Positions 1 through 64,000 of a stretch of DNA of 64,000 nt are shown piece by piece. The stretch lies in assembly GCA_030699125.1 (NCBI GenBank), contig JAUYKM010000009.1:6358-70357 (forward strand). Reading direction: 5' to 3'. The DNA comes from Candidatus Daviesbacteria bacterium (lineage in GTDB: Bacteria; Patescibacteriota; Microgenomatia; Daviesbacterales; UBA10151). How positions within the stretch are numbered: position 1 is the first letter of the stretch; each line of letters opens with the position of its first letter. Both the position numbers and the translations under genes were made by a program. The notes beneath the pieces were generated by a model. That model saw only the letters and a list, made by a program, of their open reading frames with translations, ran no database searches and was not told the DNA's origin.

Positions 1-342
1 GCTAAAACGCAAGGTCTGGGAGGAAATTTAATTAAAAATAAAACTAAGCTGGGGAAAATAAAATTTGCTTTTTTATCAACTAGATTTGCTAAGAGTCTTC
101 CCACAACTGCCGATGATGTTGATTTACTGGTGGTAGGAACCATAGTGTTGCCAGAACTTCAATCTATCATTTCTGATGAACAAGCCAAGAGGGAAGCAGA
201 AATTAATTATTCTTTTATGGATGAGGCAGAATTTAAATTTAGGGTGAGAAGAAGGGATGGCTTTATCTTAAAAGTATTAATGCAACCTAAGGTGATGTTG
301 ATTGGAGATGAAGATGAACTTTTAGAAGGGGTAATAATTTAA
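1..342 (+). CDS. C-terminal fragment of a gene that starts upstream of the window (hypothetical protein)
   Basis: Frame 1 is open from base 1 to the stop at 340-342. The track ORF at 130..342 is the tail of this frame. Confidence 0.4.
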   Translation, partial: AKTQGLGGNLIKNKTKLGKIKFAFLSTRFAKSLPTTADDVDLLVVGTIVLPELQSIISDEQAKREAEINYSFMDEAEFKFRVRRRDGFILKVLMQPKVMLIGDEDELLEGVII

Positions 343-347
343 TAAGA

Positions 348-1649
348 ATGTCAAGATTATTACTTTGGATAATAATTGCCGTTACCACAATTTTCTCTCT
401 GCTGATTAATATTCCCAACTTCCCATCAATTGAGATTTTGGGAAAAGAATATGGCATAGACTTTCCTCTTAGATTAGGACTTGATCTTCAGGGAGGAACT
501 CAATTAATTTTGCAAACCCAAATGGATCAAATTGAAGCTTCTCAAAGAGATGATGCTTTGGAAAGTGCCAAAGAAGTGATTGAGAGGAGGGTTAATTTAT
601 TCGGAGTTTCTGAAGCAGTTGTACAAACATCCAAAGTGGGAGAGGATAGAAGAATTTTGGTGGAATTGCCCGGCTTAAAAAATGCCACTGAGGCTGCCCA
701 GTTAGTTGGTAAAACAGCTCAGTTAGATTTCAGAGAACTTCCTGCTACTTCATCTGCATTGGAAGCAACAGGCTCAGCTTATCTTTTGCAGATCATTACG
801 GAATCTGTTTCTACAGAGTTAACTGGTGCGGATTTGCAATCTGCCAGAGTGGTTTTTGGAGCTACCAACCAACCAGGATCTGGACCCCAAGTTGAGATAA
901 TCTTTACTCTGGAGGGGGCCCAAAAATTTGCTGAAATTACCAAAAAGAATACAGGGAAGCCTTTGGCCATTTTTTTGGACGATCTTTTGATTTCTGCACC
1001 AACGGTGCAACAAGAAATTGTGGGAGGTAATGCTGTGATTACAGGGCAGTTTTCTTCCGATGAAGCTAAAAATTTGGCCATTCAACTAAATGCCGGAGCT
1101 TTACCTGTACCGATTAAGATTTTGGAACAAAGGTCAATTGGCCCCACCTTGGGACAGGAATCAATTAACAAAAGTTTGGTAGCAGGCGGCATTGGACTGA
1201 TGGTAATTCTTTTATATATGGGGGTATATTATGGTGTGCTGGGGATAATAGCAGATTTTGCCTTAATAATTTACACACTAATTATTTTGGCAATTTTTAA
1301 GACTGGTTTATTTATTATTCCTCCCATTACTTTAACCTTGGCAGGAATTGCCGCACTTATTTTATCAATCGGGATGGCAGTTGATGCCAATATTTTAATC
1401 TTTGAAAGAATGAAAGAAGAAATTAGATGGGGAAAGAGTAAATCTTTAGCATTGGAGTTAGGATTTAAAAGGGCTTGGTCCTCAATCTGGGCTTCCAATG
1501 TATCGTCACTCATAACGGCAACCATCCTTTATGGGATGGGACAATCAGTTGTTCGCGGATTCGCAATTACCTTAACAATTGGTGTTTTGGTATCGATGTT
1601 TACTGCCGTTGTAGTAACTAGAACTTTTTTAAAACTTTTGATCAAATGA
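348..1649 (+). CDS. secD: Protein translocase subunit SecD
   Basis: 433 aa. N-terminal TM, then the periplasmic domain motif GLDLQGGTQLIL, then a C-terminal 6-TM bundle. Followed by secF in the same orientation. Confidence 0.9.
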   Translation: MSRLLLWIIIAVTTIFSLLINIPNFPSIEILGKEYGIDFPLRLGLDLQGGTQLILQTQMDQIEASQRDDALESAKEVIERRVNLFGVSEAVVQTSKVGEDRRILVELPGLKNATEAAQLVGKTAQLDFRELPATSSALEATGSAYLLQIITESVSTELTGADLQSARVVFGATNQPGSGPQVEIIFTLEGAQKFAEITKKNTGKPLAIFLDDLLISAPTVQQEIVGGNAVITGQFSSDEAKNLAIQLNAGALPVPIKILEQRSIGPTLGQESINKSLVAGGIGLMVILLYMGVYYGVLGIIADFALIIYTLIILAIFKTGLFIIPPITLTLAGIAALILSIGMAVDANILIFERMKEEIRWGKSKSLALELGFKRAWSSIWASNVSSLITATILYGMGQSVVRGFAITLTIGVLVSMFTAVVVTRTFLKLLIK

Positions 1650-2521
1650 CTAAATTTAAAACCAGGAAACCACATTATGAATATTTAAGGAAAAAATGGG
1701 TTGCCAAACATAGAAAGATTCAAGAGGATTTATGGGAGAAACATGGTGAATCTTTGCGGAAAATGGCTATCGGTGGTTTGGGAGGATTATTACTTCTGTC
1801 AGCTCCGCAAAATCAACCTTTGCCGGAAGGTGTTTTAATTGCTACAAGAGATGATGTAGTTAAAGATATTGATCAAAATATATTATTGGCTCAAGATTTA
1901 AATCAGGAGTTACCTCCTGAGGTCAGATCATTAAGTCCTGAGGAGGAGGAAAAGATATTGGATGCATTATCTAAAAATTTTGGGTTCTCTGTTAAGAGTG
2001 AACTAAAGGGGGTAAGGCTTAATAGAAATTATGGACTGATTGGAGGGGAGCAACATCTGTATCGCTATCCAGGGGACAGCTTGCAAGCTCATGCCGATAA
2101 TGCTACAGATTGGGCCATGTATGGTTCATCGGGAATTGCTCCGGGGCTTGGAGCCTGGGGTTACTTTGCTCCCTCTAAGGATGAATTTAGTGAAATCGAT
2201 AAAGAAAGAGAAAGATATTATTTGGCTATTCAAACTTTTTTGGCCCCTGGTTTTTCGGAAAATGTGGGAAAATATAGGGACTTTTTTAAATACAGAAAAA
2301 TGCTGGTGGTGAACTCCAAAACAGGACAAAGTGTAGTTGCAGTAGTAGGAGATGCCGGGCCAGCTGAGTGGACAGGGAAACATCTAGGAGGTTCACCAGA
2401 AGTGATGCATTTTTTAGGTTTGTCAGAAGGACCCAGAAAAGGTCCGGTACTTTATTTTTTTATTGACGATCCGAATGATAAAATTCCCCTAGGTCCTGTT
2501 AGGGTGAAAAGGAGTGCATAG
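1646..2521 (+). CDS. RlpA-like double-psi beta-barrel (DPBB) domain protein, putative septal lytic transglycosylase-like protein
   Basis: The C-terminal segment LVVNSKTGQSVVAVVGDAGP...HLGGSPEVMHFLGL matches the RlpA/3D-domain pattern V.V.N..NG.SVVVRVNDRGP...IDLS. Sits between secD and secF. Confidence 0.45.
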   Translation: MTKFKTRKPHYEYLRKKWVAKHRKIQEDLWEKHGESLRKMAIGGLGGLLLLSAPQNQPLPEGVLIATRDDVVKDIDQNILLAQDLNQELPPEVRSLSPEEEEKILDALSKNFGFSVKSELKGVRLNRNYGLIGGEQHLYRYPGDSLQAHADNATDWAMYGSSGIAPGLGAWGYFAPSKDEFSEIDKERERYYLAIQTFLAPGFSENVGKYRDFFKYRKMLVVNSKTGQSVVAVVGDAGPAEWTGKHLGGSPEVMHFLGLSEGPRKGPVLYFFIDDPNDKIPLGPVRVKRSA

Positions 2522-2864
2522 CAATAAAATTATGAAACAATTTTATTCCCATCTTATTGAAATAGAATCATTAATTGTAGAGCTTGATAAATTGGATTTG
2601 GCTGATGAACAAAAAAAGCATTTAGGTGAATTAATAGATTCCAGTTTGCATCATACTATTTTAGATGCGGTTCTTTCGGAATTATCTGAAGATGATAAAA
2701 GAATATTCATAAAACATTTAGAGGAAGGTGATCATCAAAAAATCTGGCAATTTTTAAATGAAAAAATAGAAAATATTGAAGATAAAATAAAGAAAGCTGG
2801 GGAGAGTCTAAAAGAGGAATTGCATAAAGATCTAAAAAGAGCAAAGAAAGAGAAAAATTCATGA
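2514..2864 (+). CDS. Small charged coiled-coil hypothetical protein
   Basis: 116 aa and rich in K/E. Its start overlaps the previous stop and its stop overlaps the secF start, which is operon-like coupling. Confidence 0.4.
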   Translation: MHSNKIMKQFYSHLIEIESLIVELDKLDLADEQKKHLGELIDSSLHHTILDAVLSELSEDDKRIFIKHLEEGDHQKIWQFLNEKIENIEDKIKKAGESLKEELHKDLKRAKKEKNS

Positions 2865-3745
2865 AATTAATGCGATTTAAACTATGGTATTTTATATTCT
2901 CATTACTGATAATTTTGCCCGGTCTTTATTTTTTAATAACGTCCGGTTTAAGGCTTGGTATTGATTTTACTGGTGGGTCACTTCTTGAATATAAATTTGG
3001 TGAATCAGTTTCAACAAACCAAATAAAAGATGAATTTTCAAAGGGAGGTGTTGAGATTGGACAAATCTCCCAAACCTCAGAGAATTATTTTATTATCCGG
3101 ACTAAACCGGTTGAACAGGAAAATTTGAATAATTTGAAAAAGGAACTCAATGACAAATTTGGCAGTTTGGAAATCAGGAGAGAAGAAAATATTGGTCCAA
3201 CCATTGGTCAAGAAATCACCAATAAGGCAATGATTGCCATTGGGTTGGCCTCACTGGCCATAGTTTTATACATCTCCTTTACCTTTAGAAAAGTACCCAA
3301 ACCCCAATCATCGTATAGATTTGGGATTGCTGCAGTTTTGGCGCTTTTGCATGATATTTTAATTGTGGTGGGAGTTTTTGCCATTTTAGGCAAATTTTTA
3401 TCTGTGGAGGTAGATATTCTTTTTGTGACAGCACTTTTGACCATTATCGGATTTTCAGTTCATGATACTATCGTGGTATTTGACAGAATTAGGGAAAATC
3501 TTTTAAAAAATGTGGGGAAAAAATTTATTGATGTTGCCGATGTATCCATAATACAGACGTTAACCAGATCCTTAAATACCTCGCTTACAGTGATTTTTGT
3601 ATTATTTCCCATGCTTCTTTTTGGAGGTGAATCTTTAAGGTGGTTTACATTTGCCCTTTTGGTGGGAATTATCTCCGGAACTTATTCCTCTATCTTTAAT
3701 GCGACAGCATTACTGGTCTGGTGGGAGGAACGCTTAGGTCATTAA
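2861..3745 (+). CDS. secF: Protein translocase subunit SecF
   Basis: 294 aa. N-terminal TM, GIDFTGGSLLEY motif and a C-terminal SecDF TM bundle. Confidence 0.9.
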   Translation: MKLMRFKLWYFIFSLLIILPGLYFLITSGLRLGIDFTGGSLLEYKFGESVSTNQIKDEFSKGGVEIGQISQTSENYFIIRTKPVEQENLNNLKKELNDKFGSLEIRREENIGPTIGQEITNKAMIAIGLASLAIVLYISFTFRKVPKPQSSYRFGIAAVLALLHDILIVVGVFAILGKFLSVEVDILFVTALLTIIGFSVHDTIVVFDRIRENLLKNVGKKFIDVADVSIIQTLTRSLNTSLTVIFVLFPMLLFGGESLRWFTFALLVGIISGTYSSIFNATALLVWWEERLGH

Positions 3746-4182
3746 ACTTTTAGACGGCTAAGTTTATAAATTGCATAAAAAGTAGGAATCTGTAGTAAGA
3801 AATTAAATAGCGTTTTCATTAATGCTGGATGCCAGTCGGGTTGTATAAAAAATCCACTGAATTGATCTAAAAAATTAAGTATCTGTTTGTCTAGCAGAAA
3901 TCCATATAGAATTATTAGGTTCCAAGATATTAATATATACCAAAATAAAAATAGCCAAAATTTTGGGGATAGAATTTTCTTTTTGAATGTAAAAGAATAC
4001 AAACCTATTATTGATATTACCTCTGATGTATATATCGACCAATCGAAAGCATTGAATTTAGCAAGCCCGATACGAGATCCAATTATCAGAAAAAGTGAGG
4101 CAATTAATAGGCTACCTAATGAAAACCAAAAGTATAGTTTCCAAAATAATAAGTTGCTAATAAGCCTTTTTAAAGTAGCCAT
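3742..4182 (-). CDS. Hypothetical integral membrane protein
   Basis: 146 aa with several hydrophobic helices. No recognisable domain. Confidence 0.35.
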   Translation of the reverse strand: MATLKRLISNLLFWKLYFWFSLGSLLIASLFLIIGSRIGLAKFNAFDWSIYTSEVISIIGLYSFTFKKKILSPKFWLFLFWYILISWNLIILYGFLLDKQILNFLDQFSGFFIQPDWHPALMKTLFNFLLQIPTFYAIYKLSRLKV

Positions 4183-4191
4183 ATTTTAAAT

Positions 4192-5562
4192 TTAATCTAT
4201 ATGCTGAATTTTTTCAAGTAAATAATCTCTCTTATTCTTTGTAGAATCTTCTAAGACTTCCTCAAAAAGTTTTTGGAGGATCTCTCCCACTTTTGGGCCG
4301 GGCTTAATGTTTAAAACTTTCATCACATCATGGCCATCCACTTTTAAATCAGCAATGGAAAATGGTTTTTTCAAAACTTGTTTAATTTTTTCTTTAAATT
4401 TTTCCATCCTCCATGATGTTTCTCTCTGTGTTCCTCCACCTAATCTATCACCAACTCGAAGAGCCATCATATCTTCGATATTTTCCAACCTCACATTTTT
4501 TATAAAACGCCTGATGGCAGAATCTGTTTGATCTTCATTAACAGAAAACATATGCCACCTGATTAATCTATAGAGCTTTTCAGTTTGTTTTTTAGATAGA
4601 TTAAATCTTTTGGCAATCTTCCTAGCTATATTTGCGCCCACCACATCATGTTGATAGAATGTGACATTGCCATCCTCTTGAGTGGAGACTGTATCAGGTT
4701 TACCAACATCATGGAGCAAGGCGGCAAATTTGGTAAGAGGATCATCTGATGGAGCATATTTGAGAGTAAGTAGGGAGTGTTCGCCAATATCATAGACTCT
4801 GTCATGTTTTGGTCCCTCCTGTTTAAGACCAAAACACCCCTCAAGTTCCGGCAAAATAATTTGCAGTATCCCCGCCTCCCTAAGTTTAACTATACCTATG
4901 TATGAACTGCTAGATGCAAGAATCTTGAAAAGTTCATCCCTGACTCTTTCATTGGCGATTTCTTTTAAAAGATGGGCATTTTTTGTGATAGCTGCAAAAG
5001 TTTTTTTCTCTATATCAAAACCCAATTCTGTGGCAAATCGAATGGCACGAATAAGACGTAGGGCATCTTCTTGGAACCTTTTCTGTGGATCACCCACAGC
5101 TCTAATGATTTTGTCTTTAATATCATCTTGACCATGGAATGGATCAGTTAATTGGATCCCCCGATTAAATCGGGGGATGACAGAGGCGGCAATGGCATTA
5201 ATAGTAAAATCCCTGCGAGCTAAATCTTCCTCAATATTATCTGTCCAGGAAAGCTTATCCGGATGACGGTGATCTTTATATATTCCCTCTTTTCTCATGG
5301 TGGTGATTTCAAAAATTCCATCACCACTATCAAACCCAACTGTACCAAACTTATTATCATAAAATCCCTCAGGAATCACTTTTAAAATCTCCTCCGGTTT
5401 TGCATCAGTGGTAAAATCCCAGTCCTTGACCTGCTTTTTCGTTAAAAGATCTCGGACTGCCCCTCCCACTATGTAAATTTGAAAGTTGGCTTTTTGAAAT
5501 TTATCTAAAATATTTTTTACTCTGGAAGGTAGTGTATAATCGTTCATGATTTCATCATTCAC
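4192..5562 (-). CDS. cca: CCA tRNA nucleotidyltransferase (polymerase beta-type head plus HD domain)
   Basis: IVGGAVRDLLTKK..DWDFTT nucleotidyltransferase head, RRDFTINA motif and a downstream HD-domain LHDVGKP. Confidence 0.85.
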   Translation of the reverse strand: MNDEIMNDYTLPSRVKNILDKFQKANFQIYIVGGAVRDLLTKKQVKDWDFTTDAKPEEILKVIPEGFYDNKFGTVGFDSGDGIFEITTMRKEGIYKDHRHPDKLSWTDNIEEDLARRDFTINAIAASVIPRFNRGIQLTDPFHGQDDIKDKIIRAVGDPQKRFQEDALRLIRAIRFATELGFDIEKKTFAAITKNAHLLKEIANERVRDELFKILASSSSYIGIVKLREAGILQIILPELEGCFGLKQEGPKHDRVYDIGEHSLLTLKYAPSDDPLTKFAALLHDVGKPDTVSTQEDGNVTFYQHDVVGANIARKIAKRFNLSKKQTEKLYRLIRWHMFSVNEDQTDSAIRRFIKNVRLENIEDMMALRVGDRLGGGTQRETSWRMEKFKEKIKQVLKKPFSIADLKVDGHDVMKVLNIKPGPKVGEILQKLFEEVLEDSTKNKRDYLLEKIQHID

Positions 5563-5617
5563 TTCTTGTAACGCGTTGCGTTATAATCGTTCATGTTGTA
5601 ATTGTATCTTTAAGTGT

Positions 5618-7222
5618 ATGAAATGGAAAGTATTACCCAAAAAGTCCGATGATTTAGTGGAGCAGTTACTGGCAAACAGGGGAATTAAAACTACTCAAGA
5701 AAAAGAGCAATTTTTTCATCCCAAAATTTCAGATTACGAGAAGGATATTGATATTGCCGGAATAAAAAAGGCACAGGAAAGAATAAAAAAAGCAATAAAA
5801 AATAATGAACTAATTATTGTTTATGGAGATTATGATGTAGATGGAATATGCGGCTGCGCTTGTCTTTATAAAGCACTAACTTCAATTGGAGCAAAAGTTT
5901 TGCCTTATATTCCACATAGAGAAAAAGAAGGATATGGATTATCAAAAATAGGATTGGAGTCGGCTAAAAATTCTGGCGCCCGGTTAATAATAACTGTTGA
6001 TAATGGCATAGTTGCCAATCCTCAAGCAGACTATGCAAAAATTTTAGGCCTGGATTTAATTATTACTGATCACCATATTCCGGCAAAAATTAAACCGGAC
6101 GCTTATGAAATAATTCATTCTACCAAGATGTGTGGAGCCGCTGTTGGTTGGTGTCTTATCCGAGGATTAATAAAAAAGGATTTGGCAACAGAATTGTTGC
6201 AATTTGTTTGCCTTGCCACCATCTGTGATGTGATGCTTCTTTTGGAAGTTAATAGAGCATATGTTTCGGAAGGTTTGAAAATTTTAAACCGGACAACTAA
6301 TTTAGGATTATTATCTTTAATCAATGAATCAGGATTAAGACTTGGGAATATTGGTTCTTATGAGATAGGTCACGTTTTAGGGCCAAGATTGAATGCTATG
6401 GGAAGATTGGAAAATGCCATGGATTCATTAAGACTTCTTTGCACCAAAGATCCTCAAAGGGCCAGAAATTTGGCAAGACTTTTGTGTAAGACTAATACCA
6501 GTCGCCAAAAAATGACCGAAGAAGCAGTTGAAGAAGCACATGTTTTAGTGAATAAAGGAATCAGTGTACAGGTATTACATTCTAAAAAATGGTCCATGGG
6601 AATTGTGGGACTGATTGCTGGAAGAATTGCCGAAAGCTACTCTCGTCCTACCATAGCAATTTCAGTGGGAGAAACTGTTGCTAAGGGATCAGCCAGATCT
6701 GTTAATGGAGTAAATATAGTTGAGTTTATCAGAAATTTTTCCGATATTTTAATTGATGTGGGAGGGCATCCGCAAGCTGCTGGTTTTTCGCTGGAGTCTA
6801 AAAATGTGACAATCTTTAAAAGAAGAGTAGAAGAATATATTTTGGAATTACCTGAAGAAGGAGAAAAAGTTTTAGAAATAGATGCAGAAGTTGAAACTAA
6901 ACAAATTAGTAAGGGTTTAATTGAACAGATATCTAAGTTTGAACCATTTGGTGTTAAAAATCCTAGGCCCATTTTTGCAACTTATAAAATGCAAATTTCA
7001 GATATTAGAACAGTAGGATTGGGGAAACATCTAAAGTTTAAAGCGAATAATATAGACGCTATTGCCTTTGGCATGGGGGAGATGGAATCGCTACTGGCTA
7101 ATGGGCAGCAAATTCACCCTGAGCGAAGTCGAAGGGTAGATTTGGCTTATACACCAGAAATTGATAGTTACAATGATTTTGAAAAACTACAACTAAAAGT
7201 AAAGGATATTCGCATTAGTTAA
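5618..7222 (+). CDS. recJ: Single-stranded-DNA-specific exonuclease RecJ (DHH/DHHA1)
   Basis: DHH motifs YGDYDVDG and ITDHH, plus a DHHA1 GGH motif. The track ORF starts at 5546 and overlaps cca, so I prefer the internal start MKWKVLPKK at 5618. Confidence 0.8.
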   Translation: MKWKVLPKKSDDLVEQLLANRGIKTTQEKEQFFHPKISDYEKDIDIAGIKKAQERIKKAIKNNELIIVYGDYDVDGICGCACLYKALTSIGAKVLPYIPHREKEGYGLSKIGLESAKNSGARLIITVDNGIVANPQADYAKILGLDLIITDHHIPAKIKPDAYEIIHSTKMCGAAVGWCLIRGLIKKDLATELLQFVCLATICDVMLLLEVNRAYVSEGLKILNRTTNLGLLSLINESGLRLGNIGSYEIGHVLGPRLNAMGRLENAMDSLRLLCTKDPQRARNLARLLCKTNTSRQKMTEEAVEEAHVLVNKGISVQVLHSKKWSMGIVGLIAGRIAESYSRPTIAISVGETVAKGSARSVNGVNIVEFIRNFSDILIDVGGHPQAAGFSLESKNVTIFKRRVEEYILELPEEGEKVLEIDAEVETKQISKGLIEQISKFEPFGVKNPRPIFATYKMQISDIRTVGLGKHLKFKANNIDAIAFGMGEMESLLANGQQIHPERSRRVDLAYTPEIDSYNDFEKLQLKVKDIRIS

Positions 7223-7239
7223 TTTCTGTTTCTGGTTGT

Positions 7240-7446
7240 TTATCTATAATTTAATGACTTACCAGTACTGATATCCATAAATCGTCCTGGCGCAACTCGT
7301 ACGACAGATCTAGTCGGATCTAAGTTTATAGGTTGAGTCACTTTTTGAATAACTTGTTGCTTTGTTGCTTCCTCTGGTTTTCTACCAACTTGACTTTTCC
7401 TAGAAACAAATCCCATAACTCCTCCGGTTTGTTCTAACTCTAGCAT
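7240..7446 (-). CDS. Small hypothetical protein (68 aa), island gene P1
   Basis: Strong SD: the reverse complement reads ATGAAAGGAGGTGAATAATA-ATG. Preceded by its own promoter and a leader with two hairpins. Confidence 0.45.
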   Translation of the reverse strand: MLELEQTGGVMGFVSRKSQVGRKPEEATKQQVIQKVTQPINLDPTRSVVRVAPGRFMDISTGKSLNYR

Positions 7447-7478
7447 TATTATTCACCTCCTTTCATATTCTTTCCACT

Positions 7479-7500
7479 AAAAAACCTCCCATTTGGGAGG
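7479..7500 (-). terminator. Hairpin plus U-run (CCUCCCAAAUGGGAGG-UUUUUU on the minus strand) in the leader of P1
   Basis: Perfect 6-bp GC stem followed by six U. Near-identical copy at 8188..8210. Confidence 0.5.
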
Positions 7501-7605
7501 CTTAAATTTTGCAAAAGGTTTTAAATAAACCTTATGACAAAACGCCTCCCTTCCGGGAAGTAATAATTCCAATAATTTGTATACTTTTATTTTTCACGTT
7601 TTTAG

Positions 7606-7635
7606 ATATTAACATGAATAACCAATTGCTGTCAA
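7606..7635 (-). promoter_or_regulatory. Sigma70-like promoter for P1 (TTGACA-17-TAATAT on the minus strand)
   Basis: -35 at 7630-7635 and -10 at 7606-7611 with a 17-nt spacer, just downstream of the P2 stop. Confidence 0.4.
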
Positions 7636-7640
7636 AAAAA

Positions 7641-7982
7641 TTATTTTGTTTTCCTTAGTCTTTGACGATAAGTTTGGATTTCTGTCATTAGAGTTGTAAG
7701 TGTAAGTCTTCCATATTGCTCAGGTTTACTACCCCAACAAACTACTCTTTCTAAAACTTCAGCCATTCTGTCTACAGCATTGAATGGGTTTTCTATATGA
7801 ACAAATCCTTCTGGCTCTGCTCCTTCAGCATGAGGAGTATTTGCCAAAGCACTATACGCTATTCCATTTGCTCTGTTTACAATAATTCCAGCATGGGGTT
7901 CGCCTTTTTTGGCAATAGACTTCATTCTTCTTTTAATCAATTGGATTTCCTCCAATCCTATTCCTTTAATTTCTTCTACCAT
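7641..7982 (-). CDS. Small hypothetical protein (113 aa), island gene P2
   Basis: SD GAAAGGAGGTG lies 7 nt upstream of the ATG. Translationally close to P3, with a 16-nt gap. Confidence 0.5.
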   Translation of the reverse strand: MVEEIKGIGLEEIQLIKRRMKSIAKKGEPHAGIIVNRANGIAYSALANTPHAEGAEPEGFVHIENPFNAVDRMAEVLERVVCWGSKPEQYGRLTLTTLMTEIQTYRQRLRKTK

Positions 7983-7998
7983 TTTTAAACACCTCCTT

Positions 7999-8187
7999 TC
8001 ATTTTTTTCTTATATCTCTCGCATCAAAATCGGGAATCCAACCACGTTGTCCGTTAAGAGATCTTTCCAGTGCATATCTTCCTGCTACAGATCTTGGATC
8101 ATTCCCACATTCTTCTAACATTTGCAAATATCTTTGGCTAGGTTGCTGACAAAATTGTAAACTGGTTTCTAATTCTCTCATTGCCAT
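7999..8187 (-). CDS. Small hypothetical protein (62 aa), island gene P3
   Basis: The ATG sits 3 nt after a terminator-like hairpin whose 3' arm, GGGAGG, is the SD. Confidence 0.45.
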   Translation of the reverse strand: MAMRELETSLQFCQQPSQRYLQMLEECGNDPRSVAGRYALERSLNGQRGWIPDFDARDIRKK

Positions 8188-8210
8188 AAAAAAACCTCCC
8201 GTTTGGGAGG
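8188..8210 (-). terminator. SD-sequestering hairpin plus U7 immediately 5' of the P3 start codon (attenuator-like)
   Basis: Minus strand reads CCTCCCAAACGGGAGG-TTTTTTT-ATG. Copy of the 7479..7500 element. Confidence 0.5.
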
Positions 8211-8361
8211 TCTACTTCCTTTCTCTTTTAGAAGTTTATCTAAAAGGACCTCCCGGAAAGATCTCCCAAAAGGAGATCTAAATTAAGGAGATTAATTAAA
8301 ATATTTGAACTGTTGATCATTTTAATAAAAAACTACAAGCCAGTGCTCATAGAATAAATAA

Positions 8362-8391
8362 ATTATAAGGGCAGTTAAGGCAGTTTGTCAA
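8362..8391 (-). promoter_or_regulatory. Sigma70-like promoter (TTGACA-17-TTATAAT on the minus strand) driving the P3-P2 leader
   Basis: -35 at 8386-8391 and -10 at 8362-8368 with a 17-nt spacer. Overlaps the 3' end of P4. Confidence 0.45.
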
Positions 8392-8581
8392 CTGATTGAT
8401 TATACAGTACTTTATAAGGGCTATACACCTCATTTATTCCATTCCACTGGAAGGTAGCAGTGAAGCCATTTCTTGGATTAGTATAAGTTACAACCTCATT
8501 GTGCTGATGACCTAAAGGACTATTTTTAGGAACTCTTGGTTCTGTATAATTTCCAACATCTTTTATAGCTTCAAGTGTCAT
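8375..8581 (-). CDS. Small hypothetical protein (68 aa), island gene P4
   Basis: SD AGAAAGGAGGAG lies 8 nt upstream of the ATG. Divergent from aspS. Confidence 0.45.
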   Translation of the reverse strand: MTLEAIKDVGNYTEPRVPKNSPLGHQHNEVVTYTNPRNGFTATFQWNGINEVYSPYKVLYNQSVDKLP

Positions 8582-8778
8582 ATTTATCTCCTCCTTTCTT
8601 CAACTAAAAACCCCCGCTTGATATAAGTCGGAGGTCGATATTAAGTTGATTTTTTACCAAAACCAACCTCCGCTTAAGCGAAGGTAAAGAAGAAGTTAAA
8701 ATTTCTTCTTTGGTTTTGCATGAAGAATAATTTATCAGCAAAATCAAGCCTTGTCAAGAGTAAAGTTTTACTGCTATT

Positions 8779-10128
8779 ATGCAAGATATGCAGAATCGCA
8801 CGTTAATTTTGGATTGTAAAGAAAAAATTGGTCAAGATGTAGTCATCTGTGGATTTGTTCAAGTCAGACGTGACCATGGAAAAATTTTATTTCTTGATGT
8901 TGCTGATAGATCTGGAATTATTCAGGTCGTTTTAGGTGGAGGTAAGGGAACTGATTTAAGGCCTCAAGATGTAGTTAAAATTTCTGGCAAGGTTAATAAA
9001 AGACCAGAACATATGGTCAACAAAAATATCCCCACTGGTGAAATAGAAATTTATTCGGAAAAGTTGGAAGTTTTATCAAAAGCGCAGGAATTGCCATTTG
9101 ACATGGGAGGAAAAGATTTAGATCTACAACTCCCAACACTTTTAGATTTCAGGTCCTTAACTTTACGTCACCCAAAAGTTAAAGCAATTTTTAAAGTTCA
9201 AGCTGCAATTTTGGATGGATTCAGAAAAGCCGCAAAAGATTTAGGGTGTACAGAAATTATAGCCCCTACTATTGTGGCCGGGGCCACAGAAGGAGGAGCA
9301 GAGGTTTTCAAAATTGATTATTTTGAACACAAAGCTTATCTTTCCCAGTCCCCTCAACTTTATAAACAAATGTTAGTTCCTGTATATGAGCGGGTTTTCA
9401 CAATAGCCAAAGCTTATAGAGCTGAACCTTCTGTTACAACAAGACATCTAACAGAAGCAACTCAAATGGATGTGGAAATGGGTTTTGTGGAATTTGAAGA
9501 TTTGCTGGATGGTCTGGAGGGAGTTGCTACCAAGATGTTAAAAATAGCAGAAGAAGAGCAATCGGAAGATTTAAAAGAATTCGGTGTTGAAAAAATTGCT
9601 TTTGGCGGAATTCCAAGACTGACATTAAGAGAAGCTCAGGAGGTAATAAAAAAAGAATTTGGACGGGATAATACCAAAGAGAAGGATTTAACTCCGCAAG
9701 ATGAAACAGATCTTTGTAAGTGGGCTTTACTAAAACATAAATCTGACTTTGTAACAGTGACTCATTTTCCAACTTCTGCTAAGCCGTTTTATACAAAACC
9801 AGATCCAAAGGATCCGGAGTATTCGCTTAGTTATGACTTACTTTTTAGAGGAGTGGAAATTTTAAGTGGTAGTCAGCGTATTAATGATTATCAGCAACTT
9901 TTGGATAGTATAAAAAAACGTGGAATGAATCCTGAAAATTTTGAAATGTATCTACAAGCTTTTAAGTATGGTATGCCTCCAGAAGGTGGATTTTCTTTCG
10001 GATTAGAAAGAGTCACCATGCATGTTTTAGGCTTGGCAAATATTAGACAAGCATCTCTTTTTCCCAGAGATATGGAAAGAGTGGATATAAGATTAACTCA
10101 AAACTCAAAACTCAAAACTCAAAAGTGA
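8779..10128 (+). CDS. aspS: Aspartate--tRNA ligase, archaeal/eukaryal type (possibly non-discriminating Asp/Asn)
   Basis: 449 aa class IIb. ATEGGAEVF, QSPQLYKQ, EMYLQAFKYGMPPEGGFSFGLERV and LFPRD match archaeal-type AspRS motifs. Confidence 0.75.
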   Translation: MQDMQNRTLILDCKEKIGQDVVICGFVQVRRDHGKILFLDVADRSGIIQVVLGGGKGTDLRPQDVVKISGKVNKRPEHMVNKNIPTGEIEIYSEKLEVLSKAQELPFDMGGKDLDLQLPTLLDFRSLTLRHPKVKAIFKVQAAILDGFRKAAKDLGCTEIIAPTIVAGATEGGAEVFKIDYFEHKAYLSQSPQLYKQMLVPVYERVFTIAKAYRAEPSVTTRHLTEATQMDVEMGFVEFEDLLDGLEGVATKMLKIAEEEQSEDLKEFGVEKIAFGGIPRLTLREAQEVIKKEFGRDNTKEKDLTPQDETDLCKWALLKHKSDFVTVTHFPTSAKPFYTKPDPKDPEYSLSYDLLFRGVEILSGSQRINDYQQLLDSIKKRGMNPENFEMYLQAFKYGMPPEGGFSFGLERVTMHVLGLANIRQASLFPRDMERVDIRLTQNSKLKTQK

Positions 10129-11045
10129 GAACCTACCTTTATTCTACTGGATTAATTTTGATAGCCATTATTATTATCCTCACCATCCCTGTGGTAGTCA
10201 ATCTGACAGAAGAAACTTTAATCAGTTTTCAGATTCCCAAGAATAATTCTGCAGTTGCCGGCATTCAAAAATTTAATACTCTGCCCGTATCTCAAAATTT
10301 GCCTTTCCCTCAAAGTAGTGCTCGGGCAATTTTGATAAAAGATTTAGCAACAGACAGCATTCTATACCAGAAGGATATCAATATTCCTTTGCCACCTGCT
10401 TCTACTACTAAGGTGATGACAGCCTTGGTGGCTTCTGAATATTTTAAACCTAACTCAGTTTTAACTGTGATGGATGGAGCCCAAATTGATGGTTCTAAGG
10501 TGGGTTTATTTGAAGGAGAAGACTTAAATTTCAGATCGCTTCTTTATGGGATGTTACTTTCTTCAGGTAATGATGCAGCCTTTACCATTGCTGAAAACTA
10601 TCCGGGTGGAATTTTGGGATTTATCTCTTCCATGAATAAAAAAGCAGCTGGCCTTGATTTAAAAAACACTCATTTTGATAATCCGGCAGGTTTTGATAGC
10701 CCCAATCAATATTCCTCAGCTTCGGATTTAGCCAAAATTACCCAAGCTGCCTTGAAAGATTCTCAACTTGCCCGGATTTTTGCCACCAAAGAAACAGAAA
10801 TTGTTTCATTAGATAAAAAATATAATCATACATTGGTTAATTTAAATAGACTGCTGTCTCAAGTAAAAGGGGTATTGGGTGTAAAAACCGGCAAAACTGA
10901 AGCTGCCAAAGAAAATCTGATTACTTTGGTGGAAAGAGAAAAACATCCAATTTTGGTAGTGATATTGGGAAGCGATGATAGATTTGGTGAATCAACAAAT
11001 ATTATTGAATGGACGTATTCTAATTATCTTTGGCCAGATCCTTAA
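10125..11045 (+). CDS. D-alanyl-D-alanine carboxypeptidase (peptidase S11, PBP5-like)
   Basis: SxxK (ASTTKVM), SGN (SSGNDAA) and KTG (VKTGKT) motifs. N-terminal TM. Confidence 0.8.
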   Translation: MRTYLYSTGLILIAIIIILTIPVVVNLTEETLISFQIPKNNSAVAGIQKFNTLPVSQNLPFPQSSARAILIKDLATDSILYQKDINIPLPPASTTKVMTALVASEYFKPNSVLTVMDGAQIDGSKVGLFEGEDLNFRSLLYGMLLSSGNDAAFTIAENYPGGILGFISSMNKKAAGLDLKNTHFDNPAGFDSPNQYSSASDLAKITQAALKDSQLARIFATKETEIVSLDKKYNHTLVNLNRLLSQVKGVLGVKTGKTEAAKENLITLVEREKHPILVVILGSDDRFGESTNIIEWTYSNYLWPDP

Positions 11046-11046
11046 T

Positions 11047-12036
11047 TTAATCTTGGATAGCTGAAACATAAGAAACAAATTGAGGACCCTCAAATATATA
11101 AATCGGCAAAAGATACGCCGAATATTCATCAGTTAAATAATATCCCAATGAGACGGAAGTGATTGAGACTTGCGACTTGTCCGGTTCAATAACCACTACC
11201 CCTCTTCCTAATTTTAAATCTTCAAACGCTTGTTGAGGAAGTTTAGTCGGGTATGTGGCAAAAGTTGTTTCATCAATTTGCCAGGTAATTAAGTTTATAG
11301 AAAGATAATTTGCCAGTTCCCGGGCAGATCCTTTGACAGTAGCATTTACCAAGGATTTATTAAAATCCGGAGTATAAATTGTTCTTCCATCAATAGCGTT
11401 AGGCCATAAAGAGATTTGGGCATGGTCGGCCTCATTTTTTAAAGCAATTACTTTTGCCTCCTCTCCAATATTTTGGTTGGGAGTATCAAGACTATTAAGC
11501 ATTTTTTTAAAATCGTTTATTAGTTGTTCATCCGGATCCAATCCCTCACTATCTTCAGGCAAGATATTATTGGTAAATTTAAAATTTCCGCTATCCAGAT
11601 CAACTGTTAATGTTTTCCCCAAATCCTCAAAACGATACTGAGTTTCAGATAAAATTTGAGGCTCAGAGACAATATTTAATTTTTGAGCCAAAAATTTGCT
11701 TTTATCCGGAGCAAGCAAAGTGGCATAAGGCTTGGGAATAAAAAAAACCTTAATCAGTTTATCAAATCCTGGATCCTCTCCTAGAGTGGGTAAGTTGCCG
11801 GTGACAGTATCTATGGAATAGCTAAAATTGGAACTGGAAACTGAGGCTTTAGGAAAATTTGGCTCTGGTAGTTTCCCAAAAAGCAGATCTGCTTTTTCTT
11901 CTGGTGGGAGAATTTGGGAAATATTATAATTGGTCCAAATTCGGTAACCTAAAAAGCCTGAAATGGCCAGGATTAAAAAGATAATAGAAAAAAATATCAG
12001 CTGTTTAACTATAATGGCAGTTTGAGTTAGAGTCAC
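11047..12036 (-). CDS. Hypothetical membrane-anchored or secreted protein
   Basis: 329 aa. N-terminal TM (IFFSIIFLILAISGFLGY). No recognisable domain. Confidence 0.45.
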   Translation of the reverse strand: MTLTQTAIIVKQLIFFSIIFLILAISGFLGYRIWTNYNISQILPPEEKADLLFGKLPEPNFPKASVSSSNFSYSIDTVTGNLPTLGEDPGFDKLIKVFFIPKPYATLLAPDKSKFLAQKLNIVSEPQILSETQYRFEDLGKTLTVDLDSGNFKFTNNILPEDSEGLDPDEQLINDFKKMLNSLDTPNQNIGEEAKVIALKNEADHAQISLWPNAIDGRTIYTPDFNKSLVNATVKGSARELANYLSINLITWQIDETTFATYPTKLPQQAFEDLKLGRGVVVIEPDKSQVSITSVSLGYYLTDEYSAYLLPIYIFEGPQFVSYVSAIQD

Positions 12037-12061
12037 ACATCAATTATACTATTCCCATCAT

Positions 12062-13369
12062 ATGGAAGTTAGAGTCAGATTGGCGCCATCACCAACCGGT
12101 TCACCTCACATTGGCACTGCCTGGCAGGCGCTTTTTGATTATGTCTTTGCCAAAAAAATGAGTGGTAAGTTTATTTTAAGGCTTGAGGATACTGATCAGG
12201 CAAGATATGTTCCCGAGTCTGAAAAAGAAATTTATGAAACCTTAAAATGGTTAGGCTTTGAATATGATGAAGGACCGAATATAGGAGGACAATTTGGACC
12301 TTATAAACAATCGGAAAGATTAGAAATTTATAAAAAATATGCAGAAGAATTAAAGGAGAAAAATTTAACCTTAGAAGATGAAGGAGCCATCAGGTTTAAA
12401 ACTAAAAAGATAGGAGAAACTAAATGGCATGATCTGGTGGGGGATAAAGATATTATTTTTCCCAATAACACCCAGGAAGATTTTGTGATTATAAAATCAG
12501 ATAGTTACCCCACCTATAATTTTGCCAATGTAGTAGATGATCATCTAATGGAAATAACTCACGTTATTCGCGGCAATGAATTTATATCTTCCACCCCCAA
12601 ACATCTGATGTTATATCAAGCTTTTGGTTGGACTCCACCCCAGTTTGCCCACTTACCTGTCTTGGTGGGAGCCGATCGGGCCAAACTTTCCAAAAGACAT
12701 GGGGCTAAAGGAGCTTTGGAGTATAAAAAAGATGGATATCTAAAAGAGGCCATTATCAATTTTTTAGCCCTGTTGGGTTGGTCTCATCCTGAGGAAAAAG
12801 AAATTTTTTCTTTGGAGGAAATGATTAAAGTATTTGATTTTAAACAATTTAACCCATCCTCTGCTTTCTTTGATGAAACAAAATTGGAATGGCTTAATGG
12901 TGAATACATTAGGAATATGTCTAATGAGGAACTAGAGAAGAGATTGGATGATTTTTTAGTAGACCATCCTGCCAAAGGAAAATTAAAATCGGTTATTCCT
13001 CTTGTTAAAGATAGAATAAAAAAATTATCAGATTTCGTACCCTTAACTGACTTTTTGTGGGAGAGTCCTGAATATGATAGAGAAATATTTGAAAGTTTAA
13101 AAATTCAAGATTTAAGATTAATGATGGATAAAGTTATTCAAGAGCTGGAAAATATGCAAAAACCTTGGAATGCCAAAAATTTTGAGCAAGTTTTCAGAAA
13201 ACTGGCAGAGCAAGAAAAAATCTCAGTAACTCAGATGTTTCAACTGCTCCGGGTGGCCATTTCTGGCCAATTGGTTACTCCGCCCCTTTTTGAAAGTATC
13301 CAAATTCTAAAGGAAGAAGAGACTATAAACAGGGTAAAAGAAGCTATAGGGTTTGTTACTTCTTCCTAA
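12062..13369 (+). CDS. gltX: Glutamate--tRNA ligase
   Basis: HIGH variant PSPTGSPHIGTA and KMSKS variant KLSKRHGA. 435 aa. Confidence 0.85.
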   Translation: MEVRVRLAPSPTGSPHIGTAWQALFDYVFAKKMSGKFILRLEDTDQARYVPESEKEIYETLKWLGFEYDEGPNIGGQFGPYKQSERLEIYKKYAEELKEKNLTLEDEGAIRFKTKKIGETKWHDLVGDKDIIFPNNTQEDFVIIKSDSYPTYNFANVVDDHLMEITHVIRGNEFISSTPKHLMLYQAFGWTPPQFAHLPVLVGADRAKLSKRHGAKGALEYKKDGYLKEAIINFLALLGWSHPEEKEIFSLEEMIKVFDFKQFNPSSAFFDETKLEWLNGEYIRNMSNEELEKRLDDFLVDHPAKGKLKSVIPLVKDRIKKLSDFVPLTDFLWESPEYDREIFESLKIQDLRLMMDKVIQELENMQKPWNAKNFEQVFRKLAEQEKISVTQMFQLLRVAISGQLVTPPLFESIQILKEEETINRVKEAIGFVTSS

Positions 13370-13400
13370 ATTTGCTATTTTGTGGTAGAATTGTTCCAAT

Positions 13401-13754
13401 ATGGAAGACGGACGTTGGCTTAGATTTTTAACTATCGGTCTTGTACTGACAGCCCTGGTAGTGGGGTATTTTATTGTCACCGGCAGATTTTCTGCCAGAC
13501 AGGAGAACGTGGTTGAGGAGCAGCAACAAACAGAAGTCGCTCAAACTGAAAATGCTGAAGAAGAGGTTTTGGGAGAGGATGCGCAAGTGTCTCAAGCATC
13601 TCCTACTCCCAAATCTGCATATGATGCAATTGCCCAAAGATCCAAAGGCGGGGTGGAGGAATTGCCAAAAACAGGATTCCCTCTATATCTTTGGAGCGTA
13701 ATTTCCGTATCAGCCCTCATTGCCGGCTGGGGCCTCCGCAAATTCCCTAATTAA
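13401..13754 (+). CDS. Small cell-surface protein with a C-terminal LPXTG-like sorting signal
   Basis: N-terminal TM, an acidic Gln/Glu-rich middle, and a C-terminal LPKTG followed by a hydrophobic stretch and an RKFPN tail. Confidence 0.5.
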   Translation: MEDGRWLRFLTIGLVLTALVVGYFIVTGRFSARQENVVEEQQQTEVAQTENAEEEVLGEDAQVSQASPTPKSAYDAIAQRSKGGVEELPKTGFPLYLWSVISVSALIAGWGLRKFPN

Positions 13755-14072
13755 AATATCAGTTAGTTCTGGTCGATTATATTGGAAATTATTATTTAGG
13801 GATTATTTAAGATATTTCCAGTAACTGAATAAATTAACTTAATTTGGATAATCAATAAAACTACAGTAACTACAAGAAAAATTAAAGCATATTTTGACCA
13901 GTGAAACTTTTTCTTAAAAATATCAATTACTATACTTATTATTAACATAATTACACTCAAAGGTATTGCCCAAGGTGTTATATGGGAAAGTATTATGGTA
14001 ACTGATAATGGAATATCTATTTGAATTTATTATACCAGAAGTTCTAAATTTTTTGTGCTAAAATTGACACAT

Positions 14073-14146
14073 TGCGGGATCGTCTAATGGTAGGACAACA
14101 GGCTCTGAACCTGTTTATCTTGGTCCGAATCCAAGTCCCGCAGCCA
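14073..14146 (+). tRNA. tRNA-Gln (anticodon CUG)
   Basis: Folded by hand. Acceptor TGCGGGA/TCCCGCA with U1-A72, D-stem GTCT/GGAC, anticodon stem ACAGG/CCTGT, loop CTCTGAA, T-stem CTTGG/CCAAG, discriminator G and an encoded CCA. Confidence 0.85.
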
Positions 14147-14327
14147 AGATTACGAAATCCTGATGTTTCAAGCTAACCAACACCCGGTGTTGACAAAAGT
14201 GTTGACAAAATCATCTTATGACACACATGGTATGTAATTTTAATGGTGTGGGTTAATATACCCAGTAATTTTTGCAAAAGGATTGAATTTGCCACCTGAA
14301 ATTATGAAGTTATGATACACTGGACAA

Positions 14328-14642
14328 GTGATAAATCCAGAAATAGCTAATAAGTGGATTTTGAGAACAAGAAAAGGATTTGATGTGACTATAGACTCTA
14401 GGGATAGTATGGAAGGCCTATCTTGGGATATATTACGAAAATGGCAAAAAGAATTTCAAGAGGATTTTTGCAAAGATTGCATAAATTTCGACTTAGATAG
14501 ACAATATTTTATTAACAAAGACCACCCAAATAATCTACAGGATTGTATTTCTCATTGGACAGATATTGTTGGGGTATGTTGGAATTTTAAACACCGGGTA
14601 ACCGGGGAAAGCATTGATCAACTATTACGGAGTTTTAAATAA
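14328..14642 (+). CDS. Hypothetical protein (104 aa, Cys/His/Trp-rich)
   Basis: ORF followed by a GC hairpin terminator. Confidence 0.35.
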   Translation: MINPEIANKWILRTRKGFDVTIDSRDSMEGLSWDILRKWQKEFQEDFCKDCINFDLDRQYFINKDHPNNLQDCISHWTDIVGVCWNFKHRVTGESIDQLLRSFK

Positions 14643-14668
14643 TCTAAATCTATCAACCCACAAAAAAA

Positions 14669-14690
14669 CTCGCGCGAGGCGAGTTTTCTT
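14669..14690 (+). terminator. Intrinsic terminator built from a GC-rich CGAGGCGAG-family palindrome (CTCGCGCGAGGCGAG followed by TTTTCTT)
   Basis: Stem CTCGC/GCGAG, then a T-run. The same motif is inserted inside two CDSs elsewhere in the window. Confidence 0.5.
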
Positions 14691-14805
14691 GCAAACTTGC
14701 TATTATACAAGCAACAAAATTTATAACAGAATGAAATTTTCCCGTCAAGTATAACAAACCGGATCATCTATTTACTATTGGGTTTTTACTATTTAAAATG
14801 AGTCT

Positions 14806-15261
14806 ATGGTGGTTTATCTGGCAACAGATCATGCAGGGCTTGAATTAAAAGAAAAAGTTAAAAAATTTCTGCAAGATTCAGGGTATGAAGTGGTAGATTG
14901 TGGTGCACATCAGCTTGATCCAGAAGATGATTACCCTGATTTTATCTCCAAAGCTGCCGAAGCCGTTTCTAAAAATCCGGATTCTAAGGCCATAATCTTG
15001 GGAGGTTCAGGCCAGGGAGAAGCAATGGTTGCCAATAAATTCTCAGAAGTGAGGGCTGTTGTTTATTATGGTGGACAACTGGAGATGCCAGAATTAACCC
15101 GTCAACATAATGATGCCAATATTTTATCATTGGGAGCCAGATTTGTTACGGAAGAAGATGCCCTGAAAGCTGTTAAATTATTTTTGGATACTTCTTTTAC
15201 CAATGAAGAAAGACACATCAGAAGAATTAAGAAGATTAAAAAAATAGAAGAGTCTCACTAA
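14806..15261 (+). CDS. rpiB: Ribose-5-phosphate isomerase B
   Basis: 151 aa LacAB/RpiB fold. VVYLATDHAGLELKEK N-terminus. Confidence 0.85.
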   Translation: MVVYLATDHAGLELKEKVKKFLQDSGYEVVDCGAHQLDPEDDYPDFISKAAEAVSKNPDSKAIILGGSGQGEAMVANKFSEVRAVVYYGGQLEMPELTRQHNDANILSLGARFVTEEDALKAVKLFLDTSFTNEERHIRRIKKIKKIEESH

Positions 15262-15908
15262 TGGTTCAAATCTTACCCACGATATTTGCTAAAACTGAAG
15301 AAGATTACAAGAAACAAATCCATCAGGTAGAATTAAGCGGTGCCTTTAAAGATGGATGGGTTCAAATTGACCTGATGGACAATAAATTTGTTCCCAACTT
15401 AAGTATTGATCTTGATATAGTGGCAAAATACCCTATTAATTCACGAAAGGAAGCACAACTTATGGTGGCAGAGCCCCAAAATTGGATTGACAGATTAGCT
15501 ATATTAGGATTTGTGAGAATTATTTTTCCAATTGAAATAGGAAATACTGACCAACTGATAGAAAAAATAACAGTTCATCAAATTCAGGTAGGCTTATCAA
15601 TTAATCCTGATACTGATGTTGATAAACTGTTTGAGTTTCTTGATAAAATAAACTTAGTGTTGGTAATGGGAGTTCACCCGGGTTTTCAAGGCCAGAAGTT
15701 CATACCGGAAACTTTAGATAAAATTAGAAAGCTGGCAGATTTAAAATCAAAATATAATTTTCTAATTGGAGAAGATGGGGGAATCAACCCTGAGACAGTG
15801 AAGGGTTTAGTAGAAGCAGGAGTGGATAATTTAGCAGTGGGCTCGTATCTTTTTAAAGGGGACATTAATGAAAATTTAGAGAATTTATGGGGAGTAATTA
15901 ATGGATAA
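15261..15908 (+). CDS. rpe: Ribulose-phosphate 3-epimerase
   Basis: QIDLMDNKFVPNLSI, a VMGVHPGFQGQKF-like segment and EDGGINPETV. 215 aa. Confidence 0.8.
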   Translation: MVQILPTIFAKTEEDYKKQIHQVELSGAFKDGWVQIDLMDNKFVPNLSIDLDIVAKYPINSRKEAQLMVAEPQNWIDRLAILGFVRIIFPIEIGNTDQLIEKITVHQIQVGLSINPDTDVDKLFEFLDKINLVLVMGVHPGFQGQKFIPETLDKIRKLADLKSKYNFLIGEDGGINPETVKGLVEAGVDNLAVGSYLFKGDINENLENLWGVING

Positions 15909-16548
15909 TCAAAATAGTTTGAAAGCAGAAAGTATAAGTAGAGTGGCTATTTTTGGCTATGCTGATGCCAAAGAAGGAGATGAACTTTTTACTTCGGTGG
16001 TGGAGGTGACCAAAGCGCTGGCTCAGACCGGCTATATCGTGGTGGACGGAGGAGGACCGGGAGTAATGATGGCTGCCTCAAGAGGAGCAAAACTGGGCGG
16101 AGGAAAGGTGATTGGGGTGACTTTTTATCCCAAAACCGCTATGAATTTTGAAGGTAGAGATCCCAAAAATGAAATTGATGAGGAGGTAATAACCCACTCT
16201 TATGTTGAAAGAACCTTGCGGCTTTTAGAAAGAGGACAAACTTTTGTTATTTTTAATGGAGGCACCGGGACCATTTCGGAATTTGGTATGGCCTGGGGAT
16301 TGGCCAGATTATATTTTGGTCATCATAAACCGCTAATTTTATATGGACAATTTTGGCCCCAGGTTATAGAAACTCTTAAGAAAAATATGAAAATCAGAGA
16401 AGAGGAACTCATGGTTTTTAAATATGCCAATTCCCCTCAGGAAGTGCTAAGTGCTATAGTAGAATTTGAAAGAGAAATTAAACAGGGAATTCATAAACAT
16501 TTAAGAATTGTGGGGGATACCCAAGGGGAAGGGTCCTTTACCCTGTAA
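15901..16548 (+). CDS. LOG family (TIGR00730) Rossmann-fold nucleotide-binding protein
   Basis: VVDGGGPGVMMAASRGA and GGTGTISEF motifs. Confidence 0.7.
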   Translation: MDNQNSLKAESISRVAIFGYADAKEGDELFTSVVEVTKALAQTGYIVVDGGGPGVMMAASRGAKLGGGKVIGVTFYPKTAMNFEGRDPKNEIDEEVITHSYVERTLRLLERGQTFVIFNGGTGTISEFGMAWGLARLYFGHHKPLILYGQFWPQVIETLKKNMKIREEELMVFKYANSPQEVLSAIVEFEREIKQGIHKHLRIVGDTQGEGSFTL

Positions 16549-16551
16549 CTT

Positions 16552-17409
16552 ATGTCAATTACTGCCCAAGATATTCATAAATTAGAAGAGAAGGCCGTTT
16601 TAATCCGGGAGGATATCATCAGGATGCTTCTGGAAGCTGGATCAGGTCATAGCGCCGGACCTTTAGGCATGGCTGATGTTTTCACTGCTTTATATTTTAA
16701 TATCTTAAAACATGACTCGGCCAAGCCGGATTGGGAGGAGCGGGATATGCTGGTATTATCCAACGGCCATATTTGTCCGGTTTGGTATGCCACCCTGGCT
16801 CACGCCGGTTATTTCCCTATTACGGAACTAAAAACATTGAGAAAGCTGGGTACTAGGCTGCAAGGACATCCTCACAGAGGGGCTTTACCTGGAGTAGAAA
16901 CAACTTCAGGTCCTCTCGGCAGTGGATTATCTCAAGCTTGCGGAATGGCTCTGGGACTGAGGATGGATAACTCCAGAAGATGGGTTTATTGTTTAATGTC
17001 TGACGGAGAGCAGGATGCCGGAAATACCTGGGAAGCAGTTTTATTTGCAGGAAAATATAAACTAAATAATTTAACTGCCATTATGGATAGAAATAATATC
17101 CAAATAGATGGGTTTACAGAGGATATTATGCCTTTGGAACCGATTAAAGAAAAATATGAGGCCTTTGGCTGGCATGTTCTGGAAATAGACGGACACAATA
17201 TGGAGGCTATTATTAATGCCTGCAATGAAGCCAAAGCTATTGTGGAAAAGCCGGTTTTAATCATTGCCCACACCATCCCAGGTAAAGGAGTTGATTTTAT
17301 GGAATATAAATTTGAATGGCATGGTAAACCACCGAATGCAGAAGAGGCCAAAAAAGCTTTATCAGAGTTAAGAACCCTGCAAGGTAAGATTAGGAGCGAG
17401 CATGAGTGA
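16552..17409 (+). CDS. Transketolase, N-terminal (TPP-binding) subunit
   Basis: GSGHSAGPLGMADV, GHPHRG and MSDGEQDAGNTWEA motifs. Split-transketolase architecture. Confidence 0.85.
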   Translation: MSITAQDIHKLEEKAVLIREDIIRMLLEAGSGHSAGPLGMADVFTALYFNILKHDSAKPDWEERDMLVLSNGHICPVWYATLAHAGYFPITELKTLRKLGTRLQGHPHRGALPGVETTSGPLGSGLSQACGMALGLRMDNSRRWVYCLMSDGEQDAGNTWEAVLFAGKYKLNNLTAIMDRNNIQIDGFTEDIMPLEPIKEKYEAFGWHVLEIDGHNMEAIINACNEAKAIVEKPVLIIAHTIPGKGVDFMEYKFEWHGKPPNAEEAKKALSELRTLQGKIRSEHE

Positions 17410-18385
17410 TCCACATCTTAATCCAAAATTGTTTGATGAGGATTGCGAACAAGTACCCTCCAGGAATGGTTATGGGGAAGGATTGGTTTTGGCTGGGGAG
17501 GAAAATAAAAATGTAGTGGCACTTTGTGCAGATTTAACTGAAAGTACAAGAACTCAAGCTTTTAAGGATAAATTTCCCGATAGATTTGTGGAAATGGGGG
17601 TAGCTGAACAAAATTTAGCCACCATTGCCTCTGGTATGGCTGCTGTTGGTAAAATCCCTTTTATTACCTCCTATGCCATGTTTTCTCCCGGCAGGAATTG
17701 GGAACAAATTAGAACCACCATCTGTTATAACAACCAGCCGGTTAAAATTATCGGTTCCCATGCCGGAATTTCTGTAGGTCCGGATGGAGCCACCCATCAA
17801 GCCCTGGAAGATATGGCTATTACCCGAGCACTTCCCAATATGGTAGTAATTTGTCCTGCTGATACAATTGAGGCCAGAAAAGCCACACTAGCAATTGCTC
17901 ACCTTGCCAAACCCTGTTATATTAGACTTTCCAGAGAGAAAGTGCCGGTAATTACCACAGAGCAGACTCCTTTTGAAATTGGCAAAGCTGAAATTTATCA
18001 CGAGGGTAAAGATGTAGCCATCATTGCTTGTGGCCAAATGGTATATAGAGCCTTAATAGCTGCGAAGGCATTAGAATCGCACAAAATTAGTGTTCGAGTA
18101 ATAAATTGCCACACTATTAAGCCTTTAGATAAAGATACTATACTAAAAGCTGCAGAAGAATGTGGGGCAATTGTAACTGTGGAAGAACATCAAATCCATG
18201 GAGGTTTAGGTTCAGCTGTGGCTGAGGTGGTATCACAAAATTTCCCGGTGCCTATAAAAATTATCGGAGTGGAAGATAGATTTGGTGAGTCTGGTGAACC
18301 AAATGAACTATTGGAAAAATTTGGACTAACTAAAGAAGCAATTGTCAAGGGTGTAACTTATGTTTTAAGAATGAAAGGAAAATAA
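17402..18385 (+). CDS. Transketolase, C-terminal (pyrimidine-binding) subunit
   Basis: FVEMGVAEQNL and SHAGISVGPDGATHQALEDMA motifs. 4-nt overlap with the upstream half. Confidence 0.85.
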   Translation: MSDPHLNPKLFDEDCEQVPSRNGYGEGLVLAGEENKNVVALCADLTESTRTQAFKDKFPDRFVEMGVAEQNLATIASGMAAVGKIPFITSYAMFSPGRNWEQIRTTICYNNQPVKIIGSHAGISVGPDGATHQALEDMAITRALPNMVVICPADTIEARKATLAIAHLAKPCYIRLSREKVPVITTEQTPFEIGKAEIYHEGKDVAIIACGQMVYRALIAAKALESHKISVRVINCHTIKPLDKDTILKAAEECGAIVTVEEHQIHGGLGSAVAEVVSQNFPVPIKIIGVEDRFGESGEPNELLEKFGLTKEAIVKGVTYVLRMKGK

Positions 18386-18523
18386 ATGGGCTGTGGATTA
18401 TGTAGTGAAACAATAGCCTCTTTGGCAACTGGCTTTATTTTTTTATTTTCTTTTATCTTCTCTATATTAACTCAACTCTTGGCAGCATCTATTGTTTGGT
18501 TAAAAGAAAAAATGTTACACTGA
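18386..18523 (+). CDS. Possible 45-aa hydrophobic mini-protein
   Basis: The ATG directly abuts the transketolase stop. One predicted TM (FIFLFSFIFSILTQLLAASIVW). Below the ORF-track length cutoff. Confidence 0.2.
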   Translation: MGCGLCSETIASLATGFIFLFSFIFSILTQLLAASIVWLKEKMLH

Positions 18524-18533
18524 ATTTATAGAC

Positions 18534-19202
18534 ATGGAGACAAATTTTAAGATTCTAATTTTATTCTATTCATTTACAGGGAATACTGCCAAACTTGCCA
18601 AATATATAGCTGAGGGAGCAAAAGAAATTGATGGGGCGGAAGTTGTTATTAAACAGGTGCCGGAACTCGTGCCAAGTGAAGTGATTGAAAAAAATCCTGA
18701 TCTAAAAAAAGCCAGAGAATCTTTTGCCGATATTCCTATTGCTGAATTGGATGATTTAATTTCAGCTGATGGGGTGGCTTTTGGCACACCAGTTCATTTT
18801 GGCTCTTTTGCATCGCAACTTAAACAATTTATAGACCAACTTTCTCCCATTTTTGTTAAAGGTACCGTGGTAGGTAAACCTGCTGCTTTTTTTACATCTG
18901 CCGGCAGTATGCATGGAGGAGAAGAAGCAGCATTACTTTCTTTAATGATCCCGCTTCTTAATTTAGGAATGTTGCCGATTGGTGTACCTTATCCTATTCA
19001 GGGTGAGGGGTCGGACTTTGATGCAGGTTCTCCATATGGAGCAATTTATGTATCAGGACATAAAGGTGAGAAGGAGATTTCAGAGGCAGATAAAAAAATT
19101 GCCAGAATTTTAGGTAAAAGGTTATCTGCCATGTCAAAGGTGATTAAATATGGTTGTGTCTCTTTCCCCGAATGCCAGATTTTATCCACTAAATACGATT
19201 AA
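18534..19202 (+). CDS. Flavodoxin-like NAD(P)H:quinone oxidoreductase (WrbA family)
   Basis: KILILFYSFTGNTAKLA flavodoxin signature. 222 aa. Confidence 0.7.
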   Translation: METNFKILILFYSFTGNTAKLAKYIAEGAKEIDGAEVVIKQVPELVPSEVIEKNPDLKKARESFADIPIAELDDLISADGVAFGTPVHFGSFASQLKQFIDQLSPIFVKGTVVGKPAAFFTSAGSMHGGEEAALLSLMIPLLNLGMLPIGVPYPIQGEGSDFDAGSPYGAIYVSGHKGEKEISEADKKIARILGKRLSAMSKVIKYGCVSFPECQILSTKYD

Positions 19203-19230
19203 GGAAAAATTAACTTTCCTAATAACCCAT

Positions 19231-19258
19231 TTGACAAATTCCCCCAGGGGGATATAAT
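19231..19258 (+). promoter_or_regulatory. Sigma70 promoter (TTGACA-16-TATAAT) with an embedded GC palindrome TCCCCCAGGGGGA, a CsoR-type operator candidate
   Basis: Perfect -35 and -10 hexamers. The 13-bp palindrome fills the spacer. ATG at 19270 gives a near-leaderless transcript. Near-identical architecture at 20732..20760. Confidence 0.55.
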
Positions 19259-19269
19259 CCCTTCAGATT

Positions 19270-20022
19270 ATGTCGTTAGTCTTAACTGAGTTTGAACACT
19301 CTCGAGTTATTCTTCCTGTTATTCATCCTCAATCAGTGGATCATGCGGCTGAAAATATAGAAGTTGCACAAAAATCTGGCAGTGATGGTATATTTTTATT
19401 TTGTGGGAATGGTAGTACGGAGCAGTCACTGGAAGATTTTTTGGCCGTATATGCAAAGATCCACAGGCAATATCCAGGTTATTTTATAGGTGTTAATTTA
19501 CTTGATTGGCCAGTAAGATGGAACGATCAAAATCCAGCGTCAAGTTTGCCTGCTTTGAGTGATTTTTTCAGTAGGCTACTCTATTTAAGGGTACCAGCCG
19601 TTTTCGTTGAAAATTCTAAATTTATAGAAAATAGTATAGAACAACCCTATATAGAGGTGATAAATCAAGCTCGTCAATACTCAGGCGTCCTGTTGTTTGG
19701 AGGAGTTGCTTTCCATGACCCAGGAACTCATGGATATAATCTTGCTTCAGTTAATGCAAAACATTCAATGGATGTAGTAATGACAGGTGGAGTTGAGAGA
19801 GGAACTCCGCCGACTCTGAGTAAGATGTATTCTCTAAGCGAACCGCTTGGTGATCATCCACTGGGGATATCAAGCGGCATATCACCTCTTAATATCTTAG
19901 ATTATCCAATGGCTAAATTTTTTTCGGCTAATACTCATATAGTAACTCCCGGTACAGAAGATCTTAATCCACACTTGCTGGGTACGATGGTGGGATTAGT
20001 TCGAAAATATCTGGATCGTTAA
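19270..20022 (+). CDS. Hypothetical TIM-barrel-like protein, weak BtpA/SgcQ-family resemblance
   Basis: Only loose pattern similarity (ILPVIH, GSDGIF, YFIGVNLL). Sits under the operator-containing promoter. Confidence 0.3.
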   Translation: MSLVLTEFEHSRVILPVIHPQSVDHAAENIEVAQKSGSDGIFLFCGNGSTEQSLEDFLAVYAKIHRQYPGYFIGVNLLDWPVRWNDQNPASSLPALSDFFSRLLYLRVPAVFVENSKFIENSIEQPYIEVINQARQYSGVLLFGGVAFHDPGTHGYNLASVNAKHSMDVVMTGGVERGTPPTLSKMYSLSEPLGDHPLGISSGISPLNILDYPMAKFFSANTHIVTPGTEDLNPHLLGTMVGLVRKYLDR

Positions 20023-20039
20023 TTTAACCAAGCTACGCC

Positions 20040-20678
20040 TTATTTTTTACTTGGAAAAAACGCTACAATAAGTCTTAGTAAAACCACAAGCGCCGTAAAA
20101 CCAAAGGTAATTTGTCCAACTATTCTTTTGATAACTAAAACTCCATTTTGTGATTCAACTAAGTAAAAATGTAAAACTGCCAAAATTAATGCCAAATATG
20201 CTGTTGATTGGATAATCTTCCAAATCTTTGGACTTAAAGAATTCAAAGCCAGCTTGTTAGAGGTTAAAGTAACTGCCAAAAGTATTACTAAAGAAGCCAG
20301 TCCAGCCAGTAAGCCAAAATATTTGGGACTGGTTGGATCAAATAATTTGGCTAAGTCATAATTAACATAGAAAATATAAATTAGTATGGTATGAGCTAGG
20401 GCAATAAAAAAGCTTAAGATCCCCCAAAATTTGCGGTTGGCTTTTAAAGCATTTAGGGCAGGAAAAAATCTGCTGGCAGGCCCAATAAGTAATGTGAGAG
20501 ACAAAAGAGCAATCGCCAAAAGTCCAGTGGTTTTCACCATTTCCTTTGGATTGAACTGGCCAAAGTTATAAAATTGGAAATACAGCCAGAAAAGAAGAAA
20601 CGGTACCCCGAAATCAATTAATCTTTGAGTCATATTTTTATCTTCAGAGTAATTATAAGGATGAGCTTTATTTTTCAT
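20040..20678 (-). CDS. Ferric-reductase-like (MsrQ/YedZ-type) heme-binding membrane protein
   Basis: Six hydrophobic helices with conserved His in TM (LAHTILIY, LAVLHFYLV). The track ORF extends to 20738, where it would overlap the csoR promoter, so the internal start at 20678 is preferred. Confidence 0.45.
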   Translation of the reverse strand: MKNKAHPYNYSEDKNMTQRLIDFGVPFLLFWLYFQFYNFGQFNPKEMVKTTGLLAIALLSLTLLIGPASRFFPALNALKANRKFWGILSFFIALAHTILIYIFYVNYDLAKLFDPTSPKYFGLLAGLASLVILLAVTLTSNKLALNSLSPKIWKIIQSTAYLALILAVLHFYLVESQNGVLVIKRIVGQITFGFTALVVLLRLIVAFFPSKK

Positions 20679-20731
20679 TTTTATAACTAATCTCAAGGTA
20701 ACATATATGGGCGAATTAATCAAAAACATGC

Positions 20732-20760
20732 TTGACATATCCCCTATGGGGGGATATAAT
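20732..20760 (+). promoter_or_regulatory. Sigma70 promoter (TTGACA-17-TATAAT) with an embedded palindrome ATATCCCCTATGGGGGGATAT, a CsoR operator candidate, leaderless csoR
   Basis: Perfect hexamers. The GC palindrome sits in the spacer. csoR ATG at 20770 is about 9 nt after the -10. Confidence 0.6.
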
Positions 20761-20769
20761 GTATTGGTT

Positions 20770-21039
20770 ATGTATAGACCAAAAAATACACAAGAACGAA
20801 TTACTCATCGGTTACAGATTGCCCAGGGACATCTTAAAAAGGTTCTTAATATGGTGGAAAACGGGGAATATTGTATTGATGTAATCCATCAATCCCAGGC
20901 AGTCCAGGCAGCTTTGAAGGAGGCAGATTCTTTGGTTTTGGAAAACCACCTGAAAGGTTGTGTGGTTGACCATATTAAAAAAGGTGAATCAGATGCGTCT
21001 ATTGCAGAAATCATGAATGTTTTTAAGAAAAACAAATAA
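20770..21039 (+). CDS. csoR: CsoR/RcnR-family metal-sensing transcriptional repressor
   Basis: RLQIAQGHLKKVLNMVENGEYCIDVIHQSQAVQAALKEA...HLKGCV matches the DUF156 CsoR helix bundle, with the Cys-His-Cys ligand positions present. Confidence 0.75.
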   Translation: MYRPKNTQERITHRLQIAQGHLKKVLNMVENGEYCIDVIHQSQAVQAALKEADSLVLENHLKGCVVDHIKKGESDASIAEIMNVFKKNK

Positions 21040-21042
21040 TTT

Positions 21043-21543
21043 ATGAGTGACAAAAAAATTATTATTGGCTTTGTGGTCTTAACCCTTTTAATACTGGGGG
21101 GTGGAGTTTATGTGTTAAGCGCCATCTCTACCAGTCCTACTCAAGTTACTTCCTCACAAAACGCCAAAGTATCTTTAGATGAAAAGACTTATGATTGGGG
21201 TGAAATTCCCTATAGTGGTCCGGATGCCACCAAAACATTTATTATTAAAAATACCGGCACTGATGTATTGAAACTTACCAATGTTAAAACTTCCTGTGCC
21301 TGTACTAATGCCAGAGTCACTATTGATGGCGAGGTGAGTCCCAGCTTTGATATGCATACCACCTCTTCCTGGGTAGGTGAAGTTCCTCCAGGTAAAGAGG
21401 CGCAACTGACTGTTATTTTTGACCAGGATTTTCATGGACCCACCGGAGTGGGAGCGGTAGAGCGTTTGATATCAATTGAGACTAATGATGCAGCCAACCC
21501 AAAATTGGAATTTTTATTGAAAGGAACGGTAGTTAAACAATGA
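21043..21543 (+). CDS. DUF1573-like membrane-anchored protein with a CxC motif
   Basis: N-terminal TM and a beta-rich domain with TSCACTNA. Confidence 0.5.
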   Translation: MSDKKIIIGFVVLTLLILGGGVYVLSAISTSPTQVTSSQNAKVSLDEKTYDWGEIPYSGPDATKTFIIKNTGTDVLKLTNVKTSCACTNARVTIDGEVSPSFDMHTTSSWVGEVPPGKEAQLTVIFDQDFHGPTGVGAVERLISIETNDAANPKLEFLLKGTVVKQ

Positions 21544-22472
21544 AGACAAAGAAGATAAAAGGGATTCTATCTAAAGCCGTGCCTTTGTGGATGGTGTTAC
21601 TGGTAGTTTTAAATTCCACCCTGGTGATGGGTGTAGCTCAATATTATCTGATTAAACAGCAACTTCAGAAAGATATCAAAGAACTTTCTAAGAGTCTAGA
21701 TCCTGCTCAAATGGCGGCTGCATTAAAGCAGGAAGTTTTACCCCAGAAAGGTTATATGACTTCTTTAAAATGGAAGGATTTGGGTAAACAATTGGTGGAG
21801 GCCGGGGCAATTGACAAACAAAAGTATGAACAAATCTTTACCTATCAATCAGATGGGGCAGATCATATGAAATATATGGATGGATCTTGGGATGAGAATA
21901 TCATAATCAACGAGGCAAATGGCCGTTTTTTAGTTAATACTTTTTGGGCCTTGGGGTTGGTTAACAAATCCAAGGTGCTGGATGAGGGACCAATGAGGCA
22001 ACAGGGTATGGATACTGCCAATTTAGCCTCCACTGCCGGCTGGACTTTAGGCTCTAAGGGAGCCATGGAGCTTTACTCCTCAGTCTCCATTATTCCCTTG
22101 ACTGATGAACAGCAGGATTTAGTTAAAAGGATTGCCGAAAACGTTTTCCGTCCTTGTTGCGGCAATTCCACTTACTTTCCCGATTGCAATCACGGCATGG
22201 CAGCTTTAGGTTATATTGAACTGGCAGTTTCAAGCGAGCTTTCGGAAAATCAAATTTATAAAGATCTTTTAGCATTTAATTCCTTTTGGTTTCCGCAAAA
22301 TTATGTGGATATGGCTGTTTATTTTGACAAGCAAGGGACTAAATGGAAAGATGTTGATCCAAAACTGGCTTTGTCCTCTGCTTATTCATCATCTCAAGGC
22401 GCGCAAAGAATAAAACAATCCGTTCAATCTGTTCCCGGGGTTGGTGGAAGCACAGGAGGTTGTGGAACATAA
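21540..22472 (+). CDS. Membrane-anchored Cys-rich hypothetical protein
   Basis: N-terminal TM. CCGNSTYFPDCNHG cluster and a C-terminal GGSTGGCGT tail. Overlapping start and stop with its neighbours. Confidence 0.45.
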   Translation: MKTKKIKGILSKAVPLWMVLLVVLNSTLVMGVAQYYLIKQQLQKDIKELSKSLDPAQMAAALKQEVLPQKGYMTSLKWKDLGKQLVEAGAIDKQKYEQIFTYQSDGADHMKYMDGSWDENIIINEANGRFLVNTFWALGLVNKSKVLDEGPMRQQGMDTANLASTAGWTLGSKGAMELYSSVSIIPLTDEQQDLVKRIAENVFRPCCGNSTYFPDCNHGMAALGYIELAVSSELSENQIYKDLLAFNSFWFPQNYVDMAVYFDKQGTKWKDVDPKLALSSAYSSSQGAQRIKQSVQSVPGVGGSTGGCGT

Positions 22473-23309
22473 ATGGAAAATATCTTTTTTCAAACCTCGC
22501 TGATTGCCGCATTTGTGGCAGGGATGGTAGCCTTATTTGCCCCCTGTTGTATTACCTTTTTATTACCCGCGTATCTTGGCAGCGTTTTTAAGGAAAAAGA
22601 AAAAGTGATTTTAATGACTTTAGTTTTCGGTGCGGGAATTTTTGTCACACTTATGCCGGCAGTTTTAGGAGTGGCTTTGATCTCTAAAGCGCTTTTCCGC
22701 TACCATGATTTTATTTATATTCTGGGTGGGGTAGTTATGATTGGAGTTGCCGTAACCACTTTTTTGGGTATAAAGCTGCCAATGCCAAATCTGCCCGGGA
22801 CAAATATCGGGAGCAGGACAGATGTTTTGTCAATTTTTATATTAGGGATTTTTTCCGGTATCACCAGCGCCTGTTGCGCTCCGGTTTTGATCGGGATTTT
22901 AACTTTGACTTTTCTCTCGCCCAGTTTTTTTGGGGCCATTTTGATAGGAGGAATGTATGTTTTAGGTATGGTAATACCGCTTCTGATTATCTCCATTTTC
23001 CTGTCCGGAAAGATGTCAAAAATGGCTCTTTTAAGGAAACCGTTTGCTGATTTAAATTTTTTTGGAAAAACTTATGTAGTGGTAGTAAGTAATCTTGTGG
23101 CCTCAATAGTATTTTTAGTCACAGGTTTGGCGGCCCTGGGGTTGACAGTTTCGGGCAGGCTTTCTGCTGAAAATATGGATATATTCACCAAAACAATTAC
23201 AAACACATTAAATAATGTAAATGGTATTTTTGGCACAAATCCTCTGCTTAATGTTTTGTTCCTGATTACAGTAATCGCTCTTATTTATTGGGCTGCCAAA
23301 AAGCTGTAA
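22473..23309 (+). CDS. DsbD/CcdA-like polytopic thiol-disulfide membrane protein
   Basis: Two intramembrane Cys pairs (FAPCCITF and SACCAPV) across about 8 TM segments. Confidence 0.45.
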   Translation: MENIFFQTSLIAAFVAGMVALFAPCCITFLLPAYLGSVFKEKEKVILMTLVFGAGIFVTLMPAVLGVALISKALFRYHDFIYILGGVVMIGVAVTTFLGIKLPMPNLPGTNIGSRTDVLSIFILGIFSGITSACCAPVLIGILTLTFLSPSFFGAILIGGMYVLGMVIPLLIISIFLSGKMSKMALLRKPFADLNFFGKTYVVVVSNLVASIVFLVTGLAALGLTVSGRLSAENMDIFTKTITNTLNNVNGIFGTNPLLNVLFLITVIALIYWAAKKL

Positions 23310-23333
23310 GATTAAGTTAAGGGGGTGATAAAA

Positions 23334-23480
23334 ATGATGGGTTATGGAAACTGGGGATATGGCTATAGTGGAATGATGGGTGCAGGTTTTGGGATTTTAG
23401 CAACAGTTTTTTGGCTGGTGATTTTAATTGACCTGATTCTTTTGGGCGTTTGGCTTTGGAAGCAGATTCAGAAGAAATAA
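23334..23480 (+). CDS. 48-aa Gly/Trp/Tyr-rich single-TM mini-protein
   Basis: SD GGGGGTGA lies 6 nt upstream. MMGYGNWGYGYSGMMGAGFG followed by one TM. Not in the ORF track. Confidence 0.3.
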   Translation: MMGYGNWGYGYSGMMGAGFGILATVFWLVILIDLILLGVWLWKQIQKK

Positions 23481-23490
23481 TTAAGGTTTT

Positions 23491-23850
23491 ATGAGTATAG
23501 ATAAAGTTTTAGTTATTATTTTTGGGCTTATCGGAGTAATTTTTACCTATTGGTTCTTTTTGATGAAAAAAGAAAAGGAGGTGGAAGCAGTGGGTGAAGT
23601 GGATATTAAAGTAAGCGGTGGATATTCGCCGGAGGTAATCTCCGTACCTTTGGGTAAAACTACCAGGATAAATTTTTTAAGGACTGATCCAACTGACTGT
23701 TTATCAGAGGTGGTTTTGGGTGATTTTAAAATTAAAAGGCAGTTGCCTTTAAATGAGAAAGTAACAGTAGAAATTACCCCGCAAAAGGCGGGGGCGTTTG
23801 GATATTCATGCGCTATGAACATGTATCATGGCAAGATAATTGTTAAATAA
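23491..23850 (+). CDS. Membrane-anchored cupredoxin-like small protein
   Basis: N-terminal TM. C-terminal motif [16 protein letters not shown], which also recurs at the C-terminus of the 26162..27181 ORF. Confidence 0.5.
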
Positions 23851-23867
23851 GCAGAGCTTGCGATGCT

Positions 23868-26165
23868 TTGCATCTAAATATGGCAGAAATAAAGAAAACA
23901 TTTCCCATAAAGGGTATGTACTGTGCATCATGTGTACGGGTTTTGGAGAAATCCTTAAGTAGAGTTGAGGGTATTTCTAATTGTGTAGTAAATCTGACAA
24001 CAGAGACAGCAAGTGTTACATATGATCCAAAAAAAGTGACAGATAATGATTTGGTATCTGCTGTGGCGAATGTTGGCTACAAAGCAGGGTTGGAGAGTGA
24101 GTTAAAAACAGAAGATCAGCAAAAAATAGAGAAGGAAAAAGAACTAAAAGATTTACGAAATAAAGTTATTATCAGTTTATTTTTGGGGGCATTAATTCTT
24201 TGGGGAAGCTTTCCGGGTCTTATGAATATTGCCCCACTTTTTTTAATAAACTCATGGGTACAACTGCTTTTAGCGATACCGGTTCAATTTTGGGCAGGCT
24301 GGGAATTTTACAGGGCTACAATTCCTGCCCTGCGACACAGAACTGCCAATATGGACACACTGGTGGCCATAGGTACTACCGTTGCTTTTTCCTATTCCGC
24401 TGTCGTGACTATTTTTCCTCAACTGGTGGAAAGTATTGGAGTAAAACCAGAGCCCTACTTTGATGTTTCCACTATTATTATCGGATTAATTTTACTAGGA
24501 AGATATTTTGAAGCCAAAGCTAAAGCAGGTACTTCAGAGGCTATTAAAAAGTTAATAGGTCTGCAGGCTAAAACTGCCAGGGTGGTAAGGAATGGCTCGG
24601 AAGTAGATATCCCGATAGATCAGGTAGTGATTGGAGATACTATCAGGGTCAGGCCAGGTGAAAAAATTTCGGTTGACGGAGAAATTTTAGAGGGTCAGTC
24701 ATCTATTGATGAGTCCATGGTAACAGGAGAAAGTATCCCGGTTGATAAGGTTAAAGGCGATTTGGTAATTGGTGCCACTATCAACAAAACAGGAACCTTT
24801 TTATATAAAGCCACCAAAGTGGGAGCAGATACAATGCTTTCACAAATTATTAAATTGGTACAAGAGGCTCAAGCCAGCAAAGCCCCGATACAAAGATTGG
24901 CTGATTTAATTTCTTCATATTTTGTACCGGTAGTTTTAATTTTGGCCATTGCTACATTTGTAGTTTGGTATGTAATTGGTCCTGCCCCTTCATTTTTGTA
25001 TGGTTTGCTTAATATGGTGGCTGTTTTAATAATTGCCTGTCCTTGTGCCATGGGCTTGGCAACTCCAACAGCTATTATGGTGGGTACAGGAATTGGGGCG
25101 AACAAAGGAATATTGATTAAGGATGCTCAAAGTTTGGAAACTGCTCATAAAATAAACACTGTTATTTTTGATAAAACAGGGACATTAACTAAGGGAAAGC
25201 CGGAGGTGACCGACGTTGTTCCATTCGTCATTGCGAGGAGGAACGCGACGAAGCAATCTTCCAAATCAAGATTGCCACGCGAACTAAAGTTCGCTCGCAA
25301 TGATGTTTTGGTATTAGCAGCATCTTTGGAAAAGGGATCAGAACATTCTTTAGCAGAGGCAATTGTTAATAAAGCCGAGCAAGAAGCACTTAACTTCAGC
25401 AAAGTCGAAGCATTTAAAGCCATTCCAGGGCATGGGGTAGAAGGTATTGTTGATGGGAGAAAAGTGGTTCTGGGAAATAGAAAGTTGCTGGAAAAGAATG
25501 ATGTTGACTTTACTCCGATTATTCGAATAATTGAACAACTGGAAAATGAAGGCAAGACAGTGATGATGTTGACCGTGGATGGGAAATTAGCAGGCCTTAT
25601 TGCTGTGGCTGATACTATTAAAGAGACTGCCAAAGAAGGAGTGGAAGCGCTCTATAAAAAAGGGATAGAGGTAGTTATGATTACCGGAGACAACCAGAGA
25701 ACTGCCAATGCTATTGCTAAAAAGCTGGGTATAAAAAGAGTTTTGGCAGAAGTTTTGCCTGATCAAAAAGAGGCGGAAGTAAAAAAGATTCAGACAGAAG
25801 GAAAGAAAGTAGCTATGGTGGGAGATGGAATAAATGATGCTCCGGCTTTGGCTGCTGCAGATGTTGGGATTGCCATGGGTACTGGAACTGATGTGGCCAT
25901 AGAGTCGGCAGGAATTACCTTGATAAATAAAGATTTAACATCTGTGGTATCAGCAATAGAGCTTTCCAAAAAAACCATGAGAACAATAAAACTAAACCTT
26001 TTTTGGGCTTTTGGTTATAATATTATATTAATACCGGTTGCTATGGGAGCGCTCTATCCATTTTTCCATATACTTTTAAATCCAATCTTTGCTTCAGTTG
26101 CTATGGCATCCAGTTCTATATCTGTAGTTTCAAATTCACTGCTTTTAAAAAGGGTTAAACTATGA
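23868..26165 (+). CDS. copA: Copper-translocating P1B-type ATPase
   Basis: N-terminal [16 protein letters not shown] motif [18 protein letters not shown] and [10 protein letters not shown]. Carries a 78-bp in-frame GC-rich palindromic insertion at 25227-25304. Confidence 0.9.
25227..25304 (+). repeat. Two inverted copies of palindromic mini-element family A inserted in frame in copA
   Basis: GTCATTGCGAGGAGGAACGCGACGAAGCAATC and, inverted, GATTGCCACGCGAACTAAAGTTCGCTCGCAATGAT. Matches 55996-56028 and 56173-56198. Confidence 0.7.
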
Positions 26166-27181
26166 TTAATTTGTGGCTCATATTTATAACCGGTTTAACT
26201 GTTGGGGGCTTAACTTGTCTGGCAGTGCAGGGAGGACTTTTGGCCTCAATTATTGCGGCCAGGGAAGAAGATGATATCGAACGCGGTAACAGGCGTAAAC
26301 ACACACTCTGGGCAACAATTGCCTTTCTAGTAACTAAGTTGATTGTTTATACTTTTTTAGGTTTTATCCTGGGGGCTTTTGGAGGGGCATTAAATATTTC
26401 TCCCAAAGTCCAGATTGCCATGCAATTTTTAGCAGGACTATATATGGCTTTCATTGCGCTAGATTTGTTAAAAGTCCACCCTATCTTTAGATACGTAGTC
26501 ATCCAGCCCCCCAGATTTTTAACCAGGATAGTAAGGAATCAATCCAGGAGTAAGGATCTTTTTGCCCCGGCCGCTTTAGGTGCTATGACAATTTTTATTC
26601 CTTGTGGTACAACTTTGGCAATGGAGGCTTTGGCAATCTCATCCGGTAATGCAATTTTGGGTGCAGCAGTTATGTTTTTCTTTGTTTTGGGCACTATACC
26701 TGTATTTTTTGGGGTGGGTTTTTTAACCACAATATTGGGTGATAATTTTCAGGGCAGATTTTTAAAAATTGCAGGGCTGACTGTACTTTATTTAGGTGTT
26801 ATCTCAGCAAATGGCGCTTTAGTTGCAGCAGGATCACCTGTTAGCTTGCCATCTATAACAATTGACCTAAGTGGCAATGGTAGATATTCAGCGCAGAACC
26901 AGATTGATATTTCCGTTGCACAAAACCCCCAAATTACTATTACATCTTCCGGCTACAGCCCAAACTATATCAGAGTAAGGCAAGGTAAAACAGTCAACTT
27001 AACGCTTAAAAGTATCAATGCTTTCAGCTGTGCTTTAGCTTTTAGGATTCCCTCTTTGGGCATCAGTAAGAATCTGCAGCCAAATGATGTGCAGCAAATC
27101 AGCTTTGTTCCCACTCAACCAGGCCAAATCCCATTTAGCTGCTCTATGGGGATGTATCGGGGGGTGATTGAGGTAATATGA
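26162..27181 (+). CDS. Polytopic membrane protein fused to a C-terminal cupredoxin-like domain
   Basis: About 6 TM with a conserved Cys in TM1 ([11 protein letters not shown]). The C-terminal soluble domain ends in [12 protein letters not shown]. Confidence 0.45.
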
Positions 27182-27396
27182 GGAAGAGAAAATTCAAAAT
27201 TACGGATATGCACTGTAGCTCTTGTGCTTTAACCATAGATTTGGATTTGGAAGATTTGGAGGGAGTGAAATTTGCCAGGACCAGTTATGCAAAAGGAGAA
27301 ACTGAAATAGAATTTGATTCTGAAAAAATTACTGATCAAGTTATTTCAGAAACTATCAAAAAATCAGGCTATTCTGCAATTCCTCTTGAAACTTAA
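27178..27396 (+). CDS. copZ: Heavy-metal-associated (HMA) copper chaperone
   Basis: 72 aa with a ferredoxin-like HMA fold. Metal-binding loop MHCSSC. Confidence 0.75.
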   Translation: MRKRKFKITDMHCSSCALTIDLDLEDLEGVKFARTSYAKGETEIEFDSEKITDQVISETIKKSGYSAIPLET

Positions 27397-27424
27397 TAGT
27401 AAAATAGCCGATACTTAAATAGTT

Positions 27425-28414
27425 ATGTCTTTTGATTTAATTTCCATTGGTGACACAGTAGTTGATACATTTATTCCATTAGAGGATGCCAAAGTTTTAA
27501 GTGATGATGGACAGCGGATGTTGGCAATGCGTTATGGGGATAAAATTCCAGTAGGACCCTCCACATCTTTGGTAGCAGGAAATGCTGCTAATAATGCAGT
27601 TGGAGGGGCCAGATTAAATCTTAAAACTGCCATCTATACTCATGTGGGTGATAAAGATGATGAAGAATATGATCAAAGAATTGTTTTAAAATTTAAACAA
27701 GAAAAGATCGAAACCAAATATATTACCCATGATAAAAATTTACCTTCTAATCATCACATAGTTTTAAATTTTAAAGGGGAGAGAACCATTTTAATTTATC
27801 ATCAACCTTGGCAATACTCTCTGCCGGATTTTGATTCGGCCAAAAGAGTTTATTTTACTTCCCTAGGTCCAACATTTACTAAATCAAATATTGTAGGGGA
27901 GCTAATAAATTACTTGGAAAGAACTGGAGCCAAACTTCACTACAATCCGGGTACGTTTCAAATTAAAGCAGTGGTAAAAAAATATCCCAGGCTTCTTTTT
28001 TTAACAGAAGTATTTATTGTAAATGCGGAGGAGGCAAAAATAATTTTAGGATTTGATGAATCTGCCAAAATTGATATTAAAAAATTACTAAAAGGGTTGT
28101 TGGGATTAGGTCCCAAAAGAGTAGTTATTACAGATGGGGGAGAAGGGTCATATGGGTATGAAGGAGAACAGTATTATCATTTGGAAGTTTTTCCAGCTAA
28201 ACTTTTAGAAATGACAGGGGCAGGGGACGCTTATGCCACAGGAGTTTTAGCTGGATTTTTTTATGGAAAAGATTTAGTTGAGGCGATGAGATGGGGAGCA
28301 GCCAATGGAGCCTCAGTGGTGGAACAAATCGGTCCCCAGGCAGGATTGTTAACCTATGAGGGTATGCAGGAAAAACTAAAAGAAAATTCTCAAATTGTGG
28401 CAAAAGAAATTTAG
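27425..28414 (+). CDS. PfkB-family carbohydrate/nucleoside kinase
   Basis: GG dipeptide region and a C-terminal GAGDAYATGVLAG anion-hole motif. Confidence 0.75.
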   Translation: MSFDLISIGDTVVDTFIPLEDAKVLSDDGQRMLAMRYGDKIPVGPSTSLVAGNAANNAVGGARLNLKTAIYTHVGDKDDEEYDQRIVLKFKQEKIETKYITHDKNLPSNHHIVLNFKGERTILIYHQPWQYSLPDFDSAKRVYFTSLGPTFTKSNIVGELINYLERTGAKLHYNPGTFQIKAVVKKYPRLLFLTEVFIVNAEEAKIILGFDESAKIDIKKLLKGLLGLGPKRVVITDGGEGSYGYEGEQYYHLEVFPAKLLEMTGAGDAYATGVLAGFFYGKDLVEAMRWGAANGASVVEQIGPQAGLLTYEGMQEKLKENSQIVAKEI

Positions 28415-29115
28415 CTTGAAGGTAGAGGTATAAAAGATAATTCATTTTGAACATCAATTCCTGAATCATTTCCCGAGAAAAATCTTCTTACTACATAAGA
28501 AAAGTTTGATGCCAGTCTTTTTATTCCATCAGGAATACGGGTAGGACAGAAAGCAGATACTTTAGCCATATCCAACAGACTTGTTTGACTGTCAATGCTA
28601 CTATGTGAGGGCGAGATCATTCGCATCATTCTATCCATTACATCTCTTTTTTTCAAATAATCCATATAATCAGGATTATATTGGGTGATTGTGCTCAGAA
28701 CTGATGTCGAATAATTACCAAGTTTAGATTCATTAATTCGTATATCAACTTTTTTAGCAATACCGGTTTGTTCAAATGTTTTAAGATCATAAATCTCACT
28801 TTGTTTCCAATCTGCCACTTTTACCATTACAGCCGGCATCCTTTCCTTGAGACCTGAGGTATATGCAGTAATTGGGCTACTAATGAAGAGCTCATCATTT
28901 ATAATATCTCGTGCAGTTAACACTTCAGTTTGATTTGGCGGGTTACATATTATAAAAATCTCCATTACCCCAGTTCTACTTATAAGTTGAGGTTTTTGAG
29001 CCTCCCGTTCAGCATGAGCCCAGCCTAGTCCAACCCCACCTAAAAGTAAAAGCGCTGCGCCTGTTTCTACAAATTTTCTTACTGGGATTCTCTCCATAGA
29101 ACTATTATATAACAT
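28411..29115 (-). CDS. Hypothetical exported protein
   Basis: N-terminal hydrophobic signal (AALLLLGGVGLGWAHA). Confidence 0.4.
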   Translation of the reverse strand: MLYNSSMERIPVRKFVETGAALLLLGGVGLGWAHAEREAQKPQLISRTGVMEIFIICNPPNQTEVLTARDIINDELFISSPITAYTSGLKERMPAVMVKVADWKQSEIYDLKTFEQTGIAKKVDIRINESKLGNYSTSVLSTITQYNPDYMDYLKKRDVMDRMMRMISPSHSSIDSQTSLLDMAKVSAFCPTRIPDGIKRLASNFSYVVRRFFSGNDSGIDVQNELSFIPLPSS

Positions 29116-29196
29116 ATATTTAATTAATTCTCAATATTTCTAGATTAAATAGTTAAAAATGTAGCAAGAGTGAATAAATAATGGTAATGTAAAAGT

Positions 29197-30165
29197 ATGA
29201 CTAAAGTTGTTGTTACCAGGAAAATTCCGGGGAATGGAGTAAAAATGCTTCAGGATGCAGGGTATGATGTGGTAGTTTCACCTCATGATAGACCACTGGA
29301 GCGGCAAGAACTTTTAAATTTTATTCAAGGAGCAGATGGGGTACTATCTCAGCTGACGGATAAAGTTGATGAGGAGTTTATTAATGCCTGCGGCCCAAAT
29401 TTAAAAATTGTGGCCAATTTTGCAGTGGGTTTTGATAATTTAGACACCCCTACCCTAACGTCGCACAATATTGTTGCTACCAATACCCCGGATGTGTTAA
29501 CTGAGGCTGTAGCTGAACATACTTTTGCTTTAATTTTGGCAATCGTGAGGAGAATACCTGAAGCTGATAAATTATCCCGTTCCGGTTCACCTCCAGCATT
29601 TGGCCCGGAAGTGCTATTGGGGACGGAACTTAAGGGAAAGGATTTAGGTGTATTGGGACTGGGCAGAATTGGTTCCAGGGTGGCAGAGCTGGGATATGCC
29701 ATCGGTATGAATGTTATTTATTTTGATAATAATAAACAAAACCAGGAATTGGAGCAGAAAGTTGGTGCGAAGGCAAGAGAATCTGCGGAAGCAGTTCTAA
29801 AAGAAGCAGATGTAGTTTCTATCCATGTACCCCTTTTGGATTCTACCAGACACCTGATTAATGCTGAGAAGCTGCAAATGATGAAACCGACAGCTTATTT
29901 AATAAATACCTCCCGTGGACCGGTGGTGGATGAGGCAGCTTTAGTGGAAGCCCTAAAATCTGGAACTCTTAAGGGAGCAGCCTTGGATGTATATGAAAAA
30001 GAACCTCAGCATGCCCCGGGATTGGATGCATTAAACAACGTAGTACTAACCCCTCATATTGCCTCAGCCACAAATGAGGCCCGCTCCGCCATGGGAGAGC
30101 TGGCAGCCAAAAATATTATAGCCGTCCTTTCTGGACAGCCCCCCTTAACCCCTGTTAAAGTGTAG
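29197..30165 (+). CDS. D-isomer-specific 2-hydroxyacid dehydrogenase (glyoxylate/hydroxypyruvate reductase-like)
   Basis: NAD-binding GLGRIGSRVA and a catalytic R..E..H arrangement (TPHIASAT). Confidence 0.8.
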   Translation: MTKVVVTRKIPGNGVKMLQDAGYDVVVSPHDRPLERQELLNFIQGADGVLSQLTDKVDEEFINACGPNLKIVANFAVGFDNLDTPTLTSHNIVATNTPDVLTEAVAEHTFALILAIVRRIPEADKLSRSGSPPAFGPEVLLGTELKGKDLGVLGLGRIGSRVAELGYAIGMNVIYFDNNKQNQELEQKVGAKARESAEAVLKEADVVSIHVPLLDSTRHLINAEKLQMMKPTAYLINTSRGPVVDEAALVEALKSGTLKGAALDVYEKEPQHAPGLDALNNVVLTPHIASATNEARSAMGELAAKNIIAVLSGQPPLTPVKV

Positions 30166-30170
30166 TTAAG

Positions 30171-30722
30171 ATGGATTTTTGGAAAAAATGGAAATATCCG
30201 TACCTGACTGCTGTCCTAATAAGCATTTTCGTGGCCATTATTTTGGCACAGAATCAAGCTTTTAAAGATTGGTTGCTTAACTTGGGCTCCTTGGAATATA
30301 TTGGTGCAATTATTGCCGGTATGCTGTTTGTATCTTCCTTTACTGTGGCAATATCAACAGTGGTCATTGCCATCATGACCCAAAATATTCACCCTATGGC
30401 TTTGGCGTTAATTGGTGGGGTGGGAGCTGTGATGGGCGACTATTTGGTTTTTAAACTTGTTAGAAGTCATTTGCAGGAAGAGTTGGCCATGCTTTTTGGA
30501 AAGCAAGAGACATCGCACATAAAACATCTGCTTCATTCAAAATACATTGCCTGGACGCTACCGATCATTGGTGTTTTTATTATTGCCTCCCCCTTACCTG
30601 ATGAGATGGGGGTTTCCTTACTAGGTATCTCTAAAATCTCAGAGGCAAGATTCATTCTGATCTCTTATATTTCAAATGCTGTGGGAATTTTAATGATTGC
30701 CTCAGTTGCTAAGGTGATATGA
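30171..30722 (+). CDS. Hypothetical integral membrane protein
   Basis: 183 aa with 4-5 TM. Confidence 0.4.
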   Translation: MDFWKKWKYPYLTAVLISIFVAIILAQNQAFKDWLLNLGSLEYIGAIIAGMLFVSSFTVAISTVVIAIMTQNIHPMALALIGGVGAVMGDYLVFKLVRSHLQEELAMLFGKQETSHIKHLLHSKYIAWTLPIIGVFIIASPLPDEMGVSLLGISKISEARFILISYISNAVGILMIASVAKVI

Positions 30723-30729
30723 TGAGAAT

Positions 30730-30945
30730 ATGTTAAATAGATTTTTAGAGTTTTTTATTGTCGGACTTATCTTAGGGGTTCTAGAGGATTTGATTGCCAT
30801 TTCACTGGCCACAGAGAAAGAGATTGATTTAAGAGTGTTCGTGATCGCCTTTTTTGTGGCATTTCCTTTCGCTGTTTTTTCAGAATTAATTGTAGATCAT
30901 GATAAATTTAGAAAATTAATGAGTAGGTGGTTTAAACGATCTTAA
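30730..30945 (+). CDS. Small hypothetical membrane protein
   Basis: 71 aa with two hydrophobic helices. Confidence 0.3.
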   Translation: MLNRFLEFFIVGLILGVLEDLIAISLATEKEIDLRVFVIAFFVAFPFAVFSELIVDHDKFRKLMSRWFKRS

Positions 30946-31091
30946 CAGAATTCACAGGCCGCTTTTGGTTGGTCTTTTCTGTTACAACAGGTTGAGCAGC
31001 AATATTCATTTCCTTCTTTAGTATATGACTGACCCGGCTTGATAACTTTGCCGCACCTGTGACATCTATGTTCTTTGGTGTCTTTGGCCAT
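30942..31091 (-). CDS. 49-aa Cys-rich YHS/TRASH-like metal-binding mini-protein
   Basis: MAKDTKEHRCHRCGKVIKPGQSYTKEGNEYCCSTCCNRK... follows the CxxCG..I...Y..G..Y.FCS..C pattern of YHS/TRASH domains. Lies directly downstream of the P-type ATPase on the same strand. Not in the ORF track. Confidence 0.45.
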   Translation of the reverse strand: MAKDTKEHRCHRCGKVIKPGQSYTKEGNEYCCSTCCNRKDQPKAACEFC

Positions 31092-31153
31092 ACTTTTGAT
31101 AGTAAACTAAATAAATAATTTCTGTCAACCACGTTCATGTAAACTGAACGTGG

Positions 31154-33721
31154 TCAACTTTTTCTAAATAGATTAAAGATAGGTGTGACAACGAGCATAC
31201 GCATAATAAATAGTAAGAATATACCTACTCCCAAAAGTAGTCCCCAATCCATAAGAGTTAATGGATGGACTTTAAAAAGTTGCTGTAAAGTTACCCCGGC
31301 GAAGGAGATTGGCAGATACAAAATTAAAAGTTGTAAGATCAGGGAACCTGTTATTGCCAAGACTAGAAATGGATTGGAGAAAAAGGGTAGTTTGTACTCT
31401 GAGCGGATGGCTACAATCCTTAACATTTCATAAAAAACAATGGCGGTAAAAACCATAGTTTGTTCATAAATGGGATCTTTTTGATAGATAAAGAAGATCA
31501 AAAGAATCGCAATGGTCAAAAGAACACTAACCGCCATTAATGGTCCTAAAAATCTGCCTCCGGCAATTTCTTCCCTGAATTTTTGCGGGGGAAGATCCAT
31601 AATATTTTTTCTGGGTGGATCAACCCCCAAAGCTATGGCTGGTAAACCATCAGTGACTAAATTAATCCATAAAAGGTGAATTGGCAAAAGCGGTAGATGT
31701 CCTCCTCCTAAAATAACTGCCAAAGATATGACCAAAACTTCCATGATATTTGAAGAGAGTAAATAATTAACAAATTTTCTGATGTTATCAAAAATGGCCC
31801 TACCCTCTTTGATAGCCTCAACAATTGTCGAGAAATGATCATCCAGTAAGACCATATCAGAGGCTTCTTTGGCCACATCTGTCCCGGTAATACCCATGGC
31901 TACCCCAATATCAGCAGCCTTTAGGGCTGGAGCATCATTAACCCCATCTCCTGTCATGGCCACCTGGTGCCCGTGTGCTTTCAAAGCTTTAATAATTCTG
32001 ATTTTGTGTTCCGGGTTAACTCTGGCATAAATTGCAATTTGCTCCACCTGCTCTTTTAATGCTTCATCGGATAATTTATCCAAGTCTTGACCGGTGATAT
32101 TTTTACCCTCAATGCCAATTTGGCTGGCAATAGCCTGCGCAGTTAAGAGATGATCACCTGTGATCATAACCACCCTGATTTGCGCCTGTTTCTGACAAAC
32201 CTCGATTGCCTGTTTCACCCCTTCTCTTGGTGGATCAATCATCCCGACAAGCCCTAAGAATGTGAGGTTTTCTTCTTTTTCGGAAGAACCATAAGCAATA
32301 GCCAATACTCTTAAAGCTTTCCTGGCCATTTCATCATTTGCTTTAAGAATCTTCATCTTTTGCTCCTCAGTCAAATTTGAACACTTTCCCAAAATAACTT
32401 CAGTGGCCCCCTTACTAATTAATATTTGCCCTTCTTTGTTTTTTACTATTACTGACATCATCTTTCTGTCAGAAGAAAAAGGGATCTCAGAAATTCTTTG
32501 ATAAGTTTTTAAAATTGTTTCTTGGTTTAAACCCGAATCTACGGCTGCCTGAATTAAGGCAGCCTCTGTTGAATCACCAATTATTTGGCCCGCTTCGCCG
32601 CGAGGCGAGCCCCCATTTATTCTGGCATTAGAGGCAAGTAAACCAAAGGTTAAGATTTTTTCTTTATTCTCCCCGAAGATCTCTGTTACCTTCATTACCC
32701 CTTCAGTTAAAGTTCCTGTTTTATCAACGCAAATTACATCTGTTGATCCCAGTGTTTCTGCAGCTGCCAAATGTCTAATCAGAGATTTTTGTTTAAGTAG
32801 TCTCCTGGTTCCTAAGGCTAGGGAAATAGTCACCACCACCGGTAATCCTTCCGGAATAGCTGCTACAGCTAAAGCTATAGCCGAAATTAAAGAATCGAGT
32901 ACATTTTGTCCAAACCCAGTCTGACTGGGTCCAAACAAAAATTGTTCAATTCCAATTAAAGCTGCAATAACAAGTACAATCCTGCCAATTAATTTGCCCA
33001 GATTGTTAAGTTTAAGCTGTAAAGGAGTGGGTGGTTCTATCTCTTGGGAAACCAAATGGGCAATTTTACCAATCTCAGTGCTCATACCTGTGGATATGAC
33101 AATGCCGATACCTCGACCCGCAGCAATGTTGGTACCTGAAAAAAGCATATTTTTCCGCTCAGCCAAAATTACATCTTCAGCTAAAGTGTCAGGATCTTTA
33201 GTCACCGGAGTCGACTCCCCGGTGAGTGAGGCTTCATTAGTTTCCAGACTAAAGGCTTGAATAATTCTAATATCAGCAGGAATTTTTTGTCCTTCCTCTA
33301 AAACAATCAAATCGCCGGGTACTAAATTGGAACTGGCAACCTGCTGGATCACTCCGTCTCTGTAAATACTGGCTTGAACCGTCACCAGTTTTTTAAGCTG
33401 TTTGATAGTTTTTTCAACCCTGTATTCCTGGATAAAACCGACAATGCCGTTTAAAATAACAATTGCCAAAATCAAGGCTGCATCTAAAGTTTCGCCCAAA
33501 ATAAGAGATACTGAAGAGGCTATTAGCAGAATAATAATAAGAAAGCTTCTAAATTGAGAAAAGAAAATCTGAAAAGCACTTTTACCTTTTTCCTCTTGTA
33601 AAATATTTAGACCATATTTTGTAAGTCTTTTTTCTGCCTCTTGAGCTGTTAAGCCTTTTTGTTGATCAGTTTGTAGTTCTTGTATGGTCTGCTCAACTGA
33701 TTTCAGATATGCCTTTTCCAC
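31154..33721 (-). CDS. P2-type cation-transporting ATPase (Ca2+/Mg2+-type)
   Basis: TGES, ICVDKTGTLT, PEGLP (type II hallmark) and MTGDGVNDAPALK. Contains a 29-bp GC-rich in-frame insertion encoding GGSPRGEAGQ. Confidence 0.85.
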   Translation of the reverse strand: MEKAYLKSVEQTIQELQTDQQKGLTAQEAEKRLTKYGLNILQEEKGKSAFQIFFSQFRSFLIIILLIASSVSLILGETLDAALILAIVILNGIVGFIQEYRVEKTIKQLKKLVTVQASIYRDGVIQQVASSNLVPGDLIVLEEGQKIPADIRIIQAFSLETNEASLTGESTPVTKDPDTLAEDVILAERKNMLFSGTNIAAGRGIGIVISTGMSTEIGKIAHLVSQEIEPPTPLQLKLNNLGKLIGRIVLVIAALIGIEQFLFGPSQTGFGQNVLDSLISAIALAVAAIPEGLPVVVTISLALGTRRLLKQKSLIRHLAAAETLGSTDVICVDKTGTLTEGVMKVTEIFGENKEKILTFGLLASNARINGGSPRGEAGQIIGDSTEAALIQAAVDSGLNQETILKTYQRISEIPFSSDRKMMSVIVKNKEGQILISKGATEVILGKCSNLTEEQKMKILKANDEMARKALRVLAIAYGSSEKEENLTFLGLVGMIDPPREGVKQAIEVCQKQAQIRVVMITGDHLLTAQAIASQIGIEGKNITGQDLDKLSDEALKEQVEQIAIYARVNPEHKIRIIKALKAHGHQVAMTGDGVNDAPALKAADIGVAMGITGTDVAKEASDMVLLDDHFSTIVEAIKEGRAIFDNIRKFVNYLLSSNIMEVLVISLAVILGGGHLPLLPIHLLWINLVTDGLPAIALGVDPPRKNIMDLPPQKFREEIAGGRFLGPLMAVSVLLTIAILLIFFIYQKDPIYEQTMVFTAIVFYEMLRIVAIRSEYKLPFFSNPFLVLAITGSLILQLLILYLPISFAGVTLQQLFKVHPLTLMDWGLLLGVGIFLLFIMRMLVVTPIFNLFRKS
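32587..32615 (+). repeat. GC-rich mini-element (CGAGGCGAG family) inserted in frame in the P-type ATPase
   Basis: GGCCCGCTTCGCCGCGAGGCGAGCCCCC within AT-rich coding sequence. The same core appears at 14669-14683 and 52861-52890. Confidence 0.6.
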
Positions 33722-33784
33722 TGTACATCCATTGTAAACAACTCTTCAATTGTTAAATAGATGGAAAATGTGTACCATTAAGTT

Positions 33785-34060
33785 ATGGAAGAAGAAGTAC
33801 AACCCAAGCCAATTTTTCTGCCGGTTATTTCTGATGAGACCAGGCAATATCTTTTAGAAGAACTCGGATTGGATAAAGATGAAAAGACCCGACAGATAGT
33901 CTCCAGTCTAACCGGCGAAAGAGGTGTAAACCCTTATATGGCCATAGATGATTGGATGATGTCGGTATTCAGTAGACTGGCTGATTACAATAAAGCATTT
34001 GTGGAGATTCTAAGTTCAGTATTAGAAAAAAGATATGTGAATGTTAATGGGGGGGGGTGA
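33785..34060 (+). CDS. Hypothetical protein; may be the 5' part of a gene split at a G9 tract
   Basis: Ends VNGGG* inside GGGGGGGGG (34049-34057). Confidence 0.35.
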   Translation: MEEEVQPKPIFLPVISDETRQYLLEELGLDKDEKTRQIVSSLTGERGVNPYMAIDDWMMSVFSRLADYNKAFVEILSSVLEKRYVNVNGGG

Positions 34061-34458
34061 TAGGTGATTATGCAGACGCAGCTTCAAAAGGGATGGCAGT
34101 TGTCGTACAAGCTTATCAGATTGACAGCGGCAGAAACTTATTTTCCCGAGTACAAGATTTAAGTGAGGAAGATCTGTCTGAAATGGGAAAAATTATGGAA
34201 GAGGTTATCCTACCAACTAACACAGATGTATCTCTTCTGAGGCGTGTCCTAAGCACTCCCAGAATTCCTGAACAGCATCTAAATTTGATATATTGTGTTA
34301 ATAAAACTGCAGAAGGAGCAATAGCCTTAGATGATAGAGAATTCAAAGAGGGAGCAGCGGCTATGTTCAGAATACTTTCTTACTTAGCCCCAAAACTATA
34401 CCCAAATCCTTCACAAACTCCGGAGCAACCTCTACCGCCTCCCTCAACAAATCCATAA
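34057..34458 (+). CDS. Hypothetical protein; may be the 3' part of a gene split at a G9 tract
   Basis: GTG start inside the G-run. Frame offset relative to the upstream ORF. Confidence 0.35.
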   Translation: MIGDYADAASKGMAVVVQAYQIDSGRNLFSRVQDLSEEDLSEMGKIMEEVILPTNTDVSLLRRVLSTPRIPEQHLNLIYCVNKTAEGAIALDDREFKEGAAAMFRILSYLAPKLYPNPSQTPEQPLPPPSTNP

Positions 34459-34561
34459 AACGAACTATCCAACATGGGAGGTTGATTAGGTTGACACCTA
34501 GGGAAAATTTTACTACCATTTTCTTATTGACTCTTGAAGGGGACGGTCCTGAGGTTTATTG

Positions 34562-35236
34562 TTATATCAATCTAAACTTAGCATTCTTTTTATATCTTCT
34601 TCTCAAATATTTCTTTTGGGCTCTGGTTGAAAATTTATTCGTTCCCAAAACCGCCTCTTCCTTTTCAAATAATTTTTCAATTTCTGAGAAATCTTGTTTA
34701 AGCCCATCATAAATAAATTTTTCATATTGTTTTTGCGACTTTTTTGTTTCTCCAACCAGACGGATGATATCTTCATCAAGGAAATAAAGCGATTCTTGAC
34801 CCACAGCCTCTCTGATACTGCTATATGGATATTTCATTGGGTCCTTAATTAGCCCTGCTTTGACTGGATTGAGATAAATGTATTGAGAAAGCTGGATAAA
34901 ATAAGGATCGCTTTCAATTAGAATACTTTTAAACCTATTTTGAAAAACAGGACCATAGTGATTATAAGTACGGTTAAAATACATGGAATAACTGGTTGTT
35001 AGGGAGGACATAATTTTTGAGATGGGGATTTTACGAGTATGGATAGAGATATGAAAGTGGTTTGGTATCAGACAAAAAGCGTATATGGAATGGTCATATT
35101 TACTTTTTAAACGATAAAGCTTATTTAAGAAAAAATGATAATCTGCCTCTTTTAGAAATACAGGCTGCTTATTAATACCCCTATTAAAAACATGATAAAA
35201 AGCATTTTCAAAAACAAATCTTGGCCCTCTAGGCAT
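34562..35236 (-). CDS. Y1 HUH tyrosine transposase, IS200/IS605 TnpA-like or REP-associated (RAYT)
   Basis: HUH motif NHFHISI and catalytic Tyr in YIYLNP. Flanked by inverted GGGACGGTCC hairpin repeats at 34529-34553 and 35283-35300. Confidence 0.7.
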   Translation of the reverse strand: MPRGPRFVFENAFYHVFNRGINKQPVFLKEADYHFFLNKLYRLKSKYDHSIYAFCLIPNHFHISIHTRKIPISKIMSSLTTSYSMYFNRTYNHYGPVFQNRFKSILIESDPYFIQLSQYIYLNPVKAGLIKDPMKYPYSSIREAVGQESLYFLDEDIIRLVGETKKSQKQYEKFIYDGLKQDFSEIEKLFEKEEAVLGTNKFSTRAQKKYLRRRYKKNAKFRLI

Positions 35237-35337
35237 TAAATAAACTATGACATTTTTAGGTTGCTATGCCAAGCTTTATGAGGACCGTCCCTAAGCGATA
35301 TTGCGCTCAGTATGTATGATATGTGTAGAATGGTATA

Positions 35338-36108
35338 GTGAATATTTTTGAAGTGCTGGCTCATGAAGGGGAAGAAGTTGTCGAGGTAGTTGTTCTCAGA
35401 CTGGATGAGGTTATCCGTACTAACTCCATCAACTATACTATCTGGGCTTTTGTGGCTCTGGCTGCTTTGACTTTTTTATCAATTATCTTAAAAAGATGGC
35501 CCTCTTTGAGGATTTTTTTATTTTTAGGCTTTATTCTGGTAATTCTTGGCAATACTCTTTACTTAATTGGTTCCACTCTTTATTTAAATAAGGAGTCTCA
35601 GAGCGGCGGTCCTGTTCACTATCATGCAGATTTTGAAATATATAGATGTGGACAGAAAATTGATTTGAAGGATCCTGAAGGATTATCCAATAAAGTAGGT
35701 ACCAATGTTATTCATGAGCATGGAGATGACAGGATTCACATAGAAGGAGTGCTTTTGGATAAACATGATGCCTCTTTAGGTCATTTTTTTGCAGAATTGG
35801 GGGGGAGTATGGATGGGAATCATCTTACTGTATCAACTAACAAAAGTCTTCTGACTTTACAAAATGGAGACTTATGCAACGGCCGGCCGGCGCTCTTCCA
35901 AGTTTTTGTTTATCAAACCAAAGGTGAACGTTATTTCCAGCAAAAAATAACTGAAAACCCGGAAGATTATATTATTTCTCCTGAGGGTAACATTCCACCG
36001 GGTGATTGTGTAATTTTAGAATTAGATGCTCTTAAAGACAGAACAGATAAATTGTGTGAACAATACTTATTAAAGAAGGAGACTGGAGAAATTAACAATG
36101 GGAATTGA
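35338..36108 (+). CDS. His-rich membrane-anchored protein, possible metal-binding protein
   Basis: Two TM, then HYHADFEIYRCG...HEHGDDRIHIEG. Confidence 0.4.
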   Translation: MNIFEVLAHEGEEVVEVVVLRLDEVIRTNSINYTIWAFVALAALTFLSIILKRWPSLRIFLFLGFILVILGNTLYLIGSTLYLNKESQSGGPVHYHADFEIYRCGQKIDLKDPEGLSNKVGTNVIHEHGDDRIHIEGVLLDKHDASLGHFFAELGGSMDGNHLTVSTNKSLLTLQNGDLCNGRPALFQVFVYQTKGERYFQQKITENPEDYIISPEGNIPPGDCVILELDALKDRTDKLCEQYLLKKETGEINNGN

Positions 36109-36808
36109 AATACATTTGCCAACTCTGGGACTGGTGGCAGGATCTGCTGCCATTGATTCAATAAACCCTTGTGCCATAGGGGTGTTGATTTTGATGATTT
36201 CTGTAATTATGGCCGGAAAAAAATCTTTGCAGAGAATGCTATTTTTGGGAAGTTTGTATATTTTTTCTATTTTTATTACCTATCTTCTGGCAGGCCTAGG
36301 AATACTTTATTTTTTGGCATCAATCCCTCTTTTTGTAACAGAATATTTATCGATCGGAGTAGGAGGATTAATAATCCTTTTTGGATTGGTGGAAATCAAA
36401 GATTTTTTCTGGTACCAAAAAGGTTTTTCTCTGGGGGTTCCCACAGTTTTTACAGATAAGATTCACAGACTTGCTTATAATACTACTGTTCCCGGAGTAA
36501 TGCTTTTGGGGGCATTTGTGGCAGGAGTAGAACTGCCTTGTACCGGAGCACCGTATCTGGCTATCATCACGGTTTTATCGCTTAATTTTAATATGGCAGC
36601 CTTTTTGATGCTGATTTTATACAATATTATTTTTGTTCTACCGCTTATTGTCATCCTACTTCTTGTGGCTGGCGGATTAAAACTTCATATAGTAAAGAAA
36701 TGGAAACAGGAAGCAAGAGGGTTAATGAGACTGGCCATAGGGTTACTGTTGGTTGGTTTAGGCTGGTTGCTAATTTTGATTGCCAATGGGACAATTAATT
36801 TTGGATAA
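36098..36808 (+). CDS. CcdA/DsbD-family thiol-disulfide transmembrane protein
   Basis: SINPCAIGV and LPCTGAPYL intramembrane Cys motifs in a 6-TM protein. Confidence 0.55.
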   Translation: MGIEIHLPTLGLVAGSAAIDSINPCAIGVLILMISVIMAGKKSLQRMLFLGSLYIFSIFITYLLAGLGILYFLASIPLFVTEYLSIGVGGLIILFGLVEIKDFFWYQKGFSLGVPTVFTDKIHRLAYNTTVPGVMLLGAFVAGVELPCTGAPYLAIITVLSLNFNMAAFLMLILYNIIFVLPLIVILLLVAGGLKLHIVKKWKQEARGLMRLAIGLLLVGLGWLLILIANGTINFG

Positions 36809-36810
36809 AC

Positions 36811-37080
36811 ATGACACATATTGTTAAGAGAAAAGGACATCTGCAGGAGTTTGATGATAGAAAAATATACGGTTCGGTTTATGCTGCTTGTTTAGCATCT
36901 CATACAGATGAGGAGATGGCAGAAGCCACAGCCAATTTGGTAACTAAAGAAGTAAAACAGTGGATGGGAGATAAGAATCAAGTCACTAGCCACGAAATTT
37001 TTAATAAAGTAACTGATGAGTTGGAACACTTAAATAAAGAAGCTGCCTTTATGTATAAAACCCACCGGGATTTGTCTTAG
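36811..37080 (+). CDS. Stand-alone ATP-cone domain protein
   Basis: VKRKGHLQEFDDRKI...EEMAEATANLVTKEV matches the ATP-cone (NrdR/RNR N-terminal) fold. 89 aa. Confidence 0.55.
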   Translation: MTHIVKRKGHLQEFDDRKIYGSVYAACLASHTDEEMAEATANLVTKEVKQWMGDKNQVTSHEIFNKVTDELEHLNKEAAFMYKTHRDLS

Positions 37081-37808
37081 TGAACGTAAACTCTGGTGCC
37101 GGGATTTTCGGCTGTAGCGCGGATTACATTTTGTCCCGCAGGTACTACCGGACCTGCCCATTCAAAAATTTGAGCAGCATAATTTAGCGGTTCATTAACA
37201 CAACCGTGGCTCATGGGTTGACCAAAATTGTTGTGCCAATAAGCTCCATGTATGGCGTAGCCTTTATAGAAAAACATGCTGTGGGGTACATTGGGCAGAT
37301 AATAGTAGGTTCCCAGATCCTTTGATCCACCTGACATTACTTGTGAGCGGGTTTTATACCAAATATAAAAAGTACCCTTAGGGGTGGGAGCCCATTTACC
37401 TCCTGAAATGGGATATTCCATCACCACCACATTGCCTTCCCAAGCTCTTAATCTTTGTTCATCCAAAGAAACTTCGATCCATTTTTCTTGACCAGAAGTA
37501 TTAGTAGTCCCCAAAACTACCTGGTCCTGAGGTTGATTTATTGATTGATAATAGCTGTATGCTAAAGAAGTCTTGGGATAATCAATAGGCTCGTTATTAA
37601 AAATAGCCGTGCCTTCTTTTTCATCAAAACTTCCATCTGAAGATAGAATCTGATCTTCTGTACAACAAGAACTGGTGGGATCATTGGCAATCCCTAATTT
37701 ATAAACCAGATCACGCCTGATTGTTTGAAAATTGAAAAGGATATATGAAAGTACGGTAACTATTAAAAGTAATGGCAGTAGTCTGTGAAGCATAAGTCTT
37801 CCGCCCAA
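37077..37808 (-). CDS. L,D-transpeptidase (YkuD family)
   Basis: Catalytic SHGCVN motif and conserved HGAYW upstream. N-terminal TM. Confidence 0.75.
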   Translation of the reverse strand: MGGRLMLHRLLPLLLIVTVLSYILFNFQTIRRDLVYKLGIANDPTSSCCTEDQILSSDGSFDEKEGTAIFNNEPIDYPKTSLAYSYYQSINQPQDQVVLGTTNTSGQEKWIEVSLDEQRLRAWEGNVVVMEYPISGGKWAPTPKGTFYIWYKTRSQVMSGGSKDLGTYYYLPNVPHSMFFYKGYAIHGAYWHNNFGQPMSHGCVNEPLNYAAQIFEWAGPVVPAGQNVIRATAENPGTRVYVH

Positions 37809-37888
37809 TTAGCGGATCATGCTTCCGTCTTAAGCACAATAATATTGTGAGCCAAATTTGATATGGACGTCAAGAGGCATTTTTTATT

Positions 37889-38863
37889 ATGATGAAAAGC
37901 CCTATGAAAAAATACCTTATTCTTGCGATACTACTGATAATATTTGATTCACTATTGATTTTTGATACTATTCATAAGTTTAACTCTGAGTTAGCTTCCC
38001 CTCTAACAAAAAGAGGGAAAATTCTAGGAACTAATATTTGGATACCAAATATGAATTTGGTGGTTCAGGCCTCTGATATGGAGATTAACGCCAAAGGAGT
38101 CCTTTTTATAGATAGTATAAATGGCAAAGTATTCTTCTCTAAAAATCCACACCAAAAACTACCTATTGCCTCTTTGGTGAAAGTGATGACAGTTTTGGTG
38201 GCTTTGGAATACAAAGATTGGGAAGATGAGTATTTAGTGAGTGATGGTGCTGCCGGGATGGAGCCGGATAAGATGCTTCTTATTCCCGGGGAAAAACTGA
38301 CGCTTGAGGAGTTGTTATACGGAATATTTTTAATCTCTGCCAATGATGCGGCAGAGGTGATAGCTGAGGGAACCCTTCGACCCATTCGAATGACTCAGGG
38401 CAAGCAAGCTCAGGGCAAGCAAGGGGATAGAGAGGAATTCATTCAACTGATGAATGCCAAAGCTAAACAATTAGGTATGCAAAATACTTATTTTGTTAAT
38501 CCCACCGGACTGGATGAAGATAGCGGAAATTCATATTCCACAGCTTATGATCTGGCAGTTTTGACCAGATATTTAGTTAAAAATTATCCTGAAGTGGTGG
38601 AAATTTCTCAAACAGAGCACATTATTTTACCGGCAACAGCCACCCATCAGGATTATGATATGTATTCCGGGATAAATTTATTAACTACCTATCCGGGGGT
38701 AGTGGGATTTAAAACAGGATATACCCCGGAGGCAGGATTAACATTAATTACTTTGGCCAGAAAGAATGGGCAGGAAGTTTTGGGGGTACTTCTGGGCTCG
38801 GAAAACAGAAGAGAAGAAGCCAAAGAACTTTTGGATTATAGTTTTAAAAAGCTGGGAAGTTAA
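37889..38863 (+). CDS. D-alanyl-D-alanine carboxypeptidase (peptidase S11), second paralog
   Basis: ASLVKVMT (SxxK), SANDAA (SxN) and KTGYT. Contains a 12-bp tandem duplication (QGKQAQGKQG). Confidence 0.8.
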   Translation: MMKSPMKKYLILAILLIIFDSLLIFDTIHKFNSELASPLTKRGKILGTNIWIPNMNLVVQASDMEINAKGVLFIDSINGKVFFSKNPHQKLPIASLVKVMTVLVALEYKDWEDEYLVSDGAAGMEPDKMLLIPGEKLTLEELLYGIFLISANDAAEVIAEGTLRPIRMTQGKQAQGKQGDREEFIQLMNAKAKQLGMQNTYFVNPTGLDEDSGNSYSTAYDLAVLTRYLVKNYPEVVEISQTEHIILPATATHQDYDMYSGINLLTTYPGVVGFKTGYTPEAGLTLITLARKNGQEVLGVLLGSENRREEAKELLDYSFKKLGS

Positions 38864-39507
38864 TTATTTAAAATTGCTGATAATTTTTGGACTCCATTGT
38901 AAGCACAATCCGGTATTATTTTTTTATCTGGACCACCCCAACCAAACCAACCTCCCCTTAAAATATGATATGTAAATGCGCTAAATTCAGGTAATGAAAT
39001 CTCATACATATGCTCAATTTCAATATTTACACCCTTTCGTCTGAATGGATTTTCCGAATAATTATGGATAGATACTCCAAGAGCCTCACTATAAGAGGCA
39101 GTTAAATTTCTGGCAAGCTCATCAGATAATTGTTTCTCTTCCAGGGCTTTCTTAAGATCATCCGCGATTTGTGGCGCATATGATAATCTTCTGATATGGA
39201 TATCTTCAGATGATTCCTGAACTTCTTCAGTAGTTGTTAATTCGGTTTCAGAAGAGGGATCCTGGTAATGAATTACCCTTAAGCCAGCAGTTTCAGATCT
39301 CAATAGCCTTGCAAGATTTTGGACAGTAGATTTTTGGGTAGCATCCACATAATTATAAGTTTGTATTATGGCACCAGTGGAAAATTCACAGAACTGTGGG
39401 ACAGATATAGCAGGTAAATCATCACTAAGACGGATTCTGGTATTGTCAAAGACAAAGCCAAAATTTTCCACATGACCTCTATTGAGAGTTTCCAAAATAA
39501 GACTCAT
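38860..39507 (-). CDS. Hypothetical protein
   Basis: 215 aa. No recognisable domain. Confidence 0.4.
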   Translation of the reverse strand: MSLILETLNRGHVENFGFVFDNTRIRLSDDLPAISVPQFCEFSTGAIIQTYNYVDATQKSTVQNLARLLRSETAGLRVIHYQDPSSETELTTTEEVQESSEDIHIRRLSYAPQIADDLKKALEEKQLSDELARNLTASYSEALGVSIHNYSENPFRRKGVNIEIEHMYEISLPEFSAFTYHILRGGWFGWGGPDKKIIPDCAYNGVQKLSAILNN

Positions 39508-39546
39508 AGTAGTATTTTAACACATTTAAAGGAATTTGCAAGTTAT

Positions 39547-39575
39547 TGTGAATTTGTAAAGATGATGGTTTATAA
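39547..39575 (+). promoter_or_regulatory. Candidate sigma70 promoter (TTGTGA-17-TATAAT) preceding a structured region
   Basis: Hexamers at 39547-52 and 39570-75. Confidence 0.35.
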
Positions 39576-39741
39576 TCGTAGCAGAAAACCCCGCTTTCTT
39601 AAAGCGGGGTTGAATGCGTAGCGATTACAGCCTTCCGCGGATGGGCACGGTGGTATATCAAATTAAGGTTTTCTGCTACTTCTTGTAAACTTATTAAAGA
39701 AAACCGCGGACTTACAAATCGCGGAAGTTTATACTGGTAGT

Positions 39742-39879
39742 ATGATCAGAAAAGTTAAAGAAGGGTATAGGGTGGTGGCGGAAAGTGGACGTAACATGGG
39801 GACATATCCAACAAAAGAGCAGGCGGAAAAAAGATTAAGGCAGATTGAAATGTTTAAACATATGAGGAAAAGGAAATAA
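39742..39879 (+). CDS. Possible 45-aa highly basic mini-protein
   Basis: MIRKVKEGYRVVAESGRNMGTYPTKEQAEKRLRQIEMFKHMRKRK. Not in the ORF track. Confidence 0.2.
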   Translation: MIRKVKEGYRVVAESGRNMGTYPTKEQAEKRLRQIEMFKHMRKRK

Positions 39880-39940
39880 GAGATGGACATCCATCAGTAG
39901 AAATACCGTTGGAGGATGTAATAGAGGTTAAACCTTTAAG

Positions 39941-41368
39941 CTAAATTATCAACTTACATGAACTGATCCAGGGTGAGATACCTTCTTGAGTTGGGAAAAC
40001 AAGTAGGTTATAGTTATTTTGGTTCGGTGGAATAATCAATAAATTAACTTTGACCTTTTCTCCTGATTTAATAACACGAGGCAATGCAGACGTAATTGGT
40101 GAGTCAAATAATTTTCCCTCGCGTGTAAAAACCTCCCTGAGGTTTAAATTTAGATACCCTCGTGTACCGGTAGTAAGCCAATCAACTTGAGAATTATTCA
40201 TAAAATACAACTCCAGTACTTCATAACCAAGGAGATTTTTTTTGCCAATATACTCAAGTGAACATTTTCTTTCCGAGAATATATACTCTCTATTCTTGAG
40301 ACCTTTGGAAAAATTAATAAAATTGTATACCCCTTCAAGTTGCGGTCCCGCTACAAGCTGTCTGATAATCGGGTTATCCTTAAAATCCCACAATTTCTCA
40401 GTAGAGCCATTTACATCCTTGGGATAAAAATCCCAAAAAGCCCTGGGGTAATAAAATATACCAATTGCTTGTACAATAACAGAGTATATGACGATAATTG
40501 TCAAAATTACTTTAAATAGAATACTTTTATTAAAAATATATAAAAAGTAAACCAGAATTATGGCAGATACAGTAGCATCAGCCAAAAGTCTGCTACCCCA
40601 GGAATGTCCTCCCCACCATTCTCCCCAGAATGAATTTAATAATATAACCCCCAGAAGATTGAAGAAATTCAGATAATAGATATTTTTCTGAAGAGTAGGT
40701 AATTGACCAATTTTTTTATAAAATAGAGGTGTAAGACAAGCGAGAATAAAAAGAGGTGTATAAAAAACCACCCCCCTTGCAGGTGATAAGAATAAGCCAA
40801 TCGCATTTTTTATAAAGGTTGTTTTTCCGTATACGCTGACATGGTCAAAATAACCCCCAAAAGGTGAACCATAAAGATATATATTGAATGAAGCTAACAA
40901 TATTAACCCGCCAACTAGAATGGTTAAATATGATACAAATTTTTTCTTATCTAGCTGATAAAGCAACCGAAGCAGTAATCCTCCATATATAAGAAAATGA
41001 GGTCTGGTCCAGATACTTAATAACGAGGCAAGAGAGGAGATAATGAAAATTTTGGAGATTAGAAAAAGCTGACTTACGGTCATAAATAAATTGGCAATTC
41101 CATGTTGCCATAAATATTGGCTGCTTATGGAAAATGTTTGCGTAGCAAATGCAAATATAAAAGCGAAAGCTATACCTGTTTTAATGCTTTGAGAGAGTTT
41201 AAAAATTAATAAAAAGAACAAAACTACATTTAAAGAGGCAAAAGTTGACGCGCTAATTTTCTCTAAAGTAAAAGACAGGTTAAAAAGATATCCTGGCTGC
41301 ATTCTTTCATTTGAATTTAATAATGCATAAAATGGCAGATAAATAGGTGCTGAAATTAAACCAGGCAA
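39941..41368 (-). CDS. Polytopic membrane protein, putative GT-C glycosyltransferase (ArnT/PMT-like); possibly frameshifted at the 5' end
   Basis: More than 10 TM helices. A 55-aa TM-containing ORF (41446..41613, minus strand) lies just upstream in another frame. Confidence 0.4.
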   Translation of the reverse strand: MPGLISAPIYLPFYALLNSNERMQPGYLFNLSFTLEKISASTFASLNVVLFFLLIFKLSQSIKTGIAFAFIFAFATQTFSISSQYLWQHGIANLFMTVSQLFLISKIFIISSLASLLSIWTRPHFLIYGGLLLRLLYQLDKKKFVSYLTILVGGLILLASFNIYLYGSPFGGYFDHVSVYGKTTFIKNAIGLFLSPARGVVFYTPLFILACLTPLFYKKIGQLPTLQKNIYYLNFFNLLGVILLNSFWGEWWGGHSWGSRLLADATVSAIILVYFLYIFNKSILFKVILTIIVIYSVIVQAIGIFYYPRAFWDFYPKDVNGSTEKLWDFKDNPIIRQLVAGPQLEGVYNFINFSKGLKNREYIFSERKCSLEYIGKKNLLGYEVLELYFMNNSQVDWLTTGTRGYLNLNLREVFTREGKLFDSPITSALPRVIKSGEKVKVNLLIIPPNQNNYNLLVFPTQEGISPWISSCKLII

Positions 41369-41445
41369 ATAAGGGTAAGTTGATATATAGTGACCTTTTG
41401 GTTTTTGGAAGAAATAAATTGAGTTAGGCTCTTGAGCATATAGTT

Positions 41446-41613
41446 TTATAACTCATCAAAATAAAATCCATGACCTAAAAATAAATTAAATGGTAAAAGC
41501 CTTGACGGTGTGGTATCTCCTTTGCCAGTTGTATATAAAGGACTAAAATTTAAATTATAGATAATAAAACTAAGCAAAAATAAAGCTAAACAAATTTTTA
41601 AAGTTTTCCCCAT
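41446..41613 (-). pseudogene. Detached N-terminal fragment (55 aa, signal/TM) of the downstream GT-C membrane protein
   Basis: MGKTLKICLALFLLSFIIYNL... ends 77 nt before the main ORF start, in a different frame. Confidence 0.3.
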
Positions 41614-41695
41614 AATTTAAGCGTGGCGAGAATTACTCAGCGAAGCGCTAATTTAAGTAGTCTATCATAAGAAAATCCATTTAATAACTTCGGGA

Positions 41696-42178
41696 TTAAA
41701 ATAAAGGAGGATTGGCAGGCGTGAACCGTCCTTTACAGATTTTCTTCCCCTCAACAATCAAATTATCAAAAGCCATTTTCACCTCCTGATCCCCAAAAAG
41801 ATCATTAATAGAGAAGGCATATAGATACAGATGGACATCACTAACAGTATATCCACTAGAAGATAATGGAATCCAACTACTTATTACCGAATCATAATAA
41901 TAACCAGTTTCTACATTCTCAATTCTTGTTAAACGTAGTTTTCCAGAAAGGTCATTTGTGCCAATTACTGCGCGATTTGGATTGGTAAGATAGACTTCGG
42001 GTATAGCTGGATCAAAGCTGGGACTCGATTCATTTTGTCCCCAACTCATTCTTATAATTTCTGCAAACTCATCTGGTCCAGTAGCTATACCCATTCTAAC
42101 GCCATTCCTAGCCGGCCACTCAAGTAGTTGATAATCAACTTGTATATCAAAATCTCCATTTAATACACAGGCACTCAC
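41696..42178 (-). CDS. Hypothetical protein
   Basis: 160 aa with a GTG start per the track. No signal peptide. Confidence 0.35.
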   Translation of the reverse strand: MSACVLNGDFDIQVDYQLLEWPARNGVRMGIATGPDEFAEIIRMSWGQNESSPSFDPAIPEVYLTNPNRAVIGTNDLSGKLRLTRIENVETGYYYDSVISSWIPLSSSGYTVSDVHLYLYAFSINDLFGDQEVKMAFDNLIVEGKKICKGRFTPANPPLF

Positions 42179-42529
42179 ATATTCTCCTATAAAACCAAAA
42201 GGATCCGTGGAATCTGCTGGGATATTAATTTCTAGCCTGTTATTAACCTCAGTGATTGTTGGGCCACCAAGTTCAAAACTAAACTATTTGGATGGATCTA
42301 ATTTGTTATCGTCAAAGTTGTCAGATAAAGTTGCATTGGCTATCGCTAAGCCAGGGATAAGTAAATATACAGCTGTTAGTAATACTAGAGTAGCATATAT
42401 TTTGTATAACATTGTTAATTATTTACTAAATAATTATTCACATAATCTAAGTCCATTTTGCAACCCCCTAGAATTTTTATTATCTAAAAGCATGACAACG
42501 TGTAGTGTTTATATAAGGTTGCTGAGATC

Positions 42530-42811
42530 TTGTGGGTCAGACGAAACTTGTGGTACTTTAGGAATATGCCCAAAAAAGTTTTTGTAATGACTTTGATTTT
42601 AAGTGTGGTAGTAACTTATGGAGTAGCAGTAATGGATGCGATACAAAGAAACAGTCTTTTGGCTGGCAAAATAGGTTTTCCTTTAAGATTCAGTTCATCG
42701 TATTTCTTTAAAGAGAGTACAGATTTTCTGATGCTTTTCATAGATATAGCTTTTTGGTTTGCGGTTATCTTGGTGATCTGGTTTGGCATAAGAAGACTGC
42801 TTAATAAATAA
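42530..42811 (+). CDS. Small hypothetical membrane protein (likely start MPKK at 42566)
   Basis: Two hydrophobic helices. Confidence 0.3.
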   Translation: MWVRRNLWYFRNMPKKVFVMTLILSVVVTYGVAVMDAIQRNSLLAGKIGFPLRFSSSYFFKESTDFLMLFIDIAFWFAVILVIWFGIRRLLNK

Positions 42812-42818
42812 TTATTCG

Positions 42819-45227
42819 CTATCTTAGATCGTGGGGTATAATTACCTCGAATTGTTGGTAAGTAGAATTGCCGGCTAAATCTTGGACAAATATTCTAATA
42901 ATATATTTTCTGCCATCTTTATCTTCATCATTTCTGGCAGCTGGTAATTTGATGATTTGATTATATTCCCTTTGGTAATAAGTAGTGATTAATGGTTCCG
43001 CTAAATCATACTCATCGTCAACTACAATAGTTGTTAAATAAGGATTCTCGTCTACAACATTTCCGATCACATTAACATCAACCATTTTTCCATTTGGCGG
43101 CCAGATAGTTTTTGGATTGACATCAAAAGAAATTTGGGGAGAAGTATGATCATAATTAGCTTCGTCCTCTAAGATACTGAAATGTGTTATCTCAGCATCA
43201 GTTGTACCATCGCCGTTTTCATCAACATGAATGACAGGAGGTTGGATAGCCTGCGTGTCAAAGACAGTATTTGCAGTGGTGTCAACAGAAATTGGTATAT
43301 CCTCATAAAGAATAGTTTGCGTGTTTATATCATCCTCAAATCTTCTGATTTTAAAATCAAAACTGCCCTGATTCATGGCCTCAAAATTGATGGTGTATAC
43401 TCCTTCATCTGGCAGAAAAATAAATTTAGCATCATCCAAACTGTTATAACTTGAGCCCGGGATATTGATTTCAAAATGTCCATCAGAAGTGGGTCCCGTA
43501 TGATTATGATTTGCATTATAGACATGGATATTAACTGGGGAGTGTACCGATAAAGAAGTGCCTCTAAATTTATAAGGTTGGTTGGAAACTCCCTCAGGAA
43601 TCTCATCATTATCTTCCAAAATATTTTTAATTAAATTTAATGCTGGACCATCTATCACTAAATCTCCATGTCTTTGAGAAGTATAATAAAGTTTTGCCGA
43701 ACCAAGGTATGAGAAATTTTTAAATGGGTCGTTTAAAGAGGCGCTATATAACGGTACTGTATCATCTCCATTTATACTAATTACATCTTTCTTAATGCTT
43801 TGAATTCCTAGGAGAGAGGTTGTTTTTTCCTCGATAATTTGTCCCAAAGTGCTTTGACCTGAACCTGCGATATTGATTACCTCAACGCCATTAGTATTGG
43901 AAAGATTAGAATCTATAAAATGAAAAATTTCACTAGGATCAAATAAGGTAGCATTATGACCGAAAAGTGTTAAGAGGTTTTTAATTTGAAAATAACCTAG
44001 TGTTCCATTCTCTGTTCTGTAGGGATAGAGATGCTGATTATCCTCTCCGGAGTAAAAATCAAAGTAAGATTGGGATGGAGCTAATTCAAAACCGCCTATC
44101 ATATTTTGAAGTACATCATTTACTTCCGAAGGGGCAAGCGTTAAACAAAATGGACCAATCTCAAATCTAAGACATCCGCCATATCTTAAGATTTTCAAAA
44201 ACTCCACCGCCCCCAGATGTGGAACACCTAAGGTGAATAATTTGCTGACATTTTGGGCACGGGTTGGATCAGCTATATAATTTCTGGCCACCAGGCCTCC
44301 CATGGAATGGGTCACAATATCTACTTTTTCACTGCCTGTCTGACTTTTTATATCCTCAATCTTTTGATCCAATAAGGGGGCGGTATGAGTTATATCTTTT
44401 CTCCAGTCATATGGAAAAACAAAGAAATCCTGATTTAGGGTATATCCATCATCTATAAAGAAGTTGATAGCTTCCTGATATGCTCCGGCATATAACTGAT
44501 CTGTTAATCCAATATTTGCCTCAGATATTATCCCATCTTCCTTCATCTTTAACACATCAAAATAATCATCTTCTCCCGGCTTGGCAGCCTCCCCCTCATT
44601 TACCCAAACCTTTTCATCTTTTAAGTATGTATGCTCAAAGATTCCTCCGTGTCCGTTATCCTCAGACCAGACAGTATTCTCCATTACTTTTAATTCAGAT
44701 CCTCCAATTCCCGGAATTAAAATTAGAGGAGTTTTAGAAGGAGCAGGAGTTGGGGTGGGTGTAGGTGTGGGAGTAGGTGTTGGATCCGGGGTATTAATAT
44801 TTACCAAATATAACGGGGTGCTGCTACCAAAAGCCCCACAGCCGTCACTTAAGTTTACAGTGATCCTATTTTCTCCCGCTCTGAATAAATTGGTTACATC
44901 AATGGGTATATGTTCAGTTAGAGATTGGCAAAGAGGAGCTGCATAAAAGTGACTAAAGGTTCTGGTTCTACCATCAGGTCCCAGGACTGAGAGATGCACT
45001 ATATCATCAACTAAAGTATTCCCTGATCCATCTGGATTAGAACTTAACAGAATATTCCCTGATTGGTAATTGATAATAAACTCAGTTGTAAAAAAAGTTT
45101 CAAACAAAGAGACCGGAATGGCAGGAATTCCGGTGGTGATGGTATAAGGGATGGTGGATGCAAAGATTGGAGGAGGATTAGTTACTAGCAAAAAAGATAG
45201 TATAAAAAATACTAGAAGTTTTTTCAC
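42819..45227 (-). CDS. Secreted alpha/beta-hydrolase (lipase/esterase-like, GHSMGG nucleophile elbow) with a Thr-Pro repeat linker
   Basis: Signal peptide. PDPTPTPTPTPTPTPAPS linker. IVTHSMGGLVARNYI GxSxG motif. 802 aa. Confidence 0.55.
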   Translation of the reverse strand: MKKLLVFFILSFLLVTNPPPIFASTIPYTITTGIPAIPVSLFETFFTTEFIINYQSGNILLSSNPDGSGNTLVDDIVHLSVLGPDGRTRTFSHFYAAPLCQSLTEHIPIDVTNLFRAGENRITVNLSDGCGAFGSSTPLYLVNINTPDPTPTPTPTPTPTPAPSKTPLILIPGIGGSELKVMENTVWSEDNGHGGIFEHTYLKDEKVWVNEGEAAKPGEDDYFDVLKMKEDGIISEANIGLTDQLYAGAYQEAINFFIDDGYTLNQDFFVFPYDWRKDITHTAPLLDQKIEDIKSQTGSEKVDIVTHSMGGLVARNYIADPTRAQNVSKLFTLGVPHLGAVEFLKILRYGGCLRFEIGPFCLTLAPSEVNDVLQNMIGGFELAPSQSYFDFYSGEDNQHLYPYRTENGTLGYFQIKNLLTLFGHNATLFDPSEIFHFIDSNLSNTNGVEVINIAGSGQSTLGQIIEEKTTSLLGIQSIKKDVISINGDDTVPLYSASLNDPFKNFSYLGSAKLYYTSQRHGDLVIDGPALNLIKNILEDNDEIPEGVSNQPYKFRGTSLSVHSPVNIHVYNANHNHTGPTSDGHFEINIPGSSYNSLDDAKFIFLPDEGVYTINFEAMNQGSFDFKIRRFEDDINTQTILYEDIPISVDTTANTVFDTQAIQPPVIHVDENGDGTTDAEITHFSILEDEANYDHTSPQISFDVNPKTIWPPNGKMVDVNVIGNVVDENPYLTTIVVDDEYDLAEPLITTYYQREYNQIIKLPAARNDEDKDGRKYIIRIFVQDLAGNSTYQQFEVIIPHDLR

Positions 45228-45288
45228 TAATTTTTATTATCCTTAAGCCTTCTTTCCAAATCAACCTCCTTATGATATAACAGGCAAG

Positions 45289-46008
45289 ATGTTTACCAAT
45301 CAGAAAGTTTTAACTTTTGTTTTTATTACTCTCGTTTTTGGTTCTGCCATTTATTTTACCTTTCTAAAATTCAGATATGATGTTATTAGTCCTCCTGCTA
45401 CACCCAGCCCCACTCCCGAAATAAAATTTGTCTTAACTCCCTCTCCCACTGCTTCCTCCCAACCTCAAACTCAAAGGGCTGGTCCACAAGTATCCAGCTT
45501 ACCCCAAGCTTCCCAGCTACCCCTGGCAAATAAAAAATATTTAGGTCAATTCCCTGGCAATTTATCCGAGGAAGAGCTTAAAAATAAAGCTGTAACTCTG
45601 GTCACCACTAAAGGCAATATAGTCATGGAAATTTTTCCTGAGGTCCCTTTGACAGCTTCCAATTTTCTAATTCTGGCCTCCAATGGTTTTTATGATAATT
45701 TAACTTTTCACAGAGTGGAACCAGGAGTTTTAATACAGGGTGGAGATCCTAAAGGAGACGGAACTGGAGACGCGGGGTATACCTTCAAAGATGAACCTGT
45801 CACTCGGGAATATACCAAGGGAATTGTAGCTATGGCCAATAGGGGTCCGGATACCAACTCCACTCAGTTTTTTATTGTGATTTCAGATAACATAGAAATT
45901 TCTAAAAACTATACAATATTTGGAACTGTGCTTTTGGGTATGGATGTGGTGGAAAGGATAACTCCGGGGGATATAATCAAAACCGCGGTGGTCCAACCCC
46001 TTAACTGA
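45289..46008 (+). CDS. Membrane-anchored cyclophilin-type peptidyl-prolyl cis-trans isomerase
   Basis: N-terminal TM and a Pro/Ser/Thr linker, then FHRVEPGVLIQGGDP and MANRGPDTNSTQFFI. Confidence 0.8.
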   Translation: MFTNQKVLTFVFITLVFGSAIYFTFLKFRYDVISPPATPSPTPEIKFVLTPSPTASSQPQTQRAGPQVSSLPQASQLPLANKKYLGQFPGNLSEEELKNKAVTLVTTKGNIVMEIFPEVPLTASNFLILASNGFYDNLTFHRVEPGVLIQGGDPKGDGTGDAGYTFKDEPVTREYTKGIVAMANRGPDTNSTQFFIVISDNIEISKNYTIFGTVLLGMDVVERITPGDIIKTAVVQPLN

Positions 46009-46083
46009 ACTACTCAATATCTTGTATATTGACACAATAGAATACCAATATGTTATGTTGATTATGTTTCGACTTTAATATCA

Positions 46084-46527
46084 ATGCATTGTCCTTTTTG
46101 TGCAAGTGTCCTATCTAAGGTGGTTGATAAACGGGGAGTCGAGGGTCGTGGGGAAATCAGAAGAAGGAGAGAGTGTTTAAAATGTGGTAGACGATTTACC
46201 ACTTATGAAGCTCTGGCTAGTTTAGAGATGATGGTTATTAAAAAGGATGGTAAAAGAGAACTGTTTGTGGCAGATAAGTTAAGGTTGGGACTGATTAAAG
46301 CATTAGAAAAGAGACCAGGTATTGAAAAAACTTCACAAATTGTAAATAAAATAGAGGTGAGAATTAGGACTAGAGGTTTGAAGGAAATTCAATCACAAGT
46401 TTTGGGTAGATGGGTTTTGGCGGAGTTGAGAAAAATAGATCAGGTGGCTTATTTGCGTTTTGCCTCGGTTTACAGAACATTTTCCGGACCGGGGGATTTC
46501 AGAAAAGAACTGGAGGCATTAAGTTAA
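46084..46527 (+). CDS. nrdR: Transcriptional repressor NrdR
   Basis: MHCPFCAS...CLKCGRRF zinc ribbon followed by an ATP-cone. Directly upstream of the RNR. Confidence 0.8.
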   Translation: MHCPFCASVLSKVVDKRGVEGRGEIRRRRECLKCGRRFTTYEALASLEMMVIKKDGKRELFVADKLRLGLIKALEKRPGIEKTSQIVNKIEVRIRTRGLKEIQSQVLGRWVLAELRKIDQVAYLRFASVYRTFSGPGDFRKELEALS

Positions 46528-46532
46528 ATCTT

Positions 46533-49199
46533 ATGAAAAAAACAAAAACCAGACAAAACAAACCAATCTTACAAATTATGGCCATGCCAAAAAGGTTTGG
46601 CAGGAAAAAAACTAATGGTGAACATAAAACTAATGGTCACGGGGTAGACGGCAGAGGATTTGAAGACAGATTCATTCCCAGGTATAAAAAAATGCCCCCA
46701 GTGCCCAAAGATTTGCCTGTTCCTACTTTTTCCGAATCATCCAATAAAATTTTACAGGAGAGATATCTTCTTAAAGGCGGGGATCTTAAGGTGGTAGAGA
46801 GTATCTCTGATCGGTTTTGGCATATTGCCTATGATATTGCCTCGGGAGATTTTGATTTTGGCTATAGTGAGAGTGAAGTTTATAAAAATGCTTTGGAATT
46901 TTATACCATGATGGTCAGGCAACAGTTCCTGCCCAATTCCCCCACCATTATGAATGCAGGTAAACAAAATGGTCTGCAGTATTCTGCCTGTTTTGTACTT
47001 CCGGTGGGAGATTCTTTACCGGAAATTTTCGATTCAGTAAAGTACGCAGCATTAATCCACCAGACAGGCGGTGGAACCGGATTTGCCTTTTCCCGCCTTA
47101 GACCTGCTGGCTCAGTAGTCCGCACCACCGGCGGAGTGGCTTCCGGGCCGGTATCTTTTTTACGGGTCTTTAATGCTGCCACTGAATCTATCAAACAGGG
47201 CGGTACCAGGAGAGGTGCTAATATGGGGATTTTAAGAATTGATCATCCTGATATTCTGGAATTTATCAGATGCAAAGCAGAGTTGGATGATATGAATAGG
47301 CCGGTTTTTGAAAAAATTGCTCCGCTTTTGCCTGATGATAAGGCCAAAAAATATTTTAAAACCATGCTTTTAGATAAGCAGATCTCCAACTTTAATATCT
47401 CCTGTGCAGTTACAGAAAAATTTATGGAGGCTTTGGAGGCAGGCGAAAATTATGACTTGATCGATCCTCACTCAGGCGAGGTGGTGGGGCAATTAAATGC
47501 CAAAGAGGTTTTTGATGAAATAGTGGAGAGAGCCTGGTCTACCGGTGATCCGGGATTAATTTTTATAGACAGAATTAATGATTCTCCGGCCAATCCGGTG
47601 CCCAAATTAGAAACTATTGAGAGTACCAATCCTTGTGGCGAGCAGCCTTTGGCTCCCTGGGATGCCTGTAATTTGGGTTCCGTTAATTTAGGTAAGTTTG
47701 TCCGCCAGCTGGCGGATGGCAGCTCTGATGTGGACTGGGAGGGATTGAAAGAGGTAACTCGCAAAGCAGTTCACTTTTTAGATAATGTAGTTCAGACCAA
47801 CCCTTATACTTTAAAACAAATTTATGATGAAGTTCACCAAAATAGGAGGATTGGTTTGGGGGTGATGGGTTGGGCAGATATGCTTTTCAAGCTGAAAATT
47901 CCCTATAATTCTGATCAGGCTTTGGAGTTGGCAGAAAAGGTGATGAGTTTTATCAACAATGAGGGTCACAAAATGTCAGAGGAGCTTTCGAAAGAAAAAG
48001 GATCTTTCCCTAGTTGGGCCAACTCAATTTATGCAGATTCTAAATCTTCTGCCTTTAAAAATAGAGCTTCTGTGTATGCTTATCAGGGGGGAAAACCGAT
48101 TAGAAATTCCACTGTCACCACCATTGCTCCTACCGGTACTATCTCCATTATCGGAGATTGTTCATCCGGAATTGAGCCTGTTTTTGCTCTTGCCTATATT
48201 CATAGGGCAAAATCAGTGGGGGATCAGTACAGGGTTTTGACCATTGCCAATGAGACTTTTGAGGAGATTGCCAAAGAAAAGGGTTTTTATTCTCCAGATT
48301 TGGCCCAAAAAGTTTTAGAACACGGTTCTGTAACAGGGTTATCGGAGGTGCCGGATGAGTGGCAAAAAGTTTTTATTACTGCACCGGAGATTGACCCGAT
48401 CACACATGTTAAAATGCAAGCCATCTTTCAAAAACATACAGATAATGGAGTCTCTAAAACTATTAATCTGCCTAACTCTTCTACGGTTGATGACGTGAGA
48501 ACTGCTTATTTGATGTCTTATCAGACCGGCTGTAATGGTATCACCATCTATAGGGATGGTTCCAAAAGTACCCAAGTTTTAAATGTCTCATCTACTTTGG
48601 AAAAGAAACAGACGGAGGAGTCAGCAGAAGCGGCACCAATTGCCCAAAGGCCCATGATACTTCGGGGCAGAACTTATAAAGTGGCAACACCTGTGGGTGA
48701 GGCGTATATTACCATTAACAGAGATGAAAACGAACAGCCCTTTGAAGTCTTTGTGACTGTGGGTAAGGGCGGGATGCATACTATGGCAGATGCGGAAGCC
48801 ATGGGAAGACTGGTTTCTCTTTCTTTAAGGCTAGGTAGAAATGGCGGATCAACTGATCCTCGGGAGGTGGCTCAAAAGATTGCTTCTCAGCTGAAAGGAA
48901 TTGGCGGAGCTTCATCTGTAGGATTTGGGAAAAATAGGGTGATGAGTTTGGCTGATGCTATTGCTAAGGTGTTGGCTGAGGATTTGGCAGTTTCTGCTGA
49001 TGTAGAAGTGGTGGAACAAGTGCCCTTAAATCTGACTAATGGAGAAGCCAAAGAGGTTAATTCTGAGTCTGTTTCTGATCCGGCTACCAATTACCAACTA
49101 GCTACTAATGTAGATTTATGTCCGGAGTGCGGTTCAGCCTCATTTGTGATGGAAGAAGGCTGTAAAAAATGCCACTCCTGCGGATATTCCATGTGTTAG
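46533..49199 (+). CDS. nrdJ: Class II (adenosylcobalamin-dependent) ribonucleoside-triphosphate/diphosphate reductase
   Basis: TNPCGEQPL active-site motif and a C-terminal Cys-rich zinc ribbon. The track ORF starts at 46410 inside nrdR, so the ATG at 46533 is preferred. Confidence 0.85.
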   Translation: MKKTKTRQNKPILQIMAMPKRFGRKKTNGEHKTNGHGVDGRGFEDRFIPRYKKMPPVPKDLPVPTFSESSNKILQERYLLKGGDLKVVESISDRFWHIAYDIASGDFDFGYSESEVYKNALEFYTMMVRQQFLPNSPTIMNAGKQNGLQYSACFVLPVGDSLPEIFDSVKYAALIHQTGGGTGFAFSRLRPAGSVVRTTGGVASGPVSFLRVFNAATESIKQGGTRRGANMGILRIDHPDILEFIRCKAELDDMNRPVFEKIAPLLPDDKAKKYFKTMLLDKQISNFNISCAVTEKFMEALEAGENYDLIDPHSGEVVGQLNAKEVFDEIVERAWSTGDPGLIFIDRINDSPANPVPKLETIESTNPCGEQPLAPWDACNLGSVNLGKFVRQLADGSSDVDWEGLKEVTRKAVHFLDNVVQTNPYTLKQIYDEVHQNRRIGLGVMGWADMLFKLKIPYNSDQALELAEKVMSFINNEGHKMSEELSKEKGSFPSWANSIYADSKSSAFKNRASVYAYQGGKPIRNSTVTTIAPTGTISIIGDCSSGIEPVFALAYIHRAKSVGDQYRVLTIANETFEEIAKEKGFYSPDLAQKVLEHGSVTGLSEVPDEWQKVFITAPEIDPITHVKMQAIFQKHTDNGVSKTINLPNSSTVDDVRTAYLMSYQTGCNGITIYRDGSKSTQVLNVSSTLEKKQTEESAEAAPIAQRPMILRGRTYKVATPVGEAYITINRDENEQPFEVFVTVGKGGMHTMADAEAMGRLVSLSLRLGRNGGSTDPREVAQKIASQLKGIGGASSVGFGKNRVMSLADAIAKVLAEDLAVSADVEVVEQVPLNLTNGEAKEVNSESVSDPATNYQLATNVDLCPECGSASFVMEEGCKKCHSCGYSMC

Positions 49200-49288
49200 T
49201 TTCTCTTATATCATTCAAAATATGAAAAAAAATAATTACCTGTTATGAATTTCAAAATAATGTAAGTGATTCTATATGGAAGTTCTCA

Positions 49289-49618
49289 ATGAGTTCCCCA
49301 ATCCCAGAAATCTCAACCCCTGAAGCTACGGTTTTTTACGCATGGAAAGGAAATTCAGATACATCTCAAACTGATGTTACAGATGTTACTGTAGTTCGTT
49401 GTAGGGTCGATAATGATCCAAAACCACTTAACTTTGATATGTGGACGGTTAGCTCAACGGGGACAGTATCCGTTCTTGAAATCAAAGAGATAGAAAAATC
49501 AGAAATCCCGTATCATTGGATTAATAAAATTCCAGATGTATTGGAAAACGATGCTCCTCAATGGGTTAAAGATGTGATAGAAGAAAAACTTAATTTATTG
49601 AGAAAGATTAAAAAATAA
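49289..49618 (+). CDS. Hypothetical protein
   Basis: 109 aa. No recognisable domain. Confidence 0.35.
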   Translation: MSSPIPEISTPEATVFYAWKGNSDTSQTDVTDVTVVRCRVDNDPKPLNFDMWTVSSTGTVSVLEIKEIEKSEIPYHWINKIPDVLENDAPQWVKDVIEEKLNLLRKIKK

Positions 49619-49737
49619 AAATACCTGCTGATTTATATGTTAAAATCTTCTCGTGGATTCTAAAAAAGGATTAATGATTATATCTATTGATGAAGAGAAG
49701 AGGAAGATAACGGTTGTTTGAGCCTTAAGAAAACCAA

Positions 49738-50508
49738 ATATCCGCAGGTGTCAATACAGATACACCCCAAGGGTGTACATACAATATAAACTTTACTCCT
49801 CCTCCAACAACTGATGTTTTATTAGTTCTAACTTTTGGGCGTATTCCACACGTTCAAGAACAAATTCCTTATAATCTTCGGGGGATTTAAAAAAATTTAG
49901 GATTTCTTCTTTAGCGCAAAAGCCATCTTTTACCAGTCCAACATATTCCGGATATGAAGACCAACGATAATCTTTTAAATCCTTCACTAGAAGTGATGCA
50001 ATCGGGTTTAAGTGAATATAACGTGAGACATGAATTAACTGTTCATCAGATTCAATTAAAACAGCTTTGAATTCCCCCTGTAATAAAGGCCCAACTCTTC
50101 TGTACTTAACATTGTAGTATTTGGTATAGCTATTGCTAAGTTTACTGATAAATTCAGTAATTCCGCCATCTTTAAGTTGTCTAATAAGAAGATGGAAATG
50201 GTTTGGCATTAGACAATAGCAGATAATGTCCACGATTTTTTTGTTTGAATCGGGTTTAATAATAGAATTTGGTGAGAATCTGGAGAATCTTGGCTTGGGT
50301 CCTAATAATTGGTAATAGGTGATCGTCTTAATAAATCTTGAATAATCCCAATTTTTTTCAAATATTCTTCTTTTCTCTACACCTCGGTTATAAATATGGT
50401 AAAAATGACCGTTAACAAATGGAAAAATTCTGGAAGGCATTTGAACCTATCGTACTCTCAATATCCGCAGGTGTCAATACAAAAACACCCCAAGGGTGTA
50501 CATACAAT
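49738..50508 (-). mobile_element. IS200/IS605-like element: a Y1 transposase flanked by 48-bp near-identical direct subterminal repeats carrying a GTACACCC-AA-GGGTGTAC hairpin
   Basis: Repeats at 49738-49785 and 50461-50508 differ at 3 positions. Same-strand hairpins at both ends fit the IS200/IS605 LE/RE architecture. Confidence 0.6.
49793..50440 (-). CDS. Y1 HUH tyrosine transposase (IS200/IS605 TnpA or RAYT-like)
   Basis: HUH motif NHFHLLI and catalytic Tyr in YIHLNP. Paralog of the 34562..35236 gene. Confidence 0.7.
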   Translation of the reverse strand: MPSRIFPFVNGHFYHIYNRGVEKRRIFEKNWDYSRFIKTITYYQLLGPKPRFSRFSPNSIIKPDSNKKIVDIICYCLMPNHFHLLIRQLKDGGITEFISKLSNSYTKYYNVKYRRVGPLLQGEFKAVLIESDEQLIHVSRYIHLNPIASLLVKDLKDYRWSSYPEYVGLVKDGFCAKEEILNFFKSPEDYKEFVLERVEYAQKLELIKHQLLEEE

Positions 50509-50536
50509 GTCAGATAAGGTTTGTTAGAATGGGCAC

Positions 50537-51079
50537 ATGAGTGACATCAATGAAGATCAGGGGTTGGTTATTTTATATACCGGGGAAGGGAAGGGGAAGA
50601 CTACGGCGGCGTTGGGTTTGGTTTTGCGGGCCACCGGATACGGCAGGAAGTGTTTAATTATCCAGTTTGGCAAGATTTGGTTTACGGGGGAAATCTCTGG
50701 AATAAAAAAATTAGAGCCTTTGGTAAAAATAATTCAGGGAGGTAAGGGATTTGTTAAGATTTTAGGGGATAAATTACCTCTTTCTGAGCACAAAAAAGCT
50801 GCCAAAGAAACCTTTGAACTGCTGCAAAAAGAAATGACATCAGGTAAGTGGGATGTGATAGTGGCAGATGAAATTGTGGGAGCTGTTTCCTCTGGTTTAC
50901 TGCCAATTAGCAAAGTGATAAGATTAATTAAGGAAAGATTGGAAGGATTAGATCTGGTTTTAACCGGTCACCATGCTCCTAAAAAATTAATTGATCTAGC
51001 TGACTTGGTTACTGAGATGAAACCGATCAAACACCCTTTTGAGAAGGGAATTTTAGCAAAACAGGGTATTGACTTTTAG
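50537..51079 (+). CDS. cobO: Cob(I)alamin adenosyltransferase (CobA/CobO/BtuR family)
   Basis: P-loop GEGKGKTTAALG and ADEIV. 180 aa. Confidence 0.8.
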   Translation: MSDINEDQGLVILYTGEGKGKTTAALGLVLRATGYGRKCLIIQFGKIWFTGEISGIKKLEPLVKIIQGGKGFVKILGDKLPLSEHKKAAKETFELLQKEMTSGKWDVIVADEIVGAVSSGLLPISKVIRLIKERLEGLDLVLTGHHAPKKLIDLADLVTEMKPIKHPFEKGILAKQGIDF

Positions 51080-51108
51080 CACTCGCTGTGATACTCTGCT
51101 AAATTATA

Positions 51109-53577
51109 ATGACTGATTTTATTAAACCATCATTATCTTCACAATCGCCGATTAAGCTCAAACCAACCATGGCCGTGGGGCCTTTAAGGGATACAGTAAT
51201 TTTTCCTGGCAATTCCGTACCAATTATTTCCGGCAGACCTAAGTCCAAAGCTGCCCTGGATGCTTCTTGGAATTCTGATAAATTGATTGTTTTTGTCACT
51301 CAAAAAAATTCCAAAATTGAGGATCCCAGCGAAAAAGATTTATATAAAGTAGGCACAGTCTGTTTGATCAGGAGAGTGGTAAAAAATCCGGAGGGTGAAT
51401 ATACCCTTCAGGCAGAAGGATTATCCCGAGTTTATTTAAAATCCTTTACCCAGACCCAAGCCTATCTTGAGGCAGAAATTGAGGAGATCCCCGAGCTTTA
51501 CGAAAGATCAGAACAAACAGAGGCCCAGGTTCGAACAGTCAAAGAACAAGTTAAAAGATATCTGGAGCTTGGCGGCAATCCCTTCTTTGATCAGAGTGCT
51601 TTTACCAACTGGTCCATCTTTACCTACACAGATGATCCCAACCAGCTGGTTAACTCAGTTGCGCAAGTAATTGATTTTAAAACCATAGATAAGCAGCAGA
51701 TTTTGGAAATGGTATCTGCGCAGGAGAGACTACAAAGATTATCCGAGCTTTTAGCCAAAGAAATTAGAGTGATGGAGATTTCCCAAAAAATTTCTTCTCA
51801 AACTAACGAGAGAGTTTCCCGTATGACCAAAGAGGCTATTTTGAGAGAACAGATGAAAAGCATTGAAGAAGAGTTAGGGGAAGGATCAGAAAATCAGGAG
51901 ATTCACGAATTTGAGTCAAAAATTAAAAAGAGCGGCATGCCAAAAGAGGTGGCGGAACGGGCCAAGAAAGAGCTATCCAGATTAGCCAAGATGTCATCTT
52001 ATAATCCTGAGGCAGGCTACATTAGAAATTATCTGGAATGGTTGACTGATTTAGTTTGGAAAATGGGGAAAAAGGCCAAAATTAATCTTAAAATTGCTGA
52101 AAATATCTTAGATGAAGACCATTATGGATTAAAAAAAGTTAAGGAAAGGATTCTGGAGTATCTGGCTGTTCATAAACTGGCAGGCAAAATGAGAGGACCA
52201 ATCCTTTGTTTTGTGGGACCCCCAGGAACAGGGAAAACATCCATTGGTAAATCCATTGCCAGAGCCTTGGGAAGGAAGTTTGTCAAAGTTTCTTTGGGAG
52301 GCATTAGGGATGAGGCGGAAATCCGCGGCCATAGGAGAACTTATGTGGGATCCATGCCAGGCAGAATTATTCAGGGAATAAAACAGGCAGGGGCAGTTAA
52401 TCCGGTTTTTATGCTGGATGAGATTGACAAATTAGGTTTGGATTATCGGGGTGATCCATCAGCCGCATTACTCGAAGCATTGGATCCGGAGCAAAACGAG
52501 GGTTTCTCTGATCACTACCTGGAAGTGCCTTTTGATCTGTCTAACGCCATGTTTATTACCACTGCCAATATTTTAGACACCATCCCTCCAGCTCTAAGAG
52601 ATAGACTTGAGGTAATCAGATATCCGGGTTATACAGAAGACGAGAAATTCCATATTGCTAAAAAGTTTTTAATTCCCAAACAGATTGACAATCATGGATT
52701 AAAAACTAACCAGATTGAGTTTAGCGACGAAGCGATATATTCTGTAATTAGAGAATATACTAGGGAGGCAGGGGTGAGAAATCTGGAAAGAGAGCTTTCT
52801 GCGGTGATGAGAAAAGTGGCCAGAAAAATAGCTGAAGGTAATGGAGAGGCCCGCCTGCCCGCTTCGCCGGAGCTTCAGCGAGGCGAGCCGGACGGGCAGG
52901 TGAAAAAGTTTAATCCGGATGATATTCATAAATTCCTAGGTCCTGTTAAATTCTTACCACAGCTGGCTGAGATTGAAGATACAGTGGGTATGACTACTGG
53001 TTTATCTGTGACAGAAGCAGGGGGAGAGATTTTATTTATTGAGGTGACTCTGATGCCAGGAAAAGGTATCTTGCTTTTAACCGGACAATTAGGTGAGGTT
53101 ATGAAAGAGTCAGGACAGGCTGCTATGTCGTATGTCAGAGCTCACTGGAGAGAGTTGGGATTGTCTGAGAGATTTTTCCATAAGGTAGATGTTCATGTGC
53201 ATGTACCTGAGGGAGCCATCCCCAAAGACGGCCCATCAGCTGGTATTGCTTTAACTACAGCCATTGTTTCTGCTTTCAGTAGAATTCCGGTTCATAAAGA
53301 AGTGGCTATGACCGGGGAAGTGACTTTGCGCGGCAGAGTTTTGGAAATAGGCGGATTTAAAGAGAAAGTTTTGGCTGCTCACAGAGCCGGGGTAAGGGTT
53401 ATCATTGCACCTTCAGATAACCAGAAGGATCTGGAAGATATTCCTGACTTTATACAAAAAGATCTAAGATTTGTTTTTGTTAAACACATGGATGATGTTT
53501 TAAAAGTAGCCTTAATTCATTCTCCCAAGCCAGTCCAGCATAAAACAGTCCCCATCACTCCGGCATACCTGGCCTAA
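51109..53577 (+). CDS. lon: ATP-dependent Lon protease
   Basis: N-terminal LON domain, AAA+ GPPGTGKTS and protease PKDGPSAG with catalytic Ser. Contains a 52-bp GC-rich in-frame insertion. Confidence 0.9.
52849..52900 (+). repeat. GC-rich palindromic mini-element (CGAGGCGAG family, with outer CCTGCCCG/CGGGCAGG arms) inserted in frame in lon
   Basis: GCCCGCCTGCCCGCTTCGCCGGAGCTTCAGCGAGGCGAGCCGGACGGGCAGG encodes [17 protein letters not shown]. Confidence 0.6.
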
Positions 53578-53640
53578 AGCCGCTCTTGACTAAGTGAGGG
53601 AGGGTATTGTAAATTCTAATGAGCTGCCGCCAATTTTTTC

Positions 53641-55653
53641 ATGGATTTTATTATAAGTAACACATTAAATATTATCTGGGCCTCTGTTTTGGCAGCTATT
53701 GTTTATGGAGTCTGGTTAATTGTCAATGTTTTAAACAAAGATGCCGGAGATGAAAAAATGCAGGAGATTGCCTCCGCCATCCAGATTGGGGCAGCAGCCT
53801 ATTTAAGAAGACAATATCTGGTGGTTTCAGTGGTGGCGGCAGTCATGGCAGGTTTAATTTATTACACTCTGGGTCAAAATACAGCCTTAGGTTTTTTAAT
53901 TGGGGCTGTCTTTTCAGCTTTAGCTGGTTTTATCGGCATGAGTATCGCTGTCAGAGCAAATGTGCGGGTGGCTGAGGAGGCAAAAAAAGGGTTATCAGAA
54001 GCTTTTGATCTAGCTTACAAAGGTGGAGCAGTGACAGGATTTTTAGTGGTGGGATTGGCTTTGGCCTCTGTTGTTGGTTTTTACCAATGGAGTGGTGGGG
54101 ATGTTAAAGCTTTGGTGGGATTAGGCTTTGGCGGATCTTTAATTTCTGTTTTTGCCAGACTTGGCGGAGGAATATTTACCAAGGGGGCTGATGTGGGAGC
54201 AGATTTAGTGGGGAAGCTCGAAGCAGGAATACCGGAAGATGATCCCAGAAATCCGGCAGTGATTGCCGATAATGTCGGTGATAATGTGGGCGATGATGCT
54301 GGTATGGCCGCTGATATCTTTGAAACTTATGTGGTGACAGCCATTGCCGCCATTATCCTGGGCCAATTACTTTTTCCGGCGTATGAGAAGATTCTGACTT
54401 TTCCACTCATGATTATGTCAGCAGGCATTTTTGCTTCAATTGGAGGTTCTTTTTTCGTCAAGCTGTCGCTCTCCAATAAAAATATCATGTCTGCCCTTTA
54501 TAAAGGTTTAATTGCCACGGCCATATTTTGCGCTATACTTTTCTACCCCATTACCCAATATATAGTGGGTGATAACGGACTTTATGGGGTAATTAATCTA
54601 TATCTTGCTCAATTGGTGGGGGTAGTGGTGACAGCTGGGATGGTTTTAATTACTGAATACTATACTGGTACTAAATATGCGCCTGTTGTCAATTTGGCTA
54701 TTTCCTCCAAAACCGGTCATGCTACCAATATAATTTCCGGTTTGGCACTTTCCATGCGCTCCACTTTTTGGCCGGTGCTGCTGATTGCTGCAGCAATACT
54801 GATTAGTTTTGCATTGGCCCAGCTTTATGGAGTGGCACTGGCTGTAGTGACTATGCTTTCTTTGGCAGGGATGGTAGTGGCAATTGATGCGTTTGGACCG
54901 ATCACTGATAATGCCGGCGGGATTGCCGAGATGGCAAATTTGCCTGCTAAAGTTCGTGCCGTTACTGATCCTTTGGATGCTGTAGGAAATACCACCAAAG
55001 CTGTAACCAAAGGATATGCCATTGCCTCAGCAGCTCTGGCTGCGATAGTATTATTTGCTGTATACGCTCAGGAGTTCTCTGCATTTGGACGACCACTGCA
55101 ATTTTCTTTATCGGATCCAATGGTTTTGGTGGGGCTATTTATTGGAGGAGCTTTACCTTACCTTTTTGGCTCTTTTGCCATGGAGGCTGTGGGAAGAGCA
55201 GGCGGAGCAGTGGTAGAGGAGGTAAGGCGTCAGTTTAAAACAATCAAAGGAATTATGGAGGGAACAGCCAAGCCGGATTATGCCAAATGTGTGGAAATTG
55301 TTACAGCCTCCGCTCAAAAAGAGATGTTTATTCCTGCTTTAATTCCGGTTTTGGCTCCAATTCTGGTGGGATTTTTATTGGGACCGGTGGCACTGGGTGG
55401 AATGCTGGTTGGTTCTATTGTGACAGGAATATTTGTGGCCATTTCCATGACCACCGGAGGAGCAGCCTGGGATAATGCCAAAAAGTATATTGAGAGCGGT
55501 AAGTTTGGCGGTAAAGGTTCTGAGGCTCACAAAGCGGCAGTAACCGGAGATACTGTGGGAGATCCGTACAAAGATACTGTTGGTCCCGCCATTAATCCCA
55601 TGATTAAAGTAGTTAATATTGTTGCTTTACTTTTAGTGCCTTTTTTAAGATAA
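53641..55653 (+). CDS. hppA: Membrane-bound proton (or Na+)-translocating pyrophosphatase
   Basis: [18 protein letters not shown] and [21 protein letters not shown] motifs. 670 aa with about 16 TM. Confidence 0.9.
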
Positions 55654-55662
55654 TACCTAACT

Positions 55663-56031
55663 ATGGGTGAGCGTTTGCATGATTTTTATCAACAACCAGA
55701 ATATCGGGCATATATGTTAAGGGATGAAAGATTTTTCACAGGTGAGGTTGGGTCAGTAGATCTTGAAGGATTAGATTTGAGAAGTCCTTGGGAAAAAGAT
55801 TGGGAGGAATATAACAAGCCAGTAAGACAGTCGGTAGAAGAATTGTTGGATGATGGGCAAGATTTGATGACTATGACTGAAGCAGAAGTTGATCAAGTTT
55901 ATGAGCAAGTCTTAGCTAGAAGATTAGAAATTGGTCATAGACTCTTTCCTTTTGCAAGTCCAGAAGATTTAGGAAGAAGAGCTACTACTCCTGGTGTCAT
56001 TGCGAGGAACTTTAGTTCCGAAGCAATCTAG
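55663..56031 (+). CDS. Hypothetical protein whose C-terminal 12 codons and stop are supplied by a palindromic mini-element
   Basis: The ...GVIARNFSSEAI* tail is encoded by the family-A element at 55996-56031. Confidence 0.4.
   Translation: MGERLHDFYQQPEYRAYMLRDERFFTGEVGSVDLEGLDLRSPWEKDWEEYNKPVRQSVEELLDDGQDLMTMTEAEVDQVYEQVLARRLEIGHRLFPFASPEDLGRRATTPGVIARNFSSEAI
55996..56028 (+). repeat. Palindromic mini-element family A (GTCATTGCGAG-GAACTTTAGTTC-CGAAGCAATC)
   Basis: Inner perfect palindrome GGAACTTTAGTTCC, outer ATTGC/GCAAT arms. Copies at 25227-25304 and 56173-56198. Confidence 0.65.
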
Positions 56032-56047
56032 AGCCTATTTCAAAACT

Positions 56048-56119
56048 GTCATTCCCGCGTATGCGGGAATCCAATTAACAGATTTTATTAAATGGATCCC
56101 TGCCTTCGCAGGGATGACA
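56048..56119 (+). mobile_element. Cargo-less MITE-like element: two family-B hairpins in inverted orientation (GTCATTCCCGCGTATGCGGGAATCCAATTAA ... GGATCCCTGCCTTCGCAGGGATGAC)
   Basis: Same terminal inverted repeats as those flanking the GIY-YIG gene at 63108-63463. Confidence 0.55.
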
Positions 56120-56172
56120 AAAGAGGTTTTGAAATGACTCCTAGATAATGGAGTGATATATTACATGAAATA

Positions 56173-56198
56173 GATTGCTTCGCTACGCTCGCAATGAC
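56173..56198 (-). repeat. Family A palindromic element, inverted copy
   Basis: GATTGCTTCGCTACGCTCGCAATGAC, just downstream of the response-regulator stop. Confidence 0.55.
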
Positions 56199-56205
56199 AA
56201 AAAGA

Positions 56206-56619
56206 TTATTGTGCTGGATTCTGAGGAGGAATGGGTTGGCCGCCGGAGAGGGCGGTTTTTACCTCTGCTACTACTTGTTCCGGGGTATAGGATGCTTTTA
56301 TTAGATAAGCTTGGGCTCCTAACTCAAACCCTTCTTTAATAACCTCTTCCTGTCCTAAATTGGTTAAAAGTATAGTAATCATACGGGAGTTAGGATTTTG
56401 AGTTTTAAATTCCCTAAGAACCTGTAATCCATTCATGCCGGGAAGCATAATATCCAAAAGCAAAAGATCAAAGATTTGATTTTTCAGCTGATTAATCCCT
56501 TCCTGACCATCTGCTGCCACCGCTACTTCATATCCCTCTCTGGTAAGTTGTCTTTGATATAAATCTCTGATGAACGCTTCATCCTCTACCAATAAGATTT
56601 TCTTTTTCTGTGGATTCAT
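56206..56619 (-). CDS. Single-domain response regulator (CheY-like receiver)
   Basis: KKILLVEDE, phospho-acceptor D in LLLLDIMLPGMNG, and a conserved K in the C-terminal AYLIK segment. Confidence 0.8.
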   Translation of the reverse strand: MNPQKKKILLVEDEAFIRDLYQRQLTREGYEVAVAADGQEGINQLKNQIFDLLLLDIMLPGMNGLQVLREFKTQNPNSRMITILLTNLGQEEVIKEGFELGAQAYLIKASYTPEQVVAEVKTALSGGQPIPPQNPAQ

Positions 56620-56653
56620 TTGTTTTTAAATTGTAACAGAAAGTTTTCATCTT

Positions 56654-58126
56654 TCAATAGTTTAAATAGCCTTGTTGGATAGATTGACCAATAAATTTTT
56701 CCCTATCTAGATTTTGCAAAGTCTCCTGCGGTGCAATTGGTAAACTGAAATAGAATTTAGAACCCTGATTGACCTCCGACTCCACCCAGATTCTGCCGCC
56801 CAACTTATCAATAATTGATTTAGAAATATATAAGCCCAATCCAGTACCTTTACTGGCCTGTTGAGACTTATTGGAAACCCGGAAAAATTTGGTAAAAAGA
56901 TGTGGAATGGCCTCTTTTGGAATACCAACGCCGGTATCCTCAACTGCTGTGACTACTTCAGTGGGCATAACTTTGATAGAGACATTGATCTTTCCACCAG
57001 CATTTGTATAGTTAATAGCATTAGCAATAAGATTATTGATAACCTCAGTAATCCTAATCTGGTCTGCAAATACTTTTGGCAGAGATTCTCGCGGCAGATT
57101 TAAAGTTAAAGAGATGTTTTTCTGTTTGGCCTGATTTTGTAAATCCTCTACTCCTTTTTGAATAATAGGGGTATAGTCAACAATTTCTTTAGAGACAAAA
57201 GTTTGCTCTCGTTCGATCTTATTAACGCTCAATAAATTTTCCACCAATGTATGTAACTGGCGCGCTGAGATAAGCGATCTCTCCAAAAGCTCCAATTCCT
57301 CCCGTAAAACTTTATTTTTATTTTCGTCTATAAAAACTGATAAATAACCGATAATATTGGTCAAGGGAGTTTTAAGCTCATGAGAAGCCATGGAAACAAA
57401 ATCAAATTTCATCTGCTCTAGCTCTTGTTCGCGGCTCAAATCATGCATAATTAATATGCAGTTTAGATTGGTTTGTATACCTTCTGCAATGGGCGCAGCA
57501 ATTAGATTAACTTTAACTTTATTTCCATCACTCCTGATCAGATTAAGGGTTTGGATGGTGTTTGTTTTACAGTAGAGACTGGGTGGTACCTCTTCAGTAT
57601 CAGAGAAAAGGTGAATAAATTGCTCAAGTGGTTTTCCCACCATCTGATCTTGAGATGCCCCAATCATATTTTCAGCCGCTTTATTTACCATAACGATATT
57701 TCTTGACATATCAATTGCTATAATGCCGTCAATAATTGAGGATAAGATGGTAATTAATTTACTCTTGTCAAAAGAAATAATATTTTTATCGTTTTCTAGG
57801 CTTTGGATGGCGTGAGATAGTTTTTCCGCCATTAAATTATAGGAGCGCGCCATCTCTTCAAATTCGTCTCCAGAACGCAAATCAATCCGCATATTTAAAT
57901 TGCCGCTGCTGAAGCTTTCTACTCCCTTCAATAAAGTATCCAATGGGCTTAGTAAAATGAAAAGACTGATAGCAGAAATTAAGGCCACCAGTGTTGCCAC
58001 TCCCACAGAGATAAGGGGATTTGTGGAAGCTGTCAAAATGGCCAAACCACTAGGCAGAAAAATTGCCATCAGAATAATTAAGATCAGTTTTATATGCAGA
58101 ATTCGGTTGTGTTTTTTTTCGGGCAT
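56654..58126 (-). CDS. Sensor histidine kinase (2 TM, HAMP-like linker, PAS, HisKA, HATPase_c)
   Basis: H-box MASHELKTPL, N-box, and G-boxes GTGLGLYISK. Confidence 0.8.
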   Translation of the reverse strand: MPEKKHNRILHIKLILIILMAIFLPSGLAILTASTNPLISVGVATLVALISAISLFILLSPLDTLLKGVESFSSGNLNMRIDLRSGDEFEEMARSYNLMAEKLSHAIQSLENDKNIISFDKSKLITILSSIIDGIIAIDMSRNIVMVNKAAENMIGASQDQMVGKPLEQFIHLFSDTEEVPPSLYCKTNTIQTLNLIRSDGNKVKVNLIAAPIAEGIQTNLNCILIMHDLSREQELEQMKFDFVSMASHELKTPLTNIIGYLSVFIDENKNKVLREELELLERSLISARQLHTLVENLLSVNKIEREQTFVSKEIVDYTPIIQKGVEDLQNQAKQKNISLTLNLPRESLPKVFADQIRITEVINNLIANAINYTNAGGKINVSIKVMPTEVVTAVEDTGVGIPKEAIPHLFTKFFRVSNKSQQASKGTGLGLYISKSIIDKLGGRIWVESEVNQGSKFYFSLPIAPQETLQNLDREKFIGQSIQQGYLNY

Positions 58127-58186
58127 TAGATCTAGCGTACCAGAAGCTTTATATCAGGGTCAAGAAATGTTAGAATTTAGCTTCAA

Positions 58187-58260
58187 GGCGCCATCGTCTA
58201 GTGGTCCAGGACATCAGGTTCTCATCCTGAAAATCGCGGGTTCAAGTCCCGCTGGCGCCG
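58187..58260 (+). tRNA. tRNA-Glu (anticodon CUC)
   Basis: Folded by hand. Acceptor GGCGCCA/TGGCGCC, GTCTAGTGGTCCAGGAC D-arm typical of tRNA-Glu, anticodon stem TCAGG/CCTGA, loop TTCTCAT, T-stem GCGGG/CCCGC. No encoded CCA. Confidence 0.85.
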
Positions 58261-58313
58261 CAATTGACATGATGGATAATTTGAAATAGAATTGCTCAAC
58301 CCTGCTCAAGGAA

Positions 58314-58799
58314 ATGGTCAAACAAATAAAAAGAGCAAGTGCTAAAAGCGAATATTTAACTTCTAAAGGGCTATCTGAAGCCAGAACTGAGCTGGAGCAT
58401 TTAAAGAAAGTCAAAAGAGCGGAAATTGCTCAGAGAATCCAGACAGCCAGAGAATATGGGGATTTAACAGAAAATTCAGAATATGATGCGGCCATGGAAG
58501 AGCAAGCTTTGGTGGAAAACAGAATCTCCGAGCTTGAAGATATTTTAAAAAGTGTTAAAGTAATCTCGGAAAAACATGAGGCTGATTTTGTGGTGATTGG
58601 ATCAACAGTAAAGGTGGAAATGGATGGAGAGGTAGATGAATTTACCATTGTGGGAAGGGTGGAGGCAGATCCTTCCAAAAAGAGGATTTCCAATGAATCA
58701 CCGTTGGGTTCAGCTATATTGGGAGCTAGAAAAGGGGAAGAAGTTGAGGTAACAACACCAATTGTCAGGTATAAATGTAAAGTATTGGAAATAAAATAA
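58314..58799 (+). CDS. greA: Transcription elongation factor GreA
   Basis: N-terminal coiled-coil with the acidic tip REYGDLTENSEYDAA, and a C-terminal FKBP-like domain. Confidence 0.85.
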   Translation: MVKQIKRASAKSEYLTSKGLSEARTELEHLKKVKRAEIAQRIQTAREYGDLTENSEYDAAMEEQALVENRISELEDILKSVKVISEKHEADFVVIGSTVKVEMDGEVDEFTIVGRVEADPSKKRISNESPLGSAILGARKGEEVEVTTPIVRYKCKVLEIK

Positions 58800-58801
58800 A
58801 T

Positions 58802-60154
58802 ATGACATACAGAAAATTTATAATTGAGAAGAAATATTATCAAGAGCTTTCCATCTCGGAAAGACAAATCTTAAAGATTTTAGAAGAGGTAGTCAAGGAG
58901 GTAGGCGAGATATATAGACTTCAACTTAAAGATGGTTTTTATCCAAAAGATATTACCAAACAAGAGTTAGAGAAGGCTAATAAAAATAATCCAGAAATCC
59001 TATCCCCCTTCACCTATGTTAAAAGAGAAAATGGACAGCTTAAAGCGATCCCATACCATAAATTATATGAAGCAAAACTTAAACCCTTAGCAAGTAAAAT
59101 AGAAAAAGCTGCTGCATTTTGTGAAAATAGATTTTTCAAGAACTATCTTCTTGCAAGAGCGAAATCTTTACTTGATGGTAGTTATAGAGAAGCAGATATT
59201 ACTTGGCTAGATGTTAAAAATTCGAAGATAGATTTCAGTATTGGGCCGTTTGAAAGATATCTAGATAAAATACTTTTCATAAAGCGAGTATTCCAAGGAC
59301 ACGTTGGAATTATTAATAAAAATCTAACGATACAGGCGGAAAAGATCAAGGAAACTTTATATAGTAGTGCTAAATTAAGCTATGAAAAATATCATTCCAC
59401 CGATATTCCCAAAAAGGGAGTGAATGTTTTTGTTGAGCAGACGCCGGTAACAGCAGGATACATGTCTGATGTTGTCTTTTCGGGTGAACATTTCCCTTCT
59501 GATTTAGAGATCATGCAACAATATGGCTCCAGAATTTTAATTTATGAGTCACAATTAAAATATAAATTCGATAAACTTCACTATCCAATTTTTAAGATAC
59601 TTTTTGAGAGACGGTTTGCCTCAAAATATTCTAAGGAACTGCTTTATAAAGCCACTGGTTGGACCATTTTACTCTACGAATTGGGCAGGCAACTCCATAA
59701 ATTTTCCAGTGCCAGAGAAAGATTAAAGGAATTATATGGTCCAATTGATGAGGCCAATGGTTTTGCCTCGGGAATTCAACATGCGAAACACCTAGTCGTT
59801 AAAGGATTAATTTTACAAGATGAACTTGAGGCTATCATGATTATCCAAATAACTTGGATGTTTGTCGACTGGTTGCTTAATCTTAAGCAACAAAAAATGT
59901 TTAATTATGTTGCAGGTGATACCATTCTTCTTAATGCTTATCTTAAATCTGGTGCATTGAGAGAGTATGGTGGTATATCCTGGCCTAATTTCTCTAAAAT
60001 ATTCTTTGAAATCGAAGCAGTGGCGGATCAACTGGTTTATCTTCTTCAAAAGGGCAGCTTTAAAGAGGCAGAAAGATTCATTAAGAAACATACAACATTG
60101 GAAAATTTCGAAAGTTTGGGCAGAAATTTAAAATTGATAACCCCAAATATTTAA
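58802..60154 (+). CDS. Large hypothetical protein, zincin-like with a degenerate motif (YELGRQLH)
   Basis: 450 aa. Local similarity to the neighbouring 60210..61574 ORF around the metal-site motif. Confidence 0.4.
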   Translation: MTYRKFIIEKKYYQELSISERQILKILEEVVKEVGEIYRLQLKDGFYPKDITKQELEKANKNNPEILSPFTYVKRENGQLKAIPYHKLYEAKLKPLASKIEKAAAFCENRFFKNYLLARAKSLLDGSYREADITWLDVKNSKIDFSIGPFERYLDKILFIKRVFQGHVGIINKNLTIQAEKIKETLYSSAKLSYEKYHSTDIPKKGVNVFVEQTPVTAGYMSDVVFSGEHFPSDLEIMQQYGSRILIYESQLKYKFDKLHYPIFKILFERRFASKYSKELLYKATGWTILLYELGRQLHKFSSARERLKELYGPIDEANGFASGIQHAKHLVVKGLILQDELEAIMIIQITWMFVDWLLNLKQQKMFNYVAGDTILLNAYLKSGALREYGGISWPNFSKIFFEIEAVADQLVYLLQKGSFKEAERFIKKHTTLENFESLGRNLKLITPNI

Positions 60155-60209
60155 ATTCTTTTCAGTTTATGCTAAAATAGACCTTTCCAAATAGGATAAG
60201 AGGAAAACT

Positions 60210-61574
60210 ATGATACAAGAACTATGTAGATCCTGCCCAGAAAAAACCTCAAGCGGGGTAGTTTTTTTTCCTGGAGTGCTGGAAGAGTTTCCGGGTGATT
60301 TAGGGGAAAAACATATGGCGGTACTGGAAAGTGTCCAGGCAGGTTTCCGAAGACAAAAACAAGTTGGATTTTATCCTCCTCAGATGAGCGAGGAAGAATG
60401 GCAGCGATCAGTTAGAGAAAATACTGATTTGGCTAAGAATAATACCTTAGTTAGAAGAAGCCTTTTAGGTAACAGCTTAACTGCAGTTTCCTATAGAGAT
60501 TTATTGAGAGAAAGTAGTTTTAGAGGAATATTTGATGAAATTGCCGAAGGATTGGTAGATGTAGGCAGAACAGCCCAATCCCTAAGCTTGCCTGATCATA
60601 GTTTGATTGCTAGAGAAGTTAGGGTACTGGCCGATGGTTTTAGGAGTGGGGATACTGATAAGGCAATGGAAGACTATTTAAACTTAAGGCGTCATCCAAA
60701 ATATGGAATTTGGGGTGGATTTTTGGACAGATTGAGTGATAGGGAACGGGCTTTAAAATTTGATTTACAAGCTTGGAGTACAGTTCAAAAGGATTCTTTA
60801 TCGCAAGATTTTAATACATGGATGAGGATAGTCCTTAGAGGTATGGGCAGATATCCAAATAGTGATATTATGATTGTTGATGCAGCCGGTTTTGCAGGGC
60901 TGGGAGCGGTAATGGAGTGGCAGGCTAATACTCAACCGTCACAGCCGGAAATAGGAGAAAGAGTTGGGTATCTGTTAAACTTTTTTGATAATGTTTCAGC
61001 CTACAAGACAAACAAAGATGTAAAGCCTAAATTAGAACAGATTGCTCCTGAGGAGGTTTTTGACAGATTTTCCCGAAACGGTCTTTTAGACAGAGTTAGA
61101 AGAGCAATTACAGCAGGTCACGAGGTGGGACATGCCGCTCATATGATTCCAGAAGGTGCTGATCTTAGGTTAGGTCGTTGGTATCAAGTTTTGAAGGAGA
61201 TGTATTCGGATGCATTTGAACTGTGGTCTGTGCTTAAATATCCAGAGATCGTTATATCAAGAACTCAACTACCATCAGCAGTTTATTTTGATTTGGCCTT
61301 TGACGAATCATCAATTGATAAACGTAGAAAAGAAGATGATATAACTGATCCATATCCATATGCTGCAGCCGCTAAAATTAATACCCTACTTAATGAGAGG
61401 GCAATTACAAGAAGCAGTGATGGTAAATACACCATAAGTGATTTAAATCAAATCCGGGAGGTGATGGATGCCTATCTTAAAGGCTTAGTTGAATTGACAA
61501 ATTATGCAAGTCAATCAGAGCTAGAAAATTTTATTTTGGAACACTCATCTTACCCGGTTGATTTCCTGCATTGA
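60210..61574 (+). CDS. Putative zinc metallopeptidase (zincin, HEVGH motif)
   Basis: HExxH in ITAGHEVGHAAHM with downstream Glu candidates. Amino-acid composition richer in R/A/G than its neighbours. Confidence 0.4.
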   Translation: MIQELCRSCPEKTSSGVVFFPGVLEEFPGDLGEKHMAVLESVQAGFRRQKQVGFYPPQMSEEEWQRSVRENTDLAKNNTLVRRSLLGNSLTAVSYRDLLRESSFRGIFDEIAEGLVDVGRTAQSLSLPDHSLIAREVRVLADGFRSGDTDKAMEDYLNLRRHPKYGIWGGFLDRLSDRERALKFDLQAWSTVQKDSLSQDFNTWMRIVLRGMGRYPNSDIMIVDAAGFAGLGAVMEWQANTQPSQPEIGERVGYLLNFFDNVSAYKTNKDVKPKLEQIAPEEVFDRFSRNGLLDRVRRAITAGHEVGHAAHMIPEGADLRLGRWYQVLKEMYSDAFELWSVLKYPEIVISRTQLPSAVYFDLAFDESSIDKRRKEDDITDPYPYAAAAKINTLLNERAITRSSDGKYTISDLNQIREVMDAYLKGLVELTNYASQSELENFILEHSSYPVDFLH

Positions 61575-61605
61575 ACAATTTAGCTGATTCTCATATACTT
61601 TACCC

Positions 61606-63081
61606 ATGGCTTTGGAGAATTTACAAAAGGAAAGAATTAAGAAGTTAAGAAATATTAAGCGTTTGGGGATAAATCCGTATCCTGCTAAATCCAACCGCAA
61701 GCATACTATTTCCATTGCCCGGAAAATGATGGGTAAGAAAGTGGCTGTGGCCGGAAGGATTAGATCTTTAAGACCTCATGGCAAGATTACCTTTGCCGAC
61801 ATTGAAGATGCCTCAGGCAAAATCCAACTGCTTTTTAGACAAGATTCGTTAAAAGGCGAGAAATATGATTTTTTGTCGAATTTGGATCTTGGGGATTTTA
61901 TTGAATGTGGTGGGGAAATTATTAAGACTCAAGCTGGAGAGATTACGGTTGATATTGATAATTTTTCTCTTCTGAGTAAGTCTTTACGTCCCCTTCCTTC
62001 TTCCTGGTATGGACTAAAAGATGTTGAGGAAAGATACCGCAGAAGGTATGTAGACATGATTATGAATCCTGAGGTCCCCGGTATTTTGGAAAAAAGATCA
62101 AAAATTATTGCCGCCATCCGTGATTTCTTAATTAATAAAAAAAGTTACATAGAAGTTGAATCTCCTGTTTTGCAGCCAATTTACGGTGGGACTCGCGCCC
62201 GTCCTTTTAAAACTCATCACAACAGCCTAGATACTACCTTTTATTTAAGAATATCCAACGAACTTTATTTAAAAAGGTTAATTGTGGGGGGATTTGAGAA
62301 AGTTTTTGAAATTGGACATACCTTTAGAAATGAAGGGATGGATCGGATGCACAATCCGGAATTTACAATGCTCGAAACCATGGAAGCTTATGCGGATTAT
62401 ATGGATAATATGAATTTAATTGAAGAGATGTTTGAGTATGTGGCAAGAGAGGTTTTTAGAACAACTAAGTTAAACTATCAGGGAAAAAGTTTGGAATTTA
62501 AAAGGCCCTGGATTAGAGTCACTTTGACTGATTTGTTTAAAAAATATACCGGCGTTCATTTCTCTGAAATAGATACTTTGGAAAAAGCCACCTCCTTAGC
62601 TAAAAAATTAGGAGTGGAAATAAAGGATTATATGACTGATGGGGAAATCTTACTGGAAATATTTGAAAAAAAATGTACTGATCAGTTAATCCAACCGACA
62701 TTTATTTATGATTATCCGGCAGATTTTTATCCTTTGGCCAAAAGAAAGGAAGATAATTCAAAGTTGGTAGAGAGCTTTGATATATATGTGGCTGGGATGG
62801 AAATGGGAACTAATTATTCTGAGCAGAATGACCCTGAGGAATTAAGGAAAGCTTGGTTGGCAGAGAAAAAGAAAGCCAAAAAGGGCAATCCGGAAGCACA
62901 AAAACTGGATGAGGATTTTTTGCAGGCTTTAGAATATGGTATGCCGCCAACTTCCGGTATTGGTCCGGGGATAGATAGATGGATAATGGTCATGACAGAT
63001 TCTCCCACAATTTATGATGTGATAGCATTTCCTATGCTAAAACCCGAAAAGAAACCGCTTAGAATAAAGGTAAAAAATTAA
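61606..63081 (+). CDS. lysS: Lysine--tRNA ligase, class II
   Basis: N-terminal OB anticodon-binding domain and class II motifs (FRNEGMDRMHNPEFTMLE, GGIGIDR). Confidence 0.9.
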   Translation: MALENLQKERIKKLRNIKRLGINPYPAKSNRKHTISIARKMMGKKVAVAGRIRSLRPHGKITFADIEDASGKIQLLFRQDSLKGEKYDFLSNLDLGDFIECGGEIIKTQAGEITVDIDNFSLLSKSLRPLPSSWYGLKDVEERYRRRYVDMIMNPEVPGILEKRSKIIAAIRDFLINKKSYIEVESPVLQPIYGGTRARPFKTHHNSLDTTFYLRISNELYLKRLIVGGFEKVFEIGHTFRNEGMDRMHNPEFTMLETMEAYADYMDNMNLIEEMFEYVAREVFRTTKLNYQGKSLEFKRPWIRVTLTDLFKKYTGVHFSEIDTLEKATSLAKKLGVEIKDYMTDGEILLEIFEKKCTDQLIQPTFIYDYPADFYPLAKRKEDNSKLVESFDIYVAGMEMGTNYSEQNDPEELRKAWLAEKKKAKKGNPEAQKLDEDFLQALEYGMPPTSGIGPGIDRWIMVMTDSPTIYDVIAFPMLKPEKKPLRIKVKN

Positions 63082-63107
63082 TGACTAAGGATGAAGCATA
63101 TAAATTA

Positions 63108-63463
63108 ATTAGATTATGTCATTCCTGCGAATGCAGGAATCCAATTAACAGATGTATTATTATGTCTATATTTTGGCAAGTGGAATAAATGGCACTTTGT
63201 ATATAGGTGTTACAGATAATTTAGTCAGAAGGGTTTGGGAACATAAACATGATTTGGTAGAAGGATTTACCAAAAAGTACGATATACATGATCTTGTATA
63301 TTATGGGCAACACCAAGACATTAATGAGGCCATTTTAAGAGAAAAACAAATGAAGAAGTGGAAAAGATATTGGAAAATAAAACTGATTAATAAGATGAAT
63401 CCAAAATGGAAAGATTTATATATTTCTATTGTTTAATTGGATCCCCGCCTACGCGGGGATGAC
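63108..63463 (+). mobile_element. 356-bp element with terminal inverted repeats carrying a GIY-YIG nuclease gene as cargo
   Basis: Left end GTCATTCCTGCGAATGCAGGAATCCAATTAA. Right end TTAATTGGATCCCCGCCTACGCGGGGATGAC. Each end is itself a hairpin. A cargo-less copy lies at 56048-56119. Confidence 0.55.
63152..63436 (+). CDS. GIY-YIG nuclease family protein (YhbQ/UPF0213-like)
   Basis: YYVYILASGINGTLYIGVTDNLVRRVWEHK is a GIY-YIG core. 94 aa. Confidence 0.75.
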   Translation: MYYYVYILASGINGTLYIGVTDNLVRRVWEHKHDLVEGFTKKYDIHDLVYYGQHQDINEAILREKQMKKWKRYWKIKLINKMNPKWKDLYISIV

Positions 63464-63469
63464 AGAAAT

Positions 63470-64000
63470 ATGAAGATTAATGATCTTAAAAAGATTTTAA
63501 AGGTATTTCTTACCTTGCAATGGGCCAAGGAGTTGCCCAGGCAGGGATTTATTGCCATGGGGTTTAAAAGAAATGAGGCGGATTCTGTGGCTGCCCATTC
63601 TTTTTCCACTGCCCTCCTAGCTTATTTTTTGGCCAAACAACTACAAAAAGAAGGAAAAAAAATAGATGCAGATAAAGTTCTAAAAATGGGACTTGTTCAC
63701 GATATTGGAGAAACAATAGTGGGGGATGTGGGCACTTTTGTTAAAGGGATGGCAGGAGGAGTATTTAAAAATATAGAAGAAGAGGGGGTAAAAGCTTTAG
63801 TGGATGAATTAGATTCCAAGGATGAGATTATCTCTTTAGTTTCAGAATATAACAGCAGAAAAACTTTAGAGGCAAGGGTGGTTAAGGTTGCAGATAATCT
63901 GGATGCTTTGGCTCAAGCCAAAGGTGTACCTGGGGCAAAAGATGCGTTAAAATATTTTAAGGAGGTCTATCACATTACCCGCTTTGACTGGCACAAAAGG
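63470..64000 (+). CDS. HD-domain phosphohydrolase (YfbR-like 5'-deoxynucleotidase), 3' end beyond the window
   Basis: AAHSFSTALLAYFLA...VHDIGETIVGD H..HD motif. Open to the window end, so not in the ORF track. Confidence 0.6.
   Translation, partial: MKINDLKKILKVFLTLQWAKELPRQGFIAMGFKRNEADSVAAHSFSTALLAYFLAKQLQKEGKKIDADKVLKMGLVHDIGETIVGDVGTFVKGMAGGVFKNIEEEGVKALVDELDSKDEIISLVSEYNSRKTLEARVVKVADNLDALAQAKGVPGAKDALKYFKEVYHITRFDWHKR

Follow-up and report, generated by a model that had tools for sequence, protein, structure and literature searches.

Predicted leader-peptide attenuators for phenylalanine, leucine and isoleucine upstream of four small genes in a Candidatus Daviesbacteria bacterium

What controls four small genes of no recognized family that lie together between recJ and aspS in a Candidatus Daviesbacteria bacterium, and to what signal might they respond? 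The window, meaning the whole 64 kb stretch of DNA analyzed here, was described in an earlier note as carrying four minus-strand ORFs in this gap, and their coordinates were confirmed: P4 (8375-8581, 68 aa), P3 (7999-8187, 62 aa), P2 (7641-7982, 113 aa), and P1 (7240-7446, 68 aa). All features of the island given below are likewise on the minus strand. P2 has no leader of its own and follows P3 directly, with which it is co-transcribed. The note saw no resemblance to a recognized family, and searches of P1-P4 against Pfam, PHROGs, and NCBIfam returned no match. AlphaFold predicts a four-helix bundle for P2 (pLDDT 79), which had no PDB match at an E-value below 1, and its model of P3 (pLDDT 65) was too poor for a structure search. 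Single and profile searches recovered three homologs of P3 and two of P4, and P2 has one syntenic homolog (36% identity). No homolog of the orphan P1 was found with a protein word-index query made of concatenated P4, P3, P2, and P1, a query that missed even P1-P4 themselves and whose blank result is uninformative. A scan of genome contigs for RecJ gave one Spirochaetaceae locus, which was unrelated. Within the window, P1-P4 show no visible link to amino-acid metabolism.

Two leaders had been proposed, before P3 and P1; both stand, but the count does not, as a third promoter and leader precede P4. The three leaders, here termed L4 (8757-8582), L3 (8391-8188), and L1 (7635-7447), each possess a sigma70-like promoter. 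Those of L3 (8362-8391, TTGACA-18-TATAAT, 12/12 match) and L1 (7606-7635, TTGACA-18-TAATAT with TG before the -10 box, 10/12) were correctly placed in the note, and that of L4 (8729-8757, TTGACA-17-TAAATT, also with TG before the -10 box, 10/12) is kept at two related loci, L127 and L128. The -35 box of the L3 promoter falls within conserved V-D-K codons of P4. The reading of the leaders as regulatory in the earlier note is supported; its unexplained "riboregulator", however, overlooked that all three hold an amino-acid-rich short ORF, each dominated by one residue and placed as in classical attenuation.

In L4 this is a Phe leader ORF (MQNQRRNFNFFFTFA, 8674-8721; cluster FNFFFTF), with homologs reading MTNQRRNFNFFFTFA at L127, MQNLRRNFSFFFAFA at L128, and MQNQKRNFNFFFTFA at L082; these four L4-type leaders are too alike to tell a constraint on the peptide from one on the RNA. 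The Phe codons of L4 also form one side, the 3' arm, of a hairpin of 9 bp (8711-8686). L3 carries a Leu leader ORF (MINSSNILINLLNLDLLLGDLSGRSF, 8240-8320) with eight Leu codons (cluster LINLLNLDLLL), and Leu-rich homologs of it are present at L003, L126, L127, L128, L082, L118, L045, and L050. Just upstream, a hairpin followed by U6 (8328-8352) overlaps a short ORF that starts at ATG 8350 (MSTGL) and ends at TAG 8335-8333. Comparison with L127, L082, and L126 shows this ATG to be homologous to the leaderless Leu-leader start in relatives, but in the window the frame is broken by the in-frame TAG, and the Leu-rich ORF must therefore begin at ATG 8320, without a Shine-Dalgarno (SD) sequence. L1 contains an Ile leader ORF (MKNKSIQIIGIITSRKGGVLS, 7532-7597; cluster IQIIGII), which would require a leaderless GUG start. 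Because the start codon lies only 7 nt (ATG, L4) or 8 nt (GUG, L1) past the end of the -10 box in two of the three leaders, the leader mRNAs of L4 and L1 are probably leaderless. Both the transcription start sites and leaderless translation are predictions read from sequence, and the wider family described below is consistent with them: among the matches listed, a -10 box ends 6-12 nt upstream of the leader start codon in 44/82 members and an SD-like motif precedes it in 4/82.

Each leader ORF is set against a series of alternative pairings. In L4, a 1:2 hairpin (ACCUUCGC-UUAA-GCGGAGGU, 8666-8685) holds the leader stop codon UAA in its loop. The 2:3 antiterminator (8629-8673) pairs GCGGAGGU and an extension with ACCUCCG (duplex -18.5 kcal/mol), and the 3:4 terminator (8606-8635; -13.4 kcal/mol) is ACCUCCG...CGGGGGU followed by U5, with CGGAGGU as the 3' arm in the L127 and L128 counterparts. 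In L1, the corresponding elements are CUUCCC-GGAA-GGGAGG (1:2, 7545-7560), GGGAGGCGUUUUG with CAAAAU...GCCUCCC around a hairpin at 7533-7515 (2:3, 7495-7550; -15.8 kcal/mol), and GCCUCCC-AAAU-GGGAGGU followed by U6 (3:4, 7479-7503; -13.9 kcal/mol). L3 is more elaborate: an anti-antiterminator (8247-8292) pairs A (AUCUCCU) with D (GGGAGGU) around hairpin B:C (8279-8259), the antiterminator D:E (8205-8254; -16.2 kcal/mol) pairs GGGAGGUC with GACCUCCC and encloses a middle hairpin (8246-8225), and the terminator E:F (8188-8212; -14.4 kcal/mol) is GACCUCCC-AAAC-GGGAGGU followed by U7. The upstream hairpin proposed in the note, AGATCTCC-TTTT-GGGAGATCT, does exist at 8279-8259, but it is not the alternative partner of the anti-SD arm; the real competitor for CCUCCC is GGGAGGUC (8254-8247) rather than the AGAUCUCC hairpin. 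The 3' arm of the L3 terminator is, as had been claimed, the SD of P3, so that terminator formation and SD masking are coupled, although the gap to the P3 ATG is 7 nt and not 3 nt. Numbered from the first base of segment 2, regulatory codons lie at -27 to -9 with the stop at -3 in L4 (Phe), at -45 to -6 with the stop at +12 in L3 (Leu), and at -32, -26, -23, -17, and -14 with the stop at +16 in L1 (Ile).

We consider it likely that the island comprises three predicted ribosome-mediated (leader-peptide) transcription attenuators belonging to a stereotyped Microgenomates family. Each transcript would begin at, or a few nt upstream of, the start codon of a 15-26-codon ORF in which codons for one amino acid are clustered (L4, Phe; L3, Leu; L1, Ile). 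If charged tRNA for that residue is scarce, a ribosome would stall on the cluster and cover segment 1, leaving segment 2 (GGGAGG or CGGAGG) free to pair with segment 3 (CCUCCC or CCUCCG) once this is made; the 3:4 terminator would therefore be blocked and RNA polymerase would continue into P4, P3-P2, or P1. With ample charged tRNA, the ribosome would reach the leader stop codon, at or just past segment 2, and mask segment 2, so that 3:4 and its U-tract would form and transcription would end. Segment 4 would act as an SD for the start codon found 7 nt downstream of it, and transcripts that contain 3:4 would therefore also be translationally silent at that start codon. P4, P3-P2, and P1 would thus most likely be switched on when Phe, Leu, and Ile, respectively, run short, in a response to starvation.

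Computed folds agree with this scheme. Prefix and masked folds confirmed that terminator and antiterminator are mutually exclusive in the leaders. With a ribosome modeled as stalled on the regulatory codons, and as long as segment 4 is missing, the RNA on its 3' side folds as 2:3 in all three leaders; with the ribosome at the stop codon, the RNA on its 3' side folds as the terminator. Until segment 4 appears, 2:3 is the fold of minimum energy even if no ribosome is present. With segment 4 included, the equilibrium folds of L3 and L4 favor the terminator even with a stalled ribosome, and read-through would therefore depend on the order of folding. In the predicted folds, segment 4 (GGGAGG), which serves P3 or the mini-ORFs described below as an SD, is paired in the terminator state only.

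The features listed in the earlier note are real and non-random. The elements of the form CCTCCC-AAAC/T-GGGAGG-U6-7 were confirmed at 8210-8188 and 7500-7479, and CCTCCC-N4-GGGAGG occurs at only two sites in the window, with 0.00 expected from shuffles. Terminator-like sites number 12 between 6500 and 9500 (2.2 +/- 1.8 in shuffles), and the leader fold z-scores are -5.2, -4.2, and -3.4. Such hairpins could still be ordinary terminators of the upstream genes, with the short ORFs arising by chance in AT-rich DNA and no regulation involved; every terminator here does follow another gene, and in a genome of 38% GC codons for Phe, Ile, and Leu are common. Against this, each set of hairpins lies downstream of its own conserved promoter, and the CCTCCC-N4-GGGAGG element is absent from the rest of the window.

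Conservation bears on the same alternative. At syntenic aspS-recJ loci of relatives, the Phe leader is kept at L127, L128, and L082 and the Leu leader at L003, L126, L127, L128, and L082, and stems covary in these conserved leaders even though protein identity between the loci is only 36-75%. All homologs of P3 and P4 have a leader of the same amino-acid type upstream, the three of P3 directly behind a Leu-rich leader and the two of P4 behind a Phe leader of L4 type. An alignment of 28 leaders, itself fitted to the model, has 91% of its cells paired compared with 75% in shuffles and 50-64% in slid controls, and 25/32 pairs change on both sides compared with 13.8 +/- 1.9. Helices 1 and 2 of L3 have seven pairs each with changes on both sides; helix 3 corresponds to the antiterminator D:E. 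Because columns of the raw MAFFT alignment were misaligned, the inner hairpins escaped RNAalifold, a problem solved by realigning with a covariance model. A gapless test of the antiterminator extension gave a weak signal because bulges differ among leaders, and a test of duplex energy was used in its place: among the matches listed, the 2:3 extensions past the fixed core co-vary (-5.26 kcal/mol compared with -2.86 +/- 0.14 kcal/mol when partners are shuffled). Segment 1 complementarity is present in 65% of the family matches listed and in 6% of controls. Sequence comparison already contradicts the idea of plain terminators, which we regard as the most improbable reading of all.

A different question is whether the leaders act without sensing translation of a peptide. 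As noted earlier, the SDs of the island are stronger than those of their neighbors (-11.5 to -16.2 kcal/mol compared with a median best value of -4.0 kcal/mol for 53 other ORFs). The four ORFs do not share one SD, as had been stated: only P1 and P2 use AGGAGGTG, and the SD is AAAGGAGGAG in P4 and GGGAGG in P3. The string ATGAAAGGAGGTG does occur twice, upstream of P2 and of P1 (8002-7990 and 7466-7454; none expected). At the P3-P2 junction (7985-8002), the P3 stop codon UGA is combined with the RBS module AAAGGAGGUG and the string MKGGV. In L1, a mini-ORF (GUG-GAA-AGA-AUA-UGA, encoding MERI) that starts 7 nt past the terminator arm is followed by the same module and the string MKGGE (7449-7477). 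L4 has the mini-ORF MKKGGDKYDT (8571-8603), with a UUG start 7 nt past the terminator arm, which spans the P4 SD (8597-8588) and the P4 start codon. Among the matches listed for the family, a start codon lies 7-8 nt past the terminator 3' arm in about 93/122 members. The proposal that MKGGE and MKGGV are regulatory 5-codon uORFs was rejected, as relatives do not keep them as short ORFs; depending on the locus, the ORF over UGAAAGGAGGUGA is short, long, or in frame with the gene. The two strings appear instead as by-products of the recurrent RBS module UGAAAGGAGGUGA, which is the conserved element.

This weighs on the reading in which the leaders are cis riboregulators that respond to, for instance, temperature, a ligand, or free 30S subunits, with MKGGE and MKGGV tuning initiation and no sensing by a leader peptide. 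The SD-like GGGAGG of the terminator 3' arm with its start codon 7 nt downstream is what such a device would have, the multiple copies of GGGAGG and CCUCCC could in principle titrate 30S subunits or be bound by them, and the duplicated ATGAAAGGAGGTG string would fit as well. However, no match to a riboswitch or thermosensor family passed the threshold, the uORF across the RBS module does not stay short in relatives, and the amino-acid-specific ORFs, their fixed geometry, and the match between residue and enzyme in relatives would be left unexplained. We regard this reading as unlikely and retain leader-peptide attenuation.

The match between leader residue and downstream enzyme comes from a metagenome scan that found more than 115 distinct family members, collected with a pattern that already held segments 2, 3, and 4; those members that have names are Microgenomates. 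Among the matches listed, the last regulatory codon has a median position of -14.5 and the stop codon one of +16, in the numbering from segment 2 used above. The family covers at least nine residue classes, and in relatives the regulated genes are tied to the amino acid sensed. Thus a CCC leader precedes a Pfam PALP protein (Cys with cysteine synthase), a TTTT leader precedes AA_kinase and ACT domains (Thr with aspartokinase) and also a class II aminoacyl-tRNA synthetase, and an FYFFYFY leader precedes DAHP_synth_1 (Phe/Tyr with DAHP synthase). YYWHY is found with Aminotran_1_2, SSSS with HAD, 2-Hacid_dh, and ACT, an L/V leader with TPP enzymes and Aminotran_4, MMM with an aminotransferase and SAM_HAT, and an Ile leader with citramalate/isopropylmalate synthase. 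The leader at L075 (MIIKLEEIIIGIITSRKGGVLS), 91% identical to L1 over 114 nt, drives an HMGL-like synthase; the possibility that P1 is a remnant of the biosynthetic gene behind this near-identical leader was rejected, there being no similarity in any frame. Of the small downstream proteins among the matches listed, 38/39 are without a Pfam match. Depletion of the sensed residue is mild and not significant in P1-P4. It is striking in some relatives, and a ThrRS-like protein free of Thr is an example of an enzyme purged of the limiting residue.

Two further explanations can be set against these comparisons. The short ORFs might encode functional peptides, membrane-active or toxin-like (of the LLGLLILV... 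type), with the hairpins controlling the peptides or the stability of their mRNA; L3-type peptides of relatives (MSK..IDLKRVEILLGLLILVLIASAFLGGLFR) do resemble a single transmembrane helix and share more than their Leu residues. The L3 peptide of the window itself, however, is not transmembrane-like, the only feature common across the family is a run of one residue whose identity tracks the downstream pathway, and the ends of the peptides lie at a constant distance within the switch, all of which makes this explanation quite improbable. Alternatively, a trans-acting factor could cause antitermination, either through T-box-like contact with uncharged tRNA or through an RNA-binding protein, possibly P1-P4 in a feedback loop. 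Direct repeats (two copies of AAUUAUU in L1 and two of AUCUCCUU in L3) and the presence of small proteins without assigned function would be compatible with this, but the repeats read in frame as Ile-Ile and Leu-Leu, and the same leaders drive unrelated genes in relatives, contrary to gene-specific autoregulation. Rfam gave no match at the gathering threshold in the whole 64 kb window and, for T-boxes, none in 6500-9500 at E-values up to 5. We consider a trans factor still more improbable than a functional peptide, and the family data are best read as leader-peptide attenuation.

How does the proposed mechanism relate to known systems? In the enterobacterial attenuators (trpL, pheL/pheA, pheM/pheST, leuL, ilvL, ivbL, thrL, and hisL), a leader ORF with clustered codons is coupled to 1:2, 2:3, and 3:4 pairings, 3:4 being an intrinsic terminator. 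The leaders described here share the codon cluster, the segments, the terminator, the stop codon beside segment 2, and the logic of a stalled versus a terminating ribosome, and control of an aminoacyl-tRNA synthetase as in pheST is paralleled by one family member (L124). They differ in that the leader ORF appears leaderless and has no SD, segments 2, 3, and 4 form a near-fixed GGGAGG/CCUCCC/GGGAGG cassette in which segment 4 is also the SD of a start codon 7 nt further downstream, the host belongs to the candidate phyla radiation, and the regulated genes in the window encode orphan small proteins rather than biosynthetic operons.

With T-box leaders they share an input, the charging of one tRNA species, and an output, a terminator/antiterminator choice before amino-acid-related genes and synthetases; unlike T-box leaders, they have no specifier loop or T-box sequence, and sensing would proceed through translation of the leader ORF. 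The Rfam Phe_leader model RF01859 has a terminator consensus (GCCUCCC-AAcc-GGGAGGC-U6) that is nearly the same as the L3 and L1 terminators, and this resemblance gave the only near-hits, at 8185-8303 (32.5 bits) and 7476-7592 (31.0 bits), against a gathering threshold of 55 and with the rest of the model aligning poorly; the model gave no match to L4, the real Phe leader of the island. In the mycobacterial "ribulon", leaderless polycysteine short ORFs occur at many loci and a stalled ribosome prevents formation of a structure that sequesters the RBS, a mechanism reported for cysteine and solely at the level of translation (Canestrari et al., bioRxiv 10.1101/834739). Both systems have, at many loci, short ORFs with runs of codons for one residue (probably leaderless here), and here too a stalled ribosome is predicted to prevent a structure that sequesters the RBS; there a single residue is sensed, whereas here a terminator with a U-tract is added to SD masking, at least nine residue classes are involved, and the sequences are unrelated. 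Literature searches did not find the stereotyped form of attenuator seen here, nor, in the literature searched, any regulatory RNA of this kind or leader-peptide attenuation linked to the candidate phyla radiation. The mechanism is most likely the classic one, and its stereotyped form across related uncultured bacteria a variant without a match in the literature searched.

Bacteria of the candidate phyla radiation are generally regarded as auxotrophic. P1-P4 would most likely be switched on in amino-acid shortage, and we tentatively extend this to a broader possibility: Microgenomates may track the charging of single tRNAs with modular leaderless cassettes that run residue-specific starvation regulons, with many unannotated small proteins (such as P1-P4) and residue-purged enzymes among their members. 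On this view, such cassettes and small genes would be exchanged at a hot spot in the aspS-recJ gap, and the small proteins would form a new class of effectors of single-amino-acid starvation in obligate symbionts. If true, a compact design, in which a leaderless sensor ORF is joined to a GGGAGG/CCUCCC/GGGAGG switch whose terminator arm is an SD, would be added to those known for attenuation and could serve again in synthetic biology. The amino acid that induces a "hypothetical" small protein would be readable from a simple sequence signature, a rare handle on dark-matter genes, and bacteria held to be auxotrophic would still sense the shortage of single amino acids through translation.

The four small minus-strand ORFs flanked by the plus-strand genes recJ (5546-7222) and aspS (8779-10128) correspond to hypothetical proteins Q8P92_01155 to Q8P92_01170 of a Candidatus Daviesbacteria MAG (Microgenomates, candidate phyla radiation): P4 (8581-8375, 68 aa), P3 (8187-7999, 62 aa), P2 (7982-7641, 113 aa) and P1 (7446-7240, 68 aa). 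No recognisable function was found for P1-P4, and a non-exhaustive search returned no homologue of P1. An earlier note had described two promoter-driven, riboregulator-like leaders in this island. Both promoters are present (match scores 12/12 and 10/12), and the shared element CCTCCC-N4-GGGAGG-T5 occurs in the 64 kb only at 8210-8190 and 7500-7480 (expected 0.00); terminator-like sites in general are five times commoner than in shuffled sequence. The count of two leaders was too low: a third promoter and leader lie ahead of P4. We refer to the leaders of P4, P3-P2 and P1 as L4 (8757-8582), L3 (8391-8188) and L1 (7635-7447), all on the minus strand; P2 lies directly behind P3 without a leader of its own. 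The Shine-Dalgarno sequences (SDs) of the island are indeed very strong (-11.5 to -16.2 kcal/mol against CACCUCCUUU, vs a median best duplex of -4.0 kcal/mol for the 53 other ORFs of the window), but only P1 and P2 have AGGAGGTG as theirs. Such strength fits the need of genes behind a leader for internal initiation.

Each leader contains one short ORF, overlooked in the earlier note, that is rich in a single amino acid and ends in a stop codon. In L4 it starts at ATG 8721 (minus), 7 nt past the -10 box TAAATT, and encodes MQNQRRNFNFFFTFA, with the Phe codons doubling as one arm of a hairpin; in L3 it starts at ATG 8320 (minus) and encodes MINSSNILINLLNLDLLLGDLSGRSF; and in L1 it starts at GTG 7597 (minus), 8 nt past the -10 box TAATAT, and encodes MKNKSIQIIGIITSRKGGVLS. 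An SD is absent ahead of all three, and the L1 reading needs a leaderless GUG start. The L3 counterpart of the leaderless start found in relatives is ATG 8350, which meets an in-frame TAG (8335-8333) after 5 codons, and the Leu-rich ORF must therefore restart at 8320, in the same frame, 12 nt past the TAG and without an SD. Compared with its homologues, the L3 leader of the window is damaged, and it may be decaying or reliant on re-initiation. The interrupted start is overlapped by a hairpin followed by U6 (8352-8328), which may serve as terminator of P4. At the P4 C-terminus, conserved Val-Asp-Lys codons contain the -35 box TTGACA of the promoter for the Leu leader in three of three genomes (window 8386-8391; metagenomic loci L127, ~948-953, and L128, ~881-886). 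Window-wide, most ORFs have a weak or absent SD and several carry a -10-like box immediately 5' of the start codon. These features point to widespread leaderless mRNAs in this Daviesbacteria genome, the majority of whose genes seem SD-poor and are perhaps leaderless.

Four segments lie 3' of each codon cluster and can pair as 1:2, 2:3 (antiterminator) or 3:4 (terminator with U-tract). In L1 these are CUUCCC, GGGAGG plus an extension, GCCUCCC and GGGAGG-U6, and in L4 ACCUUCGC, GCGGAGGU, ACCUCCG and CGGGGGU-U5; L3 has a split segment 1, in which A (AUCUCCU) and D (GGGAGGUC) form a helix that encloses the inner hairpin B:C, together with E (GACCUCCC) and F (GGGAGGU-U7). The folds of the three leaders beat shuffled controls (z = -5.2, -4.2 and -3.4), and the mutually exclusive terminator and antiterminator anticipated in the earlier note exist in the predicted structures. 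As the modelled transcript grows, 1:2 forms first, 2:3 once segment 3 has been made, and 3:4 last. When a ribosome was modelled by deleting the RNA up to 12 nt beyond the A-site codon, its placement on the Phe, Leu or Ile cluster before synthesis of segment 4 left the rest to fold as 2:3 in all three leaders, and its placement on the leader stop codon left the terminator fold. At -18.5, -16.2 and -15.8 kcal/mol, the 2:3 duplexes exceed the terminators in stability (-13.4, -14.4 and -13.9 kcal/mol). In L1 the antiterminator stays the minimum-energy fold with segment 4 included; in L3 and L4 the terminator is favoured at equilibrium, so that read-through hinges on the order in which the segments are made, as it does in the classical attenuation model. 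The geometry relative to segment 2 fits that model: the Ile codons of L1 span -32 to -14, with the stop at +16; the Phe codons of L4 span -27 to -9, with the stop at -3; and the Leu codons of L3 span -45 to -6, with the stop at +12.

From computation alone, we propose that L4, L3 and L1 are ribosome-mediated transcription attenuators, with a sensor ORF that is probably leaderless. Scarcity of charged tRNA-Phe (L4), tRNA-Leu (L3) or tRNA-Ile (L1) would stall the ribosome and let 2:3 form, and polymerase would then read through into P4, P3-P2 or P1, respectively. With charged tRNA plentiful, a ribosome at the stop codon would mask segment 2, the terminator would form and transcription would end. 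Segment 4 is also an SD, and a start codon lies 7 nt beyond it: that of P3 in L3 (the earlier note gave 3 nt) and that of a mini-ORF in L1 and L4 (GUG GAA AGA AUA UGA and UUG..., respectively); the terminator state would therefore also block initiation at that start codon. The coupling of terminator and SD masking is the part of the earlier proposal that holds.

P2 has a single detectable homologue (E-value 9.5e-8, in a search of 1.84 billion representatives), located in a syntenic gap between aspS and recJ, where it follows a homologue of the L3 leader. Profile and single-protein searches gave three homologues for P3 and two for P4, whose contigs yielded further, mostly syntenic loci (L054, L126, L127, L128 and L082). 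All P4 homologues lie behind the Phe leader, which is nearly unchanged in L127 (MTNQRRNFNFFFTFA), L128 (MQNLRRNFSFFFAFA) and L082 (MQNQKRNFNFFFTFA): substitutions spare the Phe codons, and the terminator 3' arm varies. The Leu leader persists as an ORF rich in Leu, about 30-34 codons long (e.g. MSKTLSLKINSLLLSLLLLGLLLGAFVGGLFR in L127). All P3 homologues lie directly behind a Leu-rich leader, including that of L125 in a different genomic context. The inner hairpin of the Leu leader is fully altered in sequence with its pairing kept (AGAUCUCC/GGGAGAUCU, GUCACCA/UGGUGGC, AGCGCC/GGCGCU and UGCUCC/GGAGCA). The HMGL-like synthase driven by a leader with 91% identity to L1 over 114 nt (MIIKLEEIIIGIITSRKGGVLS, L075) is of the citramalate/isopropylmalate type, an enzyme of branched-chain amino-acid biosynthesis. 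The aspS-recJ gap itself is a conserved site of variable content (window, L003, L054, L082, L126, L127 and L128), in which the small genes joined to the same Phe and Leu leaders differ: P4 or a 61-aa ORF, and P3 or ORFs of 58, 60, 72 and 71 aa. In L127 an orphan AUGAAAGGAGG module follows the 58-aa gene just before recJ, the place of P2 in the window.

Scanning a metagenome collection with GGGAGG-N30-60-CCTCCC-N4-GGGAGGTTTT matched at least 120 stretches, at least about 115 of them distinct after removal of duplicates; the matches listed are mostly from low-GC contigs, several from groundwater assemblies. In most matches listed, an ORF of 20-35 codons starts with ATG, contains a single-residue run and ends 8-35 nt past the first G of segment 2. 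Among the matches listed, the leader residue corresponds to the gene downstream: CCC precedes PALP of the cysteine synthase type (L013, L060), TTTT an AA_kinase + ACT aspartokinase (L089, L038), TTTTTT a class II aaRS core + HGTP_anticodon (L124), FYFFYFY DAHP_synth_1 (L005), YYWHY Aminotran_1_2 (L025, L033), SSSS HAD + 2-Hacid_dh + ACT (L057), Leu/Val-rich leaders TPP enzymes of the acetolactate synthase type (L053) and Aminotran_4 (L040), MMM an aminotransferase (Aminotran_1_2, L012) and a Met-rich leader (MMETM) SAM_HAT (L058).

Features outside the search pattern support the attenuation model. Among the matches listed, the flanks of the fixed 2:3 core co-vary (-5.26 vs -2.86 +/- 0.14 kcal/mol with shuffled partners), a GGGAGG-complementary segment lies just upstream in 65% (6% of controls), regulatory codons peak at -30 to -15 with a median stop codon at +16, a good -10 box ends 6-12 nt 5' of the leader start in 44/82, an SD-like motif precedes that start in only 4/82, and a start codon falls 7-8 nt past the terminator GGGAGG in about 93/122. 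A covariance model made from nine leaders of the L3 type scores L3 at 121 bits and L1 at 42 bits and gave an alignment of 28 sequences, in which 91% of cells pair (75% in shuffles; 50-64% with slid partners) and 25 of 32 pairs changed on both sides (13.8 +/- 1.9, matched by 0/500 shuffles), a result that is supportive and not independent because the alignment was fitted to the model. Members with named organisms are Roizmanbacteria and Gottesmanbacteria, which from their names we take to be Microgenomates like Daviesbacteria.

The sensed residue is often purged from proteins behind these attenuators. A ThrRS-like protein of 446 aa behind the TTTTTT leader (L124:572-1909, plus) has zero Thr; examples among L031, L108 and L009 are 262 aa with 1 Thr (Thr leader), 82 aa with zero Phe (Phe leader) and 386 aa with 2 Met (Met leader). 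In P1-P4 the sensed residue is only mildly scarce. At L109:4270-4400 (minus), an L4-like 1:2/2:3/3:4 cassette follows a long ORF ending in ...KFTFA and a stop codon; the end of an ordinary gene takes the leader-peptide role there. A Pfam match (ParB_N) exists for just 1 of the 39 small proteins behind attenuators in L003-L119; where sequence families occur among these 39 ORFs and P1-P4, they are few and each is tied to one leader type.

The string ATGAAAGGAGGTG, read in the earlier note as a 5-codon uORF, does occur twice (expected 0), but its best reading is as an upstream ORF's stop codon together with an RBS module, AAAGGAGGUG. The stop is the UGA of the mini-ORF in L1 and of P3 at the P3-P2 junction. 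Relatives have UGAAAGGAGG at 16 distinct sites, with A before UGA in 10 of 16; the ATG-started frame that covers it varies: a few loci have a short one, others a long one, and in still others it shares the gene's reading frame or lies within an upstream ORF. On these grounds we do not regard it as a conserved uORF. The module may simply be extended anti-SD complementarity.

Another element of the window, at 14660-14770 (minus), has a promoter-like TTGACG-17-TATAAA, about 60 nt with a hairpin (UUGCUUGUAUAAUAGCAAG) and, further 3', CUCGC-CUCGC-GCGAG + U7 + GUGG, with no minus-strand ORF after it. Its palindrome could terminate the plus-strand gene at 14328-14642, and both a small RNA and a bidirectional terminator are possible identities for the element.

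At 32.5 and 31 bits vs a gathering score of 55, the island leaders fall outside Rfam Phe_leader, and they belong to no other Rfam family. Full-text searches turned up no paper that connects leader-peptide attenuation to Patescibacteria, the candidate phyla radiation or Microgenomates. Their logic is common to the trp, phe, leu, ilv, thr and his attenuators, and the probably leaderless sensor ORF with SD masking recalls mycobacterial polycysteine short ORFs. As proposed, the mechanism is a known one, represented here by members of a large family that we have not found described, and in the island it controls orphan small proteins.

Follow-up and report, generated by a model that had tools for sequence, protein, structure and literature searches.

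Does one copper-sensing repressor govern two promoters at this locus, that of its own operon and that of an unrelated TIM-barrel gene? The question is raised by a window of 64 kb (the whole stretch of DNA that was analysed) from the metagenome-assembled genome of an uncultured groundwater bacterium, Candidatus Daviesbacteria, in which two consensus promoters each hold a C/G-tract palindrome between their hexamers. The promoter ahead of csoR is called P2 and that ahead of the TIM-barrel gene P1. Their parts are as follows.

19231-19236, plus strand: -35 hexamer of P1, TTGACA
Between TTGACA and TATAAT: 16-nt spacer of P1, AATTCCCCCAGGGGGA
19240-19252, no strand: perfect 13-nt palindrome TCCCCCAGGGGGA in the P1 spacer, a core of CsoR type with 2 bp fewer
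19253-19258, plus strand: -10 hexamer of P1, TATAAT, followed by 11 nt and the ATG at 19270
20732-20737, plus strand: -35 hexamer of P2, TTGACA
Between TTGACA and TATAAT: 17-nt spacer of P2, TATCCCCTATGGGGGGA
20737-20757, no strand: predicted CsoR operator of P2, the 21-bp pseudo-palindrome ATATCCCCTATGGGGGGATAT
20755-20760, plus strand: -10 hexamer of P2, TATAAT, followed by 9 nt and the ATG at 20770

Both promoters lie at the positions first described and both are far above chance expectation. The window contains three promoters that agree with the consensus at 12 of 12 positions, against 0.11 expected from base composition. A palindrome of the kind found here occurs in about five of every million random 17-mers (a random-spacer probability of about 5e-6). 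A search of the 64-kb window located TCCCC-N1-6-GGGGA at P1 and P2 and nowhere else. The earlier note had described the two palindromes as near-identical; they do share a design, but their cores measure 13 nt in P1 and 15 nt in P2, and the sole exact stretch common to both is GGGGGATATAAT.

The CsoR protein and the cop operon

The csoR gene is the first of an operon that spans 20770-27396 and that links it to both a copper-export ATPase (copA) and a chaperone (copZ). Between csoR and copZ lie a DUF1573 gene, three genes for membrane or unknown proteins, a cupredoxin gene, copA and a DsbD-cupredoxin gene (the middle genes occupying 21043-23850). A gene for an MsrQ-like protein runs away from csoR and towards the TIM-barrel gene.

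20040-20678, minus strand: MsrQ/ferric-reductase-like membrane protein, start at 20678 or 20633
20770-21039, plus strand: csoR, 89 aa, PF02583
21043-21543, plus strand: DUF1573 gene
21540-22472, plus strand: orf310
22473-23309, plus strand: membrane protein, 278 aa
23325-23480, plus strand: membrane peptide, 51 aa
23491-23850, plus strand: cupredoxin-like protein
23868-26165, plus strand: copA, P1B-type Cu ATPase with an N-terminal HMA domain, likely start ATG 23880
26162-27181, plus strand: membrane protein with DsbD_2 and cupredoxin parts
27178-27396, plus strand: copZ-like HMA chaperone, end of the operon

The encoded repressor matches PF02583 over residues 8-87 with 80.6 bits (cut-off 22.8), and its best solved relatives are the CsoR structures 4m1p, 2hh7 and 3aai. 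Among 24 relatives, residues C35, H60, C64, Y34 and E80 do not vary; in 2hh7 their counterparts are YC, NH, C and E. The protein carries the x-C-H-C set of Cu(I) ligands (C35/H60/C64) together with the second-shell pair Y34/E80. In the M. tuberculosis CsoR numbering we take the ligands to be Cys36, His61 and Cys65 and the second shell to be Tyr35 and Glu81. The CsoR of the window is predicted to belong to the Cu(I)-sensing subgroup and to release DNA in a Cu(I)-dependent manner. Within the 64-kb window there is no second PF02583 gene or CsoR paralogue, and an Rfam scan of the window returned two tRNAs and nothing else.

The comparative set comprised 80 related loci. Linkage of copA to csoR is found in 75 of these and that of the DsbD-cupredoxin protein in 61, and an MsrQ-like gene lies upstream of csoR in 14, mostly on the opposite strand. 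Some related genomes (L066 and L070) have two csoR-like genes on a single contig. The window repressor differs from the type-2 repressors in helix alpha-1, which reads R14-L15-Q16-I17 rather than the RLXR motif (R54/R57 in S. lividans); Arg never varies at the first of the two Arg positions, and neither does Ile at the second. The M. tuberculosis CsoR (RLKT) is likewise without the second Arg.

The csoR promoter-operator and its relatives

The core of P2, TCCCCTATGGGGGGA, measures 15 nt (20740-20754), and the complete pseudo-palindrome fills the 17-nt spacer, reaching one base into the end of the -35 hexamer and three bases into the start of the -10 hexamer. The earlier note had given P2 its correct coordinates, but the letters that it quoted held a spurious extra 'ta' ahead of TATAAT. 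A csoR-proximal site was present at 75 of the 80 related loci, giving 76 sites with that of the window. A 23-nt position weight matrix (PWM) built from the true csoR-proximal sites was scanned over 850,677 positions (about 850 kb) of related DNA, of which 76 and no more reached a score of at least 15. P2 scores 33.9, within the range of the training sites (19.9-37.8).

The frame of these sites is strongly kept. An outer T and an outer A stand 15 nt apart in 74 of the 76, in the form T-C3-6...G3-8-A flanked by ATA and TAT, and the consensus operator (T)ATATCCCC-N5-GGGGATAT(A) extends from Daviesbacteria to genomes labelled as Saccharibacteria. The commonest core among relatives is TCCCCC-ATA-GGGGGA (9 loci), and the csoR site of L064 has a 16-nt frame, a change of 1 bp that has been tolerated at least once. 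At four further loci csoR is the terminal gene of its operon, and there the 15-nt site precedes the cupredoxin/copA genes. The operator occurs in two interchangeable layouts, either in the spacer and followed by a leaderless start, or just past the -10 hexamer with its G-tract adjoining the start codon. The operator-in-spacer promoters all have a spacer of 17 nt. Related DNA (852 kb) contains nine perfect promoters, of which eight are csoR promoters and the ninth also holds a palindrome.

The anatomy of P2 closely resembles that of known CsoR sites. The type-2 operators of S. lividans, Bacillus subtilis, Staphylococcus aureus and Listeria are described as 21-nt sites, ATATACCCCTNAGGGGTATAT, with a TAC-X9-GTA dyad (PMC3902906). 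P2 likewise measures 21 bp, a pseudo-palindrome in which AT-rich inverted repeats flank two C/G tracts, and its outer T and A stand 15 nt apart, which is the TAC-X9-GTA frame (PMC3902906). It also overlaps the promoter of a csoR-copA-copZ unit that would be autoregulated by a repressor with x-C-H-C ligands. The spacing quoted for type-2 sites is 'typically 11 bp' (PMC3902906); the G/C stretch of P2 measures 13 bp and not 11 bp because its dyad, TCC/GGA, replaces TAC/GTA. A further difference is that the P2 site takes up exactly the whole spacer between hexamers that agree with the consensus at 12 of 12 positions. At P2 the -10 element is overlapped by the CsoR box, as it is in the csoR-cueA divergon of Bradyrhizobium liaoningense, but there one box, TATACCCCTACCGGGTATA, serves two overlapping divergent promoters (PMC5057107), whereas the P2 box lies in a spacer and the MsrQ-like gene has no evident common -10. 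A P2 operator common to a divergent msrQ promoter was rejected, the minus-strand hexamers being unconvincing.

The proposal that P2 is a CsoR site autoregulating the csoR-to-copZ operon agrees well with the Pfam match and ligand residues of the repressor, with the content of the operon and with the presence of a conserved site at 75 of the 80 loci compared. Judged by these sequence comparisons, P2 is a genuine CsoR operator-promoter, ordinary and well conserved. Its inferred mode of action is as follows. P2 would drive the nine genes of a cop operon under autoregulation and be derepressed by copper, with apo-CsoR, the copper-free repressor, occupying the 21-bp site in a consensus sigma-70-type promoter. 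RNA polymerase would then be excluded because the operator fills the 17-bp spacer and overlaps the -10 hexamer. Binding of Cu(I) at C35/H60/C64 would, as judged from the family, release the repressor, and the freed promoter, a very strong one, would fire, with the 5' end of the mRNA at the AUG or no more than about 3 nt from it. P2 provides a well-supported predicted CsoR operator for bacteria of the candidate phyla radiation (CPR), a poorly studied group. Despite other dyad bases, the 15-bp anchor spacing known from Actinobacteria, Firmicutes and Proteobacteria holds in this lineage too.

The shortened palindrome ahead of the TIM-barrel gene

The gene behind P1 is specific to the lineage and absent at all 80 related loci.

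19270-20022, plus strand: BtpA/SgcQ-like TIM-barrel gene, 250 aa

The ORF offers no earlier start codon, and the N-termini of homologues agree with this start. The protein shares at most 38% identity with any known sequence and has no direct Pfam match; PF03437 is nevertheless matched by 38 of the 40 homologues scanned, and the family profile retrieves PF03437 proteins at E of about 1e-97. An AlphaFold2 model made with 72 homologues (pLDDT 91) predicts a (beta/alpha)8 barrel, and this model, with the PF03437 homologues, argues for the earlier description of the ORF as TIM-barrel-like. It shares that barrel with BtpA/SgcQ (PF03437) and CutC proteins, but falls below a Pfam match and resembles CutC at the level of general fold only. 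A link to the copper-homeostasis family CutC was considered on account of a profile match among PDB sequences (E = 0.022), which covers the C-terminal phosphate-binding part alone. CutC is among the top structural matches (TM-score 0.63-0.67), but Foldseek places TrpA and ribulose-phosphate epimerase level with it, and the link was rejected as generic fold. The loci of the closest TIM-barrel homologues (L083 and L084) have no CsoR-like site.

The P1 core, TCCCCC-A-GGGGGA, is 13 nt long, 2 bp under the conserved frame. It equals the commonest core of the relatives less two central bases, with the T/A anchors 2 bp nearer each other. P1 thus departs from the type-2 frame, its T-to-A distance of 13 nt placing it further from those operators than P2, and it retains the C/G tracts, the dyad symmetry and a right half-site, GGGGGATATAAT, identical to that of P2. 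Its G/C stretch of 11 bp lies between AT-rich flanks. In any 15-nt register the best PWM score of P1 is -1.1, which is background (58 background positions in 850 kb score at least 0). The best DNA match of P1 in 916 kb is a csoR promoter, that of L026, which agrees at 29 of 31 positions when a single gap is allowed. The window has no other site with a 13-nt core, and at no other locus is the TIM-barrel family or a 13-nt core associated with csoR, the arrangement being particular to this genome.

Several other candidates were set aside. A metagenome scan for the 13-nt core in a perfect promoter gave two matches. One (L082) is really a csoR promoter with the 15-nt frame; the other (L081) comes from an unrelated organism of high GC, where a histidine kinase gene follows it. 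Palindromes at 45966 of the window (GGGGGATATAATC) and at 5643 of L019 fall in coding sequence, and that at 16865 of the window has a PWM score of just 5.9. P1 was also considered as the terminator of a wrbA-like gene, which was rejected on a loop of 1-3 nt and the lack of a T-run, and as a recent duplicate of P2 within the window, which was rejected since the two have 12 nt in common and unrelated flanks.

What, then, does P1 do? The earlier note had placed the TIM-barrel ORF under the same control as the cop operon. Were P1 a fully functional CsoR operator, the BtpA-like gene would belong to the copper regulon and be induced with the cop operon. P1 has the design of P2 and of 16 relatives' csoR promoters (perfect hexamers, C/G-tract palindrome in the spacer, the same right half), perfect promoters in these genomes nearly always bear an operator, the 16-nt frame of L064 exists, and an 11-bp G/C stretch suits the generic type-2 description (PMC3902906). 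Against this stand the 13-nt core, compared with the 15-nt frame of 74 of 76 sites and of the characterised operators of Actinobacteria, Firmicutes and Proteobacteria, the PWM score and the uniqueness of the association, and we regard full function as possible but rather doubtful. The CsoR-control part of the earlier claim is weakened by these same points, and continued control of P1 by copper and CsoR seems to us somewhat improbable. It is unlikely, in turn, that CsoR tolerates the step from TCCCC-N5-GGGGA to TCCCC-N3-GGGGA and that P1 is a live copper switch captured by a horizontally acquired orphan BtpA-like gene. Such a switch would give CPR its first CsoR target outside the cop genes and would cleanly illustrate regulon growth by copying a whole cassette of promoter, operator and leaderless start.

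Not quite an even chance is given to P1 being a derivative in which one central deletion of 2 bp ended repression and left the acquired gene with a leaderless promoter that is very strong and constitutive. Removal of two central bases from the commonest core yields exactly the P1 core, so that symmetry could be kept without selection; the PWM score is at background, and S. lividans CsoR loses binding when given a half-site or swapped dyad bases (PMC3902906). The ancestral spacer, however, would have been 18 nt, where all operator-in-spacer promoters have 17 nt, and an unrepressed 12/12 promoter would be unusual among relatives whose nine perfect promoters all hold a CsoR site or a palindrome. 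We think it distinctly improbable that P1 serves another regulator, such as a second CsoR/RcnR-family paralogue with a preference for shorter spacing that some other part of the genome encodes. The paired csoR-like genes of L066 and L070 and the differing site geometries of the family (type 1 versus type 2) speak for such a paralogue, and the single PF02583 gene and single 13-nt core of the window speak against it, as does the right half that P1 shares with P2. The idea that both palindromes are chance features of AT-rich promoters can draw on a loose form of the pattern, which matched at least twice in 8 of 100 shuffled windows, but it is refuted by the comparative data and retains next to no credibility: the palindromes occupy the spacers of two of the window's three perfect promoters, random spacers would hold them at the very low rate given above, and P2 is conserved across 75 related loci.

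Overall, the best explanation is probably that P2 is the autoregulated cop promoter and that P1 is a captured or duplicated copy with a weakened or lost response to CsoR. P1 would be a second copy of a P2-type promoter-operator placed before a lineage-specific gene, and its response may be weakened or lost because a core 2 bp short shifts the T/A anchors. P1 is a natural test case of how strictly CsoR reads spacing; the remainder of the finding is ordinary.

Predicted leaderless starts

Neither the ATG at 19270 nor that at 20770 is preceded by a Shine-Dalgarno (SD) motif, and the short distances from the -10 hexamer (11 nt and 9 nt) support the prediction that both genes begin leaderless or nearly so; the gap at P1 would leave a leader of about 3-5 nt. 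The ATG lies 6-9 nt past the -10 hexamer in 15 of the 17 promoters with an operator in the spacer. The earlier note had expected both transcripts to be essentially leaderless. The geometry fits leaderless initiation, but the design is a more general one: in the window a -10-like hexamer stands 5-12 nt ahead of the start of 17 of 54 genes (P = 1.5e-4), Pribnow-like boxes are most frequent about 6 nt upstream of start codons, and SD motifs are scarce at genes that open an operon. These figures point to a genome-wide habit of the organism rather than to a feature of P1, P2 or the CsoR regulon, and the csoR mRNA would be leaderless, as the mRNAs of about one gene in three presumably are in this organism. 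Leaderless initiation on such a scale in this Daviesbacterium would be relevant to gene calling in CPR genomes. The pattern, here seen over 64 kb only, resembles the 'group C' genomes of GeneMarkS-2, in which leaderless transcription is frequent and which are mainly Actinobacteria and Deinococcus-Thermus (PMC6028130). In B. liaoningense the csoR transcript has been mapped from the A of its ATG and is likewise leaderless (PMC5057107).

Two promoters with palindromic spacers

Re-reading of the sequence placed both of the promoters claimed in the earlier note exactly where it had put them, and a third perfect promoter was found on the other strand.

TTGACA 19231-19236; spacer AATTCCCCCAGGGGGA (16 nt); TATAAT 19253-19258; 11 nt; ATG 19270: P1
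19270-20022, plus strand: BtpA/SgcQ-like TIM-barrel gene (ORF 19270)
TTGACA 20732-20737; spacer TATCCCCTATGGGGGGA (17 nt); TATAAT 20755-20760; 9 nt; ATG 20770: P2
8391-8362, minus strand: third perfect promoter, TTGACA-18-TATAAT

Base composition (38% G+C) predicts 0.11 perfect 12/12 promoters in the 64-kb window, compared with the three observed. A pattern search of the window detected TCCCC-N1-6-GGGGA only at P1 and P2, and a palindrome of this type is expected in a random 17-mer about five times in a million. P1 and P2 are far beyond chance, and a coincidental origin of their palindromes is exceedingly unlikely. The description of these palindromes as near-identical was too strong, as the cores measure 13 nt in P1 and 15 nt in P2 and the longest exact common stretch is GGGGGATATAAT.

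The geometry of both promoters fits the leaderless starts proposed for them, but such starts are not confined to CsoR promoters. In the window, 17 of 54 genes have a -10-like hexamer whose end lies 5-12 nt ahead of the start (mode 6 nt, binomial P = 1.5e-4), and an SD-like motif precedes the first start codon in only about 10 of 53. This pattern, which points to a genome-wide habit, is known from genomes in which leaderless transcription is common (PMC6028130), and experimental mapping in Bradyrhizobium has revealed a csoR mRNA without a leader (PMC5057107). The window also has strong SD motifs, such as those at minus-strand positions 8590 and 7990. The promoter at 8391-8362 carries a direct repeat (AACTGCC, twice) in its spacer and a 5-codon ORF 11 nt past its -10 hexamer, followed by two hairpins with T-runs (about 8270-8190) and then small ORFs. 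This region, which had no Rfam match, may represent a regulated leader or small RNA.

A conserved operator before csoR

Public protein annotation assigns the host to Candidatus Daviesbacteria of the candidate phyla radiation (CPR, Microgenomates). The gene at 20770-21039 matches PF02583 with 80.6 bits and encodes a CsoR-family repressor. Its residues C35, H60 and C64, together with Y34 and E80, align with the Cu(I) ligands and second-shell residues of Mycobacterium tuberculosis CsoR (2hh7) and are invariant among 24 relatives. The gene opens a tightly packed plus-strand operon, which runs from csoR to copZ as had been stated.

20770-27396, plus strand: csoR, DUF1573, orf310, 278-aa membrane protein, 51-aa membrane peptide, cupredoxin-like, copA, DsbD_2-cupredoxin, copZ-like HMA (last gene, ending at 27396)
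20040-20678, minus strand: msrQ/ferric-reductase-like membrane protein adjoining csoR

The upstream msrQ-like start (20678) is favoured because a His/Tyr-rich N-terminal stretch is conserved between the window (AHPYNYSED) and the additional locus L082 (39-674; AHPYHHSSEG). The msrQ-like and csoR -35 hexamers of L082 lie back to back.

P2 was compared with 80 related csoR loci from species-representative genomes. A csoR-proximal site (T-C3-6...G3-8-A, at most 170 nt upstream of csoR) was present in 75 of the 80 loci and in the window, and 74 of these 76 sites display the exact 15-nt element flanked by ATA and TAT. Another four loci have csoR at the operon end and carry a 15-nt site before cupredoxin/copA genes instead. 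A matrix built from 73 of these sites (training scores 19.9 to 37.8) gave P2 a score of 33.9. Only 76 of 850,677 positions in related DNA reached 15 or more; the motif is therefore specific to cop operons in that DNA, and does not occur at many promoters regardless of function, one of the outcomes that the earlier note had named as refuting its proposal. P2 is thus a conserved CsoR operator with predicted binding. Insertions of 116-146 nt separate operator and csoR start in three loci (L007, L030, L037), and the corresponding stretch of L011, from a related Daviesbacterium, holds short tandem repeats (TTTCTAA).

Streptomyces CsoR sites have the 21-nt consensus ATATACCCCTNAGGGGTATAT, and a TAC-X9-GTA dyad is common to the S. 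lividans, S. aureus, Listeria and B. subtilis sites; swapped dyad bases or a half-site alone abolish binding (PMC3902906). The Daviesbacteria site, ATATCCCCTATGGGGGGATAT, shares the 21-nt length and the 15 nt from outer T to outer A, whereas its second dyad base differs (TCC/GGA rather than TAC/GTA). The Bradyrhizobium box TATACCCCTACCGGGTATA maintains the same frame (PMC5057107). The alpha-1 motif is RLQI in the window CsoR in contrast to RLKR in Geobacillus CsoR, and one might speculate that RLQI accompanies the changed dyad.

For P2 we regard the following mechanism as very highly probable: apo-CsoR would occupy the spacer and -10 hexamer and block RNA polymerase, Cu(I) would release it, and a leaderless csoR-to-copZ transcript would then be made. 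P2 is an ordinary kind of CsoR operator, correctly observed in the earlier note and now documented in a CPR lineage.

Two operator layouts

Two operator layouts exist among the loci, with 13 sites fitting neither. Class A comprises 17 loci, the window among them: the 15-nt core starts 2 nt after TTGACA and runs up to the -10 hexamer, and in 15 of the 17 the distance from that hexamer to the ATG is 6-9 nt, the geometry predicted for a leaderless mRNA. Class B comprises 45 loci, in which the core comes after a -10 hexamer (TAnnAT) that shares bases with the left arm; since the ATG is often only 1-5 nt past the core, the G-tract occupies the place of an SD motif. Both classes occur among close relatives, so that the layout changes rapidly around an operator that persists.

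The right G-tract reads GGAGGG in the csoR operators of L002, L011 and L018, and in L002 and L018 it sits 1 nt upstream of the ATG; the same bases may therefore serve as operator arm and ribosome-binding site. In eight class B promoters (L009, L010, L011, L012, L015, L018, L024, L027), the spacer between the -35 and -10 hexamers contains T(T/C)CCC(C)TAT(T/C)T, which resembles a half-site and precedes the full operator by about 40-20 nt; it may be a relic of a spacer-type operator or an auxiliary half-site. A perfect promoter elsewhere in L011 (5318-5346) has a 17-nt spacer containing another palindrome, ATCCTATAG-CTATAGGAT, and drives a ROS/MucR-type regulator (PF05443, ORF 5355-5888) with the ATG 8 nt past the -10 hexamer. 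This is the same cassette of spacer operator and leaderless start with another repressor family.

The contracted promoter and its gene

Of the nine perfect promoters present in 852 kb of related DNA, eight belong to csoR, so that in these genomes such a promoter almost marks the gene, and P1 is clearly of this design. Across 916 kb of DNA, the sequence that matches P1 best is the L026 csoR promoter (29 of 31 positions, one gap). Taking two central bases out of the commonest core of the relatives (TCCCCC-ATA-GGGGGA, nine loci) gives the P1 core, TCCCCC-A-GGGGGA, so one deletion can account for its shorter length as well as its preserved symmetry. Another route, from an L026-like promoter, takes one substitution and one 1-bp deletion. 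A wrbA-like gene directly precedes the csoR promoter in L017 and P1 in the window, an arrangement compatible with descent of P1 from a csoR promoter. P1 is, with good confidence, a paralogous copy of the P2 cassette, and the metagenome contig scan revealed no comparable 13-nt core in a perfect promoter.

Whether this contracted copy accompanying the P2 operator responds to CsoR is uncertain. P1 may have lost operator function and become constitutive: its right half-site is perfect, its left half-site is displaced by 2 bp, and its matrix score is background in every 15-nt register (best -1.1). The same 13-nt core and score argue against continued regulation by CsoR, a tentative reading favoured by a natural csoR site with a 16-nt frame (L064), by an 11-bp G/C stretch fitting the generic type-2 description and by the oddity of a consensus promoter without repression. 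Control by another regulator is improbable, given that the 64-kb window holds no second CsoR-family gene.

ORF 19270 had been called TIM-barrel-like, and rightly so: AlphaFold2 with 72 homologues yielded a confident (beta/alpha)8 barrel (pLDDT 91). The best solved matches were TrpA, CutC and ribulose-phosphate epimerase (TM-scores about 0.5-0.68), and a specific CutC link was rejected as generic resemblance. The 250-aa product has no Pfam match of its own and only itself as a match in a word-indexed protein search; an exhaustive search returned 814 relatives (best 38% identity), and 38 of 40 scanned matched PF03437 (BtpA/SgcQ). Its start is the first possible codon in the ORF, and its N-terminus is in line with homologues. 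None of the 80 related loci contains the gene; there tktC and the msrQ-like gene often stand side by side with csoR, which makes the wrbA-like gene and ORF 19270 look like an insertion. No CsoR-like site was found at the loci of its best homologues.

A search between ORF 19270 and csoR detected nothing resembling a terminator, so transcription from P1 might continue towards csoR, antisense to the msrQ-like gene. Six BtpA-like homologues (P0323, P0326, P0328, P0343, P0355, P0359) are fused to PF01451, a low-molecular-weight phosphatase/ArsC-type domain, which may offer a clue to what this uncharacterised family does.

Follow-up and report, generated by a model that had tools for sequence, protein, structure and literature searches.

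Positions 20770-27396 of the 64,000-nucleotide stretch of Candidatus Daviesbacteria (CPR/Patescibacteria) DNA analysed here (hereafter, the window) hold, by their gene content, an expanded copper-homeostasis or copper-defence operon of nine co-directional genes on the + strand. We propose that this operon couples a CsoR-repressed efflux core, consisting of CupA, CopZ and CopA, to outward-facing thiol proteins that would be kept reduced via two membrane proteins of the DsbD superfamily; the probability of this reading is, in our estimate, about 0.5. The apparently new element is the gene triad g2-g4, whose products are a DUF1573 protein with a CxC motif, a Cys4/His protein of 310 aa and a CcdA variant with four cysteines. 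The original prediction, that one operon combines copper-handling proteins with membrane proteins of the DsbD superfamily and a related pair of cupredoxin domains, was borne out by domain matches (Table 1); what it missed is the novelty in g2-g3-g4 and that the cupredoxin domain of g8 is predicted to face outward.

Gene organization and transcriptional control

All nine open reading frames were found at the positions and in the order previously claimed. The 4-nt overlaps predicted for several genes are present, as ATGA, at three junctions (g2/g3, g7/g8 and g8/g9); g3 and g4 abut with zero gap, and the remaining intergenic gaps measure 3-29 nt. Given this tight packing, a single perfect promoter with an operator and the absence of any convincing internal + strand terminator in a sequence scan, transcription of the nine genes as one message is plausible. 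The source organism is an uncultured groundwater bacterium.

Table 1. Features of the copper operon in the window
Feature	Description	Position	Strand	Evidence
Promoter	sigma-70, TTGACA-17-TATAAT	20732..20760	+	12/12 consensus match
Operator	CsoR-type, in promoter spacer	20737..20757	.	perfect inverted repeat ATATCCCC-N5-GGGGATAT
g1 csoR	Cu(I)-sensing repressor	20770..21039	+	PF02583, 1e-22
g2	membrane-anchored DUF1573 Ig-like protein, CxC (SCAC)	21043..21543	+	DUF1573, 5e-14
g3	membrane-anchored 310-aa Cys4/His protein	21540..22472	+	uncharacterised family
g4	CcdA-family membrane protein, each active-site Cys doubled (FAPCC, ACCAPVL)	22473..23309	+	
g5	48-aa mini-protein	23334..23480	+	Shine-Dalgarno AAGGGGGTG 6 nt upstream of ATG
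g6 cupA	membrane-anchored CupA-type Cu(I) chaperone	23491..23850	+	Cupredoxin_1 (PF13473), 5.5e-21
g7 copA	P1B-1 Cu(I) ATPase, one HMA domain	23868..26165	+	E1-E2 ATPase and HMA
g8	six-TM DsbD_2 domain (~26180-26800) fused to CupA-like cupredoxin domain (~26921-27169)	26162..27181	+	PF13386, 5e-31; PF13473, 4e-13
g9 copZ	HMA metallochaperone (MHCSSC)	27178..27396	+	HMA, 1.7e-10; CopZ models match

The promoter, the only 12/12 match within 20000-28600, stops 10 nt short of the csoR ATG, which would make the csoR mRNA near-leaderless. The g1 product matches the CsoR structures 4M1P and 2HH7 with aligned ligands, and its Cys-His-Cys Cu(I) triad is evident from sequence, the three residues being retained in most homologues (C35 in 49/49, H60 in 48/49 and C64 in 41/49). 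With the operator inside the consensus promoter, Cu(I) binding to CsoR would derepress all nine genes from this putative site. Some 30 related loci carry the palindrome AT[CA]CCC-N-GGG[GT]AT as well, about 8-40 nt before their first cluster gene; in four of these (L019, L024, L061 and L082), it directly precedes the DUF1573 gene, and csoR is located elsewhere. The Cys-His-Cys CsoR, the GC-tract palindromic operator over the promoter, the HMA-type CopZ and the CPC-type CopA are all shared with the csoR-copZ-copA operons of Bacillus, Listeria and Mycobacterium, from which the present operon differs in having six extra genes (g2-g6 and g8), in starting with csoR and in its near-leaderless message.

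A conventional efflux core with a known Cu(I) site

As far as sequence can tell, the parts of the efflux core are conventional: a tethered CupA-type chaperone, an HMA-type CopZ and a CPC-type CopA. The g6 protein is a homologue of Streptococcus pneumoniae CupA (2MRY/4F2E, E = 1.3e-22), with a lower-scoring match to the N-terminal domain of CopA (4F2F, 8e-9), and, as in the pneumococcal copY-cupA-copA operon, it has an N-terminal transmembrane (TM) anchor and a Cys/Cys/Met/Met set and is encoded directly upstream of copA. Among 30 homologues, C70, C107 and M109 are invariant and M111 is kept in 29. The TM segment is directly followed by KKEK, and the domain is predicted to be cytoplasmic. The g7 ATPase scores 631.7 against the TIGR01511 cut-off of 397 and contains HMA and MASSS; its reading frame opens at TTG 23868, but translation may start at the first in-frame ATG, 12 nt downstream. 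The copZ gene is translationally coupled to g8.

The cupredoxin domains of g6 and g8 share 31% identity over 75 aa (E = 6e-12), and the alignment includes the C-terminal signature (Y/F)SC(A/S)M(N/G)MY(H/R)G(K/V)I, previously noticed in both. This signature had been interpreted as a Cys/Met/His metal site of an uncharacterised type. That interpretation does not hold: the motif corresponds to the solved binuclear Cu(I) site of S. pneumoniae CupA and of the CopA N-domain, and the invariant residues align with the ligands published for CupA, C74, C111, M113 and M115, which make up its S1 bis-thiolate and S2 Cys/Met2 sites. The ligand residues are kept in the g6 homologues (n = 30) and in 24/24 g8 homologues. 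Histidine was rejected as a ligand, its position being occupied by Arg in g8 and by no ligand in CupA; by alignment, the ligands of the shared site are Cys, Cys, Met and Met.

In S. pneumoniae, the regulator is CopY, not CsoR, and CopA carries a cupredoxin domain where the Daviesbacteria CopA has a ferredoxin-like HMA domain, so that the pneumococcal cupredoxin-cupredoxin pairing is absent here. The present operon encodes CopZ as well, and its second cupredoxin domain, predicted to face outward, forms part of a fusion with a DsbD_2 membrane protein. CupA has been described as limited to a few streptococci, whereas in the genomes surveyed here it is common in CPR Microgenomates.

The DsbD_2-cupredoxin fusion protein

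The C-terminal domain of g8 resembles the CupA and CopA N-domain structures (4F2E, 2MRY and 4F2F) with an equal ligand set (8e-4 against 4F2F and 1e-3 against CupA). Across 24 homologues of the fusion protein, C19, C148, H106, C290, C327, M329 and M331 are kept without exception. Lys and Arg cluster in every second loop of the membrane domain (by-eye totals from the translation, ~14 versus 1), and relatives fused to a cytoplasmic-type HMA domain have an additional TM segment between that domain and the core; both features lead us to predict that the cupredoxin domain faces outward. The topologies given here for g2, g3, g6 and g8 come from hand-made hydropathy and positive-inside analysis, not from a dedicated predictor. 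All 26 related g8 loci examined pair g8 with an HMA protein: copZ is the next gene in 23, and the HMA domain is fused to g8 in the other 3.

The g2-g3-g4 triad and the mini-protein g5

The g2 protein gave the expected DUF1573 match and also matches the OS_HP2 (seleno)protein family (2e-14). Its cysteines C85 and C87 are kept in 69/69 homologues and H131 in 67/69; selenoprotein forms of DUF1573 have UGC at the position of the CxC motif. KK stands just before the N-terminal TM segment, and the soluble domain is predicted to be outside.

The g3 protein, which contains RPCCGNSTYFPDCNHG, has no relative in Pfam, NCBIfam or PDB by domain, family and structure-database searches. Its family is large nonetheless, with 4049 homologues in 565 clusters at 50% identity, and fusions with DsbC_N (1e-9) or rhodanese occur among the relatives. 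The hallmarks are the motif RPCCxNxTxFPDCNHGMA and a C-terminal GGGCG tail; among sequences 27-56% identical to the window protein, C206, C207, C216, C308, W136, N209 and D215 never vary, and H218 is retained in at least 90%. The protein is predicted to face outward. Its AlphaFold2 (AF2) model, although confident (pLDDT 91.6), found no PDB match at E < 0.78 with Foldseek. Three helices at ~185-265 can be superimposed on the thiol-oxidoreductase domain of CcmH (2KW0; target-normalised TM-score 0.62, rmsd 2.7 A over 67 columns), a similarity that falls short of significance (Foldseek E = 2.8; hhalign P = 0.018 with a manually entered CcmH sequence). The register of the motif, P-x-C-x-N-x-[ST]...D-x-N...M, is CcmH-like, but g3 is three times larger, has a CC...C.H plus tail Cys arrangement and gives no match to Pfam CcmH.

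The g4 protein had been described as CcdA/DsbD-like with two cysteine pairs. The pairs, at residues 25-26 and 134-135, and the CcdA affinity stand; the DsbD_2 domain expected of g4 belongs instead to g8. As a single sequence, g4 has no direct Pfam match, and its placement in CcdA/PF02683 is through the family profile only, which aligns with Thermus thermophilus CcdA (5VKV, 3e-13) such that the first Cys of each pair falls on a canonical Cys; PF02683 is matched by 11/18 family members. On this profile, g4 is a PF02683-type CcdA variant with four intramembrane cysteines where canonical CcdA has a single Cys per site. C25/C26 are kept in 63/64 homologues and C134/C135 and H78 in 64/64, and this conservation holds down to 32% identity.

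The g5 frame extends over 23325-23480, with the start probably at ATG 23334, giving 48 aa. The mini-protein has one TM segment, between an N-terminus rich in Met, Gly and aromatic residues and a KK tail; jackhmmer retrieved 20 homologues, which occupy the equivalent place in related loci and show the pattern MMGxGxxxMM...WLWKQIQKK.

Linkage of the triad to copper in related genomes

We surveyed 80 loci in related genomes, found through g3. Both g2 and g4 flank g3 in 58 of them, and csoR is adjacent to 37 of these 58 full triads; in three loci (L015, L027 and L034), csoR and the triad stand alone. Of the 42 loci with at least 6 kb on both sides, 36 have a copper ATPase within 10 kb. The triad-linked ATPases comprise three types (CPC, CPD and CPH); one CPD and one CPH enzyme were scanned, and both exceed the TIGR01511 cut-off. 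This linkage to csoR and copper ATPases supports a connection of the triad with copper. Genes for DsbA-like proteins recur near the triad in 27 loci and VKOR genes in 11; no cytochrome c maturation genes are among the recurrent neighbours.

These neighbourhoods bear on the NCBI product names, CcdA (cytochrome c biogenesis) for g4 and TauE/SafE-type exporter for g8. Taken at face value, the names would make g4 a cytochrome c biogenesis protein and g8 a sulfite exporter that merely adjoin the cop genes. This is highly improbable and largely refuted: gene order, overlaps and the single promoter with its operator bind g4 and g8 to csoR, copA and copZ, the linkage is conserved over dozens of genomes, cytochrome c maturation genes are not among the recurrent neighbours, and g8 carries a CupA-type Cu(I) site in its sequence.

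A proposed outward-facing thiol layer or a possible metal conduit

Under the reading we favour, g2, g3 (whose GGGCG tail would be flexible) and the g8 CupA-like domain would form a thiol layer on the outer face of the membrane that would bind Cu(I) exiting CopA or coming from outside, and/or would protect and repair surface thiols against copper-catalysed oxidation. Electrons passed across the membrane by the two DsbD-superfamily proteins would keep the outer cysteines reduced, the four-Cys CcdA serving g2 and g3 and the DsbD_2 domain of g8 serving its own fused cupredoxin domain. By analogy, the scheme follows the same principle as DsbD and the Scs copper-tolerance system (ScsB/ScsC), where a DsbD-superfamily protein is likewise encoded with extracytoplasmic Cys proteins in a copper-tolerance context. 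The proposed clients, however, include no thioredoxin fold, being the Ig-like DUF1573 protein, g3 with its unmatched fold and the g8 cupredoxin domain; as far as compared, the operon proteins show no homology to ScsB/ScsC.

Electron transfer is supported by the g4-CcdA alignment, a locus (L002) in which a g4 homologue adjoins an AhpC/Redoxin thioredoxin-fold gene, the DsbC_N and rhodanese fusions of g3, its weak local similarity to CcmH, and the DUF1573 CxC at the Sec-containing UGC position. Some of these observations, namely the g4 homology and the g3 fusions and CcmH-like similarity, together with the recurrent DsbA-like and VKOR neighbours, would also suit a triad that never touches copper and acts as an extracytoplasmic disulfide reductase or isomerase pathway, co-regulated with efflux, that repairs copper-misoxidised surface proteins; DsbC and DsbD are needed for copper tolerance in E. 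coli. We consider this unlikely, since the invariant residue sets of g3 (Cys4/His) and g2 (CxC/His) resemble soft-metal ligands, as do the Gly-Cys tails and the mini-protein rich in Met, and the linkage to three ATPase types and CsoR operators is tighter than expected of general repair.

Counting against an electron conduit, the operon has no gene for a thioredoxin-fold client, which, to our knowledge, every characterised CcdA/DsbD pathway possesses. Adjacent (vicinal) cysteine pairs within TM helices typify Hg(II) transporters rather than electron carriers, and the doubled TM cysteines of g4, invariant across its alignments, resemble these, while the HMA-fused g8 relatives look more like a metal relay. 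The main rival, which is possible but clearly less probable than our proposal, is that g4 and the DsbD_2 domain move a thiophilic metal rather than electrons: ligand exchange would hand Cu(I) on from cytoplasmic CopZ/HMA or CupA via the intramembrane cysteines to the g8 cupredoxin domain, g2 and g3, as an ATP-independent export or relay parallel to CopA or, in reverse, as MerP/MerT-like uptake. The constant HMA partner of g8, fused N-terminally through an additional TM segment in three cases, provides a Rosetta-stone link to a metal donor, and the exporter name of g8 fits as well; the LysE transporter superfamily, of which the DsbD families are part, has metal-ion transporters among its members. 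The Mer transporters (MerT/MerP, MerC and MerF) likewise combine vicinal TM cysteine pairs with a small HMA/Cys partner. Nevertheless, the MerT, MerC and MerF models gave no match to g4, and the regulator and neighbouring pumps are copper-specific. Moreover, g4 is demonstrably a CcdA relative with a homologue next to a Redoxin gene, we know of no characterised DsbD_TM or DsbD_2 member that transports metal, and import would be counter-productive under a repressor released by excess copper.

Across this bacterial group, then, a conserved cysteine-rich set of proteins, predicted to face outward, travels with copper pumps.

Operon layout and predicted CsoR control

The host, Candidatus Daviesbacteria (CPR/Microgenomates), is represented by a metagenome-assembled genome. 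The operon consists of nine ORFs, all in one direction, that encode, in order, CsoR, a DUF1573 protein with a CxC motif, a 310-aa Cys4/His protein, a four-Cys variant of CcdA, a 48-aa mini-protein, a CupA-type protein, the ATPase CopA, a fusion of a DsbD_2 domain with a cupredoxin domain, and CopZ. Translation of the ORFs bears out the gene list, motifs and coordinates of the original prediction, and the Cys4/His, CcdA and fusion proteins are 100% identical to NCBI Daviesbacteria entries. ATGA overlaps join the DUF1573 and Cys4/His genes, copA and the fusion gene, and the fusion gene and copZ; the Cys4/His and ccdA genes abut with zero gap, and the remaining gaps are 3-29 nt. No convincing terminator was found in a scan of the + strand of the cluster, the two terminator-like sites on this strand being weak and their number within the shuffle expectation.

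Coordinates of features in the window and of example genes in related loci (L numbers)
Feature	Location	Strand	Remark
Operon	20770-27396	+	
Sigma-70 promoter TTGACA-17-TATAAT	20732-20760		Sole 12/12 match within 20000-28600
Inverted repeat ATATCCCC-N5-GGGGATAT	20737-20757		Perfect; in the promoter spacer
Start codon (ATG) of csoR	20770	+	10 nt past the end of the -10 box
Ferric_reduct/MsrQ-like gene	20040-20738	-	Divergent from the csoR promoter region
pfkB-type sugar kinase ORF (by eye)	27425-28414	+	28 nt 3' of copZ
Terminator-like sites	22880 and 27808	+	Weak
tRNA genes	14073-14143 and 58187-58260	+	No other Rfam matches in the 64 kb
Fusions with HMA and two CupA-like domains	L016 10919-12724; L066 3468-5306		
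DUF5676 gene, example	L015 11957-12229		
ACCAHH membrane protein gene, example	L009 5168-5602		
DsbA-like and VKOR genes, examples	L043 5657-6400; L010 4984-5421		

The first gene product matches PF02583 (1.1e-22) as well as the PDB entries 4M1P (7e-15) and 2HH7 (7.5e-13), and its YCID and NHLKGC motifs align with YCVD and NHLETC of 2HH7. The Cu(I) ligands of this family form a Cys-His-Cys triad (C36/H61/C65 in the M. tuberculosis numbering); among homologues of the window protein, C35 is present in 49/49, H60 in 48/49 and C64 in 41/49 sequences. By these sequence features the protein is assigned to the Cu(I)-sensing branch of CsoR.

A palindrome lying within the promoter spacer, as found here, is the typical architecture of a CsoR operator. 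The short distance between the -10 box and the ATG favors the csoR start of the original prediction over a longer ORF from position 20707, and implies a near-leaderless message; the longer ORF was rejected because promoter and operator fall inside it. About 30 related loci carry the same palindrome, 8-40 nt ahead of the first gene of the cluster. Four of these loci (L019, L024, L061 and L082) have csoR downstream of the DUF1573, Cys4/His and ccdA genes (hereafter, the triad), with the palindrome directly before the DUF1573 gene, which makes the accessory genes members of the predicted CsoR regulon themselves.

The gene divergent from the csoR promoter region encodes a haem-b membrane protein (PF01794, 8e-11; MsrQ model, 4e-14), and homologues are found upstream of csoR in six closely related loci. 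This arrangement could be simple synteny or could reflect an operon-linked cupric/ferric reductase.

Copper pump and CupA-type chaperones

The ATPase scores 631.7 against TIGR01511 (cut-off 397), contains CPC in TM4, DKTGT and an HMA domain with CxxC (PF00403, 9e-16), and is assigned on these motifs to the P1B-1 Cu(I) ATPases (CopA). An HMA domain is also present in all 37 CPC-type ATPases of the related loci. Taken with the CupA-type protein and CopZ, this places a canonical efflux core for Cu(I) (CupA, CopZ and CopA) behind a predicted CsoR-operated promoter.

The CupA-type protein matches S. pneumoniae CupA (2MRY/4F2E) with an E-value of 1.3e-22 and the cupredoxin N-domain of pneumococcal CopA (4F2F) with 8e-9; the cupredoxin domain of the fusion protein is more distant (1.1e-3 and 8e-4, respectively), and is 31% identical to the CupA-type protein (6e-12). 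The original prediction attributed the motif shared by the two domains to a type of Cys/Met/His metal site that is uncharacterised. In the published binuclear Cu(I) cluster of CupA, the ligands are C74 and C111 for site S1 and C74, M113 and M115 for site S2, and the motif, together with an upstream Cys, aligns with these two cysteines and the CxMxM methionines. The ligand set is retained in 30/30 homologues of the CupA-type protein (29/30 for M111) and in 24/24 homologues of the fusion protein, and the motif His, which is Arg in the fusion protein, is not a ligand. Because the motif residues are the published CupA ligands, the claim of an uncharacterised site is unsupported.

The CupA-type protein has a single TM segment at its N-terminus; the KKEK that comes after it suggests, in a positive-inside analysis done by hand, a cytoplasmic domain. 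In a review, CupA is described as confined to a few streptococci; here, it is present in 31 of 83 CPR loci. The architecture also differs from that of the pneumococcal cop operon, in which CopA carries a cupredoxin N-domain, whereas the window CopA carries an HMA domain instead; furthermore, unlike in pneumococcus, the window operon includes a separate CopZ. The 48-aa mini-protein is conserved in 20 loci, and its gene is a real, conserved one.

Conservation of the triad and its genomic neighborhood

A genome scan with an alignment of the Cys4/His protein yielded 80 loci, nearly all from Patescibacteria and a few from Chloroflexi. The Cys4/His gene is flanked by both the DUF1573 and ccdA genes in 58 of these, with ccdA either last or in the middle, and csoR adjoins in 37 of the 58. 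A copper ATPase is encoded within 10 kb in 61/80 loci; among the 42 loci with at least 6 kb of sequence on both sides, 36 have one. If the genome measures about 1 Mb and holds one or two pumps, a nearby pump would, by a rough estimate, be expected by chance in a few percent. By their TM4 motif, the pumps near the triad fall into three kinds: CPC (with HMA), CPD, and CPH (with CPKCGM at the N-terminus). A single ATPase of the CPD kind and one of the CPH kind were scanned, and both exceed the TIGR01511 copper-ATPase cut-off. Three loci (L015, L027 and L034) combine csoR and the triad without a nearby pump. In another locus (L013), the mini-protein gene has as its direct 3' neighbor a homologue of the kinase gene located after copZ in the window, which suggests that the block from cupA through copA and the fusion gene to copZ is separable and behaves as an insertable module.

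Several additional features of these neighborhoods were observed. CPH pumps are found in L020, L026, L028, L033, L040, L058 and other loci, and CPD pumps in L046, L062, L065, L069 and L074; in other CPR lineages, CPH/CPD pumps carry an N-terminal GxCPKCGM rather than HMA. An ArsR-family regulator with a YHS domain is encoded near the triad in 11 loci, and homologues of the putative sugar kinase occur in 13. In 42 loci, the gene directly 3' of that for the CcdA-like protein encodes a two-TM DUF5676 protein (PF18926, 4e-13), which is absent from the window; a literature search on DUF5676 found nothing. Between the triad and cupA, 12 loci encode a membrane protein of 144 aa that contains the motif ACCAHH and matched no Pfam or NCBIfam family. 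Many loci (L004-L013, L017, L019, L031 and others) encode proteins 65-85% identical to those of Daviesbacteria in the same gene order, and are deposited as 'uncultured Gammaproteobacteria' (binchicken MAGs); these titles look mislabelled.

The Cys4/His family and its DUF1573 partner

The DUF1573 protein is a membrane-anchored Ig-like protein with the CxC motif in 69/69 homologues. This motif corresponds to the UGC of selenoprotein members of DUF1573, which argues for a reactive site.

The Cys4/His protein has 4049 homologues, forming 565 clusters at 50% identity. Among sequences 27-56% identical to the window protein, W136, C206, C207, N209, D215, C216 and the tail residue C308 are invariant, and H218 is at least 90% conserved. 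Neither the full protein nor its 90-aa Cys-motif segment, searched as a single sequence and as a profile, produced a Pfam, NCBIfam or PDB match above noise. Two AlphaFold models were compared with the PDB using Foldseek, with no significant match; for the second, built from a diverse alignment (pLDDT 91.6), no hit fell below E = 0.78.

The thiol-oxidoreductase domain of CcmH was considered as a relative. Local likeness to CcmH (2KW0), the sole one noted, was found at Foldseek rank 6 (E = 2.8, probability 0.47, target TM-score 0.62), and hhalign placed the motifs in register with a probability of 2.6% (P = 0.018), using a CcmH sequence entered by hand. We rejected assignment to CcmH given the lack of a Pfam match and the non-significant Foldseek and hhalign results; a weak hint remains.

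Fusion partners of relatives of this protein include rhodanese (P0128) and, in one member of a family alignment (A3), DsbC_N. In the long relatives P0138, P0140, P0152 and P0203, the N-terminus is a multi-TM domain that contains a conserved motif, GxxxxACP[VA]CG; no known family was found for it.

The membrane proteins: possible thiol reduction or copper conduction

The DsbD_2 family is represented by the fusion protein, whose N-terminal domain matches PF13386 at 5e-31 (108.6 bits; gathering cut-off 24.9), and not by the four-Cys CcdA protein, which has no PF13386 match and no detectable similarity to the membrane domain of the fusion. As a single sequence, the four-Cys protein matched nothing in Pfam or the PDB; a profile of 18 homologues matches T. 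thermophilus CcdA (5VKV, 3.3e-13), and 11 of the 18 match PF02683, so the protein belongs to the CcdA family. Its NCBI product name is CcdA as well. An NCBIfam scan of this protein returned no family and hence no MerT, MerC or MerF membership, and the MerTP and MerP models were touched by the HMA parts of CopA and CopZ only.

The canonical active-site Cys is present in both repeat halves of the CcdA variant (TM1 and TM4), in each case followed by a second Cys (FAPCC, ACCAPVL). Both pairs are retained in 63-64 of 64 homologues, down to 32% identity. A domain search detected no gene for a thioredoxin-fold client in the operon, and among the related loci, a Redoxin gene adjoins the ccdA homologue in L002 only. 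DsbA-like (Thioredoxin_4) genes occur in 27 loci and VKOR genes in 11, a few kb from the triad; the DsbA-like genes are not contiguous with it, and neither kind is found in the window. Together, DsbA-like and VKOR proteins would be an oxidative-folding pair near a putative reductive module.

In the fusion protein, the TM cysteines C19 and C148 are kept in 24/24 homologues. Lys and Arg residues, counted by eye, crowd into alternate loops, with about 14 in the loops at ~34-47, 104-132 and 192-202, and one in the other short loops. From this distribution, six TM helices are predicted, with the N- and C-termini on the outside and the CupA-like domain thus facing outward. Independent support for this topology comes from relatives in L016, L046, L066 and L039, in which an N-terminal HMA domain is followed by one extra TM helix and the DsbD_2 core. 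In the first three, the core leads into a single Cup domain or a pair joined by a Gly/Cys-rich linker, and the protein in L039 ends in a domain with the same CSMGM signature. The linker between the two CupA-like domains in L016 and L066 (GGGNCGGGGCGGCGGGG) resembles the GGGCG tail of the Cys4/His protein. In all 26 related loci that have the fusion gene, either copZ is the next gene (23/26) or the protein is fused to HMA (3/26).

Beyond the family assignments, we infer a mechanism from sequence and synteny. The DUF1573 protein, the Cys4/His protein, the Cup domain of the fusion protein and possibly the Met-rich mini-protein would form a thiol layer on the outer face of the membrane, which would bind Cu(I) and/or shield surface thiols and would be kept reduced by the CcdA variant and the DsbD_2 domain of the fusion. 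To this reading we give a probability of about one half. The chief alternative is that the Cys-lined membrane proteins conduct Cu(I) itself. The doubled cysteines of the CcdA variant and the HMA fusions among relatives of the DsbD_2-cupredoxin protein speak for such conduction, and the CcdA homology and the Redoxin neighbor in L002 speak against it; we consider it rather unlikely. A third reading, in which the triad is a purely repair-type disulfide pathway, seems improbable, and the face-value annotations of the two membrane proteins, namely, cytochrome c biogenesis and sulfite exporter, are very unlikely to apply.

A more ambitious reading would be that the Cys4/His proteins are a new, structurally unprecedented extracytoplasmic family that partners the four-Cys CcdA and the DUF1573 CxC protein in an outer-face machine dedicated to copper and controlled by CsoR, found in monoderm CPR bacteria and in some Chloroflexi, with the DsbD_2-CupA fusion as the first cupredoxin Cu(I) chaperone site wired to a transmembrane electron/metal conduit; taken as a whole, this is possible but doubtful.

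Implications

Cytoplasmic copper efflux is well understood, unlike the fate of Cu(I) once it is at the outer face of bacteria with a single membrane. The sensor, pump and chaperones of the operon are members of known families, and a literature search found no description of the accessory set, that is, the four-Cys CcdA, the Cys4/His family, the DUF1573 partner and the outward CupA domain on DsbD_2. The operon and its approximately 60 relatives near copper ATPases suggest that a conserved accessory set is co-regulated with the pump. One member of this set belongs to a widespread family, with at least 565 clusters at 50% identity, that has an invariant Cys4/His site, no annotation and no solved relative detected.

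These observations extend CupA-type chaperones far beyond the streptococci and break the picture in which a cupredoxin chaperone pairs with a cupredoxin domain of the ATPase. The partner that re-reduces pneumococcal CupA is stated in the literature to be unknown. The natural DsbD_2-CupA fusion suggests how CupA-type sites might be re-reduced or loaded and, if the proposed wiring is correct, would indicate what sort of partner returns them to the reduced state. For CPR bacteria, with their very small genomes, this is a surprisingly elaborate copper system.
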